Notes: generated from the sequence alone by a model not told the origin. A DNA stretch of 64,000 nt from Chlorokybus atmophyticus (GCA_009103225.1 RHPI01002204.1:62001-126000), one strand, 5' to 3'. Numbered from the stretch's first letter, positions 1-64,000 are shown. Numbers and translations are program-made.

Positions 1-770
1 TGAAGGGAAGGAAACCCTCTCCAGCTTCTCCCCCTTGAGCTGTCCACCTGCACCGTCCAGCCTGTAGCGCGCAACAACAATGGCGGCGGCGGCAGCAGCG
101 GTGGTGACGACGGCGGTGGTGACGACTTCACGGATGTCGCTGTGCTTATCGCCGTTTTGCCGCCGGATTTTTACAACCGTCGACCACCGACCACCGAACT
201 TTGACACAGGAGCAACGTCGACGGACGTGACGACCAGATGAGGGACACTTTTCAGGTCCGGTCGTAGATTACTATTGATAATGCTGTCACAGCGAAGGCA
301 ACAGTTGTTGCTGCTGAAAGGTCATATAGCCTGTAGGCTACATGTGACCAATGTGTTTCAACAATATCATGATGTTCGAGTTCGAGCTCAGCACAGATGA
401 CAACACAGCACACCAGCATTATTGGACGCCGTAGCCTCAGGGAGGCTCCGCANNNNNNCCCCCCCTCTCTCTCTCTCTCTCTCAGTGTCCCATTGTCAAC
501 TTCCAACAACACACACTTGGTTAAGATATGTTGAAAGATATAAACTTGATTGTAGAGATATTAGCAACAGCTGCTGATGACGCATTTGAATCTGAGACCA
601 CGTAATGCTCATAAGAAACACGATAGGAAGAATTCAAAAATGCGACCGCTTCGCTCGTCTCAAATTGCCATTCGTGCAAAATACATGCAATGTTGTCACT
701 GTGACTCACACGACATACATATCATATGCATCTACCAACCACACCACACGTCAACCAAGCAACCATTGAT

Positions 771-842
771 AACCACCGCGTTATATATACACGTTAGCTG
801 CCTACACTACAGCCCTTACCTTGTTAGCTAAGCATGCATGCA
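771..842 (-). repeat. Degenerate copy of dispersed intergenic repeat family (GCATGC..CTAAC ... CGGTGGT)
   Basis: Reverse complement reads tgcatgcatgcttagctaac..gggctgtagtgtaggcagc..cgcggtggtta, colinear with the copy at 19650 (gcatgcttgtatgtctaac..gggct..tagtgtagcaagcagc..cccggtggtta). Confidence 0.35.
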
Positions 843-965
843 TGGTCCATGGTTACCTGCCACACCGCCATTAGTTTGTGTGTATTATGGTGATTTACTG
901 AGCATATACATTCCGTGTATGTACGCGCATCGTAAAACTTTTACGATGCGGGTACATTTACAACT

Positions 966-1193
966 TATCGTATTCACTTGAACAGAAGCCCCCCCTCCGC
1001 CCCCCTCCCCCCCTGTATACAAGCCCGTATACAAGCCGCCTGGGCAAAAAGGGGTGGTGGGCCTATGTAAAAGACGCCTTTTTACGGGCAAAAATAGGCT
1101 CAATTAAAGCCCCCCCTCCCCCCCCCCCCCCNTACCGAGAAACAAGGGTGCGGGGCTTATGTTCAAAGTGGGGGCTTGTGTTGGAGTACAGTA
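966..1193. mobile_element. Degenerate Tc2/pogo-like MITE
   Basis: TA at both ends. Left end TATCGTATTCACTTGAACAGAAGCCCC; right end reverse-complements to TACTGTACTCCAACACAAGCCCC, with a subterminal CACTTTGAACATAAGCCCC and internal TATACAAGCC repeats. No coding capacity. Confidence 0.4.
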
Positions 1194-1692
1194 ACGTATG
1201 TATAGTGTACATAAGTTGTTAGCACATGCGTGACTTGAAGCATACATTGTGCTAATGGCGAAAATTACTGTTGATAAAATGGCTTTGGAGGGACAATCCT
1301 GCAATTTTAATGTTTGGAAGAAGCGTGTATTGACCATGCATCATCTGCGGCTCATCATGCAGGAGCGGCCGACCATGTTATGCATGACACGAAGGAATGA
1401 CAAACCATGCATTATAAGAAGGAACATTGTCCTGCTATCAAGGTAGTATACGCTCAGAACCACTTCAAGAACGACCCACTGCCAACATTTTATCTCAGAT
1501 AGTGCCCTCGACAGAAAATGCTCTCCATAAACCAAATGCCTTGTTCAACAAACCAGCAATGCCGGGCAACCTATCTGCATTACACAGCCAAAGCCGGTTG
1601 CGCGGATGTTTCCTGTTTACATTTTGAGTGCTGCGAGGAAGGCAACACGTGCTGGCATCAACAATCTATCTCAAGTTCGTTGGCAATGTACA

Positions 1693-4054
1693 CTATGCAT
1701 TACAAGTTTGCGCAGCTGTTTGAACTTCGGACACAAGGCTATCAACAGCGGGCAAGGGTGTGGTGAGGTCAGAGATGGGTCTGAAGGCGGGCAGGTCCTT
1801 GGGCATGCGAGGTGGGTGTTGAAAGTCAGGCCCAAAGTTGAATCGCACGGCGGCGGGCTTCTCCTGGTCCGGCATCGTGTACATAGATGCGGCGGGGAAG
1901 TACTCGCCCTCCTCGATGTCCGCGTACGCCACGCTTTGGTAAACCCCATTCTTGAAGAATGCCACTATGCTGCTCTTTAACTTGTCAGGCGGTGACGTTT
2001 TCTGCATCCACGCATACAGATCATTCAACTATGGGTGCTTCAATATCACACACGCCATAACAACAATCAGACTTTGTATACTCAACACAATGCCACAAGA
2101 CGGTAGCATTGTACCCTGTGCACAACAGTACATGTCCCAGCAACTACCAAACAAGACTTTAATCAAGACAGCAATACATGAAAGTGGGAAACTGTCAGGC
2201 TATTCGTCCCTTGTTGCATGCATTTCCTGTGTCACAGTCATGCAGAGACGTTCTGCATGTTTTGGAAAACAGGCTGCACGACAACCGTTATGTCACAGGC
2301 AGAGACTAAGCAGTAGTACTTTCTCACCTGTTCGTCTTCTGGGCGGATGACATAGAACTTCTCGCCTTTGACGGTGGTGGTAGGAAGGCGTTTGGGTGGC
2401 GGCTGAGCTCCGTAGGGGATGTGAATATAGCAGCCCACAACATCACCCTCGCCGTATGACTCCCCATACGGTTCGCGCAGCGCCGCGCTCACCTTGCTGC
2501 CCTCCAGGTCCCGGTACGCGTAGCTCCCGCTGTCAAACCCCACTGGCGTCTGCAGTCAATGAGCATATGTAGGTTTTTAAATATCAACCTCACAAAGATG
2601 CCAAGATAGCACTGTGCATGTACGGAGCCAATGGATGTTGCACCTCAGCAGTCTTGCGCATGTGGTGTTTGGCGTATGATACACCACAACACAGCATGGT
2701 TGTTGCACAATAGACCCCAGCATAAACACGCAAACAGGGCAGTATGCTTGTGTCAGTAACCATTACTAAAGTTGGTCGCAAAATCAATGTCTAGTTGAGG
2801 CAGTCTAGCGTGACTTGTCTATGGTACTCATACTATACCTGAAGGTCGGCACGAGGGGTGCTCCAGCCGAGGCGGACATGGCCGGTATCGCCCAAGTGCA
2901 GGACCTGGATTTCAAAGTACCACGAGCCCTCATGCACGCCGCGTGTGGCCCTCGCCGCGCGGTACCCCTTTGTTGATGTTGCAGTCAGACGGTCCTCCGA
3001 CAGCTCTATCTGCGCGGCTTTGTCTGTGGATGATATCCGCACCACGCTGCGGCCCTGCGCACCAAGTGAAGGTGCGCATGTATTATTTTTTGACAAACAA
3101 CGCATGTACCCTTTGGTAGACTTGTTTTTTACCTGCCACTAGGAACTACAGTAGATAGATTAGTAAAATGAAAGAAATGCAACACAACTCTGCATACTCA
3201 GCTGCATGACTCAATCAGGACACACTACTTGCTCCTGAGTCATGCCATGGTTAAAACCGCATGCAATGCCTAACTGTAACAAAAAGACAATCTGGGTATA
3301 ATCGAGGAATAGCAATGTCCAACATAGCATAGCATGCGGTGACGTTAACATATAATGCTATAGTAGATGTGCCACTGCATACACCAGCTTGTGCACAGCA
3401 CAGCTGTAGCTTTGCTTTTTCGGTTTGCGCAAAGCATGCTTTAGAGGTAGCAAAGCTGTGAAGAATGGGTGGTAACAAAAGTCTAACCTCAGGCGTGTCG
3501 TCATCGGATTTGGGTACAGGCACCAGCCGGACATTGTCGCCGTTGAGGCCGTTGGCAGCCGCTGCGGCGGCGGCGGCAGCTGCGGCGGCGGCAGCGTCGT
3601 CCCTGCCCTTACTCCTGGCCTTGCCCTTGCCCTTGCCCCGCTTCACGCTGAAATTGGGCCCAGACCGCTTTTTCCTCTTCGCCGGAGGCTTCCCGCCGCC
3701 CGCAGCAGCACCGCCTTTGCGCTTTGCGTTAGCCGCCCCCGCCGCCCCCGCCTGCTGGTCGTCATTCTCCTCCTCCTTCTCGTCCCCCGCTGCCTCCTCC
3801 GCCTCTCTCTCCTCCTGCACCTTCTCCGCCTTCACCTGCGCCTGGGCCTCCGCCTGCGCAGGCTGCTCTCCACCCTCCTGCGGCGGAGGCGGCGGATGAG
3901 GATGCGCAGCGACAGCTTCCTCTGCCGCCTGCTTCGCCTTGCTGCCGTCCGGCCGGACTTGGCCTACCTCCTTCCGCTCCGCAGCCTCCTGCTGAGGGTT
4001 GACCTGCGCCGCTTGCACCTCCGCCTCCGCCTTCGCCTGGTCCTCTCCCGCCAT
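1693..4054 (-). CDS. ASH2L: ASH2L/TRAUCO-like COMPASS subunit (SPRY domain)
   Basis: In-frame exons 4054-3488, 3054-2839, 2549-2328, 2001-1693 with GT-AG introns. Motifs [69 protein letters not shown] match plant TRO/ASH2. Confidence 0.92.
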
Positions 4055-5210
4055 CACCGCCCGTAGTCGAACGGCAATACTGTGCTGCGGAGTTCGAATT
4101 CGAAAGCGTCCTCTCGCGCATGCGTTGCACCTTGCAGCTGCGGGCTTTCTCACTCTCTTATGACGGGCATGCGAGCGTTTGATGGTCAGCTTCTGCGGTG
4201 CCTAACCACACAACAACAACCCGTACAGCACTTACATGCAAGGGGCGTCGGCCACTGCCCTACGCTCGCATCGTTTCTTAAACGCCACGTCTCCCTCCGT
4301 AATCAGGGGCACGCGTGCAGGAGGCCCCAACTGGGCATCGCATGCACTGCTGCACCTCCTCGCTGAAGCAATGCCCATGTTTCCGCTCACTGCAGCACAC
4401 ACGCCCCTCTGCTGGCATAACAGCATGCCAAAGTCGCTGAACCTCCGCCATGGCAACGCCCAACAATAAACCGCCTCAAGCTTGCTTACGCACATCTTAA
4501 GGAGTTTATGAAAGTCCTCGACCAAAATGCGAGTCTACGCCGTCAGTGGGATGAAGGTGTCAATCAGTGGGTGTCCCTTGTACTTCCTTCGCTTGCTCCG
4601 CCTAGCAACGCTCGCACATTTGCCGCAGCCCATGACCGTCACGCTAGGAAGTGGACGCCAGTCACGACGGCTGCTTGGCACTTGCTGCCATGTTGCAGAA
4701 CGGCAATATAGCAGCACAGCCAATGCACGCAGACACGATTGATGACAGGGTGTAAACAAGTTGCACGGCTGATATGCGGCTGAGATGTGCTGATGTTATC
4801 GCTTCCCCTTCTGCCCTTCTGCGCTTCTGCTGCATGCTGCCTCTGAGCCCGCGTATGCATGGACATGCAATGCGCGTGGCATATGGCGTGGTTGCGACTC
4901 GATGATTATGCACAGCCTTTGCATATGCACGTGCATGGAGTGTGTTGCTGTACAGAACATACCTTGCATTCTATGTGCAGCACTCGCCCGCAAAGAATTC
5001 GTGCACTTGGACACAGTGACAACCACAAGGCAAAGCCTGTGGGAGGTCAGATGGATGACCCTGATGTCTGCGCATTGCTGCAGTGCATGATAGTGCTTTC
5101 ATCAACATGCCATGTCTCGGCCAAGCAAGGTGTATGGTGCAACACGAACGGCAGACAGCACTGCATGCGCAAGATGGTGCTCCAGCTGAAAGCGGCAGCG
5201 GTGACCAAGT

Positions 5211-8200
5211 TCAACCCATTTTGTTTTGTATGAGCCGGTGAATGTGACACAAATACTCCACGTAAGACATGCCCGACTGTGTGCGATCCTCTATCAACTG
5301 GGCAAAGAACAGAGCTTCGGATGGATCCGCTCGCTTGGCAAGACGCAGCCGGAGGTACGATGCACGCTGCCTTCGCACCTCATTCAACACATCATGAACC
5401 TGCCATTCACAGAGAGTAATCAGCACGACTAATCAATGCCTTGATACATGAAGGATGGTATACACATCAGCGCGTGACAAGCAATGCAAGAAGATTGAAC
5501 CAGAAGCAGGCTTGCTCACCTGTCTTGAGAGATCGTTGTTGAACATTTGCAGTACAAACATGTTGGGTTTGATATGATCTACGGTAGGCGCGCCAAAAAC
5601 CTGCTGCAGCGCTTCTGGATTAGCCGCGCGGCCAACCCATAGCAGTGCCTCATCGCTGTTCTCCAGCAGAAACAGTCCATCATGATCGAGCTTCTCGCTG
5701 GACAGTGACAGCACGGGCGGGAGCACTCCCCGCGCAGTTTCCTCTTTGGACGGCATTTGATGCAATGCTAGCAACCTCGGGTACACCATTGGCACGCACA
5801 TTGCTGCAGGAAGATGCCATATCCGCGACAGCCAATAAAGCCGCTCATCTACTCGCACCTGACATAAGCAAACAGTAGAGGTATAGCATATACCAGTCAT
5901 CACAAAGGGGGGGGGGGTGTAGGAAAACGTTTGTATTGCATAATGGCTGCAGCTTGCATACACACAACTCGAGTATACATTACCACCCAACAGGCAACAA
6001 CCACATCGCTGTACACTACTGCTTCTTGGCTTTCATGAGGCTCTAAATCGCTTGAGAGCTGCTGTAACCTCAGGCCAACAACATACCTCATTGCGCAGGC
6101 CTGTACTCTTGAAAAGTGCCAGACTGTACAATGGCAAAAGCTTCAGCGCCTCTGGCAAGATCAGTTGGCCTGTGCTTGAAGCAGTTGCACAGTACTTCCG
6201 GTATGCGTGTAGAATGGCGACTGTCTGTGCTGTCATGTTCTCGCGTACTGTTTGCAGCGGTGAGGACGGTACCTGCAGAGTCAACAGCAAGCAATGGTTG
6301 GCATTTGCAAAAGTACAGCTGGACACAAACCGCTGGGGCAGGTGTACCTGCTGCACAGCATGCCTGCACATATGAGTGAACTGTGCATCCAGGTCTGCAC
6401 CCCGGAAGCAATTGGCCAGCACAGAAGTTGCAGGCAGCGACAACGTGTGTATTCGAATCCTCCTCTCTCCCTCGATTGTAGTATACAGCAGCGCACATTG
6501 GAGGCACACCTGCAACATAACTTGCCAACTCAGAACACGGAATGGCATTCATTGCAAAAGAATTGCAGGCAGAGCAACAATGACGCAAAAAGAGCATACC
6601 AGCCACGACACCGCCAACACTGACCACTTGGTTGTGCCATCCAACCATTAAGCTCACCTCTTGGTGTTCAGAGAGCTTGTCATCATGCTTGAAGGTGACT
6701 GTGAAGGTCTTGTCGCAATCCACAGCTGGAAGGTCCACATCAATGGCATTCCGCTTGCAGTAGTTGCCCATGTACTCGACTACACTGAGTCCCGAACTGC
6801 ATCGCACGCGCATGATAGCTTCAAAGCCTTGCGGGCGCACCACGTTCCACCTCACATCGTTGAACAGCTTTGCAGAGTCTTGCGCCGGATTGAATGGATA
6901 GTAGTAGTATACCTATGCATGCAACAAGGGCAAGTCAAAAACTGTGTGACAACCAAGCTATGCAAAGCACGATTGCACGACATTGCATGCAATACCTGGC
7001 CACCCGTAACGCGCGGGACAACGCTGAGGGACGCAATATCCACATTTGTGCCACAAGTCAAGAATAGGTCAATTGAAAGCTGGCACTCCGCACAATCCTG
7101 GGCCAGCTTTCCGAGCTGATTATCTACAGGAGCAAACAACTTGGTCTCGCGATCACCAGACATTGCTTTGTCTGCATCGCGCATGGGGCATGCACCAGGC
7201 CCAACGGAGGGACGCACTGTGTGCACATTGGGTGTAAGTTGAAACACGAGATGCATGAACCTTGCATCCCAACCAGCCAAGAGAAGGGAAAATACCTGAT
7301 TGAAAAACCATCACTCTGCCTCCTTGGTCTTTGAGAACGCACAATGCCCCCTGGATGGCTGCGCCCATAGCTGACTCACCAATGCGCGTGCTGGCAAACA
7401 TGGCTGGTATGCCCTCACAAAGCCGCTGTATCAGCTCTTTACACTGCAACCCCGTCAAGTATTAGCACCTACACAGCGGCTGCATACAGTCAAATAGTAG
7501 TGCAGAACAATGCCTGTTACCTCTCCGAGCGGCACAACCAAGAACTTGGGTATTGGGCAGTACATGTCGTTGATGTCAGGAACAACTAGCATTTGGGCCT
7601 GTCAAGCACATTCACTGAGCTCCATTCTTGCAACAGGACGTAACAGCTGGACCCATGCAAGCTGCAAGTACATACCACGTTTGATGCATTTGTCGTACCT
7701 GTGACAGTGTGGGCTTGAGGTTGTAAAAATGGACTGATGTATCATATGTGGCCACTCCAACAAGGGAACGCTCTCCGGCCTGTGCAATGTAGGAGTATGA
7801 TTTGCACAACAGTTGGCAAGTTGCATGACCAAAATGCAACAGCAGCTGCTGACACCTACTGGCAAATCATCAAGTGCTTGGCTGATTGCACTGCACGCTG
7901 CAGCGGTGGCGCCAGACGCTACTGCAGCTGCAGAAACATCTATCAAGAAGAAGTACGTGACAGTCATAGGCGGCCGACCTGGCACCTGTGTGTTGGAGTT
8001 GCTGTGAGCATCAAACCATGCGCACATGACACATACAAATACATGGATGCGCGCACAAGCAGATCACTACCATGAATTCCTTGGATGCCACAAACTCGAC
8101 ACTCCCACGCATCAGCTCAGGACGCTCTTCCGCATCTCTTCGCCGGCCATCTGCTCCAAGGTTACAGAAGTAGTCGCGAGGTGTTTCAGTCGTTGAGCCT

Positions 8201-10542
8201 AAGCACGCAACATACAGTAAGCCTGCGCGTCTGTGGGACAAGTAAACGCCAATAACCTCTGCTACACAGCTCACCACACAAGTTGCAGACAAATGATCTG
8301 CCCTGGTCAGTCCACCGGAAGAACGGGTTGATATATGCTTTACAACGGCTGCAACGGACAGGTCCACTCTCTCCAAAATCAACAACCTGAAAAGTAGCAT
8401 GTCATGCACAAGTAACCAAACTGCCGCGGCGAGCCTGCTGCAATAGCAGCCTGCCCACCAGACATTCTGTACACAGAAGCAATAACTCCTGCATATTCCC
8501 AACAGCATGACATAATGCACTGTTCACTACAAGCACATACCGGTATGGGTTCGTCGTTTGGGTCTGCAGCTAGAGGCTGCAGCACAACTGCCAAAGGCAT
8601 GCACGACGTGGATAGCAACTCCGCAGTGTAGGGAATCTGCCACCAAGAAGACTGGTCAAAACCCCCAAAACATGGCGTTGTTAGCGTCCACTTGTCTCTA
8701 GTGAGAACAGCAGATGCTCACAGTGTTCAGCGTGGATCGCATCACGTGCGGGCTGCAATTGCCAGTGTCCCTCACAATAAATGTGGTGCTGCAGGGCTGC
8801 GCAGCACAGTGTAAGTGCCTGATGGAGTTCGCATGATGTTGTGTAATCAACAGCCATGTTGGTAGCAAAGCACTGGGCGGCTGTAAAGCAACTTACTGGG
8901 GGTGGGTTATGGGCACCGTTGACGCGTGTCTCAAACACCATAGCAGTATCAGGATCGTGCTGTGCGGGACGGGGTATCTGACTGGGGTCAATGCGCGCTC
9001 CTGTAGGTGAGGTCTGACCAGGCATGGACATGGCATTGTGTTGCATGCCGTCCATGCTTGGGTACTTGCTGCCCCCAAAAGCGCCTTTGATTGCACCAGT
9101 TATGCCTCCAACAACACCCCCTCCGATTGGTGGCGGCGGTCCAGGTGCCCCAGGCCCCATAGCTCCTCCAATGGGTGGCTGAGGGACCCCCTGCACAGCG
9201 CCCTTTTGTTGTCAACAACATGCTGTCACATATTTGGTTGTGAAGTAGGACGAAGGCACAGCTGCGCAACAGCAAGAATGGCATAACTTAAACTAGCTAC
9301 TTGATAAGAACAGATCGTATCAATGAGAACAAACGTCCTCGTTGATAGCATGCACCACAAACCTCCTGACAGCACTGCAGTTTCAATGTTGATCTAAAGC
9401 CCCGTATATCCATTGAACTACAACAACTGACGAACTGAGCCTTGCTGCTGATTCACAAACAACATATTTACAAGGAAGAAGCTCAACTCTGCTTCACTGT
9501 CTGCACGTACAACCACTACATTGCGTCATCACTACTGATTGCAACAGTAGTGGTTGCTGCATGTGCCTTACTTTATGGTTGATGTCCTACGATCAACCTC
9601 ATACTGTTACTGATATTGTGCCAATGCTTCTCTACACAGCCACAAACCATAACTCACCAGGGGTGGGGCGCCAGCACCCATCGGTCCATAGCTGTTGGCG
9701 GTTGGGTACACGCGACGCATTGGACCGGCTGCAGTAGCTTTCAATGTTTCACCGTAAGGTGTTTGAGGAGTGCTTGGCTGCGATGTTTGTGCAGGTGCCT
9801 GTACTGGATACTGTTGCTGTTGCATGTGCACGGGTGCAGTTGCAGGTGCGTTTAAGTTCATGCCATGCATCGCGTGCATTGGCGGCTGCGGCCTCTGCTG
9901 ATGCTGTGCAGCTGCGGTTGGTTGCATGCCGGGCGGCATTGGCATTGGCATGGGAGGCCTCACACTGGACACAGCCGGGCCGGGCATGCTTGAACCTGGT
10001 TGTTCTGCTCGAGGAGGACCTTGCATTGCCCCAGGAGGTCGCTGCTGTTGCATGGGCACCTGGCCTTGGGCAAATGGGCGTGGTCCCTGAGGTCGCATCA
10101 ACGGGCTTGGGCCAGGCATGGGGGGTCCACCAGGCTGGATCGGACCAACTCCCGGGCCTGATGGTCCAACGCCCGGAGGCCTGGGACCTGGTCCCAGCAT
10201 TGGGCCTGGAGGACCCACGCTGGGTGCGGACCCAGCAGGATAGCCAGGCATGCCAGGTACACCTGGAGGGAGAGCTGCACCTGGAGGGAACTGACCGGGA
10301 GGACCAGATCCTGGAGAAGGCGGCGGGCCTCCTGGACGCACTTGCGGCGGCGGTCCGCCTCCATAGAAGCCCCGCGGACCTACGGCAGGCGCTCCTGGCG
10401 CTCCTGGTGCACCGGGCGGCGGCGGTTGTCCCGGACCAAGCGGTCGAGCCGGAGGAGCACCAGGGAATGCCGGCGGCTGCCCAGGCGGACCAGGCTGCTG
10501 CTGGCCGGCCCAGGGCTGCGGCTGCCCTGGCGCCGGCCGCAT
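5211..10542 (-). CDS. SEC24: COPII coat subunit SEC24 (SEC24C/D type), Pro/Gly-rich N-terminus
   Basis: Many exons: P-rich N-terminus; VRDTGNCSP..RSTLN; YFCNLGADGRRRDAEERPELMRGSVEFVA; YFFLIDVS; FEAIMRVRCSSGL; QCALLYTTIEGERRIRIHT; GQLILPEALKLLPLY; C-terminus LIEDRTQSGMSYVEYLCHIHRLIQNKMG*. Confidence 0.95.
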
Positions 10543-10740
10543 CTCTCCCCCTCGCTTCACCTTCTCCTTCTCCTTGTCTGCCCCCTTATCCGCCTCTTCC
10601 GCCGCCGCCGGCGCGGGGCCCGCCTGGTTGTTAACTCCGCACTGCCATCAACCCTAATCCATGCCACGTGGAAAGCCGCGATTTGTGAGTACTTGCTGCC
10701 AGCAAGTTGTTGTTGGCCTGAGCCATGCATGGGTCATGGT

Positions 10741-10808
10741 CCATGACTCATGGGGTTCATAGGTACAGCTACAGGTAGCATACCATGACTCATGGGGTTA
10801 ATAGGTAC
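10741..10808. promoter_or_regulatory. 26-bp direct repeat, each copy carrying ATGACTCAT (GCN4/AP-1-type bZIP site), upstream of SEC24
   Basis: ccatgactcatggggtt(c/a)ataggtac at 10741-10766 and 10783-10808 (25/26 identical), about 200-265 bp upstream of the SEC24 ATG. The repeat is seen; a regulatory role is inferred. Confidence 0.45.
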
Positions 10809-11654
10809 TTGCTGCGCAACGGCACATATGTTTGTGCGATTGTTTTCTTTACAAATGGATCGCATGAGCACACTTGCAGTAACTTCATAGAGTGATGTTG
10901 CATACAGGTTGTCTTGAATATTGCAATGTCAATCACAATGCACATATAAGTATAAGACAATGCACATCGGTCAACCAAACTCGCACAATAACAAATTTAG
11001 CCCGATACCATATACCCTATTTACAATGTTGTCTGATGAATTTAATGACTTTTGCTACTATATATTGGTTATAGTCAAATGGTTAAAGTGTTATGTTACA
11101 CGCAAAAAGACAGATGCACTTGTTGCAAGTGTTGTGAATATCTGAAGTAGTAATCATTTGGTATATGATACTTGCTACCAAATTGTGCTAAAAGGTAGTT
11201 TAATCTGCACATTGATCTGTTGGCATGAGGATACACGCAATAGTCACACCAGTCACGCGGCTGATTGCTATTTCGTTCCGTATACTAATATAAATGCACG
11301 TGGCATAGTACACAACAAATAAGGGCCCGGCATGTCTCCTTTACATGGTGCACGCCGAACTCTTAAGAATTCAACCCTTCAACGCAGTGAGGTCATGTAT
11401 CATACAGAACACACAACGCATTGTGTGTTCTGTACATTCATGGCACAAAATGCACACACGGCATGTTGGGTAGAAAGATGCGACCGCTTACGAATGCAAC
11501 ACATGGAGAGAGGCCCTCTTGGAGAGGGACGGAGAGAGGGAGGAAGGGAGTCTGCGCGTTCGTCTCTACGTATGTCACTGCCATTTTGCCGGCTGTGGGA
11601 TTGACCATCCGCTGCGATGGTGGTGTGTACAGATAAAACATTGAGTATGCACGT

Positions 11655-11825
11655 GCATGCACGTCTAGTGGGAACAAGCAATAGTACTAGAGTAGTGGAT
11701 GCGCAGAGAGAGACTGTGATAGCCCGGTGGTGGTTTAAGTCATGTATGATTGTGACTGCCGTGCGTGCTATGTTGAAACATTGTCATGCATATTGCACAG
11801 CACCTCACATAGCCTATATATACAC
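11655..11825 (+). repeat. Copy of dispersed intergenic repeat family
   Basis: gcatgcacgtctag (11663), agcccggtggt (11723), cctatatatacac (11815): same order and similar spacing as the copies at 19650 and 32150. Confidence 0.35.
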
Positions 11826-12238
11826 TTTGCTCATGACAATCAGCAAGCCCAATCCAACAATAAACGGTCGCCTGTGTCAATTCAAAGTCATGCCATAGAT
11901 GCCCCATAGCCTCAGCATACTCAACCGAAATTTTGCAATCCGAGCACCGCTAAGCAGACTGTGTAGCGATGTAGCAGTGCCACAAACATCACTGCTCGTT
12001 GACATTGCTGATACAAGGCAAGCCACTGCAGCTTGATCCCATGATTGTGCTCAGGTGGCGGACAGTGTCCACCACCCACACTCTACTGACAGATGCGGCT
12101 TTGGTATTGCCAGCGTGCACATACAGCAGTTCAGCTGTTGCCGTAACCTCTGGTTGGAGGCAACAGCTGAACTAGTCCGATGCAACCTTCTAGTGACACA
12201 AACCGGGAGAGGGGGGGGGAGGGGGAGCGCGCGGGATC

Positions 12239-13873
12239 CTATGATGCCGCATCTTCTAGATCATCATCAATAAGCACATCCTCATCGTCTTCATCATCAA
12301 CATCTTCTTCAGCGGTCTGCAAATTCACAGCTTACTGAGTGAATTTTCAGCAAATTTGACAGCCAGCGACGGGAATATGATATGACACCAATAGTACATG
12401 CAGCCACCAGGACAGTATGATGTGAACACGTACCTCAACAAGTACCTCCTCGTCATCTCCTGTCATGTCAGCTGCACTGTACACACGCTGCATCATGCCC
12501 CTTTCGTACTCGACCTTGTCTGCTTGCCGAGCAGCACTGCGCTCTGGGTCTGATCTCATGGGAACCACATCGTCATCATCTTCAACATCCTCGTCCTCCA
12601 TGATTCCATTGGTTATTTGCCATATATCTTTGCGAATGGCTTCATCTATTGTAACACGCCTTGCCCGAGTTCGCAGAGGCCTACTGACTTCCGCCTGTGT
12701 CGATGGTTGCATTGAGGTTACTCGCGGCAAACGCCAAAGTGGACCACCATTTACTTTGATACAAACCCTGCACAGATACAATAAGCATGTGGGGACAAAG
12801 AACATACCGCAACATCTGCGACACTCTCTCCTGAGTGTATGATGATGTTGGGGAACTCATCGTTGTAGTCCTCCTCCCTGTTGATGGCATTGAGGTTGTC
12901 ATACGTTAAGAACCACTCATGAAGATGCAACTTGAGCTTGCTGCACTTACAGATCTGAGGAAATGTCTGGTACCAGAAGCTTCAACTCAAGAGGCAAACG
13001 GTACCGATACGGGTCTCTCACAGCCTGTTGTGACGTATTCAATAGGAGACTGCAGCACAAGAAGCGCAGAGCAAGGGCACGAACAGCATGCCAACTGTAC
13101 AGAATGCGTACACTTACTGTGATCTGAACAATGACGCGGTCATTGACATGCAGCTTGTCTCGCAGATTGTACCAATCCCCCTCCTTGATTCTTGCACACC
13201 TGGTAGAGGCTGTCAGTTGCAGACACACGCACACTATGGAAAGCAAGTGCAGTAGTGCACTAACCCGTCGTACTGACAGCCGACATCGATGAATGCGCCG
13301 CGATACAGATTTATAGCTGCTATTTCTCCTGCTACAACCTGAAACCCCAAAAGTGCCATCAGTTGCCACAGGCAATCAATGTTGAAGGTGACAATACGAG
13401 ACTCTGCGGCAACTGAGATGACCGCAGCAGAACTTCGCATCCTGTTTAAAGACAGCTGGTGCCAGTGCTCATCGATGTGTGAATTACGTCGAACCAATGT
13501 CACCGTGTGGCATTCTGCAGATATGCGTTGCATGCAACAATGTGCAAACGCAACGGCAGGTAGTAACAATGCAGCATTGCATTCATTCATACTCCACCTG
13601 CCCAACTTTGAGTTGATCCAGTGGGGTGCGACCAATATCATCTTCTCTTCTGGCAGAGGGATCCCTGTAGTCGGTAGTTTCAGCCCAGCCGTGAGCAGCA
13701 GAAACTCGTAACCGCCTCAGCCCTGCCAGGCCACTGCTAGCTTTTCTTGGAGCAGCTGCAGGAACAGCCAGACCCCTGACCCTAAAGCCCCCTGGACCTG
13801 TTCTTGGCCTCTGCTTTGAAGCACCCACTCCGCTCGACAACCCATAGGACGTCCCTACAGTAGCCGCATGCAT
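12239..13873 (-). CDS. pTAC10/PAP3-like plastid S1-domain protein (short form)
   Basis: Transit-peptide-like N-terminus, then NLYRGAFIDVGCQYDG..IKEGDWYNLRDKLHVNDRVIVQITAVRDPYRYRLPLELKLLVPDI..FPNIII. This parallels pTAC10 LYHGAFVDIGGVYDG..IKGNDW..VIVEITAKRDPYRFRFPLELRF (recalled). Acidic C-terminal exon ending DAAS*. Confidence 0.75.
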
Positions 13874-14260
13874 GACGCCAACACCGCCGCCGCCGTCCTC
13901 GCCGCCGAAAACCTAATTGCTGACTTAGGGACCCACAACTGGGTCCAGGACCCGAACGCGCTGATAAGAACGGGACCGGAACACCTTCACACGTGTTAAT
14001 TTTCCGCGTCGGCACTGACGTCACAGGGAGTGAATCAAAGCACTCTTGGAAGTTTGTAATTGAATCACTCCTGTGAGTGAGGGTCATCGTGAGGAGATGA
14101 ACTAAAAGTCTCTGCGGGACCGGGCGGCAGTGTCCTTGGCATTATCCTTGGTGTGGTTGGCGGGGCCGGCGGGAGGTGCGGAGGGCGGGGAAAGAAGGGG
14201 AGGGAAAGGGCTGGCAGCTCGGGACATGGGTGATTGTGGTGGTGGCAGGCGCAGGTAGCA

Positions 14261-17200
14261 ATGAGGCCGGCCGGGGTGGCCGGCAGTGGCGGGCACGGCT
14301 TTGCGGGAGGGAGCCTGCTGAGGGCGGTGGCAGGGTACTTACCTGGAGGCGGTGGCGGTGGTGTCGGTGGGGTTAAAGGTGGTAGCAATGGAGTCGGAGT
14401 CAGCGGAGGTCTTCCTGGGTCGAATGCACGGCGCGGCGATGGACACCACAGCGAGGAAATTGGCTGGGCTGGATTTGATTGGGTTGATGGCCGTAGAGTT
14501 TTGCTGCTCACTTATCCTGCCGGCGGGTTTCAGGTATGTGGTATGTTGTCTGTGTCGTGCAGTGGGTACCTGCGGCTGGGTTACCACTTAGCGTAGTTTG
14601 CATGCCCACCGGTAGCAGCCGCCTCTGCGTTGTGTGCTTGTAATCTCATGTTGCAGCATGGTAGCTGCGGATTGGTGACTTTTCGTAATTACAATTGTGT
14701 CCACACATGAGGTGCAAAAATGAGCTGAGTACAGCGTAGGGCACTCCATTGTCTTGCACATTACTTCACCTCAACAGAACTGCCTCTTGAGTTTGTGAGT
14801 TGGAAGCTTGCTGAAGGTTGAATGCAGTACAATTGAGTGCATGGCAAGGTTCTACGTATCACTTCAGCACAGGCTTACGAAGTATGCCACAAGCACTGCA
14901 GCTTGTGACGCACTTCGTAAGCCTGTGCTGAGGTGATACGCCTCTTGATTACTGCCTTTGCAGCTTGCCAGTCGGTAGCAAAAATGCGCTTGTCATGTTG
15001 CTAAGGACGTTAACTAGCGCACTGCACAGCTATGGGACTGCATGACTGCAAGGGAGGTAGTTTCGCGACGTGATTGCGCGGTGTCTGCCCTTCATGTCCT
15101 TCCAAATCCTCTCAAGCAGCAGGGGGATTCTCTGTTGCAGCATCGGCCATTGCTTGCATTGGTGCCTGCTGAGCCTCAGGTATTGGGCAGCTGGCTGCTT
15201 GTCCGTGTTTTCACACCTACTGCTGTCCTGACAAGGAGACTGTGCAGATGGGCAGTGGAGGGCACCCTAGCAGTCTGCGTTGGGTCGTTCGGTTGTACTC
15301 GTTGAAGTCACACGATTATGTGCATAATGTGAGCTTCCAGAAGCCTGTCCTAGCTCTGAGGGCATCACAGCGCATTGTTGCTGTTGCTCTTCCGTCCCAG
15401 GCAAGTCATCTGCTCATGCCGTTGTCTTGTAGTGTTGCGTGTTTGAATACTTGAAAACCAACAAGGCTTGCAACGCAGATATACGCCTTTGATGCTATGA
15501 CAATGCAAAACACCTTCAGCGTGCAAACGTACCCAGCACCCATGGTTGCTGGCACACAGCACTCGGCGCCTCAACCGATTGCACTAGGACCGAGGTGGCT
15601 GGCGTATGCTGCAAATCAACCTTTATTGCCAGCAACCGGGAGGGCCTCACCTCAGGTTTGCTGCAAGTGCATGCAGTTCATGCATTGCGGTGCATCAGCT
15701 AACATGTTGCTTAAACTTCAGGTGCTAAGTGGGCGCTCCTCGAGCCCATCACCGTCTACGTCACCTGCCAGCGGGGCATCTCTTGTTGCACAATTTGCAA
15801 AGCAATCGAGCAAGCAGTTGGCCTCTGGCCTGTTTTCGTTAGGTGTTGATGGGTACAAGACGTTGCAGGGGTATTACAGCCAGTTGACCGAGCCCACTGC
15901 CAATGGTCAACCTCAAGCGCAGGCAAATGGTCATTCTGGAGCAGCTCATCCTCCGGATGCTGAGTGCGCTGGCACAGTTGTAGTGCGGGATGTTGTTAGC
16001 CGAGCAGTTGTGGCGCAGGTGATGCTTGTTGTCACTAGGCGTAGTGTGACCTGACCATTGCCCTCAAGTGCATGTGTTGTGCCTAACTATGCTTCTCTTT
16101 TAACAGTGGCGAGCACATACAAGTGCACTATCCTGCATGGCCTGGGATCCTACTGGAACTTTGCTCGTGACAGCCTCAGTCTGCGGGCATAATCTCAATG
16201 TCTTTCGTGTTTCGCCTGGCAATGCGGAAGCTCCTGAAGAATGTTGCTGGCACTTGTACAAACTGTATCGTGGGGTGACGCCAGCGGTCATTCAGCACAT
16301 CACCTTCTCATCCTGCTCTCGCTGGCTGGCCGTGAGGTTAGCACAGTTTACCTGCCTGCCTGCCTGCACACTGAGACATGCCACTTGCCAACAACTGTGT
16401 TGCTGCCAGCTCTGCTCGCGGAACCACGCACGTTTATGCCATCAATCCTTACGGCGGTCAAACCGGGGCCCACACCCACGTCACTAATCAAGCTGGTATA
16501 GTCAGTCCACAGACTCTGCCACCTGTCACGCCACTCCGTTTGCAACCGCAGCAGATGGCTCCACTGCCAGCGGTTCGTACGCTTTCTGTGGTGGCACGCA
16601 TCAGGTCCAGTTCACTGAGTTGGCGCCAGACAGTCACAGCTGCTACGGGGCGCAGCATACCAGCAGGAGCAGTTGCCTCAGTGTTCTATCGTGGCCCAGT
16701 TGGCACAGAGTCCAGCAATGTTGGAGAACAGGTAGAGCAGTTCCTGTCATGGTGCAGAGGTTGCCTTCTAGGTGCGTGTTGTTGGAATTGCGATTGCTGA
16801 TGGTGAATTGGGTGTTATTATGGACAGGTGTACATATTATCTCCGATGGGGCTGCTTACTCGGTATGCGCTTTGGCCTCACGCGGCAATGGGGTCAGATG
16901 GTGCAACGGACTTGCTGAAGTTGTCAGTGGAGCCTTTGGAGCGATGGGATGTGTGCAGGTTAGGGTTTGTATTATCTGCTTATGCTTCAGCAGTTGAAAC
17001 CATTTGTGTCGTGCTGCTGAACCTATGCAACAAGTGCAAGTTACAACCCGTGCGTGCCAACTTCATTGCGGGCTTAATTGCAGACATGCCTCATGGCCCG
17101 AGCGAGAAGGTTCACTCGACAGCACAGGCAGCAAGCAGTCAACCAAGCCGCACGAGGTATGCTGACCAGGGACATTGCTGCCTATCAGTGCTTATGTCAA

Positions 17201-18701
17201 TGTTGTTGAGTATGTTGGTGATATACGTTGCAGGGTGTGTGGATGGCAAGTGCCGAGTTGGCTTCGCATCACCCAGTAGCACCTCTGTGGGCGAGCTCCA
17301 ATGTATCATTCATGTTGGTGCCATCGTCCGCCGTCACTATTGCGCGCGCTGCTGGTCCAGCAAGGTATGTGCTACAAGACGTAGTTATCAACTGGTTGAA
17401 CTGCATTTTGTGGCTGATAACATTGCAAAACAACTAGTCACACCATGGTTCTCAGTAATGAAGTTATATTGATACGAGCCTGCTTGCAGTCGCTGGACAG
17501 ATATTGCGATGGAAACGCTGCCTTGGCACAAGATTGAGGTTCGCCGAGCCGATCTGGTTCCTTTGCGTGAGAAAGTTGACAGCCTCTCCCTCACTCATGG
17601 GTGAGGATTGGCAAATCAGTTGTTGCCTGCTGCTGCGCTGGCTTGCACTGAGTAGCACAGAGTAATGGTGTGCGTCATGTGTCGAGCAGAAACGGCGTCG
17701 CAGATGCTGGCGCATGGCAAGTGCAAATTGGCACAAACTCGGTGCTGTCCCTTCCCGTGCAACAGATGCGACCTGCAGAGTTGACCACTGGCGACTCTGC
17801 AAGCCCTACAAATCGCAGGCAAGCAGCATTGGAGGGACTGTGTTGCTCACCTTTCACCAGTTGTCTTTGCTGATACTTCCTGTGTGCAGGCCTAAAGGGT
17901 TGCCACCGCCTTCTCCCCAAAGTGGCAGACGGCAGCGAGCGCACACTCACAGTAACGGTTCAGATGGTCCTGCGGAAAACTATGCACCGCGTGAAGATGG
18001 CACAATACCAAGCTGCGCCATGATGCTTGATGATGATGCTGACGATCGCATGTCTCATACCAGTTTAGGTGAGACTGATCTGCGGTTGTCATTTGATGTG
18101 GACTTGCGTTGACGGTGGATGCGCTGTTTTGATGCAGGCTCAACACCTCCGTCCTCATATGAACTGTCTTACTTGCCTCGGCGCACTTCCCCAGTGGTTA
18201 CTTCTGTTCCACAAGCAAGCACTCCTGATGCATCCCCAAGGTCTCCACCCCACTCATCCGACTCAGACCGGGCTGCACACTTGAACGCTAGAGGGCAGCA
18301 CTTCACACAGGTGCAAGGCCACTGACCAATGCAAGGGTGTTGACTGCTCGGCCATGAATGTCACTGAACAGCAGAGTGTGCAGGAGTCGCCATACGATGA
18401 CATGTTCGAGTTTGAAGGCAGCTCTGGGGATGGGGGCAGTGGTGAAGCCCATGACAAGCATGCCACTCAAGCCTCGCAGCGCTTGCATTGCAAGAATGAA
18501 GTAACGGCTCACCTCATGATCACCAACAACAATTGGACTGCCGAGTCAAACGAACTCCATGGTCCCACGGATGGCTGGGAGATCGGCTTGGCTTTGGCAG
18601 ACCCCGATAATGCAGATGTAAATAAAGGTTCATCTGATCACCATGACGAGCCGGCGTTCACCGGTGAACACAGCAGTTTTGGCTGGCTACTATCCAAGTA
18701 A
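14261..18701 (+). CDS. ATG18: ATG18f/g/h-like WD40 protein with BCAS3 domain
   Basis: Exons encode WAGFD..VLLLTYPAGGFQ, EVVSRRDCAVSALHV, PIALGPRWLAYA, AGTVVVRDVVSRAVVAQ, AWDPTGTLLVTASVCGHNLNVFRV, HLYKLYRGVTPAVIQHITFS, SARGTTHVYAINPYGG, LYILSPMGLLTRY, IEVRRADLVP. Confidence 0.88.
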
Positions 18702-19649
18702 CCTGGGAGATTCCTAGAGTGAGCTGGAGACCCCTGTCTGTTCGTTTTATGATCAAGTTGTCGTCAGAATTGCAGGTACTTTCGCCCAGGTCCTTCCGTT
18801 CAGCTGCGTGCTGTTCTGTCAAGCGCAGCGAGGGCACACCTGCTCATCTCATATACATATCGCGCGTCATTCTTTCCGGCCAGCATGCGGCCGCTTTACA
18901 GCTGTACAGTATGGTGTAAAGGCTAGCAGCAGTCTAGTTATAGTCGTCTATTCGTCTGTTCCACTTTAGCTTGCTCTTCGTAATAGTTACCCTTTAGTGT
19001 TGCCAGTGTTGCCATCTTACCCACTGAGTGACAGGTTGACAACATGCTTTGTTGTTCCGTCTGTTATTGTGCTGCCAAGCCCATACGTAGCTCATACGTA
19101 TGTTTCGCTGGCTGTTTACATTAATCCAAGATACCAATGCAGTATGCATCATGATGCGTTGCATACGCGCAATATGTTGCCGCAGACAGTGGCACACATG
19201 CTCGACCACCGCGCTACTACCTTCTACCACTAGCAATTCTACCTATAGCACTACGGCCCGACCCCATCAGTCATGCATGCAGCTTGGCCGTTATTTGCCG
19301 CAGTGTACATATGCGAAACGGCAATGCACATGCATAGTGGCATGCACAGTCAGCAGCTGTGTGTAAAGGATATGCGCGGTGCCATTAAAGTAGTCACTGT
19401 GATAATTGGTATACCATGCACTAGTTAGGACATGGACAAGCAGCAGCAGAGCACCACTAGGCTGTGCTATAGCATGTATTTCAACTCACTACTCTCACCA
19501 CTAGTAAGAAAACAAACTACTTGTCATTAAGCACAGACGTACAGTGGGTACCAGTCATGACCATGGCTGTCTAAGCGCACACATAACAGCAATAACGTCC
19601 TGCACAGAGCCACGCGGCAGCGGCACCCATGTGAGCAGGTACTAACTGA

Positions 19650-19826
19650 ATGCATGCTTGTATGTCTAACGGGGCGGGCTAGCATTGGTATAGTGTAGCA
19701 AGCAGCCATAGAACTAGCCCGGTGGTTAAATTTGATGTGTAAAGCGTGTGTATGCTTGTGCTGATGCATGCCATTCGCATTGTCCACATGCATGCTGCCA
19801 CCGTACCATACCCCTTATATACACTA
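19650..19826 (+). repeat. Copy of dispersed intergenic repeat family
   Basis: tgcatgcttgtatgtctaacgggg matches 40679-40702 at 23/24 nt; followed by cccggtggt (19718) and cttatatacac (19816). Confidence 0.45.
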
Positions 19827-22167
19827 GCACGCTAGCACGCAACTAGTACTCTACCTACCCACAGGCTGCCCCGTTGGCCATGCATACATGTAAAAGAAAA
19901 TACCTGCCGACAGGGCTGTTCGAGTCAGTGTGTATTGTTGTAGAAAAGATGCGTTTGCAGCACATCTACTACATTGTCACTGTGCATGAGCATATCCCTC
20001 GCGCATTGTATGTACATTAGTAAAACGATAATGCAATCTACTAGCATAGGTTAAAAGAGAGGGTCCCCCACAAGCAAGCATACCAGCCACCGCACGTCAT
20101 ATCATCACCCACAACTAACAGTTCACACCAGGGCACAAACCCTAGCGCTAAGGGGGCTGGCTAGCTAAGGAAGTGCATGCCAGCAAGTTGAGGATTGAGA
20201 AGGCAGGCGCAGTAGCTGTAGCTGCAGAATATGGCGTAGGCACAGAGGAGAAGGAGAGGAAGAGGTTAGGTCCTGACTCGGACTGACCAGAACCACGACC
20301 ACACAACCAGCCCCCTCGCCGCCCGTTGCTTGCTGCCGCGATCTGAAGTTCTGTCACTCACAACTCACAGCGGCTGCAGGCCATTCGCATAGCCATTAGA
20401 CATACACGTAGGGCACCAGTCGTGCACGATCAGCGGGCACGAAATGCTCCCCACCGGTGTGTGCATACATGCATACTTACCTCACTCACCTCATACCTAT
20501 CTCACCCACCAATGATTATCCCACCTGCGGTGTCGCTGCAGCCGTGCAATTGCTTAAAACAAGTGCCTGTAAGTGCCATCAAACACAAACCCTGGCCTGG
20601 ACTACACCATAGCACGCAAATGAGACAACAAAGTTCTCCTATTGTAGCTTATCGCATGCATGTCGTTCAGGAGGCGTGTGATTTCTTCCAGGAAATGAGC
20701 ACGGTATGTCGATATCCTCAACAACCTACAGCACTATCACATCGCCACATTTTGCTTTGTAGCTCGAGCAATATCTGAGGCTGGATGCAGTGCCCTCATG
20801 GCCGGGACCCCGACGAATGCTAGCTCCCTACGCTTACTGTACAAGCGTGTCTTCACACCAACATATCAGGATGTACACATGATGTTAACCATGACACATG
20901 ATGTCAAGAATTGTAGCACACATGCGCATAGCAAACAGTACATGACTTTCAGTATTCCGAAAAACAAGCATTGTGAATAACACCCATAATTGGTTGAGCT
21001 TGTGACAATGTTCAATTGTCCACTATAATTGTGATTGCTTCATTGACGTTTCATAATTTCTGCATGCATTACATGTCAATGCTAACACGTGATGTTAACG
21101 TCCATTGCACATATGCGTGTGTCACAGTTTCCTCTCAATCTTGTAAACAACAATTAATGTTGGAAATATACATCACATCTTATTGAATTCGAAACAATTG
21201 TCATGGTTTTTGCCCAATTAGGCTTTGTGCCGCTCAAATTTTAGCATTATAACATTTACTACTAACGTGCTCCGTGAGGTGGTTTGTACGCGGTACTTCA
21301 TCATGTTCATTGCATGACAACATCAAAATCGTAGTTAAGCATTATTATGATCAACCATGAACAGTTGCACAACAGTTGTACAGCATGATTGTGACCTCGT
21401 ATTGTTTCAATGTCGTAAAAAGCACTCTTTTTCCTCTATTAACAAGCTTAATGTAAATTACAGCAATATTAACGTTTGTACATGCTACATGTGACCAACA
21501 CATCAATGGCGCCCTTTACTACATGAATGAACGCGTGCATGCATGTTTGAGAAACTGGCTCCTGATGTTAGACCTCGCCACTTTGAGCAAGCACAACGCG
21601 CGACACATTGACAAGCCCTCTACATAAGCACGACAAGAGGGTGGCAAACACTCCCAGCGCCTGCCACTTGGCGCTCCATCAGAATGCAGTCACGTCAACA
21701 AAATCGCTGTACGCACCCAATGTAATCGTTTTCATGCTCACATCCCTACAGTGCACCCGTCGAAAACTGCCTTTAGGAATGATGGATTGACAGCCCCAGG
21801 CATGCATGCCTCCATGCATGCACTGTGTGCTGATGGCCCGGTCGTCCGGCGGAGACTCTTTGACGCCTGCCATCAACCTTGAACAACCGTCTCATTCGAG
21901 CAAGCCGTTCAAGTCGTGCATACGTGGTTATGGGTGTTTGTGCTGCTGAGCTCAGCATACCCATAAGGCACATACCCACAATCACATGTACACCAAGACT
22001 GTCACAGACAGCACGTTCACATTGACGGACTGCCAGCCGCTTGACAGATGGGGCGGGCGCTGAGATGGGCGCTTGCTGCCAGCACAGGAAACGGCGGCTG
22101 GAGAGCCTCAGCCTGCTGCCAGCTCTCCTTGCAGGCATGCCTCTGCTGCGCAGCAGAGTGGCTGACT

Positions 22168-22698
22168 TCAGTCGCGCTTGAGCTTTGTTGCTGATGACAC
22201 ACAGTGCATTGTAGAAGAAGGCGGGCGAAAAGGAGAAGATTGATTCAAAGCTTCTGGCTGTGCTGACGACGGCTGTGCTCCGCTAGGCTTGAATAACAAG
22301 AAACAGGCTGAAGTAAACACGCACGGGGCTCTTGAGCAGCCAGTAAGCTGAGCTGTGTGCGCCTTGGGCCTAGGCTGGGCCGGCGCTGGAGCGAGGAGGA
22401 GCGGGACGGGGCGGTTACACGGTGTTGAAGCCTCAGTCTTGGGGCCGCAATGGCTTGGGTGGACAGCGAGCTCTTCCGCTGGCCTGCACTGCTTGGTGAG
22501 TACTGGGCTTAGCTCCCTGGCCGTCATGCCGAAAGTCTTATCTCTTGACAGCTTTTTCAAGCAGCTGCGTACCTTGAAGTGCGCAGCTGCTTGAAGCTGG
22601 ATCGAGCTGCTGTTCGCACGCCAAGCTGAAGCTGAGTCATGTACCTTCAAGCTGCTGTGGTGCTTCAACGCTGTTCTGAGTAATCTCAGCAGCTTCAA
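22168..22698 (-). CDS. Unidentified 176-codon open frame, possibly an exon of an unknown gene divergent from the B3 gene
   Basis: Long stop-free frame with a plausible in-frame upstream exon (MLRSYPPP..DKL|gtaact). No recognisable domain. Confidence 0.2.
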   Translation of the reverse strand: MKLLRLLRTALKHHSSLKVHDSASAWRANSSSIQLQAAAHFKVRSCLKKLSRDKTFGMTARELSPVLTKQCRPAEELAVHPSHCGPKTEASTPCNRPVPLLLAPAPAQPRPKAHTAQLTGCSRAPCVFTSACFLLFKPSGAQPSSAQPEALNQSSPFRPPSSTMHCVSSATKLKRD

Positions 22699-23176
22699 CA
22701 GTATTGAATTGTCACAAGCACGTACGTTGTCGTGGCGGCTTTGCCTTTAGACATAGTTACCAGCTTATCTGTGCTGCGAGTGTGTGTCACAGCAGTGTTC
22801 GGCCGATCAAAGGGGTTGCCAGTGTTTAGTGTCAAGTGGAAGCTAGGGTCGGCAGCTAAGGGGGGGGGATATGACCTGAGCATTGGACTTGTACTGTCTA
22901 CAGTGACATTTCTCTTCAAGACCCTTCAAGCATGCCATGGCACTCTGGCTCCAGTATCATTCGCAGCACTGTGACTTGGCAACGTGCAAGTCACAGTGCT
23001 GCGAATCTCGGCAGTATGCTTGCCACTAATCGATATGACTGGTCGATTTTGCCACTGCTGTATGCATAGGTACCAACAGCCTGCTGTAACAATGCCAATC
23101 TTGCAACTTGTTGAACAGCCAGCATGAAGTACGCAGCAACACATAAGTGACAAAGTGGTTGATGTGTCGTGTGCAG

Positions 23177-26100
23177 ACGCGCCGCCCCCACTGGTATTTG
23201 ACCCAATACCTGAAGCGGGCAACTTGCCACAATGTGACACAAACACCTGCAACCTAGTCAACATAGTCAACAGCAAGAGCGCAGCACTGGACGACGCACC
23301 AACTCTGCCGGATGTGGAAGCTGCGCTGGCAATTGAAACCGAAGTGGAGACGGCTGCGCTTGATGCTCGTGCTCAGGCCGTCGAGCAAGACGCCAACCGC
23401 CAGCTGGAAAGAAGGTTGTCCGAGCAACTTGAGAAAGGTGAGCGTTTTGTACAATGCCAATGTGCACACGATGTTGCACTCTGTGCCCATCTCCCAACAA
23501 TATGTGACATTCATATCTGCAGTGGACCTTGCTTCGCCCATGCCTGGGGAAGCAGCTACGGCTTGTCCTGGCTCAAGCCTAGAGCTGGACGACTTGTTTC
23601 CGGCACTCGCCTCGTGGGGCAATGGAAACGACGAGCTGGCATCAATCAAAGACCAGGAAGAAGACGAGCCCAGTTCAAGGTTACCACCAGCCTCAAAGCC
23701 TCACGCCGATGCTGCGTGCAGCACGCATTCACTGTCAACATCTCATGTACGTGTCAACATGCCATGTCACAAGTTATCGTGATGGTCTTGCGCTGTTCAA
23801 TAAGCGTGATGTTGGCTGCAGGATGACATGGATGTTGATCAGTATCAAGATGAGGTCTTCTGCAACGGCAATGCAGCTTCGTCACCGCGCCTGCGGTCAG
23901 TGTCACTAGCCTTCACTAGCGATGAGCAGCAGGACCAGACCAGAAGGAGTCGAGAACCTGGCATTCCCGCCGCCAGGCCCTTCAAGGACAATGTGAGTCA
24001 TTGCGGGACTGACTGACTTGGCATTATACACGTGAGCTACAGTTTGACTGTATGGGTGACATCGTATGATACTCAGACACGCATCATGATCTGGAACACC
24101 ACGACCCACAAGCGAGCTGGTGGTCGGGGCTTGTCAAGGAGGAACCTAGAGGCCTATCTGGAGCAGGTAGGTGTGTTACGACTGGAAACTTTGCGTTGAA
24201 TATAACGCCGTTGCTAACGGCCGCGTGTTGCTACAGCATCCTGAGTGTGTAATCTACAACAAGCATCTGCACAGGAAAGTCGCCGCTGTTGCTCCCGCTG
24301 CCATGGAAGAGGCGAAGGAGGTTTGAGCCTTCATGAAGCTTGATCACTAATTGTTACTGCAGATAATGATTGATTACAGCTGCATAACCATGCTGCAGGC
24401 GCCCTCTCAACAACAGCAACAACTTGAAGACGAAGTGCCAACACATGCAGGCAAGCCCACTGAGTAATCTGTGTATAGAAGACTGCAATTCAGAAGATGC
24501 CAACACTCTCGGAGCAGCTAAGCCTGGGCTTCTGCTCAAAACAAAAAATACACATATGCTGTTCATGTGCGCACACACCGTGTGTGGCACGTGCACGCCG
24601 CTTGCATGGGCGGTCACAACAACTGACTTGGCAAGGTGTATTTCGATGCAGGCCATCCTCCCAAGAGGCGAGGCCGCCCGCCAAAGAAACACAGCAAGAG
24701 GACAGTGATACTGGTTGAGCGCGAAACGCAGACACCTGCTACCCTTGATGATCACGCAATGACCACACCAGAAGTACTGCGCACTGCAGGAACAGACAAT
24801 GCCACGGGCAGTTACAGCCAACAGCAGCAGCAGCAACAACAACAACAACAACAAACACAGCAGCAACAAGAAGAAGAACAGCAACAACAACGACAAGGAC
24901 AAGAAGCACCTGTGCTTCAGAATCTGCAACCTCACATGAGCGCAGCAGCAGCAGCGGTGCAGCCTGCAGTTGCACCACGGCGACAACACATGGATGCCAC
25001 CAAGCGGCGCCGTGTGGTCAGTGGTATCATTGTCTGCAAAGTTTGTGTATGCGATCAGCAACATGCTGTCCATGATTGCAAGACAATAGCGGCTGAGCTG
25101 ACTGACAATGCATGCTGGCAGGCCAAGTTAATGGATTTTGCAACACGAAGGAACTGGAGCTCAGGTGGATTGCAGCACCTGAAAGAAGCCAAGCTGTTGT
25201 GCCGGCAGATGGGCATGACGCAGCGACAACTGCAGAAGTGGATCACCAACCACAGCCCTACCGCAGTGAGCAACTGATTACGAATGCACCATGGTACCTA
25301 CATTCCATACAAGCTAACGCTGTGCGTCGCGACCATCTGAACATTGCAGAAGAGGAAAGCAGCGGAGAAAATGCAAGGCGTCAGTGCAGGTGCATGCCTC
25401 TCAAAACTCGCTTAAAGCGCTTTTGCTGATAGTGCACCACAGAAGGACTCTCACCATGCTTGTGTGGCAAGCCATAGTGGTGACTCTGCAGGTGACGCTT
25501 CTAGCAAGAGCATGCCGGAGGATATCGTGCGCCCCAAAGCCAGCACCAAACACTCTGCAAAGCTGAAATCTTTTGGCGGGAGAATTGCAAAGGCATCTGC
25601 GCTTGCACGTGCGCGGGCAGGGCTTGTGCGCGCGAGGGCAGCCATGGAGCACGCTAGAGCCGCAAAGGCAGCCAAGCATGTATTGAAGCACAGCGCCTCA
25701 CGCGGAGAAGGTCGTGACTTTGTTGCACATACATGTGACTCACATACGCCGGTCGAAAGCAGCACAAGTGCTCAGCCGCAGCCTCTGAGGTTATTCTGCC
25801 AAGGCGAGACCAACGATGAGGCTGCAGATATTGACTTCGTCCCCGCTTTAAGGAAGAAAGGAAGGCCTCGACGTCTTGCGGTAAGCTGCTGTATGCTGTC
25901 TTGAGTTGATGTGCATGCCACGAGCATCAGGCCTATTCAGCAACTAAGCTTGCACGTACTGTAGAGACTTGGCATGATCCATCAAATGCCTGTGCTATTC
26001 AAGAAGCAGTTGACGTCAAGCGACATCAACCACTTGGGTCGCATTGTTCTTCCAAAGGTGCATACTCTGTAGTAGTAGGCCACCGCATCAATTGGCATGC

Positions 26101-26978
26101 CCATAGTAGCTTCTGCAGGCGTATCCTACTGCTTGTGTGACAGCTGCTGACGCGCCAGAGTGACCGCTGCTAACGCGCCATCTCATTTGCAGAGTCTAGC
26201 AGAGAGTTACCTCCCCAGCATCGACAAAACAGGCATCTCCTTGAAGCTCAATGATGCAAGCGGTGGAGAATGGAGCTTCCGCTATCGGTGAGCAATCAAA
26301 CAGTGCACATGCCGGATACCTATGCCTCGTTGTAATGCACGCAATGCACGACTCCATCCTTGATTGTTGGCATTGCTGATGCTGATCACGAGCTGCATGG
26401 GTGCTGCGCAGCTGGTGGCCGAACAACGCCAGCAGGATGTATGTCCTCGAGAGAGCAGGTATGGACGCACGCAAGTCGCAGGCATTGCCTGAAAGGTTCA
26501 CCCTGATACAGTGTGTTACAGTCACAATGATGCTGTCACACGAGCTCAAGCCAGCTCGGTCACACACTACACCCAGCCTATGTGTGCGTGTGTTGATGCT
26601 CACTAACTGTGACAGCATCAGACACTTGAGCACATTTAATGACTAGCAGCCACACAAAGCAAAGACATAGACATTGCGCATGTCTATGCTTGCCTGGTAC
26701 AAACATCTTGATAGAACCTGTCCAAGAGCTTGCCCAACAACCCAACCTTGCAGGCGCTTTTCTGGACGCTTTCAACCTCGGGAGGGGAGACACAGTCATC
26801 TTCCTACGCGCGCACAACGGCAAAGTGGTGGGTGGCTCAACTATATGGGGAAATGCCTGCAGAAGAGCTGAGCACAAGTTCCACTGCGCTTGATAACGCA
26901 TGTTATCACTTGCAGGTGCTGGACGGGCGCAAGTGCGTTGGCCGTCGCCAGAACGCTGAGCACAACAGCCTGCAGTAG
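23177..26978 (+). CDS. LAV-class (ABI3/VAL-related) B3 transcription factor with BRK-like domain, AT-hooks, polyQ and ZF-HD-type homeodomain; 5' end unresolved (possible first exon near 22933-23013)
   Basis: Phase-compatible exon chain. B3: LFKKQLTSSDINHLGRIVLPK|SLAESYLPSIDKTGISLKLNDASGGEWSFRYR|WWPNNASRMYVLERA|GAFLDAFNLGRGDTVIFLRAHNGKV|VLDGRK. AT-hooks PKRRGRPPKK and RKKGRPRR. Homeodomain-like exon 25122-25265. BRK-like exons 24077-24166 and 24237-24320. Confidence 0.85.
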
Positions 26979-27685
26979 CTATGCAGCATGCAAGAAGCGC
27001 TGCTGTAACCCTGCATATCACCCCCATGAGTCAGTACCACTCGCACTCATAGCCAGTCCCAGTCACGTAATAACATAACACATCGGCATCAACACAAAGA
27101 CAGCAGAGGCTCATGCCATAATGAAGGATGCAAAGAAACAACGGCTTCGACATACTGAACCATTTCAACCAACGTGCAGGCGGAACTTGTACTATACTCC
27201 TCAGGTCCTCGCCCAAGCAGAATAGGACGCAGCCGGTTTTGTACATTGTGACCCTATGCCCTTGTTGGCGAGGGTTGGGCGTAGCCAGTCATGTACATTA
27301 TAACCCATTCCCTTAGTAGTTGCGTATTGTGACATGTTGTACATGTATATGTAACCTGCAATAGCATGTCCAGCAAGTGTCAATTTGAAAGCTCATTGCA
27401 TTGGATCATCTAGCCGGCCATCGTTGTGGCAGGCCACGTATAGTTCCTCAGTTCGCAATACCTCGGGCACTATATTGTTGCGCTACCCAAAAGCTACAAC
27501 TATATGGTATTAGCGGCGCAAGAGAACGTCTTCTGCCAAGGGGTCAAGGGCCTCCAGGAACGTAGTGCTGACCTCTTCAACTGCGTTTTTGAACGAGGAG
27601 ACAAGGTGGTGTAGAAAGCCGCCGTTGCCTCGAACATAGCTGTGGGCTCCATCCGGGGGCGATGGTGGGGGGAATTGAACTATTG

Positions 27686-27718
27686 GATGAAGTGCATGTG
27701 GTTCACATGCACTTCATC
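27686..27718. repeat. Perfect 15-bp hairpin
   Basis: gatgaagtgcatgtg-gtt-cacatgcacttcatc, 16 bp left of an assembly gap. Confidence 0.9.
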
Positions 27719-27734
27719 TCAGACGTCCCGTCCC

Positions 27735-27906
27735 NNNNNNNNNNNNNNNNNNNNNNNNNNNNNNNNNNNNNNNNNNNNNNNNNNNNNNNNNNNNNNNNNN
27801 NNNNNNNNNNNNNNNNNNNNNNNNNNNNNNNNNNNNNNNNNNNNNNNNNNNNNNNNNNNNNNNNNNNNNNNNNNNNNNNNNNNNNNNNNNNNNNNNNNNN
27901 NNNNNN
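27735..27906. other. Assembly gap (N run)
   Basis: Run of n. Confidence 1.
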
Positions 27907-29444
27907 TGGTGGCCGCACGCAATTTCCCCCCCCCGGTTGGAAGTGATCAATGACCAGTTCTGAAGCTGTGGCGCAGTCATGCGCTCACCCTGACGTTTCC
28001 AGCAGTTGATCGTCTCCATTGCCAGCGGGCGTTACCTTCGTGGCTTGGCTTGGTGCCGTACTGGCTTTGCATCCTCATGCACATGCGATCTGGCAGCATG
28101 ATCCAAAAGCAGCACACGTGTCTACAATTACCGCGGCGCATATCCTGTACGCAAGAGTGCCCTGAAAGAGAAGAGGGGGGACCGTTTGGGATGCATGCGC
28201 CAACACAATCACTACCAGTGCTGTGAGGATCTGCACCACGTCAGACATGCAGTTGAATGTCGCGCATAGGTACGCAAGCGACAACATTATGAAGGCTATC
28301 GTTAGGTGATGCGCAGCCACCACTTAGGCATAGAGCAGAGAGTTGCCACCTGCCTCTGCTGCGCGGACAAAGGTTCCATGCCCTGCACTGCCTCGCTCTT
28401 GCTGGGCGTCCTCTTACTCCTGCTGTGCTGCTGTTGCTGCATTGGCAAGTCATCATCCTGTGACTACTGTTGCTGTCAACTGCCTAGTGGTGGCGTTTGC
28501 CCAGATGCTCCGCATGGGCTGTGCTCGCAAGCACGCTCAGGCTGCACAGTCCATTGCGGCTTTGCGTGGATGTGGTTTTGATAGCTTGCTGGAGCTGTAG
28601 CCAAGTTGTTGATCATCTAAGTGCTGATTTTGCGCCACCCTATATATAGACTTTGTAAGGGTTGTGTTTTTACATGGTTGAAAGTCATGTTGGCTGAGGG
28701 CGGCATTACAGATTGGTTGCAGAACCACTGTTGATGTTGACACGCACTTCTTCCCAACATTTGATTACATTGTATTGCAACACGGGCGCACGCTAATGCA
28801 CAGAGCGACAGATTTCTACGCCAGTTTGTAAGCGTGGATCACAAGCATATACACGCGTGAGGTTAGTGATGGAACTGTAAGTCGCATGTGTTTGTAGATC
28901 AACCTGCAAGGTGCTAGTGTGTGCGTCACCCTGTCTGTGCATTAGCGTACCATGTTCACCAGTCGAAGAGTGTGTTACTAGAATGCTATCCTCAGATGCA
29001 CTTGCCACACACCAATCAAGTGCAGTCTTCAATGATGCGGCCAACAGCAAAACGATTATCCAGTTTGCATGCAGCACGCAACTTGTTCCTTTAGCGCAGG
29101 GTATGCTAACGGAGCCAATGCACCCAGAAAGAAGGAGATCGCACTGCTAGCTGACCTGAAGTGTAGTTGCGTATGCAAGTTGATCAACTTGCAGCTGCTG
29201 CACCAGTATTCCCCATGGCACATGTGTTCCTCACTGCAGCGAGGCCCCCTTCGACATCATTGTTTAGCAATCGCAAACAGGCAGCAGCCAAGTGTGCTCC
29301 ACCGATGCTGCTGCCTGTTTGTCTGCTACATCACTGCGCCTGTCTGTCCTCGCACCCCAAGTTGGGGTCCCCCAACCCATCCCGCTGACATTGATTGTGA
29401 TCTCCCAAAACTGGTTGCAGTGATAGCGCAAGCCAAACCTTCTT

Positions 29445-30896
29445 CTATCTGCGAACCTGCTTGAGGGTGTTGCTGAGCCAGTCGAGGCCCTCAAACAGGC
29501 CCTCCCCTTTGAGGGCGGACGCCTTGAATATGGCCCATTGCCGCGTCTTTATTGTGTGCAGCGCCAAAGCCTCAGCCACCTGCGCGTCACTCAGCGCCCC
29601 TGGCAGGTCCTGCTTATTCGCGTACACCAAGATTGCCGCGTCCTTCAGCTCCTCTTCCTCCTGTTGCCACCGTGACAATTAACAACATCAGCATCAACAC
29701 TGCATCCCGCCACCGGCCATTTGTGCTAGCTGCCAGCGAAGAACATTCCTGCTGGTTACAGACGTTTATCAAGCAAACTTGTTAACCAGTACTGAGCATG
29801 CAGACGGGGACAGCCAATTGCACTGCAATGTCTGCTGTGAGGGCCGTAATAACAAGGGTTGTAACAGACTTTTATACCATGAATGCGATCAAGGCCTCAA
29901 ACCACCAAAGCATCAACGCTAAGAAAATACTATGCGATAGTATGCTTTCAATTAGCTTCATAGGCAGGGTCATGGTCATCTGGCATGGCCTTGTGGGGAC
30001 ATGTCAGCCATACCAAGCACTGTCAGTACTGCTGCATGTTTGTGACTGTGTAAACCGCTTACGCATTCGCCTAGTGACATGACAACAATACATATGTAAC
30101 TGATTGCGGCTAAAGCATGCATATGCGCATGACAATCTCTCGGCATGTCACTATGATCGTTACATAATGGCAGTGCCGTGTACAGGACCAAATGGCATGT
30201 TTGAACTAATAGCACTTACGAGAATGGCGTGAAACTCCTGGTTGGATACAGGAAGGCGTTCTGTGTCAGTGGAGTCAACAACGTAGATGATGGCCTGAGT
30301 GTTGGGGTAGTAGCAGCGCCAGTACGGCCGGATGCTCGTCTGCCCACCCAAGTCCCACACCTGAAATTTGATGTTCTTGTAGCTCACTGTCTCCACATTG
30401 AATCCTATCGTCGGTATTGTCGATATCACCTCCCCAACCTGCGCAGTTCGGGAGAATCGTGTGAGTTCTACACAACACAACACCGACACGACACCACCAC
30501 CACCAACAGCAATCAACATGATTGTGTGATGCTTGCGCCTGTGTCAATGTGAGCATTGCAATCAACGTCACACTACTGACTCATGTCTTACGTAACAAGG
30601 CGTCAAGGCGTCATCAAAATCGCAAATAAACCCTAATGCCTTGCAGGCAAGAACGGATGCTTGACAAGCATGGACCGTAGTTGCAAGACTTGTCTGCTGC
30701 GGCTGCTAAGATTGCACAAGCAATGCGCCATGATTCCAAAGAATGATACTCGTCATTCCTTTCCTTTAAGTCCTATGTTTACCTGCAGTCGGTAGAGTAT
30801 GGTAGTTTTGCCGGCGTTGTCCAAGCCCAGCACCAGTATGCGCGCCTCCTGGTCGCCGAACAGAGAAGCGAACAGCCTCGAGAACAGTATGCCCAT
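29445..30896 (-). CDS. ARL1: ADP-ribosylation factor-like GTPase ARL1
   Basis: Exons 30896-30783, about 30438-30220, and about 29660-29445: [94 protein letters not shown]. Confidence 0.95.
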
Positions 30897-32149
30897 CGTC
30901 TGAGAGGCCAGGGGAGAAGTCTCACACGCCCCTATCGCCGCCTACGACACCGACACCCCTGCCAACGCCGCCGCCCTTGCCGCCGCCGTTGCGGTGCTGC
31001 GTAGGGGCGACGCGCGTGGCATTTGCCAGGTGGCAGGTACAGGCTGCTGCTTCGCCCTAATGCGGACTGAGCAATGTGCATCCTTACACCGTATAAGCAT
31101 GTTGTTACGGTAGTTGCATGTCGACTGCATCTTAATTCATATTGATACTCCGTGGGATCCAAAACTTGTGCTCTTGGCGTTAAGTTGTGGTCATGCTGGC
31201 CCTCATCATCGCATTTCCTTTTTTGATTTCGCCCTTGCCATGGCGTGTTGACGTCTAACATAGAGTGTTTAACCGTACTTTAACATATAACATTATGAGT
31301 CTATGTGGCAAATGCAATGTATTAAACGGACATCGTTTTTTATAATATATGGTATTGAGTTACGTCGTACAATAACATCATACAATTACATCATAATTCA
31401 AGTATTATTGCATAGTGGCTTGTGCCGGGTCATAACAAGCGGCTATCATTTCGAGACAAGCGCAGCAGTACACATACGATGCCTCTGCAAAGTCAATTGT
31501 TGCGTTTTTATTACATACATTCATATCGTATATTGTCTGCTATAAATTATATTTTACGACTGAGTAGCTATAACTTTATGAAATAACAGTTGCTGATTGA
31601 TAATTACTACCATGAATACCAGTCTTCTACAATCGGCATTGCGATGATGTTAACTATGAGACGACCTAAGGTGTCAAGTATAATTATGATAGTGCTTTGA
31701 TAATTGAGCTGAGTGTGAGCTTATGCGAATATCAAAAAGACAATGCTTGTTACCATAGATGTATAAGCCAACGTTGCAATTCTATGATAGCATCACTGTG
31801 TGGGCCTGCAGCATCAACCATTGTGTTTATGGTGTACAAGTGTAAGTGTATGCTTATGCGCAATTGAGACTAGCTTTATGTGCAATGCATATCATGCTCT
31901 TGTGCACATGTGAAACGCATACACTGCAACGGCACTGCGACAGGGAGTGCGGCTGTGCATATGCATGCTGCGCGCCGATGGGCGCAAACCCTAACCACGC
32001 AGTCGCGTTGAGCAGGGACGACGCTGTCGTGGGTGGCGGCGGTGATGTGGGCGGAGGAGGGGAAGTCCGTTGAGTCAGCTGACGCTGCTGCTGCTGCCTG
32101 CTGGATGATGGAGCCGCTAACCAACGGCCGTGGTGCAGGTGATGCGCGT

Positions 32150-32320
32150 GCATGCATGCTTGTCTAACGCGGTTTGGGCTAGTAGTGAAGTTAGGTAGGT
32201 AGTAAGTAGGAAGAGCACCCGGTGGTGAATGTAAGTGTTGTGTGCTGTTGTGTGTGGTGTGCAATGCATGCCTCACATTGTGATACATGCCACAATCTCT
32301 GCATCCTATATATTGTACAC
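32150..32320 (+). repeat. Copy of dispersed intergenic repeat family
   Basis: gcatgcatgcttgtctaacg (32162), cacccggtggt (32218), cctatatattgtacac (32307). Confidence 0.4.
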
Positions 32321-33186
32321 TGTTAACACTCACAACGACATAGCACACCATAGGCTTTAACGTTGTGGCAGCAAAGCAAAGCAAAGTAAAGCCGATAAAC
32401 AATGGAACGGGGCTGGCCCTCAAGTCATGCAAAGATCGTTGCGCTTGTAAGCAGCAATAGCAAGGATAGAAACGCAACCGCGACCACAACCACCACCACA
32501 ACAACCACAACAACAACAACCCTCCTACCCACCCTACCCTCACACTAGCTTACAACCTGCATGCATTATATCAACTGCAACACCCTGTGTCCACACCCTT
32601 ACTTACTAGGGTATAAGTCGCATTTCAACCATGTGGCCACATGCTATGTTAAAAAGGCAAAGCATACACCATAGGCAAGGCAAGGCAGGCAAAGCAAGCA
32701 GAGACGTGTTCACAATCACACCCGGGACCACCACCGCACACTACACTAAGCGCTCACATATGCTGTGCAATGCAACGATGGGTGAGCAGGTACCAACCTG
32801 AGCACACAGGTTGTGACGTGGCGATTGCGCCGCTCTTCAACCTAAACTAGTCTTCAATATAAGCGTTCACTACTACAACGCCTGGTATATCCACTCAACC
32901 ATGGCGTGCAACTCAACATAGGCAGCACCGCGCTCAGTCCGCTAATATCACACAAACATAGTGATGGCTCTTGCGCGATGTGTTACATTTCAGTGGACAC
33001 ACTAGCTTGTGCACATGCATGTGCACGCTGTCACAGCGTCCCAGTAATGAGGGCTTCCCTTTACCTACTTAAACACGTGATGTGTTGACAGACATCACAT
33101 TGCACCCAACCTGTACTCACCACAGCGCAGCAGCGCTCGCAACTATACCCAGCAACAACACTAGCAGATGCTATATACACAAACAA

Positions 33187-34108
33187 TCACATATGGCGGA
33201 AGTCTGCAAATGTGGGCCGATGGTGTTTTGGGAATCGCTTCGCCACCGGCCCCTCATCCATGCTCGCATCAACCGCTGACTCCACCAACCTGCATGTGCA
33301 CGTGCGTATGAGCGAGCGTGCATGCATGTACACACGCATGCATGCACATGCACCAACCTGCATGTGCATTGAGTGTGACAGTTGGGCTGCTCTGACAGTA
33401 GTACATAACAGTGATTTAAACTGGTACTTACTTGTAAATGACAAGGACAAAGAAGAGCATATGAAAGCCCAGCTTGACCAGCCTTTCTCGCTTCTCCCTT
33501 GGCAATTGCCGGAAGATATCCGTCACGTACACGTAATGTGTCTTCCGCAAGTACCTGCGCAAAGCAAGCAACAAGAGTTCACCATGTTGGTACACTAACA
33601 ACACTCGTGATACTTGTAACAAGAGAGAGTAGGCCTGCATGCTGAGGCTCGCACACATGCACGCGTGTGTGCACACAGTATTGCATACACTCGCGCACGC
33701 ACACACGTTAACATGCATGCACACACGAAGCTGTTGTCCCTACTTTCTGGCGTGGTATGCGAGCAGCGGTGCGTTGATGAGGAAGGCTATCCATCGTCCC
33801 GTGGCGAGGAAGGCGAGCGTGGCGGCGGCGTGCAGGGCGTACTCGGGGATGACGAGCCAGTTCAGACGCTCGGCAGCATCATGTGGGTTGATGAAGTCGT
33901 TCTCCAGATCCGCAACGCCAATCAACTGTAGGTGTAATTGGTGTTGGTGTCGTTGAACTCGCTACTGGATGTACCGCAAACAATATGATAACACCCAACA
34001 ACACATGCACATGCATTGCTATCGACCAACCGTGTACATGGTTATGCCCAGCTCGCCGGCTGTGGCGCAGAAGGCCAGAAGCCACAGCACCAGGCCCACG
34101 TGCACCAT
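33187..34108 (-). CDS. CNIH: Cornichon-family ER cargo receptor
   Basis: Exons MVHVGLVLWLLAFCATAGELGITMYT|LIGVADLENDFINPHDAAERLNWLVIPEY..GRWIAFLINAPLLAYHARK|YLRKTHYVYVTDIFRQLPREKRERLVKLGFHMLFFVLVIY|RLVESAV..RHM*. Confidence 0.9.
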
Positions 34109-34533
34109 CCTTCTCCTCCTATCCTTCCCCTCCTATCCTTCTTCTGCGACTCCGGCACACCATCCAGGCAAGGGACTACACCTTGGAGTAGCCCGCCAGC
34201 GCCCGTACCCCCTCACCGACGACAACAACAGCCACACTGCCGCCGCTTGCCTAGAAAATTTGCTGCCACATCCACGCTGCGGACATTGTCACAATTTCAA
34301 GGATTCCCGTGGTGGCCGCACGCAATTTGCCTCGAAACCCGTCAACTTTTCGGCACATCATCCACCAGGTTGTTTCCAGAGGATCAGTCAAAACCCACAA
34401 AACGTTTCCGCGGTTTCTACCGACATGGGCGCTGTTAGCGTTGTTAGTGGTGTCGTTGGCGTCGGCGGCGGTGTCGGCGGCGAGGGGCACAGCATTATCA
34501 CCCTTGCGACTGATAGGCAGGCAGTTCACAGCC

Positions 34534-35722
34534 ATGGGTGAGGGCACCGAGTTCGGTTTCTTCGTTGCCCGCGTCGCCGTGGTCCTCCTCTCCCTCCTCC
34601 TCTTCTTCCTCCTCCTCGCCGCTCTGGTCTCTCAGGCCGCCTCCGACCAACTCTCTCACCGTCAGGGCCGCATCGAGGCCAAACACCTCAACGCGCACTT
34701 CGACGACATGGCGGTGGAGCTGTGCAGAGCCATGAGATTGAAGAGCATGGAGGAACAGATCAAGAAGAGGAGGAAAGAGGAGGCGCGGAGGAAAGGAAGG
34801 AAGAAAAGGGCGGTGTTCGTACTCAGGTGTGATGAGTGTACACATTCAGTTGTAATTCACTTGAAGATGTTGTGTTGTTCGTAAGGTGGTTGAGGAGGTG
34901 AGTTGTGTGGTTCTACTTTCGCATGCACACAAGCAAGCACATTTGCACTTTGCACGCACGAGTGCACTCCAATGGCGTGAACAGTACATATGATGTACTC
35001 TATTGTTTTGTTGACAAGGGAGGAGTTTCTTGGGTCAAAACAACTGCGCAGGGGTATCGCGTGTTTTCATTGGTCCATTCTTGTTTAACTTGTGCTAAGA
35101 ATGAACCCAACGCGTGGGTTGTGGCCTTGTTTGGACTCAAGTGTGCAGGTCTTACTGTTGTTTGTGATCTGCGGCAATCAGGTTTGAAGGGGACATTCTT
35201 GCAGCGCAGACGGCGTCACTGCGAGAGGAGATAACTGCCGTGTTGTTGATCGCCACGCCTGAAGATGAGGTGAGGCAGTGACAAGCCTGGTACAGGGAAG
35301 AAAGTACAACATGCGCGCACGTGCACACGCACACATGCATGCACATCCCTACACATCCACATGCGTGCAAGTGACCGCATGCACAGGTGCGCGCACGAAC
35401 TCGTGTGCTCGTGCACACACGAGCGTACATGCGCGCACACATACACAGGCACATGCACTCATGCGCGCAGGACACATGCGGAAGCCGCGCTCATGCGCCT
35501 GCATACACGCTCACGCGCGCGTGTGCTTGTGCGCACACATACACATACACATACACATACACCTCTATTGCAGGTGGTTGTCCTCGTCGAGAGCTGCGGC
35601 GGCCTCGTCCACTCCTATGGCCTCGCCGCCGCGCAACTGGCTCGAGTAAAAGACAAGAACATCAGGCTGACCGTCATCGTGGACAAGGTGCAACATCTAT
35701 GTGGTTTCTTTTGAGTGCATTG

Positions 35723-35754
<32 letters not shown>

Positions 35755-36689
35755 CACTGTACCCGTTGCAAAACCCGACTGCTAATCGCCATCAGGTTGC
35801 AGCCAGCGGGGGTTACATGATGGCATGCGTGGCGGACCAGATTGTGGCGGCGCCATTTGCAGTTGTGGGCTCTATTGGCGTCATCGCGCAAGTAAGTGTG
35901 TGTGCGTAAACAATGTAGCACTATGTGCAGCAGTACTTATCTCTTATTGTTGTTCGGCAGGTTCCCAATGTGAACAGGTTGCTTGACAAATACAACATCG
36001 ACATCGAGTTGCACACGGCGGGCGAGTACAAGAGGACGCTCACGATGCTGGGGAAGAACAGCGAACAGGGCCGAGCCAAGTTCATCGAAGCGCTCGAAGA
36101 CGTCTATTCGCTCTTCAAAGACTTTGTGCACAAGTACAGACCAATGGTATGCGCCGTGCGCGCGTGTGTACGTGTTGACTTGCGTGCGAAAGTGTGCGCG
36201 TGCGTGGGCTTGCGCGTATGAGCGCACGCATGCAACATGTTGTTGCTTTAGCGTGCGTGCTAGCATCCACAGGCGCATGTGTGCAAGAAAGAGTGCGTGT
36301 TTGTGCGCACATGCGTGCGCGTGTCTGCAAAAATGAGCTCGTGCGTGTCTCACGTGTGCACACACGCATGCGTGTCCTCCAGCGCGTGTACGTGTCGTTG
36401 TATACAAACCAGAATTCTACCCTTTTGGCAGTTGGACGTGTCGAAGGTTGCCACGGGCGAGAGTTGGTACGGCGTGCGCGCGGTGGACCTCCACCTCGTC
36501 GACAAGCTCCTCACGAGCGACGAGTATCTCCTCGCGGCGGCCGCCACCGCCAACCTCTACGAGGTGCGTTGGGTGCGACGACATGGACTCGCGGAACGAC
36601 TCACGGGACCACTCACAAGTGTTGTGTCGAGGATAATGACGGACGTCATGCAAATGGGACTGAGGCAAGCCGCTGCTGTTATGAGCTGA
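34534..36689 (+). CDS. sohB: SohB-type S49 serine peptidase (N-terminal TM anchor)
   Basis: Six exons: TM segment; FEGDILAAQTASLREEITAVL; ESCGGLVHSYGLAAAQLARV; DKVAASGGYMMACVADQIVAAPFAVVGSIGVIAQ; IDIELHTAGEYKRTLTMLGKN; VATGESWYG. The Ser (AASGG) and Lys (EYKR) dyad is present. Confidence 0.92.
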
Positions 36690-36861
36690 TGACGTGTGAT
36701 ATTATTGTTGTTGGCTGTAGTTAGTGTCACTGTACATTGCTGTGCAGAACATTGCTGTGAGTGTAGGAGAGACTGTATGCCACGCGTAGAGAGGGAAACA
36801 ACAACTTGGCTTCAGGGTGCATTGCAATGAATGAATAAAACTCTCAATTGAGGGAGTCAAT

Positions 36862-37906
36862 CTAAGCAGATGCATAGAAGAATGTTCCACCAATGGCTTG
36901 CCCCAAGTCGTGCTTTGAGGCAAACGCGCGCACGTCATCCCCGCCTCGCGAGGCGGGGATATCCACGCTCTGTACCACCGCTTGCTGTCTATATAGTAGA
37001 AATACATACCGATGCCGCCCTGCATCAGAGAAACATGTGTAAATCAGACCTCTTTGTAAGAGCCTCAGTAATCACATGTGATCAAAAACTAAACTCACCT
37101 TCCCGAGGTGCACAGCCGTAGTATTTCACAAACTCCCTCCCTTTCGTGACATTTCTGTCTCGGTCGGGTATGTTGGCCACAAGCCAATGCAGCCACTGTT
37201 TGCTTGTCTCGAGTGTGTCTCCATTTCCCTCCTTCGTGGGCTTTGTGTCGGCATCCGCATCCACCATCATCAAACAATAGTGGCAGTAGTTGTCGTTGTC
37301 ATCAACGGGGTAGGCATCCGCGTCCTCGCCCTCGTCGTTGATATCAAGCGTCACAACCGGAGCCTTCTGCGTCTGCATGAGCGTAGGAACAACAATATTA
37401 TGCATACGCAACTGAACTGCACCAGCCTCTGTGCGTGCATGCATGCAAGGTTGGTTAGTGCATGCATGTGCACGCTCATGTGCATGTAAGCGTCCATGCG
37501 CGTGCGGATACAGATGCGCGTGCGCGCGTTTGTTTCTGTGGTGTCATAGCAATGTATACCAACATATGTGCTCGTGCGAATTTGCACACAACTACAAACT
37601 TCACATACCCATTCAAGTTCCAGCTCTATGCCCGAGTTGCGGTCCGTGACAGCGTGTGCTGCACCTTCATAACCAACTCGCAGCCGCGCAGTCATGAAAC
37701 CGCTCTCCCCGCCCCCGAGCTCATTGTCATCGATAATATCTGGGATCACCCTAGCTCTCTGCACACTCATACACCATGAGGTGGTGGTCACATGGTGTTG
37801 TGGGTTAACTGGTTGTACGTGTGCCACCCCAACCCACCTTGAAGCGTGCTATGTTGGAAGACGTCCCGAAGCTGATCAGATACAGCACGGCCGCAATAGC
37901 CGCCAG
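36862..37906 (-). CDS. PEBP/RKIP-family protein with hydrophobic N-terminal segment (5' exons may extend to about 38630)
   Basis: Exons LAAIAAVLYLISFGTSSNIARFK|RARVIPDII..|YCLMMVDADADTKP..WLHWLVANIP..GREFVKYYGCAPRE|GRHRYVFLLYRQ..FASKHDLGQAIGGTFFYASA*. Confidence 0.85.
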
Positions 37907-38878
37907 CTGCACGGACACACACCACAGCAACATGGAAACGAACACAAAGACATACACACGCGCGCACGCGCAGGCAACTGCACGCGAGCGAGCACACATA
38001 TGCACAAGGAGCTGCGAGCAATTGCTAGCACATGCAACACATCTGGACCTCAAGAAAGAGACTGCAGGCCTGTGCATGACAGTCATGCGATACATCGGAA
38101 CAAGAACCTGCATATGCGACAGATGCAAGCTTACCTGAAATGCAGCTATGTAAAGGTAGATCCTGCACTCTCGCTTGTTCCAAGCCTGTGGCCACCAGTT
38201 CAGTTAACACAGCGCATCGCAAAGGTATCACAACACGCATACTCAACACGCATAATGCGGTGTTGATATTTGCATGCAAGCCTCGCAGCTTGTTCGCTAA
38301 CAACACTGATTTTCCAATTCGAGGCAAATGCACACCTGCTGAGGTGCCCAAACCGTGCCAGGCAGGCTGGAGTAGTCCCTGCGTTTTGGAAGGAAATTTG
38401 TGTATGAACTTGGTGACCATGAGCAGGTAGGGATTCAAGTGTTTACTACATTCACCTATTGCCTGGGCGCACACATAGAGATGAAACATACCTGGCAGCT
38501 GGCCTGCTCAATATGGGTCGCCGCCCCAACATCTCTCCCCTCCTATGCTAACAATTGCATGAATGTGAGCTATAGATATAACCGTTAGGCCTATACCACG
38601 CTCCTACCTGCTGCGCCACAGTGCATGACAATACGCCTAGCAGCAGTTATCAGTTTTGCATTATTGGCTCCGCCGCCTGCTCGCCGCCTCTGGTCTTAAG
38701 GATGTGCTAGCTTACTGGCAGCAGGGACGCCAGTTTGACCTCTGCTGCGCCTGCCACTGAAGGTGACTGGTATGTGTAAGAGCGTGGTGCCAGTAGTGGC
38801 GAGGTCCGAAACTGGCGAGAGGTTGAGCAAACTGGCATAGGGTATATACTACTTAAACTCCACTCTAAGCAGGTCGTG

Positions 38879-38950
38879 TCCCACGTCGTCTAGTGGTTAG
38901 GATAACGCGCTTTCACCGCGTCGACCCGGGTTCAAGTCCCGGCGTGGGAG
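38879..38950 (+). tRNA. trnE-UUC: tRNA-Glu(TTC)
   Basis: Acceptor stem TCCCACG/CGTGGGA; D-arm GTCTAGTGGTTAGGAT; anticodon arm ACGCG-CTTTCAC-CGCGT; T-arm CCGGG-TTCAAGT-CCCGG. TATA-like TATATACT about 35 bp upstream. Confidence 0.96.
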
Positions 38951-40678
38951 TTGAGCACATGCAGGCAAACACTGTTATTTTGCGCCATAATTATGCCCTA
39001 GTTAGTGGTCCTAGTGCGGCGTGGGAGCTGCCAATTGAGTTGAGCACACTCAGTCAACCGGCCATTTTGCGTAAAACCTGTGCGGCTGGTAGGTATTGGT
39101 GGTCCACAGACTGGAGAAGGTTTGCTTGGAGCGTGCTTGACCACTTAAACGCCGTTCCTATCAGCAACGGCTGCGCTTGATACGAGCGATGTAAAACATT
39201 GGTCGATATAAGCATTGGCAATGAACAATGCAATCGTCTTTTTAAACATATATATTTCAAAATTTTTTCCCTTACACCTTCGTGCGTGGTTACACATTCC
39301 CACAACACAAAACATGTAATGTGCGCGATTTATTCCTTGCGTTTGTTGTTGCGCATGTGTGTTTCTTGCCATCAGCACCGCTATTTATGGTAAACGTTGT
39401 GTTTATTAAGCATTAATAATGAACATTCCGGATCATTTTTTCCGTTCTGTAAAAGTTTCAAGACCTTTTTCCCTCCTACGCCTTGGCGCATGGTTATACA
39501 TTCGCCAACGCAAAACTTGTAATGTTTTTGCATTCATTCTCGCGCCCATTGTTTCGCATGTGCGCTTTTTGTCGGCTCCACCGCCGCTGACGGTTCCGTA
39601 CCTCAATAATGTCATGTCGACATGCCATGTCACGTTTTGGCAACATATGTTGAGGAGTGCATCATTAGGGCGGCCAACGAGAGGGCCAATCGAGTTTGCT
39701 TTCTTGCGACCGCCTGCCCTGATAGTGCAATACGCAGCAGGTTATCCTTTCCGTCAGCACCGGCCAACACCTTGTTTACAAAAAGAACGCACAATTGTAC
39801 ACATCCAACTGTATTGCAATTTTGTGGTATTGACCTCTCATCATGTGAACACACCAATCATCTTCGGCGCAAGGCCTCTGTTAGAGTAAGTGATGTTGCA
39901 GCTAGCTATACTGCTAAGCGATGGAGATTTGCGATGTGCGGTGGAGATGGGTTCAAACGTTTTGCGATTCAACTTACCAAGCATGCGTTTTTATGCGCAA
40001 AGACGTGCGTGCACACAAAGCTTTGCATGTGGAACTATTGAATATAAGCAAGCTCACGCAGTCGTCAGCACCCTGCACAATGGAGAAAGACTGGCAAGAG
40101 TGAGAGCTTGCGTATCAAGGCGCGAGCAAGCATGTTGTTGAACCTGATTGGATGGATGTACGGAAATGCTGTTGATTAGTTTGCAGGGCGGGTTGTTGTT
40201 TAGCCCCGGACATAACCTCTTTTGTGTGCATTCTTTATTTATAAACCAAGAGTTTACATCTCTTTAAGCGGAATCCTAATATCCGATGTCGAATGGTGAC
40301 GAGTCAGAGGACGCGCAAATCCAACTTTATTTGCGTTTAAACATGCAAATTGCGCACATACTTGCATTTGCTTCAAGCCATGAAGTGATATGACGCAGTA
40401 CGGTGGTTGTATATGTGGATTTGTCTCAGGCTCAATGTAGTTGCATAACGCCACTTTTCACCCAAACAATTTTATTCATGGCCACATTAACCACCAACGG
40501 CCACAGTTATTTACGCTTGCACGACAATGTAATAGAGTTTGAGATTTACCTACAGCACTGCCTGCAATAGCAATAAATCCCCCCACCCCCCACATAAAAT
40601 ACATCGGTACGTGCAATGTGCTACTATAATACGCATGCGGCATGCACGCCTATGCGGGCATGTAATTTGCGGATGTTA

Positions 40679-40850
40679 TGCATGCTTGCATGTCTAACGG
40701 GGTGGTGGTATCGGTAATAGTGGTAGTGAAGGTAGAATAGGTCAGCCCAATGGTAAATTATTGAGTGACTGCCCGCATGCTGCACGCTGCTTGCACTTTT
40801 GGCATGTTCGTTGCATGCGCTTTCATACACCTCATTGCATACAAAAGATG
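40679..40850 (+). repeat. Copy of dispersed intergenic repeat family
   Basis: tgcatgcttgcatgtctaacgggg (23/24 to the 19651 copy), then cccaatggt 54 nt after gtctaac, the same spacing as at 19650. Confidence 0.45.
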
Positions 40851-41205
40851 CAAAGCATCACTCGCATATGCAATTCTACGTGAATGCCATAACCACATAA
40901 CAAGCACTCACCAACTGAACCCCTGGGCTAAGGCAAGCGCTTGCATGCTATCTACTTACTACCCCTACCCCCATCGTGTACACTTGTGTTCACTAACACA
41001 TACATCGCAGTCAATGGCATCACACGCCTAGCATACTATCTTTCCATATGATGATAACCCTAACCAAGACCAATCTTGTGCTGTATGCATAGCTTCAATT
41101 GCATCAACGTTGTGAGCTGATGTGACAGTCAAGCGCATTGTTGCAACTTCCTTACAAGCGGCGTTCAAGGTTTTATAGATCCTTGTTGTGACTGGAAGTT
41201 AAAGT

Positions 41206-43762
41206 TCACAATGTCAACAACAGCTTGCCGTGGTTTTCATTAGCCCCCATCTTTTCATGCGCCTTGGCAACATCCTCCAACTTGTACATGGAGTCCACCA
41301 CTGGTGCATATGTGCCTGGAGACAACGAGACACCATAACACGTTGAACAGTGTGCTGGCAGGTTGAAGACTTTTTGTAAACCACGATGTTCTCATACTTC
41401 CATCACACATAAAAGCTTGTGACCAACTGTGTAGACTTAGTCAATGCACCTCAGGGCACTCACCATTTGCAAAAAGAGGTAATGCATGCTCTGCAAACTC
41501 GCGCGCCAATTTGATCTGCATGGAGGACAATGGAACGTTCACTGCCAAGCCACTGGCAAGCATATGCACACGGTTTTGTTCTGGGCCTACTACACCAGAC
41601 TAGCACTTTCAGGACCAACAAACAAGAGCTAATAAAACCATTCACGAGAAACTAACGTTTGCGCACCTTGTATTCATCTGGCCTGTAGCGCAATGTCGTC
41701 GCAAGAAGTGAGACCCGCTTTCGCAAGAGCCGTCCCATCATATCACCTGCAAGCATCAACATGATGCGCGCATTGCCCATGCGCTGAACATGTTCCAATG
41801 CTTCAGATTTGGCACTTCAGGTCACAGTGCTTGTATGCACCTTTCACTATGGGCCCACCCAATGTGCCATAAAGCACCCATCTGCCATCCATTGCAATGG
41901 CTTTCGAGTTGTACTCCCTTTGCATGGACGAATATTGTAAGTCTTAAGAACCTCTACCGACAACTCAATTGCGGGGAGCAGGCGGCTCTGAGTAGTACAC
42001 ACCTACCAGAAGGAACCACCCACACAGTCGAGAATCACATCAACACCCTTGCCTTCAGTGGCATCCAAGACCTGAGCAGAACAACGGCAGGTGCTGTCAA
42101 CATCCTGCTGGCGTACTGTTAATGCACAGCGTGGGCAAGGGCAAACTGAGACAGGAGAACCTTTTGGGAGAAGTCTCCTGCTTCTTTGTAGTTTATTGCT
42201 GCTTTCGCTCCCAGCTTTTCTGCGGTCTGCAATTTGGCGTCTGTGCCTGCTGTAGCAATCACTTGCGCACCACACTGGACAGCCAACTGGCAATAACAGA
42301 ATGTTGGTAACAATTTCAATGTTGACAAACAGTTTCACATATGCACACACACGTACATGCATGCACGCCCGCAACTGCTACACAATGACATACCTGAATG
42401 GCGGCAGTGCCCACACCACTGCCGGCTGCATGTATCAGTACGCTGTCACCTTGCTGAAGCTGCAAACGCAGTCACACAATTGAGGGTCATATGAGTTGCT
42501 GCTCTCCACACGAGAGCAAGCACTTATACAAACCTTTCCGATGAAAAACAGGAGCTGGTATGCAGTGAGCCATGTCTCCGGGATAGCAGCGGCTTGCACG
42601 TAATCCAGGTTATCTGGAATGGGCATCGCCATCCTCTCATCCACTACCACATACTACAGACCACTCAGCAACATGTCGGTGGCGGTGATACCACGAAGTA
42701 TACAGACATACACAACAACATACATGCAGTTGGAATGCTGATGTTGTTGAGTGAAGTGGGTTCTGTTGACAACAGTTGTACGCACAGTCAGACATGTACC
42801 TCTGCGTAACCACCACCGGTAAGGAGCGCCATCACACGGTCACCAACCTGCAAAGCCATTGTTAAGGTATGCACAAGTTTTTCCCATTACAAGGCAGCAG
42901 CTAATACGTATCAAAGTACCACATGCATGCCATGTGATTGTGCATTCAGCATTTGCCAAACAAAGGCTGCGCAAGAGACTTCAAACATGATTTAAGCATG
43001 CGGTTGACTGTTTCTTTCTGCACGCTTTGAAGCCTGTATCACTAATCACCTGCCAGGTGGAGCTGCACTTGTCCCCCTTGGCTTCAACCTCGCCAGCGAC
43101 CTCCACGCCCAGGATGGGGTTGATGCCGGGTGGCACCGGATACTGCCCGGCACGCTGCAGCACGTCCATCCTGTTCACGCCAGTCGCCTGCTTGCACACA
43201 GAGAGAAGCACATGGGGAGTGCAATCGGGCACTTGCTGATAATGCCATGCATGTTCTCATGCATGCATGGGAACAAAGCCATGACCCTCTGGTTTGTATG
43301 CCATGCATCATGCGCTGTTAGCTTGCGTGCCGGTTACGTTTAGAACCCATTGCGCTGCCGGATGACAGCAGAGAGAGCGGCTCCTTTTCAAGACCACTTC
43401 TCATTCAACCTGTTCTGCGGAGAGAAGGGCTGTGTGCACTCTCCTCATGCATGGCCGACCATTTCACAGCGTAAAACTTGTCCTATGACTACAAGCTTGC
43501 TTGCAGTCATGTCCTGTTACGCAAGCTTATGGCACAAACGCAGGCTTGCATGCTGAAAACATGCACAAACAGCATGCCAGCTCTGATGAACATCGCAAGG
43601 AACAACGCATGCTGCTGGCCTTGTCTCGTCGCTGCTGACCTTCACTCTGACGAGTAGCTCGTTGGCTTTGGGCGTAGGCTTGTCCGTCTCGCCAATGTAG
43701 AGAGTATCCACCCCTCCCAGCTGTGTCTGCAGCACCGCCCTCATCTTGCCGCCGCCCGCCAT
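41206..43762 (-). CDS. NAD(P)H quinone oxidoreductase, PIG3/TP53I3 family (MDR superfamily)
   Basis: [128 protein letters not shown]. Confidence 0.93.
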
Positions 43763-44263
43763 AGCTGCAAGGAGCTCAGCAAGCTAGCATGCTTCACAGC
43801 GCAACTTGACTCAAAGCTTAGCTTACGTGGCGTATGAGACGCACACTGCGCAGCTAAGGCTTATCTCACGCCTGGGCAGCCGATTGAGATCAACAGATGG
43901 TCTCAAGCTGACATTGCTGTGGTGATTGTCGTGGTGGTGGTTGCAGCCGCCGGCTGTCGTCGCAGCCTGCTGGCGCCGGTGCTGGGGCCTATGAGTTAGC
44001 ACGAACCAGCGCACGGCAGCAACAAGCGTTGCGGCGGTGTTCGGCCACTACTTGATCAGCGACGGGTAAGGAGATGTGCTTGGCTTAGCTTAGCTTGGGG
44101 TGCAGGTTCATGGCCCTGACAACGGCATGCTTAGCGCATTGGCCTTTCTCAGGGCCGCAAGAAGCACTTACATCCAGCATTTCATCTTGTTGGTTCCTTG
44201 CTGAAGTCTTCTTTCCAGCCAGAAGGGCAAGGCACTTGCAGAACACACTGCAAGTGGTGCACA

Positions 44264-45594
44264 ATGACGATAAGTGCGGGGATGGCCCCTGCGGCAGCGG
44301 CGTCATGGAGCACGGTGCAGCCAATATATGAGAGCGTGTGGCTGTCACTGAAGCACCTGCACGCCGCTCAGTTGCATCCAGCTGCTGTGCTTGCCGCATA
44401 CCAAAAGGCCGATCCCCTTGCCTCTGCCCTGGTCATCGCTTTGATCGTTTCAGTTATCGTCTACGTGCTTTCTATCATCACCGGCAATGTCTCACAGGTA
44501 TGCACAGCACCCCGCATGCATTACGCATGTCGCCTAGCGTGTCAATATGCTGTCAAACACACGCGTCACCTGTAGCAAGGCAAGCGTGCTCTGTACAACA
44601 TCATACATTCTTCTGTAATGCATATATGCAGGTAGACAGGCTCTGGTCCCTGCTTCCAGGCTTCTATGTTGTGCACTTCACTCTTCCCACCCTGCTGCAA
44701 TACCTTGAGCCACGCCTATTGATCATGCTACTGCTACCGCTGCTGTGGGGTGCGCGCCTCACTTACAACTACGCTCGCAAAGGCGGCTATGAATGGAAAG
44801 CAGAAGACTACAGGTCTGCAGCTGAGTTGTGAATCTTGTCAGCGCATGCCATTTGCATTGCAATGATGCCCCTTGATGATCTGTTTTACATCAGGTGGGA
44901 AGTTGTAAGGAAGGCCATGCCGTGGCCCCTTTTCCAGCTGCTCAACATCACCTTTATAGCGCCCATCCAGAATTACCTGCTTTTTGCGCTGGCCACGCCC
45001 GCATACTTGGCGTGGCGCGTGCGAGGGCGGGTGCCACTTAATTACTTGGACGCAGCTGCGGTGCTGCTGTGGAGCGCGTGCTGGCTTGGTGAGATTATTG
45101 CAGACCAGCAGCAGTGGAGCTTCCATCAGGCCAAGTACGCTGCCAAAGGCAAAGCTAGCGGCTGGCTGGCGCATGACATACAGGATGGCTTTCTGCAGCA
45201 CGGCCTGTTCAGGTGAGAGAACTAACTGTGGTGTCTACTTCCAGGGTTGTTCTGAGAACTGCAAGCACATGTAGGTGTGGACTCATGTGTAAGGTCATAT
45301 CACCAACTGACAGGAACGTTGTGGTTCATTGGTTGTAGGTATTCAAGGCATCCCAACTTTCTTTGCGAGATCAGTCTGTGGTGGTGTTATTACCTTTTTT
45401 CAGTTGCGGCAACCGGTGTGTGGCTGAATTGGACTCTTGCCGGTGCTATCGGTCTCACCCTTCTGTTTCAAGGCTCCACCGACCTGACTGAGCGAATATC
45501 TGCAAGCAAGTACCCTGCATACAAGAGATACCAACAGATTACCTCGCGGTTGCTGCCATGGTTTCCAAATTATGCGCTGGAGAAGCAAGCATGA
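44264..45594 (+). CDS. DUF1295 / steroid 5-alpha-reductase-like membrane protein
   Basis: Four exons: TGNVSQ|VDRLWSLLP, WGARLTYNYARKGGY..EDYR|WEVVR, EIIADQQQWSFHQAK, GFLQHGLFR|YSRHPNFLCEISLWW, LFQGSTDLTERISASKYPAYKRYQQITSRLLPW. Confidence 0.9.
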
Positions 45595-46430
45595 ATTTTT
45601 ATGCAATTATGATATCTGGCCCTATCTGACAGGACCCCATTGGCCGAACCACTTCTTGCTTATTGAGTACGAGCGCGATATGATCATTGTTGATTGCATG
45701 CAAACAATACATATGTATGCGCCTTAGCGCTTTTTGCCATGTTCACAGTGCTGCTTGGACTGCAAAATGTGCAAATGCCAGCGGTGATACTGGTTATGGG
45801 CGGTGTGTTTATGTACCTGTTCTCAGCATGTTCTTATGTGCTATCAAGTTGTGGTTTGTGATATACTGCATCACCAGAGCTCGCTTGATTTGCGTGCATG
45901 CGGGGTTAAAAGCCCGAGTGGCATGACTGTCATCGCCAATTGCACGTACGACCACAAGGTAGACATAATCATAACACAAAAGTTGCTCGGAGTAGACTCT
46001 GTAGTACAGAAAAGGTAACCGTGCAAGAGCGCATATGTGATGAATATATTCATCTTGGCATAGGTAAATAGAAGGGCCCGACACGACAAGCAGATACAAA
46101 CTCACCATCCAACCCTTGCAGCAGCACCTAACCAGCAGGCAATGTCGCAGCAGCACTACGCAGTGCAGTGCTGACAATGGCAAGCTTGGGTGACGTTGGA
46201 GCGAGGGGCGGGGCAGAGGGGCCCTGCCAAAAGCGGTGAGGGTTGCAACATGGGCAACTAAGCAGTGGCAGGCGTGGAATGAGAGAGGACGTGAGCGCAG
46301 ACATAGAGGAGTGGTGGGGGAGAAGGAGACAAGGAGGGAGAGAGCGGGTTGCACTGCATCGCACCGCACGTCTTCCGTTGCACATTAACGTTTTCCAATT
46401 GCAACAAGTGTTGAACAAGTAATTACATAA

Positions 46431-46662
46431 TGTCGGGTTGCGCGGGGTCAAGCGCTAAACCTTCTCGGACAACATGAAAAGACCTATGCTGTGGTTGGGG
46501 AAGCAGTGCAGCAGTGGCCTGCGAGATGATGTAAACAAGGGTGAAGGAAAAAGAGTACCTCCCTGCTAGAGGTGTGCAGTGGAAAGGGGCTAACTACGCC
46601 ACTATGGATGAGGTAGAACAGCGGGGAGTCATGATACTAGTCACGAATAGCGTGAGTCGACA
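46431..46662 (-). mobile_element. 232-bp LTR (TGTCG...CGACA) of the PHD-Gypsy family, no TSD visible
   Basis: Colinear, diverged direct copy of 47564-47794 with 5-bp terminal inverted repeats. Flanks cataa and agcca do not match. Confidence 0.75.
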
Positions 46663-47563
46663 AGCCACTACTAGAGGTAGCGTTGTAACTACAGAGCCTT
46701 GCGTGAGTGGGCCTTGCGTGAGTGGGTCTATCTAGTGTTAAGTGAGGTGAATGAATGTAGCAAAGTGATGCCACACCCGGATGGTAACGGTTCACACCGT
46801 GCTCATAATGCAACCAAGATCACACACAATGAGAAACAGTGCACACGCTGCTGACGCTGCACTCTCTCACAGGTATGAAGGCTTCTTGGCGATTAGGACA
46901 GCTTGCTACGCGCAATTGACACCCCTGCACAACTTGCTGTCTCGGAGTCTCGTTCAACAGAACACTCGCAGCATGCAATAGCTGACTTCGAGCTTCACAA
47001 CTCAAAAGCTATATTACACTTTCTCAAGTCTACTCTTACGTACTATGAGTTTTCACTCAATCATAGTTTAACCAAGTATACAAGTAAGCAATCTGCCTAC
47101 TTATACTATCGTATGAACACATGTGAGTTATTAATCTATCGAGTTGAACCGGTCCAATCACGGCAACTCATTAGCTATTTACTACTGAACTGTCTACTCT
47201 AAACGAGCAAGGAGCAAGTCTATCCATGGGCAGCTTGGTGGACTCACAACGGATCAGCTAAGATCGAGGGATCTCCTGGGTCAAAAGTTCCAAGGTCTTG
47301 GCTAGAATGCGAGGCGAAGCGGTCGTGACGTAATTTTAACGGATGGCTAGAGAGTCGCGTGAGAGGGTCGCAACTCCAATGTATCAGCTATGCGGGGTTT
47401 CAACGAGGATTGTCTTGGGACGGGTCAGCGGTGGTGAAGGATTAATGTGAATAGCGAGAGTCAGACTGGTTGAAGGGGAGTAAGATGCCGGTAGCCTGGG
47501 ATGCGAGCTGAATGTAGGCATACCAGAGAAGGATGAGCCGTCCTGGACGGTTTGCATGACATC

Positions 47564-48347
47564 TATCAGGTTGCGCGGGGTCGAGCGCTAAACCCTCTCA
47601 AACAGCATTACAACAACTGTGATGTGGTTGGGGAAGCAGTGCAGCAGTGGCCTGCGAGCTGCTGTAAACATGAGTGAAGGCAAAAGTGTACCTCCCTGCG
47701 TAAGTGTGCAATGGAAAGGGGCTGACTATGATGCCAAGGATGAGGTAGAACAACGGGGAGTCATGATACTAGTCACGGATAGCGTGAGTCAACAACCCAC
47801 CCCCCTCATGCATGTTAAAGTCCTTGCTGCAGGACTCAATTGGAGCGGGAGTTCGGTGGTTCGTGGGCGCGGCAAACATCACACTGCTAGGCTTCGATGG
47901 GGACCTTTCGGAGAGGAGGGTCCAGGCAATAGCAGTGCATGCCGTTGTTGCAGCCATTGCACAGCACCATGAGGGTGTCATCATCCGCACTACCGCACTG
48001 CTCACAGCGCTTGCTGCAGAGGGGGCGTGGATGGCGGATGATGTCAAAGCATGCCACTTGTGGAAGGTGACAGGTGCGCAGTTGGTGATGTTGTTCTTGA
48101 GATGCTCGCCGTTGTTGCCGAGGAGGTCAAGTCAGGACTCCGGATGCATACACTTTAAGGACTTTATAGATGACGCGCTGGACACTGATGTCTAGCGTGT
48201 CTTGGGTGCGGGCCATGCGGTACACAAAGTCACCTGCTTCAAAGCGCCTGTTGCGCTGCTTGTAGAAGACATTGCGGACGCGTTTATAACGCAGTGTGTC
48301 GTGGTGCTTAAAAATGTGCAGGTTGATCATGGTCATGGGAATCAAAT
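47564..48347 (-). mobile_element. Gypsy-type LTR retrotransposon 3' remnant: pol C-terminus with PHD finger, PPT and 3' LTR
   Basis: 3' LTR 47564-47794 and PPT (GAGGGGGGTGGGT on minus, 47795-47807). Degenerate frame VLKVYASGVL/LLGNNG..NCAP/CHLP..CEQCGSADDDTLMVLCNGCNNGMHCYCLDPPLRKVPIEA*QCDVC with two frameshifts and W->TAG at 47887. Confidence 0.75.
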
Positions 48348-48605
48348 TGTCACATCCCACTCGACCACAAAAGACTTGGTGCTTTTTATGGTCAATTTAT
48401 GGTAATTTAATGTACCTTCCCGGTACATTTCCCCCCACTTAAGAACGCTGACGTCCTCGGCAGCTGGCGCTCATCAGCGGGGAATCTTCCCAAGGGTCTG
48501 ATTTAGGGTCGGTCACCGGCCCCACTACCCAAGGACCGGTCAATTTAGGCCCATACCGGTCAACGCGCGCGTAGCGCACCGCTGCCGGCCCCACAGGTCG
48601 CATCG
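48348..48605 (-). mobile_element. 3' end (80-bp LTR + PPT + about 165 bp internal) of the same family as the TRIM at 59633, inserted in the PHD-Gypsy
   Basis: Reverse complement aligns with about 59906-60163. LTR 48348-48427 with TGT..ACA ends; PPT AAGTGGGGGGAAA. Similarity ends at about 48605. Confidence 0.85.
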
Positions 48606-49132
48606 TATACGTACCTCCATACCCAAAGCGTCTCTAGAGACGGTGTGGTATGTGTGGTCGAGACGCTCAGCGTCTCTGCCGGTCGGCCTATGGACGGCAC
48701 GTTATAAGTCCCTAACCTAACTGGTATCTATATCGGTTACCGACTGGTGATATCGAGACCTTGCAAAGGCTTGGATATCAGCAATCTTTACTCTCCTGTG
48801 GGTGGGCGTTGCTAGCGTGGGCGGCGGCGTGGGCGGCGGCGGCGGCGGAGGAGGCGGCGGCGGCGGCGGAGTTACTAGTGCTAGTGTACTTAATGCTAGT
48901 TGTGCTTGACCGTGGTGGGCCCCTCCTCTGGGTTATATGATCAGTGGGCAGGGCACTGGTTAGTTTTGTTCCTTGCTGCACTAGTGAGTCAGTTGATACG
49001 ATGCTTGTGTGTGCGTGTGCGTTGAGTTACGTGCATCATGTGCGTTGCATTGCGTGCAAGCATGCGTGTGTATATGCGTGTGTAGCATACGCATGCGAAA
49101 TTGTTGCTTACATGCGTAAGTGTGTATGGCAT

Positions 49133-49420
49133 ATTGTGACATGTGGGGTTGTGTTGGCAGCACCTCTGTTGATTGTTGTGCGGCAAGGCCTTCGACACTC
49201 TGTCAGCTGCTGCATGATAGCTCAGGTGGGTGGTGTAAACAGCAAGTTGCTATTGCGTGCATGTGGCACAGCACAGCTTGTTACTGCATTGTGTGACATG
49301 TGGCATTGTGTTGGCAGTACCTCTGTTCATCGCTGTGCGGTAAGGCCTTTGACTCTGTTAGTTGTCGTATAGTAGCTCAGATGGGTAGTTGGGTGTCAAC
49401 GGCAACTTACTATTGCATTG
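49133..49420. repeat. Two-unit degenerate tandem repeat, period about 157 bp
   Basis: tgtgacatgtgg..ttgtgttggcag(c/t)acctctgtt..tgtgcgg(c/t)aaggcctt..tagctcag(g/a)tgggt..ctattgc occurs at about 49133 and about 49290. Confidence 0.75.
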
Positions 49421-49821
49421 TACATTGTGGGGAACACTGTGCATTGTAGCAAACACTGTGCATGTGGCAAACAGTGAGTGTAGCATGGGCTTGTTATCAT
49501 GGTTTGCGCAATGCATTTACATAACGTGTGAGTGTCAGCAGCTGCTACTACGTGTTCCATGTGTGTAGCATGCGTGTGTGTAGCATGGGCCTTTCACTGC
49601 ATCGTCTGACACGTGTGATTAACGCTGTAGTATCTGTTGCTCACCAATGCGCGACAAGGCAGCAAGTGCCTCAATTGCCACCAGCAAGACACTGTCAGGT
49701 GGTGCTAGCTTCACAGGTGGGTGGGTGGGGTGGTGGGTGGCAGCTTGCTAATACGCTGTGCACGCCTGCAACGTTTGTGCAATGCGGGCATGCATGCGAC
49801 TCATTCATCAAGTGCAGGATC

Positions 49822-52800
49822 ATGGCTTGGCGTGGAGCTCTGCGTCATGTAAGAGTCATGAGTAGCCTGCAAGGGCTGCACGTGTCCAAGGCTTTTGGGG
49901 ATGGTATTGAGTTTGCGGCGGCTGCCAAGGTGTTGAACAAGGGGCATCACGATGGAGAGTCAAGTCTCTCTCCATCGCGCATTCTGCCTGCATTCACCTC
50001 AATTGCTGCACCGGTGCTATCAACACCAGTGACCAACACCTCTGCATTCAATGCATCTTCATTGTGGTTGCCCTTAGCGGCATTGGCAGCCATGGCTGGC
50101 GGCATACAAGTAAGCGCTCACGGCAAGCCTTGCTTAAGTACTATGAAGTCTTGTACTGCAAGACAACAACTTCTTACGCCATCTACCGTTGCAGGCCAAC
50201 ATGAGTAGCGATCATGAAGATGAAGAAGCAGAGGAGCACGGGATGCCCCCATCCCCCAGTTCTGCACCGGGCGTGCCAACAGTGGCGGACATATTGAACC
50301 GCAAACACAAAGAACGCCCGTCCAATACTCGTGTGAAATATCAGCGAGGACTACGGTTGTATGAGGTATAGACTTGTAATGCTAGGCAACAGTACAAGTG
50401 TCAATAGCTATAGATTTGAATGTTTTGCAAGTGTAACTTCAATTGTAGGAGTGGTGCACTCGACATCGACTGTCCCTACGCATTGAAGCGAGCATTGTGG
50501 AACGCTTCATGACCGAGCATCATGAGTGGGCATGGAACAAGTTGGAAAACTGCATGAAGAGTTTGCAGGATGCCGCAAAAGATCAGGCAATGCGAGACGG
50601 CAATGGCACTATACCAATCAACTTGCGCAGCATTCCCATAATCCAACGAATCCTGCGAACTGCACGNATAGTAGGGCATTTAACTGCACGACAAAGCATA
50701 TCAGAGACCGCCAAAATGTAAGCTAAGCTTCATGTTGATTGCACAGCCATGATGCTGATCTCAAAAACAAGAGCATGACTTAATTATATCAACAGGGAGT
50801 TCAAGGACCGGTTAGCTGGGACGGCTGCAGAAAGTTACACACCTGCTCAGTATCAGAGCATGAATGAGTATTGGCTTCACAAAAGTGCAAACGCTACTAA
50901 CATTGCGAAGCAAGCCGCTGCGTTGAGAGCTCGGTAACTGTCATGCTCGGTGCCATGTTGCGGGGTTATGCACGTGTCGACATGATTGTATTGGTCAATA
51001 GGAGTGTCACCATCATTAACAGTTGCTAAATGCGTGAGCAGGCTGGATCTTGCAATGCGTCATACTTGTTTATCGCGCGGTGATGCCGTCAGGGCAGCAG
51101 AAGAATGCGATCTGTACAAGTATGATGTGGGGACTGGGTGCTTAGGACCGGATCAAGGCGTGATACTCTGTTTTGTGTCACGCAACGGAAAGATGAATAA
51201 GGTGTGCATTTGCCTTTTGTTTCCAACCTTAAGCTTTCATCTCACACCACTTGTGCCACAACATGCTCAGTATAGTGTTGCGCAGAATGGCAATGTGGAG
51301 TACTTCGGCGGGCTGCGACACTGGAATCCCATGTGTGACATGCACAATGCACTGGCATGCACTTTCTTCCACAAGTACCACATCGCGCAACGCCCATTCC
51401 CTTCCTTTGAATCGCGACAATCTTGGTACGCTATGCGCATAGCATCGTGCTTGCATACAATACTTAATTAATAATGCGTGGTATGGCGAGCCATTGTTCC
51501 CTGGTGAGAGGACCGGAAAGGCTATCAGTTACAGACAACAATACTTGAACTCCTGTGAAGCATTCAAAAAATGTGGCATCGTCACCGGCCGCGCCAAAGT
51601 ACATGCCCCGCGCAAAGAAGCGAGTCAGCGAGCCATGAATGCCGGGTGAGTTTGCACTACTTTGTGCCATTCTCTTGCTGTCCACACCTTAGCACTGGGT
51701 TGATAGGGCAAGTGAGGAGGGCATCAAGCAAAATGGGCGGTGGAACAACGAGCACTTCAACAAGTCCTATGTCACACAGCTCCATGTGGGTACTTGTGCT
51801 GTAATAGCAGGTTATGGGCATCAGAGTCACGAGCATAAGCATGTGCTGGCCCGATCACGGTTTCCCTTACCCGACAACATTCGTAAGTGCATCTTCCCGC
51901 AGCTGGAGGAGCATCTTGCCTCTGTCATGCAGGTACCTTCTGTTGAATTCTTTTGCACATAACTTGCTCACTCTAAGATGTGATGCAATGGCTTTGCCAC
52001 ATGCAGTCAAGTGTTGCACTGTATTGATGTCGGCACACGCTTTACACATGCATTCCTGCAGCGCTGCTTCGATGGTCCCGACGAGGTGCGAGACTATGCT
52101 GCATACAAGCATCTTCTCATGTTGGACTATCTGCGAGATGTTATCGGACAGGTAAGCATGTGTATATCCTTATCAACAAGTGCAGTCCGCGATCATGAGT
52201 CTTGTGTATTGCTTATTAGGATGTCGCCATCATGCGCAATGAGGTTGTGCAACTGCGCGGCGGTACCACATACGGCTGCACAGACCTATCAGTTTGTGAC
52301 CACCATCTGTTCAACACGCCACAGTTCAATGCGTGGGCCAACACCGTCGTCGCCGCTCACGACCAGTCCATGCAAGAAGCAAATCCGCAATATGAAGATT
52401 TGCCGGATCGGGTATGTATGACACACAACTGCTTGGTTGACTTGCTGTTGTACAATGTGTATCACGGTTTGTCCCCTTAATGGTTCTTAAGGTCTATATA
52501 TGTTGTGGTCGCGCAGCTAGCGCACATCATGCGCGGCAACTATGCATTAATGACCGTGACCAAAGACCGCATTGTGGACGTCGCCTGCAAGCTTCATCGT
52601 GTCATTACAGCTATCGACGCCGGCTTTGCAGCGACACAGGCAGAAGTGAAGGTTGTGGCTGACTTGGTGCGAAAGCTAGGTGCCGGTATGGGGGTGTCTT
52701 TGCCTGCAGATGTGGCATCAACAGCTGCTCGTGAAGAGGCACCGTCCGCACCATCACCGTCACGCAAACGCGCACGTGCCAATGATCCCCGTCGTGCTTC

Positions 52801-53230
52801 TGATCCATCATCAGCGGCAGGCGATAATGTCACTCGGCAATCAGCACCTTCTGTCGCCGCTACCTCTGTACCCACCAAGTATAGAATGAAGATTGACTTA
52901 CCAACCGTGGTAGCGGTGTGGCAAGAATACACGACGGGCATAGATGGTGGGCCGGCAATCCGCGACTTGGATGACAAGTTCAAGTCCACTTGGCGTTGCG
53001 GCGATGAGCGCATGCGCAAGCAATACGGCAAGCGCAATGTTCTGTATAAAGCTATCAAGGAGTTGGCGGCATTGCGGGACATCAGTGAAGACATGGCAGC
53101 ACAACAGTTGGATCAGCAGCGGCAAGAGCAGCAAAAGCCAACTGCAAACGGCAAAGACACCAGACCATTGACTGTAGCAGAGCTGACTGAAGTGCTGCGC
53201 CCCAAGAACAGGAAAGAAGTTGGTGAATAG
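49822..53230 (+). mobile_element. Crypton-type DNA transposon gene: intron-containing tyrosine recombinase (NDC10-II-like) + GCR1_C
   Basis: About 11 exons: DRLAGTAAESYT, LSRGDAVR (R), GKMNK|NGNVEYFGGLRH, KVHAPR (HxxR), GRWN (W), KSY (Y), IFPQL, YLRDVIGQ|DVA, HHLFNTPQF, and GCR1_C TVVAVWQEYTTGIDGGPAIRDLDDKFKSTWR..RKQYGKRNVLYKAI. Element ends not defined. Confidence 0.85.
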
Positions 53231-53327
53231 CTTAGCTGATCTGGTGCAATAAGTTGATCATTTGTGCAGTCACTCATTCAAGTAGCTTGCACATGCGTAT
53301 GCGCCCCCCCCCCCGCCCCCCCCTCTT

Positions 53328-53344
53328 ACACACACACACACACA

Positions 53345-53417
<73 letters not shown>
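53328..53417. repeat. (AC)n then long (GT)n microsatellite running into a gap
   Basis: Direct read. Confidence 0.98.
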
Positions 53418-54068
53418 NNNNNNNNNNNNNNNNNNNNNNNNNNNNNNNNNNNNNNNNNNNNNNNNNNNNNNNNNNNNNNNNNNNNNNNNNNNNNNNNNNN
53501 NNNNNNNNNNNNNNNNNNNNNNNNNNNNNNNNNNNNNNNNNNNNNNNNNNNNNNNNNNNNNNNNNNNNNNNNNNNNNNNNNNNNNNNNNNNNNNNNNNNN
53601 NNNNNNNNNNNNNNNNNNNNNNNNNNNNNNNNNNNNNNNNNNNNNNNNNNNNNNNNNNNNNNNNNNNNNNNNNNNNNNNNNNNNNNNNNNNNNNNNNNNN
53701 NNNNNNNNNNNNNNNNNNNNNNNNNNNNNNNNNNNNNNNNNNNNNNNNNNNNNNNNNNNNNNNNNNNNNNNNNNNNNNNNNNNNNNNNNNNNNNNNNNNN
53801 NNNNNNNNNNNNNNNNNNNNNNNNNNNNNNNNNNNNNNNNNNNNNNNNNNNNNNNNNNNNNNNNNNNNNNNNNNNNNNNNNNNNNNNNNNNNNNNNNNNN
53901 NNNNNNNNNNNNNNNNNNNNNNNNNNNNNNNNNNNNNNNNNNNNNNNNNNNNNNNNNNNNNNNNNNNNNNNNNNNNNNNNNNNNNNNNNNNNNNNNNNNN
54001 NNNNNNNNNNNNNNNNNNNNNNNNNNNNNNNNNNNNNNNNNNNNNNNNNNNNNNNNNNNNNNNNNNNN
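53418..54068. other. Assembly gap (N run)
   Basis: Run of n. Confidence 1.
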
Positions 54069-54398
54069 TATATATGTGTCTAGGTGTATTTGCCACCCAG
54101 CAGCGCTCAGCAAATGACGACGCTGGCGCGGACGGGCGTCGACCGTCGGCCCGGGGTGAGCGCCGACGGCGCGGCGCTCGGTTAACCGAGGGCGGCCGCT
54201 CGGCCGTTGGGGCGCCGGCCTCGCGCGCGGCTGCCGGCCTTTCCCGCCGGTCGGGCCCGCGGGGGCCACGCGGGCCGTCTCTGCGGCCTCCTGGCGACGG
54301 TGCGGGCTTCCGACTCCGGTACGAAAAGGCACAGGTGCGAAGCAGCAGATTGAATTTGTACGCCGTCGAGGGCCTACGGACTGCGGTGGTGAAGCTTA

Positions 54399-57300
54399 GG
54401 GTAAATTGCCTAAAGTTGGGGATGTTTTGGGGTTTTAACGGTATAGCGCACGGGCTATTGGGATTTTGGCGGACATGTATATGAGTTAATTGAAGCTAAG
54501 AATATATGCTATACAACGCATAATTTTTCAAGATTTATGGAGCACTGTAGCGTCAGTTATCTCGCGCCAAAATAGGGTGTGTGGCATAAAAAAGTGAAAA
54601 GTCAATTTGCCCGAACTTGGTGACTCGAGAAAGGCTGTCAGCAGCCTTCTCGAGTCCTCAAGCATAGTCAGTGTATGGGCAGCAACCATTGCGAATTGGC
54701 TGTTGTCAGGCGCTGCAGGCTGGGCTGCAGGTGGCTGACAGCCTTGATAAGTGGTGATGGCCAGGCCTTTTCAGCTGCAGCCGTTTGGCGCCGCAAACGA
54801 CGCAGCTGGCGCCAAAATGCCTTGCACTGTTGCATGCAAGGTTAGGCAGCAAGGAGGCGGCGACATAGCTCAGGGTGTAGGCAGCATGCATGAGGTGAGA
54901 AGAGTGGGCGCTTGTATTGCATGCATGTTTATGTACAAGGTGTTGTGTGTTTGCTTGTTCCAAGCTATCTATGCTTGGCTGACCGTGTGGTTCTGGCGCC
55001 TCTTCAATCTCCATCTCTTGCCCGCCTCCTTGGCGAGGTGGTTGGGTTGGGGGGCGAGCTGGTGTCCTCGGCAGTCCCACATGGAGTCTAGAGAGTTGCT
55101 GTAGGTTAAGGGGTCAGCAGTGTACTTGTTCAATAGTTTTCCAGCCTCTTTTGCTGTGCGCTCCCTCTCCTCTCTCTCATTGTTAAATGCTTGTGCATGC
55201 TCAGCCTCTGCTCTCTCAGCTTCTGCTTGTGCCTCACCTCTTGCCTGCCTGCGCTTCTCCTTCTCTCTCTTAGCCAGCATCTTATTTAGGGCTCTTTCCT
55301 TATTCTTGGTTGCCATCTTCTCTGCCTTGTTGATTGCCTCCTGTGTTGCCTGCTCCTTCTTGTGTGCTGCTGCCTCCTTGCGTGCTTCTTGGCGGCTGCC
55401 TGATCTGCCTTCTCCTAGTCAATCCTCTCTGGTTTATTTGCTATCTCTTGAGATGTAAGTAGCTCAGCTGGCTTGCATCCCTTCCTTCTCTTCGCTGGCT
55501 CCTGTGTGCTTGTGCCAGCCTCCTCGTTGTTGTCTTCATGCTTGTCCTCAGCCTCCTCTTGTATAGCTGTTAGCAATGCAGACAGGCCAGGAGGGGGAGG
55601 GGCCTTTTCTTTGTCGGTGAAGTACTTGTCGCACACATGCAGGTCCAGAGGCTACAACCCACAGGCGCGGAAGCCGTTGATGATGTTGGGGGCAGAGAGA
55701 CCAGCATAGTAAGGTGCCACCAGCATGCTTAGGAACTCCTTCCGGGAGAGGTCATACCCAGAGCGCTCATCATTTCTCCTGTGGTATTCTTTCATGTAAC
55801 ACTCCTTGAAGGGGTGAAAACATGAAACGTCTAACACTTGCAGTCTGTATGTAGTGTAAGGGGGGAGGACGAGAATGTGAAGGCCATGCTCTTGTGCGTA
55901 GCGTATCATGCTCACATTGTATCTATTAACGTGCCCGTCCACCACCAGCAGTGCAGGGTTGAAAGGGCTGCAACCTCCTGGCATCCACTCTGCTAGCTTC
56001 CTGATCCACATCTCAAAGATTTCTATTGTCATCCAGGCATTTTCCTGGCAGTAGAACATGGCTCCTGGCACACTGAAGTCTTTGTTGTCTACTGTCAACC
56101 TCTGCCCCTTGACAATCACCAAAGGTAGGGCAGCCATTCCAGCACCGGTAACAGCACACATCATAGTGATATGTTCTCTGCTTCCAGTAGCTGCTGTTTG
56201 AGCCCACTTGGCACCACTGTGCATCACAGGTGTGCATCAGTCTCTGCTTGTAACATGCATAGCTCAACATGCTAACATTGCCTACCATTCACAAATGATT
56301 CTCTCATTGTTGTTGGTAGTGTCTGGCTCGATGCCAACTTCGTCCGCACTTATGATCCTCTCAGGGCCAATCCCCAACTCGTCAACAGTTTCTGCTAGCA
56401 GGCGAAAGTATTGGTAGACTGCATCCCTCCTGAAGCTCACCCTCGTGGAATTGTCCAGGGGCTCTGCTTTCCTGCTGACCAGGTTCTGTCTTGCTTGAAA
56501 AAGTCTGCACCATTTGTAGCCAGGTACTCCCCCCTTAAACATCTGCTTCCTCCGGATCACTAACTAGCCTTTTGCCAGCCTCTACACATATTTCTGACCA
56601 AGTAACTCCCCTCCCCCATTTGTTGCGTTGAATGACCCACTGTGCCAGGTCTGTTTCTTCGTCTTATGTAAAGAGTGCAGGTGCACCAGTGCCTCTGCAT
56701 TGCATGTACTTGTGTGAGAACCCTTGCATTATGCTGCCCAAAGGCACAGCTGCACAGTTGCACTCAACATGCTAACATGCTAACACTTGCACAGGTGCAC
56801 AAGAACTCACTTGTAGGCTGAGAGATCAAAGGCTGCACAGAAGCGTCTCATGATGGTATCCGGAATGCCCAGGTCCGTGCAAGCATCATCAGCAAACATA
56901 CACCCCTTGTTGATGGAAGCCACAGCCAGCTGGATCTCCTCCATCTGGCCCTCGTATGTTGTGTAGCTCCTTTTATTTCTTCTGGCAGCAGGGGTTGTAG
57001 CCTTGACACGCTTGCCCTGCCAGCATGCATACATGTCACAGGATGCCAGGGTGGTCTGAGTGCGAAGGCACAGTGATGACATGCGTGCTGCAAACAAGCA
57101 GCACCCCCACCCTTGCGGATGTACGTGGCATGCTAGGTAGGGAGTAGTAGAGTAGCAGGATGTAGTTGCGTTTGAACTCCTTGCAGTGTTGTAATGAAGT
57201 CTCCCTCACTCTGTCTCCTAGCTGTGCATGCCCACCACTCCTCACCTCTCCTCTCTAACTCACACCAACACCTTCAATCTCAAAACCCACACAAATACTT

Positions 57301-57796
57301 AGCTAGAATCCTTCTAGCACCTCACAACAACTAGCAACGCAACAAACACGGCACCCCCCCAACTTGCAGCATCTACAGCAGCCACAATGGCCACCCCCAC
57401 CACCATTTAAAGCGTAACAATACGTCTAAAAAGTGTGGCACACTTACTTTTATACCCCCGCGCCAAAGTGCATGAAACTTGGTAAATAAGGTCTCCTAAC
57501 GAATAGGAACCCCCCCAAAAAAAAAATCACTCAGTTAGGATTTCGTAAGCAAAAGTTACAACTTCACAAGTACAAGAGAGGCTGACCCTCATTTGAATCC
57601 GCAAAAAAGCAAAATTTCAATTTCGTAACTGGCGCCATACTTGGCCGTTTGGGCACTTGTTTGGTTTGCATAGGTCTATAGAACCCGTATCTACCCTTAA
57701 AATATGGCCGGCAAACACCCATTGGTCCGCCAGTTACAGGCCAAAAACGGCTTATCCCCATCTTAGGGTCGGTTCCCAACTCAGGACAATTGACCC
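54399..57796 (-). mobile_element. pogo/Fot1-like DD35D DNA transposon, pseudogenised, TA-flanked
   Basis: Imperfect 22-bp TIRs GGGTAAATTGCCTAAAGTTGGG / GGGTCAATTGTCCTGAGTTGGG, each flanked by TA. Transposase from ATG 57131: CENP-B-like HTH (DEETDLAQWVI), ADEVG, SREHITMMCAV, NAWMT, LVVDGH-x-QVLDV with 35 residues between the Ds. Stops at 56664 and 55652; frameshift near 56560. Confidence 0.88.
54622..54656. repeat. Near-perfect 15-bp hairpin in the pogo 3' region
   Basis: gactcgagaaaggctg-tcag-cagccttctcgagtc (one bulged base). Confidence 0.85.
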
Positions 57797-59339
57797 TACT
57801 GCATGGTATGCTGCTTGCTGTATGACGTACAAAGCTAGTTTTCTAGTTAACATTGGTACAGCAGCATGTACGGTTCAACCACTGTGCAGCGCTGCTGCTG
57901 CGTGTCGCAATGACATTTCATAATATTATTGTTATAGTGGTGGTGGTGGTGGTGGTGTTTGTACTTGTGCTTGCTGGTGTAGCTTCACAACAGCAAATCA
58001 ACAACAAAAGCCATGGCATCAACCGCAGCAACTGTTACAGCCGTCGCTACAGCAGCTATAACTGCAACCGCAGCTGCTACAACGGCTCAGCGCCTAGACT
58101 GCTAGGGTATACATAGTTGTTTTGAGTCTGTAATTGGAGAAAAAGCCCACTTTGAGTCTGAAGTCTAGACTGGCACACTGGCGGCTAGGGTTTGTATGCT
58201 GTGCATGGTTGCATGCAGAGCTGGCATTGGATGTGTATGAGCTAGCACGTTTCAGTAGTTGAGCCTCTGAGCTTCTTGCAGGAGTTAAACCCGTCACAGT
58301 CTGCTGTGCTAGCCTGAAGGTTTTGAGGCTGTTCTGGAGGTGGTTTCGCCCTCTGAATACTCCGCCTCCACCGTCAACAGCACGGGCACGGGTGCAGGTC
58401 AGCTGCGGTGATGCCGAGGGTGCGCACAAGGCGCTCGCCAATGAACACGGGCTGTGCACCGGTGTCTGGAGCTTGCCTTGGTTGGCGATCATGACAGCAT
58501 TGGCTGAGACGCTGAGCTAGTCACAAGCATGGTGCGGAGGCAGAGAATGGCGCGTAGGCAAGGGCAGAGGTGCATTGTGGTGCCATAGCTGTGCTCTTGC
58601 CTGTGCCGAACGCGTGGTTACTACGACGGGCTGGAGCCGGATGCGCCGCCAGGTTGTGCTGGTGGCTGACGGGCCTACCCCCGTTTGCTGTTTATGAAAG
58701 TAGCAACGGGTGCTAATAAGGAGGGCATGGCTCGTCATCTAAGCGTCTTGAGAAGTCCCGGAGCCGAAATGACTCGAGCCGGAAGCATCGGACTGCATGG
58801 GCCGCTTCAATGATGGTTGCCCGTGTAGCCGAAATCTGATGGTCGCTGTCGTGGAACTCCACGCTGGGCACGAGCACGAGTTAGATTGTCACTGCCATCC
58901 TCCCCATAACAGCGTGGGTGAGCGTGTGAGGGGCAAGCGCCCGCCTATGATGCCCGTCTTCAGCAGTATTATTGTTCGGGCTCGGACTGTGGTGGCTAGT
59001 TCTCGATGTTGGCGTGCATGCCGGCGCTTGTAGATTGCACGGATGCGGTCATGCTGCACCCAAGGAGGGCGTGCCACGGACATCCACAATAACAGCTGAG
59101 CCTCAGGTGCCGGCGGCCGCATGTCACCTTCAGTGACGCTGAGGGGCCAATAACAGCGCGTGAGCACACAAACATGGTGGCGAGACTTTGTGACAAACTG
59201 AATGCGACTCGCTAGCCTATCACCGGATGAGCGAGTGAGTGAGTGCATACGTGCGCAAGTGAGTGAGTCAATAATGGGATGAGTGAGTGCAGGGTAAGTG
59301 AGTGAGAGAGTAAAGAAGTGAGCGAGTGAGTGGTTGGAC

Positions 59340-59440
59340 CTGCAATAGGAGTGCCATGCGTAGCGTGAGTGAGGGCGACCATGCGTCTTTGAGGACGTCC
59401 GGGCAGATAGTCCCCGTTCGCGCTGCTGATGTTGAGATGC
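59340..59440 (-). pseudogene. Isolated exon of a UBE2K/UBC27-like ubiquitin-conjugating enzyme with a +1 frameshift
   Basis: cag|g-HLNISSANG/TICPDVLKDAWSPSLTLRMALLLQ|gt matches E2 HPNISS..GAICLDILKD.WSP.LTL..ALL.LQ. One extra G; HPN->HLN and CLD->CPD. Confidence 0.75.
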
Positions 59441-59632
59441 CTGCATGTGTATGCATGGTTGGGGAAATAACAGTTAGTAGCAGCATTGCAATAACCTATG
59501 CAAAACTGCAGCAGGCGCCACGCATGCAACGCACGTGCAGGCGCTGTTTAATGTGTTCGTGTGAGTGTGCCGCGCCTGTGCGTGCAGGCATGGGTATGCG
59601 TGTGGGGGCAATCGCGTGGGTGGGTGGGTGGG

Positions 59633-60163
59633 TGTAACGGGAAGGTACATCAAATTACCACAAATCGACTAAAAAAGCACCAAGTCTTTTGTGGTCGAGT
59701 GGGCTGTGACATTGGTCATTGGAGCTTGAGACCCGGGTTCGATTCCTGCCTTGCACACGAATTGCGCGGTCGTTGTTTCTCGATCCAATAACATCGTAAA
59801 TGGTCACTTCGTAAGTGCCATCATCGATAGGTCGCGACTTGCCTAATGGCAGTCGCGTCGGACTGATCAGTTCAGTCGGCGTGGCAGGACGCGACCTGCC
59901 TGTCGCGATGCGACTTGTGGGGCCGGCAGCGGTGCGCTATGCGCGCGTTGATAGGTATGGGCCTAAATTGGCCGGTCCTTGGGTGGTGGGGCCGGTGACC
60001 GACCCTAAATCAGACCCCTGGGAAGATTCCCTAGCTGATGGGCGCCAGCTGCCGAGGACGTCAGCGTTCTTAAGTGGGGGGGAATGTAACGGGAAGGTAC
60101 ATCAAATTACTACAAATCGACCATAAAAGCACCAAGTTTTTTGTGGTCGAGTGGGCTGTGACA
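59633..60163 (+). mobile_element. TRIM (miniature non-autonomous LTR retrotransposon), 531 bp
   Basis: 79-bp LTRs 59633-59711 and 60085-60163 (75/79 identical, TGT...ACA). PBS-like TTGGTCATTGGAGC after the 5' LTR; PPT AAGTGGGGGGGAA before the 3' LTR; flanks GTGGG/GTGTG (4/5 TSD). No ORF. Confidence 0.88.
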
Positions 60164-61299
60164 GTGTGGGTGTTTTTAAGGAGTATGTGCGTGCTCATGC
60201 ATAACCGGGTGCTGGTGCAGACGCTGGAGGAGAAAGAAGAGGGTCTGCTCTCACCATACTTGACTAATGAAGCTCATCCTCGGGGGCTTAAACGGGCACG
60301 TCGCTGTCATGCAGAAGCAGATTATCAACATGTTGGTGTTTTAGTCATTTTACAAAACAGCAACATAATGTTCAAGCACACACGCACTATTACAAACAAC
60401 ACAACCAACGACACCACCAACAACCAATAACACCCGCAGCAAACACAACCACCCCCACCCTCACCATCCATCTGTGTCTTAAAGGGGGGGGGGGGGGGGG
60501 GGGGGGNGGGATTTGGATGATGTCGGCCACGCGTCCAACCATCTCACACTGCACAAGGGGACAAACATCAAACGCCAAACCACTGCATAACAACAACACA
60601 CACAGTTTGATTTCATGTAACATTGAGCAAGGGGGGGGGGGGGGGGGGGGGGCTCTGTTCACATGCATAGTGTACTCGCAAAACTTTCTCATAGGCCGCA
60701 GTGAACATTGCAGCCTATGAGACAGCCCACAGCAACTAACTCCGAGTGAGTCATGAGTCATAGGCTGCAGGCTGGATAGTGCGGTCTGTGAGCCAATACT
60801 AATAAGCAATGTGTACGTGTATGCGTGCATGATGAAGAGCACATGCATGCTTGCATAGCATAAAAGCACGCGCGGTTGGCTGACAATGCTTCACCTGAAC
60901 ACAACAATCAGATTAATAATAAAACTGTTGTGCGCGTGCATTTAGACAAGCATGCTAGCTGCTTAAGGCAGAGCCACTTTGCAAGCATGCAGGTGGCAAT
61001 AACATAGGACAGTTCTTAATCAAAAATCAATTAAGGCTAAGGCTTAATTGTGAACAATTTAGCTGAGCACTGCGCTTGCATTATACTGTCCAAAGGCGCG
61101 CATGTGCAGGCGTGCATGTGCTTGAGCATTAACGACAGATCTGATTGTGGTGGTTGTTGCTACTACTGCCGCGCCTGCGGCTATATGATATCTGCTGTAC
61201 AAGGCATGCATATTAGTAATATAAATATCGACTAACCACAATTGGTATACGCTATCACATAAACCGAGTTTCTAACCACGCAGTGTCAAAATTGACTGA

Positions 61300-63496
61300 A
61301 CAAACCTCAAACTGGGTCTAATTCCGGCAACTTAAGACTAAGCAGGTCATTTCTAAAACTCCCATGCAGGCAGTCATGAGATGCCAAGTCCAGAGCAGCA
61401 TGTCTTGAACTTAGGCAGAGGAAGGGCCTTGATGAAGACGTTCGTCATCATGTCTTTAGACTTGCAGTACTCAAATTGCGCTTCCTTGCAGCTCTCTCGC
61501 GCACAAATTGATGAATCACATCAATGTGCTTAGCCCGAACTGAAACAACCTGGTGCTCCGTCAGCTTTATGGCGCTCCGGTTGTCACCGTACAACCTCAC
61601 ACAGTTTGGCTCATAGCCAAGGTCAGCCATCAACACTCTCAGCCACATTGCTTCACAGCATGTGCTCCAGCAATGTACTCAGCCTTACCAGTCGAAACTG
61701 CCACAGCAGCCTAAAGTTTAGAACTCCAGCTCATCAAACTTCCGTTTAGCATGAAGGCAAACTCAGATGTAGACGCGGTTGTCCTTATCTCCAGCAAAGT
61801 CAGCATCAAAAAAGCCTTCAAGCTCAGTCTTTTTGCCAGCGGAAAAGACCCCAACTAATGTAGTCCCTCCCATGTATTTAGGACTCTAGCTGCAGCTTTC
61901 CAGTACTCCATGGCAGGATATAAACCTTGCTAGTACTCCCACTGTATAGGATATGTCGGGCCTCGATGCCACAGACAAGTACAGCAGACCTCCAACCAGG
62001 CGGTTGTAGGGGTACTTAAGTCTGTCCAAAGGCTCAGCTCCAAAAGCAGTACATCTGCAGTGCAGACCTACAGTAACGGGCACAATTCTAAGCTTAGCCT
62101 TTGCTTGCCCACTTCCCAACCAGCTCAGCAGCCATCAGCGGTTGACTGATTTGCACAGTCTTGCTGGCTCTGTCCCTCTCAATGACAATTCCCAAGAACA
62201 GCTTAGCTCTCCAGGATCTCTCACATTAAACTCAGCTCCAAGCTTGGTCTTGACCTCTTTCAGATCTTCAAGTTGTCTCCCAGCAATTAGAGTGTTATCT
62301 ATATAGACCAGTAGCGAGACTTCTTCAATTTTGTGCCTGAACAGTCTAGGATCTGCAATAGATGCCACAAACTCCAACTTGTCAAGTTTTTTGCACAACC
62401 GAATGTGTCAGACTCTAGGCGCCTGCTTCAGACCATACAGGGCCTTCTTCAGTCTGTAAGCAAATGCTGGACCTCCCTCTTAAAAACCCTTAAGTCGCTA
62501 ACAGGATATCTCATCTTCAAGCTCTCCATACAAGAAAGCAATCTTAATGTCCAAGTGGAGAAGTTTCAGATTATGTGCATCTACATTCAGCAAAGTTCGA
62601 AAAGTCACTATCTTCTCTGCAAGAGCGAAACTTTCGCTGTAGTCCACTCCCTCTTACTGTAAAAAGCCTTTCGCAATCAGCCGCGCGTTGTACCACTCAA
62701 TAATCTCAGAACTATCACGCTTGCGCTTGTAAACCCACTTGACATGATATGGTTTAACACTTGATGGTACCCTTTCCAGCTCCCAGGTGTTATTCTTATG
62801 CAGCGACGCAACTTCCAGGTTTATCGCTTGCTGCCACAGCTCCGCGTCGGGACCACGCATAGCTTCTAAAAGGTACTAGGCTCAGAATTTGCTGCAAGTG
62901 CATGGTATGAGGGTGGCAACCTATTAGATTTCTTCCTTTCCCTCCATGGATACCGGCGATCTTACAGACCTTGTTGCACACCTTTGGGCGAAGCAGATCT
63001 TTGCTTCCTATCACATCAACAGTGCTCCCTTTCAGAGAATCGATGCCGAGAGCCAGCAGAAAACCCAGACTCACAAGTCTTAGACTCAGGACCAGCGTTT
63101 TCCTGCTTGAACCTATCTGCAATGTGTTGGATTTGCTGCCGCTTTCACATTTAGACCAACCAGGCGCAGACTCAAACCCAGGAGGACCAGCAAGGTTTGG
63201 CAAAAAATCAGACCCTTCAGCCTGTTCTTCATTCCCTCCCTTAGTAAACACCACATCTGTTGACTACCACCTTGTTGTCCACCAGGATGCGCCAAGCCTT
63301 GGAGTTTGCCTTATAGCCAATGAAAACTCCCTTCTGACTTACAGCAGCCATCTTCTTTCTTTGTGCCTTCGGCACATGGACATAGGCAGTACTTTTAAAC
63401 ACCCTCAATGCCGAAACATCAGGCTGATCTCCATAATAACGCCACACTTGCCACAAAACACACTTTGTGCTTTTGTGGCCAAGTTGTTCGTTACAA
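61300..63496 (-). mobile_element. Degenerate Ty1/Copia pol remnant (integrase C-terminus, RT, RNase H)
   Basis: PDVSALRVF..AYVHVPKAQRKKM..KGVFIGY..SKAWRI; WQQAINLEVASLHKNNTWEL..KWVYKRK..ARLIAKGF; LVYIDN; YNRLVGGLLYLSVASRPDISYTVGVLAR; DNRSAIKL..RAKHIDV. Many stops and frameshifts. Confidence 0.93.
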
Positions 63497-63930
63497 TGTC
63501 TCATACTCAACAAGATGTACACATGCTAATAACACACCACCCTTGCTTGGATCGGAGACGACAAGAGCTCTCAACTTAATAATGATACAATAATAACGAG
63601 CATCACTATTAAGATACTTCATAAGTATCATTGCATACTTCTGAACTTGTCTCTTACGCAACGCGATGTACACTTATAATGACACCACATATGCTTGGGT
63701 GGGAGACAACATGTGCTCTCAAATTAATGGATTAGCCTTAATAGTTGATTATCATTTCATACTCCTCAACTTGTCACCTACTCAACAACATGTACACATG
63801 CCAATAACACACCACCCATGCTTAGGTGGGAGACAACAAGTGCTCTCAACTTGCCAACGATACAATATTAATGATTACGTATAATGTGTACCCGAACTTG
63901 TCTCCTACTTCACAAGATGTACACATGTCC
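63497..63930. repeat. Degenerate tandem repeat, about 3.3 units of 124-151 bp
   Basis: tgtc(t/a)c..tac..aca(a)..atgtacac..ataa..cacca...atgctt.g.tgggagacaaca.g.gctctcaa recurs at 63497, 63648, 63772 and 63899. Confidence 0.85.
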
Positions 63931-64000
63931 CCGAGCATGCTGAATATAACAGGACGGCGCGCCGATGGCTGACATTGCTTGCCATTGCACAACCGCCTTC

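Follow-up and report, generated by a model that had tools for sequence, protein, structure and literature searches.

The region at 23177–26978 on the plus strand of the 64-kb stretch of Chlorokybus DNA analyzed here (the window) probably represents one nuclear streptophyte-alga gene, which would encode a transcription factor of ~745 residues, plus a missing N-terminus, that combines a homeodomain, AT-hooks, and a B3 domain of the LAV type. The predicted protein begins with an acidic N-terminal region (exons E1–E3) and a 58-residue segment (E4–E5), which are followed by the first AT-hook and a polyQ tract in E7 and by the homeodomain (end of E7, E8, and perhaps E9). A linker containing the second AT-hook (E10) then leads to the C-terminal LAV-type B3 domain (E11–E15). 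What is new is the conserved pairing of a homeodomain with a LAV-type B3 domain, in that order, in Chlorokybus and Klebsormidium. The Klebsormidium nitens proteins that carry both domains are already annotated; the pairing has gone unremarked in them, and we found no published description of it.

Exon chain and transcripts

The phase-compatible exon chain that an earlier note on this DNA proposed for the region was borne out: 15 exons on the plus strand can be joined in compatible phases with no stop before 26976, and every peptide quoted at the time is present in its place. A script check counted 13 GT-AG introns and one GC-AG intron and placed the first stop of the chain, a TAG, at 26976–26978. 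No start codon occurs within the 15 exons. E1 (23177–23437) is entered in phase 1, which indicates that at least one upstream exon carrying the ATG is missing from the model. The sole ATG exon with a good phase-1 donor lies at 22450–22495 (MAWVDSELFRWPALL); this candidate start exon is unsupported and was not adopted.

E1 encodes an acidic, low-complexity region in an open frame flanked by a cag| acceptor and a |GTGAGC donor. E2 (23523–23746) and E3 (23822–23992; DDMDVDQ...) are predicted from splice sites and phase. A segment that had been likened to a BRK domain is divided between E4 (24077–24166; TRIMIWN...AYLEQ), which encodes its first half, and E5 (24237–24320; HPECVIY...), which encodes its second. 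E6 (24399–24450) precedes the GC-AG intron (24451–24651), and E7 (24652–25016) encodes AT-hook 1, the polyQ tract, and a basic KRRRV end. Intron 7 (25017–25121) is 105 nt long, in frame, and stop-free, with a GTCAGT donor and a branch-like CTGAC motif 16–24 nt 5' of its acceptor. The ORF at 24636–25277 is continuous, and E7 and E8 (25122–25265) lie in this one ORF with or without removal of intron 7. The possible mini-exon E9 (25350–25379; KRKAAEKMQG) is placed by splice sites and phase only and is optional because direct splicing of E8 to E10 is also in phase. E10 (25443–25880), an open frame of 146 codons, encodes a basic, alanine-rich linker.

One spliced RNA contig (X3 record 13), which comes from a copy 90–95% similar to the window, contains the last 18 nt of E4 and joins E4, E5, E6, and the first 30 nt of E7. 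Across the GC-AG intron this contig skips 201 nt, with 8 ambiguous letters, consistent with the junction 24450|24652; where it departs from the window, it does so by 3-nt indels that keep the frame. A second contig, from run X1 and 100% identical to the window, stops exactly at 25880, before the GTAAGC donor of E10. The single transcript envisaged in the earlier note is accordingly seen in part: E4–E7 are joined in RNA from the similar copy, and no junction for E1–E4 or E7–E15 was seen in the RNA contigs. For the part from the homeodomain to the B3 domain we infer a single transcript, and it is the exon phases that suggest one protein with both domains at this locus.

The region is also covered by a spliced antisense transcript (24483–25252, minus strand) that overlaps E7 and E8 and has minus-strand introns at 24909–24784 and 25178–25034. 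The antisense X1 contigs are 100% identical over E7/E8. Both of their skips read CT..AC on the plus strand, i.e., CAG|GTGCT ... TGCAG| on the minus strand. No protein-like frame occurs in its exons, and on that ground we rejected a coding role for this transcript. Were the sense gene decaying or silent, this antisense non-coding RNA would be the sole product of the locus. The identical, antisense-spliced contigs fit such a reading, as does the fact that no self match to the gene's own protein was returned by a word search with the E7–E8 ORF or by a search of 1.84 billion representatives with E8. We nevertheless consider a silent gene very unlikely: the 15 exons are open and in phase, the B3 residues that correspond to base-contacting residues of VAL1 are intact, RNA of the related copy shows sense-strand splicing and carries in-frame indels only, and the X1 contig described above ends at the sense donor.

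B3 domain and AT-hooks

In the single-gene model that we favor, E11 (25965–26057; LFKKQLTSSDINHLGRIVLPK) encodes the N-arm of the B3 domain, E12 (26193–26287) its middle strands, and E13 (26412–26458; (R)WWPNNASRMYVLE) its C-arm. The C-terminal strands are assigned to E14 (26754–26827), and the end of the domain and the TAG stop to E15 (26916–26978). Searched exon by exon, E11, E12, and E13 each match only B3 chains in the PDB, and they do so in colinear order. The best match of E11 is LEC2 (9–32, E 0.0067) and that of E12 is VAL1 (30–60, E 0.0034), while E13 matches only the LAV chains FUS3 (59–74, E 0.0027), LEC2, and VAL1. E14 alone has no PDB match, and Pfam B3 finds no match on single 31-residue exons. 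A B3 HMM built from Klebsormidium relatives aligns with E11 at positions 2–24, E12 at 23–55, E13 at 47–79, and E14 at 70–95; the four exons together span positions 2–95. The match of E14 to this family HMM is weak, and its length equals that of the Klebsormidium segment. E15 is placed by phase and the stop, and its GKV|VLDGRK parallels GHLILNDRR in Klebsormidium.

These colinear matches, with E13 restricted to LAV chains, uphold the earlier assignment of a C-terminal LAV-type B3 domain. Consistent with this, the Klebsormidium B3 domain scores 90 bits with FUS3, 87 with LEC2, and 80 with VAL1, compared with 52 for RAV1 and 29 for ARF; overall, LAV chains score 80–90 bits vs. 29–52 for RAV, NGA, and ARF chains. 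Judged by sequence, the C-terminal B3 of the Chlorokybus gene thus appears nearer LAV than RAV, ARF, or REM, and it is most similar to the B3 domains of the land-plant LAV proteins (ABI3/VP1, FUS3, LEC2, VAL1–3). In the exon alignments with VAL1, K297, S302, R309, V311, K314, R347, W349, N351, N352, and M356 are kept, and the changes are R306 to H and I307 to L. All of the residues through which VAL1 contacts the bases of the Sph/RY element (S302, R309, V311, W349, N351, N352, and M356; residue roles from PMC5934628) are among those kept in E11–E13. The sequence CATGCA shows no enrichment within the gene, only across the window as a whole, and the idea of RY autoregulation was dropped.

The accessory domains of land-plant LAV proteins, said earlier to be absent here, were not found: Pfam gave no match to PHD-L, zf-CW, or any other accessory domain on any exon, and A1/B1/B2 and EAR, judged by eye only, are not apparent. 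To our knowledge, no land-plant LAV protein has been described with a homeodomain or AT-hooks (see also PMC6599366).

The two AT-hooks and the polyQ tract noted previously are both present. AT-hook 1 is KRRGRPPK at 24663 (KRRGRPPKK, 24663–24689) and AT-hook 2 is RKKGRPRR at 25851–25874; these are the only matches to the strict AT-hook pattern in six frames of the window, and both lie in the frame of the gene. The polyQ tract (24819–24902, in E7) is encoded by a tandem CAG/CAA repeat. The gene resembles AT-hook proteins (HMGA, AHL) in having two GRP-core motifs with basic flanks. It differs from them in that PPC/DUF296 is absent and the hooks would be accessory to two folded DNA-binding domains. 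In the predicted protein, the AT-hooks would add minor-groove contacts to neighboring AT-rich DNA, the homeodomain would make another contact with DNA or offer a surface to a partner, and the acidic and polyQ parts may have a role in activation.

The homeodomain and the E4–E5 segment

E8 encodes the end of helix 1, helix 2, and the recognition helix of a homeodomain whose nearest class appears to be ZF-HD/PLINC. Its sole match in NCBIfam is TIGR01565 (ZF-HD homeobox; E 2.7e-5), with a score of 24.0 bits that falls below the 57.45-bit cutoff; the Klebsormidium relatives score 20–26 bits with the same model. Run exon by exon, Pfam returns a single weak match for the whole chain, Homeobox_KN on E8 (16 bits vs. 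a gathering score of 24), and PF00046 scores 11.7 bits on the relative P0006. The Klebsormidium family homeodomain HMM scores 50.5 bits at 25119–25259, the only such match in the window. When family profiles are compared with the PDB, and thus with solved structures only, 1WH7 ranks first over the full length (E 1.7e-4 and 3.7e-4); with the 10-sequence profile 1WH5 ranks second, and the next best homeodomain class follows at E 0.017–0.06. Both 1WH7 and 1WH5 are solved ZF-HD homeodomains.

A three-helix homeodomain fold is predicted for E8. The AF2 model (pLDDT 88.6) contains helices at 2–9, 21–30, and 34–44. Among the top 50 Foldseek matches of this model to solved structures, 49 are homeodomains and the top two are 1WH5 and 1WH7, with E-values that, for so short a query (48 residues), do not reach significance. 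Using VIA, all 50 listed matches are homeodomains with ZF-HD on top, the best being 1WH7 (Z 5.3, rmsd 2.2, 47/48 residues aligned). Like the ZF-HD/PLINC class, its best match in both sequence and structure, E8 has a conserved W followed by a long loop between helices 1 and 2, a Cys within helix 2, and the pattern K.W..N in helix 3. The gene differs from that class in its score, in its fused B3 domain, and in its lack of the ZF-HD_dimer zinc finger (PF04770), for which no match was found on any exon or on the Klebsormidium relatives. The ZF-HD type proposed in the earlier note therefore stands as the nearest class and fails as a membership; on these comparisons the homeodomain is divergent and ZF-HD-like rather than a ZF-HD member.

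At the signature positions of homeodomains, E8 has W48 and N51, with I at position 49 and S at position 53, where the Klebsormidium relatives have R; P54 follows. The splice model of E8 lacks F8 and Q12, which helix 1 usually carries, and we sought an alternative acceptor inside intron 7 that would restore such a helix 1; none fits. The low profile scores, the unusual residues at positions 8, 12, 49, and 53, and P54, which shortens the recognition helix, raise the possibility that E8 is a decayed helix-turn-helix with no DNA binding that acts as a protein-protein module, leaving a plain B3/AT-hook factor. However, all Klebsormidium members, across a deep divergence, have W48, N51, and 12 invariant positions in common with E8, the structural model is confident, and ZF-HD homeodomains, although atypical themselves, are reported to bind DNA. 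We consider a decayed E8 possible but doubtful, and prefer to view it as a divergent homeodomain.

The BRK-like domain that the earlier note proposed for E4–E5 found no support in searches of the two exons. The BRK pattern can be compared with the letters RI.I.N ... L..YL..HP.C.V of this segment, and the likeness to the BRK domain of CHD7/8 and Brahma (PF07533) is one of letters only. Searched singly, E4 and E5 gave no BRK match in Pfam at E values up to 10, no match in the PDB, in which the BRK structures of CHD7 and CHD8 should be included, and a blank result in the Atlas; E4 also gave no match in NCBIfam. No counterpart was found in any Klebsormidium relative compared, and the likeness of E4 to a Klebsormidium motif (LSDETVSALREQ) is not significant. 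The resemblance is most likely due to chance or reflects a lineage-specific segment. It is very unlikely that E4–E5 is a genuine, highly divergent BRK domain and that the protein is a four-module reader of chromatin and DNA, even though spliced RNA does join E4 to E5 and the Pfam BRK model has been found too conservative for divergent BRK-like sequences (PMC9113485). Because BRK is unsupported, the four modules claimed earlier shrink to the B3 domain, the homeodomain, and the AT-hooks.

Klebsormidium relatives and the homeodomain-B3 pairing

The search of 1.84 billion representatives with E8 returned seven matches, of which only P0005 and P0006 are non-repeat; these led to the K. nitens proteins. 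The other five (P0001–P0004 and P0007) were taken as artefacts from repeat proteins: repeats are plain to see in P0001 and P0007, with a ..VCRQLG.. word in P0007, and P0002–P0004 were so called from multi-stretch or zero-stretch rows only. Three K. nitens proteins, KFL_000730220, KFL_002190030, and KFL_001150030 (kfl00073_0220, kfl00219_0030, and kfl00115_0030), each contain a ZF-HD-like homeodomain followed by a LAV-type B3 domain, with a TIGR01565 match and an above-cutoff Pfam B3 match on the same protein. All three are annotated only as 'TF-B3 domain-containing protein'. The earlier note suggested a search of algal proteomes for its architecture; the homeodomain-then-B3 order does occur in these annotated algal proteins. 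At L001, L002, and L003, the strand that carries the homeodomain ORF also carries the B3 exons, 1.8–3.3 kb further downstream. In wider taxa, a word search with the family alignment returned only Klebsormidium-type proteins.

The homeodomains of the K. nitens family, which lie upstream of a C-terminal LAV-type B3, are 38–44% identical to E8, and the C-arm FRYR(F/W)WPNN.SR.YV.E is common to the family and the Chlorokybus B3. The K. nitens proteins differ in lacking AT-hooks, polyQ, and an E4–E5-like segment, and their genes are intron-poor, with the homeodomain in an exon of 1.4–2.4 kb. Outside the two domains, E1 showed no significant similarity to the Klebsormidium N-terminal motifs, and block HMMs of the Klebsormidium family motifs AEVEAAL, RKLSRLASLD, EMEVDQ, YSEAALR, and RKLKDFDP gave nothing above background at the expected exons. 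An N-terminal homology that had seemed colinear by eye (VEAALA, SLD..L..LSW, DDMDVDQ) was set aside when block HMMs on the six-frame window did not single it out; the likeness of DDMDVDQ in E3 to EMEVDQ is likewise not significant. Because the N-terminal and inter-domain motifs of Klebsormidium are undetectable here, orthology rests on the two domains and their order.

The Klebsormidium proteins also bear on whether the Chlorokybus region might instead hold two adjacent genes, one encoding AT-hook 1 and the homeodomain (to ~25400) and the other the B3 domain (from ~25440), with frames and phases that fit by chance. No RNA junction links E8 to E11, and a fourth K. nitens protein, the paralogue KFL_008480040 ('Homeobox domain-containing protein'), is annotated with a homeodomain only, as separate genes would allow. 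Against this, the three annotated proteins above have both domains, and published primers for kfl00115_0030 that cover the two were applied to cDNA in a study that cloned these K. nitens genes without remarking on the homeodomain (PMC10272232). In Chlorokybus, the gap between E8 and the B3 domain is just 700 nt, and it is filled by the in-phase, open 146-codon E10, at whose donor an RNA contig ends exactly; internal Met codons apart, neither E10 nor E11 has an obvious new start 5' of the B3 N-arm. We therefore regard two genes as improbable and retain the single gene. Because the K. nitens proteins carry both domains, the pairing appears to be conserved across early streptophyte algae, and the recurrence of the same order argues for an ancient architecture of streptophytes and against an isolated case.

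The LAV B3 proteins (ABI3, FUS3, LEC2, VAL) and the ZF-HD factors are regarded as two distinct families, each specific to plants. Published surveys differ on where HD-PLINC arose: one puts its origin at the streptophyte ancestor (PMC7027972), another at Klebsormidiales plus Phragmoplastophyta (PMC11712027). One may speculate that the streptophyte ancestor carried a PLINC/ZF-HD-type homeodomain on a LAV-type B3 protein, an arrangement that Chlorokybus and Klebsormidium would have kept, and the ZF-HD zinc finger in another gene, that ZF-HD factors arose later by joining of homeodomain and finger, and that land-plant LAV proteins arose by loss of the homeodomain. We judge this scenario unlikely as it stands; if true, two plant transcription-factor families, LAV and ZF-HD, would trace to one ancestral gene. 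In Klebsormidium, where the factor that binds the RY motif has yet to be identified (PMC10272232), the homeodomain-B3 proteins are also candidates for it. The occurrence of a ZF-HD-like homeodomain together with a LAV-type B3 domain in two of the earliest streptophyte lineages offers a concrete model, open to test, of the way in which the two domains may have been distributed before land plants arose.

Gene structure and transcripts

An intron-rich eukaryotic gene occupies 23177–26978 of the forward strand. The phase-compatible exon chain proposed there was borne out, with every peptide quoted in the earlier note present within it: exons set by eye and then checked by script gave 15 exons (E1–E15) that are compatible in all phases, hold 2,231 coding bases and run open to a first stop, TAG, at 26976–26978. 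The introns are 63–295 nt long; 13 are GT-AG and one (24451–24651, + strand; donor G/GCAAGC) is GC-AG, supported by a spliced contig of a related copy. The model lacks at least one 5' exon, because E1 starts in phase 1 and the chain has no in-frame ATG ahead of E2. The sole candidate start exon found, 22450–22495, lacked support and was rejected. Intron 7 (25017–25121, + strand; 105 nt) is in frame and stop-free, so E7 and E8 share one continuous ORF (24636–25277). Its normal donor and branch-like CTGAC indicate that it is probably a true intron. Retention of intron 7 would add 35 residues, including five Cys and two His (..CKVCVCDQQHAVHDC..), immediately ahead of the homeodomain. Two inverted repeats lie upstream of E1, one a perfect 20-bp repeat (22959–23006; 8-nt loop) and the other of 17 bp (22556–22595; 6-nt loop). 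Runs of N mark assembly gaps at 27735–27906, about 750 nt 3' of the stop codon, and at 53418–54068.

Contigs of three sequencing runs, X1–X3, were compared with 4,901 nt of the window. X2 was judged to be genomic DNA because its contigs read across introns. In a 187-nt X3 contig with 90–95% similarity to the window, the end of E4 is joined to E5, then to E6 and then to the first 30 nt of E7; its breaks fit 24166/24237 and 24450/24652, allowing for ambiguous letters. The aligner assigned 15 letters to neither side of the E5/E6 break; they read as an in-frame GCG insertion within E5, the window's last 11 bases of E5 and a final base that completes, with the first two letters aligned after it, an extra GAG codon at the E5/E6 join. 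The X3 contigs (window 24146–24721) come from a different sample of the study and show an expressed, spliced second copy that is 90–95% identical, with in-frame 3-nt indels. This copy could be a paralogue or come from a sister species, in either of which the in-frame differences look like coding constraint. An X1 contig that is 100% identical to the window stops precisely at the predicted donor of E10 (25880). The reading of the whole chain as one transcript holds for E4-E5-E6-E7, joined in the similar copy; the X1 and X3 contigs contained no splice junction for E1–E4 or from E7 onward.

A natural antisense transcript (24483–25252, minus strand; X1 contig, 100% identical) overlaps the polyQ exon E7 and the homeodomain exon E8. 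The contig omits 24784–24909 and 25034–25178. Both skips read CT..AC on the plus strand and CAG/GTGCT...TGCAG/ on the minus strand, which indicates splicing of minus-strand introns 24909–24784 and 25178–25034. The first of these introns takes out exactly the antisense of the polyQ repeat. None of the frames of the antisense exons is protein-like.

Domains of the encoded protein

The two AT-hooks and polyQ tract described earlier were recovered. The strict AT-hook pattern matched just twice in six frames of the window, both times in the gene's frame: KRRGRPPK at 24663 (E7) and RKKGRPRR at 25851 (E10), both on the plus strand. The polyQ tract spans 24819–24902 (+). The BRK-like domain assigned to E4-E5 is unsupported. 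Searched separately, neither exon matched PF07533 or any other Pfam family at E up to 10, and neither matched a PDB chain; E4 had no match in Atlas, and no counterpart of E4-E5 was found in Klebsormidium relatives. The segment is split between two exons that were searched only one by one, and the Pfam BRK model is conservative (PMC9113485), so we retain a slim chance that E4-E5 is a true BRK domain.

E8 encodes a genuine homeodomain that lies closest to the ZF-HD class. It gave a weak Pfam Homeobox_KN match (E 0.011), aligns in register with DLX3 and Lhx9, and had TIGR01565 (ZF-HD class homeobox) as its sole NCBIfam match (E 2.7e-5; 24 bits versus a cutoff of 57.45). A search of 1.84 billion representatives did not find the gene's own protein and returned seven matches, of which P0005 and P0006 are real and five were taken as repeat-protein artefacts. 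In P0005, P0006 and P0008, the last a longer member of the cluster, a single long ORF encodes the complete homeodomain (RMRFTPQQQ...KKWISNHRPKE). Against the PDB, a four-sequence profile placed the Arabidopsis ZF-HD homeodomain 1WH7 first (E 1.7e-4, full length), with most other listed matches being homeodomains; a ten-sequence profile placed 1WH7 first and 1WH5 second, and all others among the matches listed were homeodomains. AlphaFold modeled E8 as three helices, with pLDDT rising from 72 (four sequences) to 88.6 (ten sequences). Foldseek ranked 1WH5 and 1WH7 as the top two (TM 0.69), followed by further homeodomains, with E-values that are non-significant for so short a query. VIA-align superimposed the model on 1WH7 over 47 of 48 residues (Z 5.3, rmsd 2.2), within 1 Z of other homeodomains, which aligned just 43 residues. 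Under the splice model, F8 and Q12, which are usual in helix 1, are absent from E8, and Ser occupies position 53. The protein falls outside the ZF-HD family, since the exons have no Pfam match to the zinc finger and the TIGR01565 score falls far under its cutoff.

The C-terminal LAV-type B3 domain was confirmed. Pfam matched none of the single 31-residue B3 exons. Searched singly against the PDB, E11–E13 matched B3 chains only, in colinear order: E11 best matched LEC2 9–32 (E 0.0067), E12 VAL1 30–60 (E 0.0034) and E13 FUS3 59–74 (E 0.0027), followed by LEC2 and VAL1, all LAV members; E14 had no PDB match. An HMM of B3 domains from Klebsormidium relatives matched the window only at 25995–26063, 26193–26288, 26389–26487 and, weakly, 26750–26827, spanning model positions 2–95 in order. 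When the E11–E13 alignments were placed on the VAL1-DNA structure (PMC5934628), K297, S302, R309, V311, K314, R347, W349, N351, N352 and M356 were kept, while R306 is changed to H and I307 to L. This retention of DNA-contact residues makes binding of Sph/RY (CATGCA) a well-grounded prediction. Of up to four DNA/chromatin module types claimed, B3, homeodomain and AT-hooks are real, as is the gene; BRK is the one left unsupported.

Homeodomain-B3 proteins in Klebsormidium

The homeodomain-B3 part of the architecture recurs in other algal proteins. The contigs carrying P0005, P0006 and P0008 (L001–L003) have LAV-like B3 exons that share the strand of the homeodomain ORF and lie 1.8–3.3 kb 3' of it. 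L001, a Klebsormidium-like contig from a metagenome, also has retroelement ORFs (RVT_1, zf-CCHC) at 1–6000, upstream of the homeodomain-B3 gene. A word search with P0008 led to annotated Klebsormidium nitens proteins. KFL_000730220, KFL_002190030 and KFL_001150030 each combine a TIGR01565 match with a Pfam B3 above cutoff, and KFL_008480040 has the homeodomain only. By sequence score, the K. nitens B3 is LAV-type (FUS3 90, LEC2 87 and VAL1 80 bits versus RAV1 52, NGA1 45 and ARF 29). Unlike the window gene, the relatives have neither AT-hooks nor polyQ; their family motifs outside both domains were not detectable in the window, and a search with the family alignment added no other taxa.

Using Pfam, Tounosu et al. 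2023 (PMC10272232) listed nine K. nitens B3 proteins, which they cloned from cDNA; the primers for kfl00115_0030 (KFL_001150030; P0015) run from MTSEGTVQ to HELKSF*, spanning both domains. That paper makes no mention of a homeodomain and describes the RY-binding factor as still unidentified; its Supplementary Data 1 lists IAA upregulation without cycloheximide (0 to 30.9 CPM, P 0.0024) for an internal CAGE start-site cluster of this gene. No paper that we found describes the fusion of a homeodomain with a B3. The pairing is conserved and apparently undescribed, yet present in public Klebsormidium annotation.

Proposed function and origin

The gene product would be a sequence-specific transcription factor. 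It would recognize CATGCA through its B3, and its two AT-hooks would stabilize it in adjoining AT-rich minor grooves; a second DNA contact or a partner surface would come from the homeodomain, and the acidic and polyQ regions would serve activation. CATGCA occurs 239 times in the window versus 137 ± 11 expected from shuffles; the gene itself is not enriched, though the window as a whole is. Overlapping clusters of the hexamer lie 1.4–4 kb upstream of the gene, at 19272–19281, 21536–21545 and 21801–21822. The origin of HD-PLINC, the ZF-HD class, has been traced either to the streptophyte ancestor (PMC7027972) or to Klebsormidiales together with Phragmoplastophyta (PMC11712027). Canonical ZF-HD factors may thus have arisen via domain shuffling from a homeodomain-B3 ancestor.
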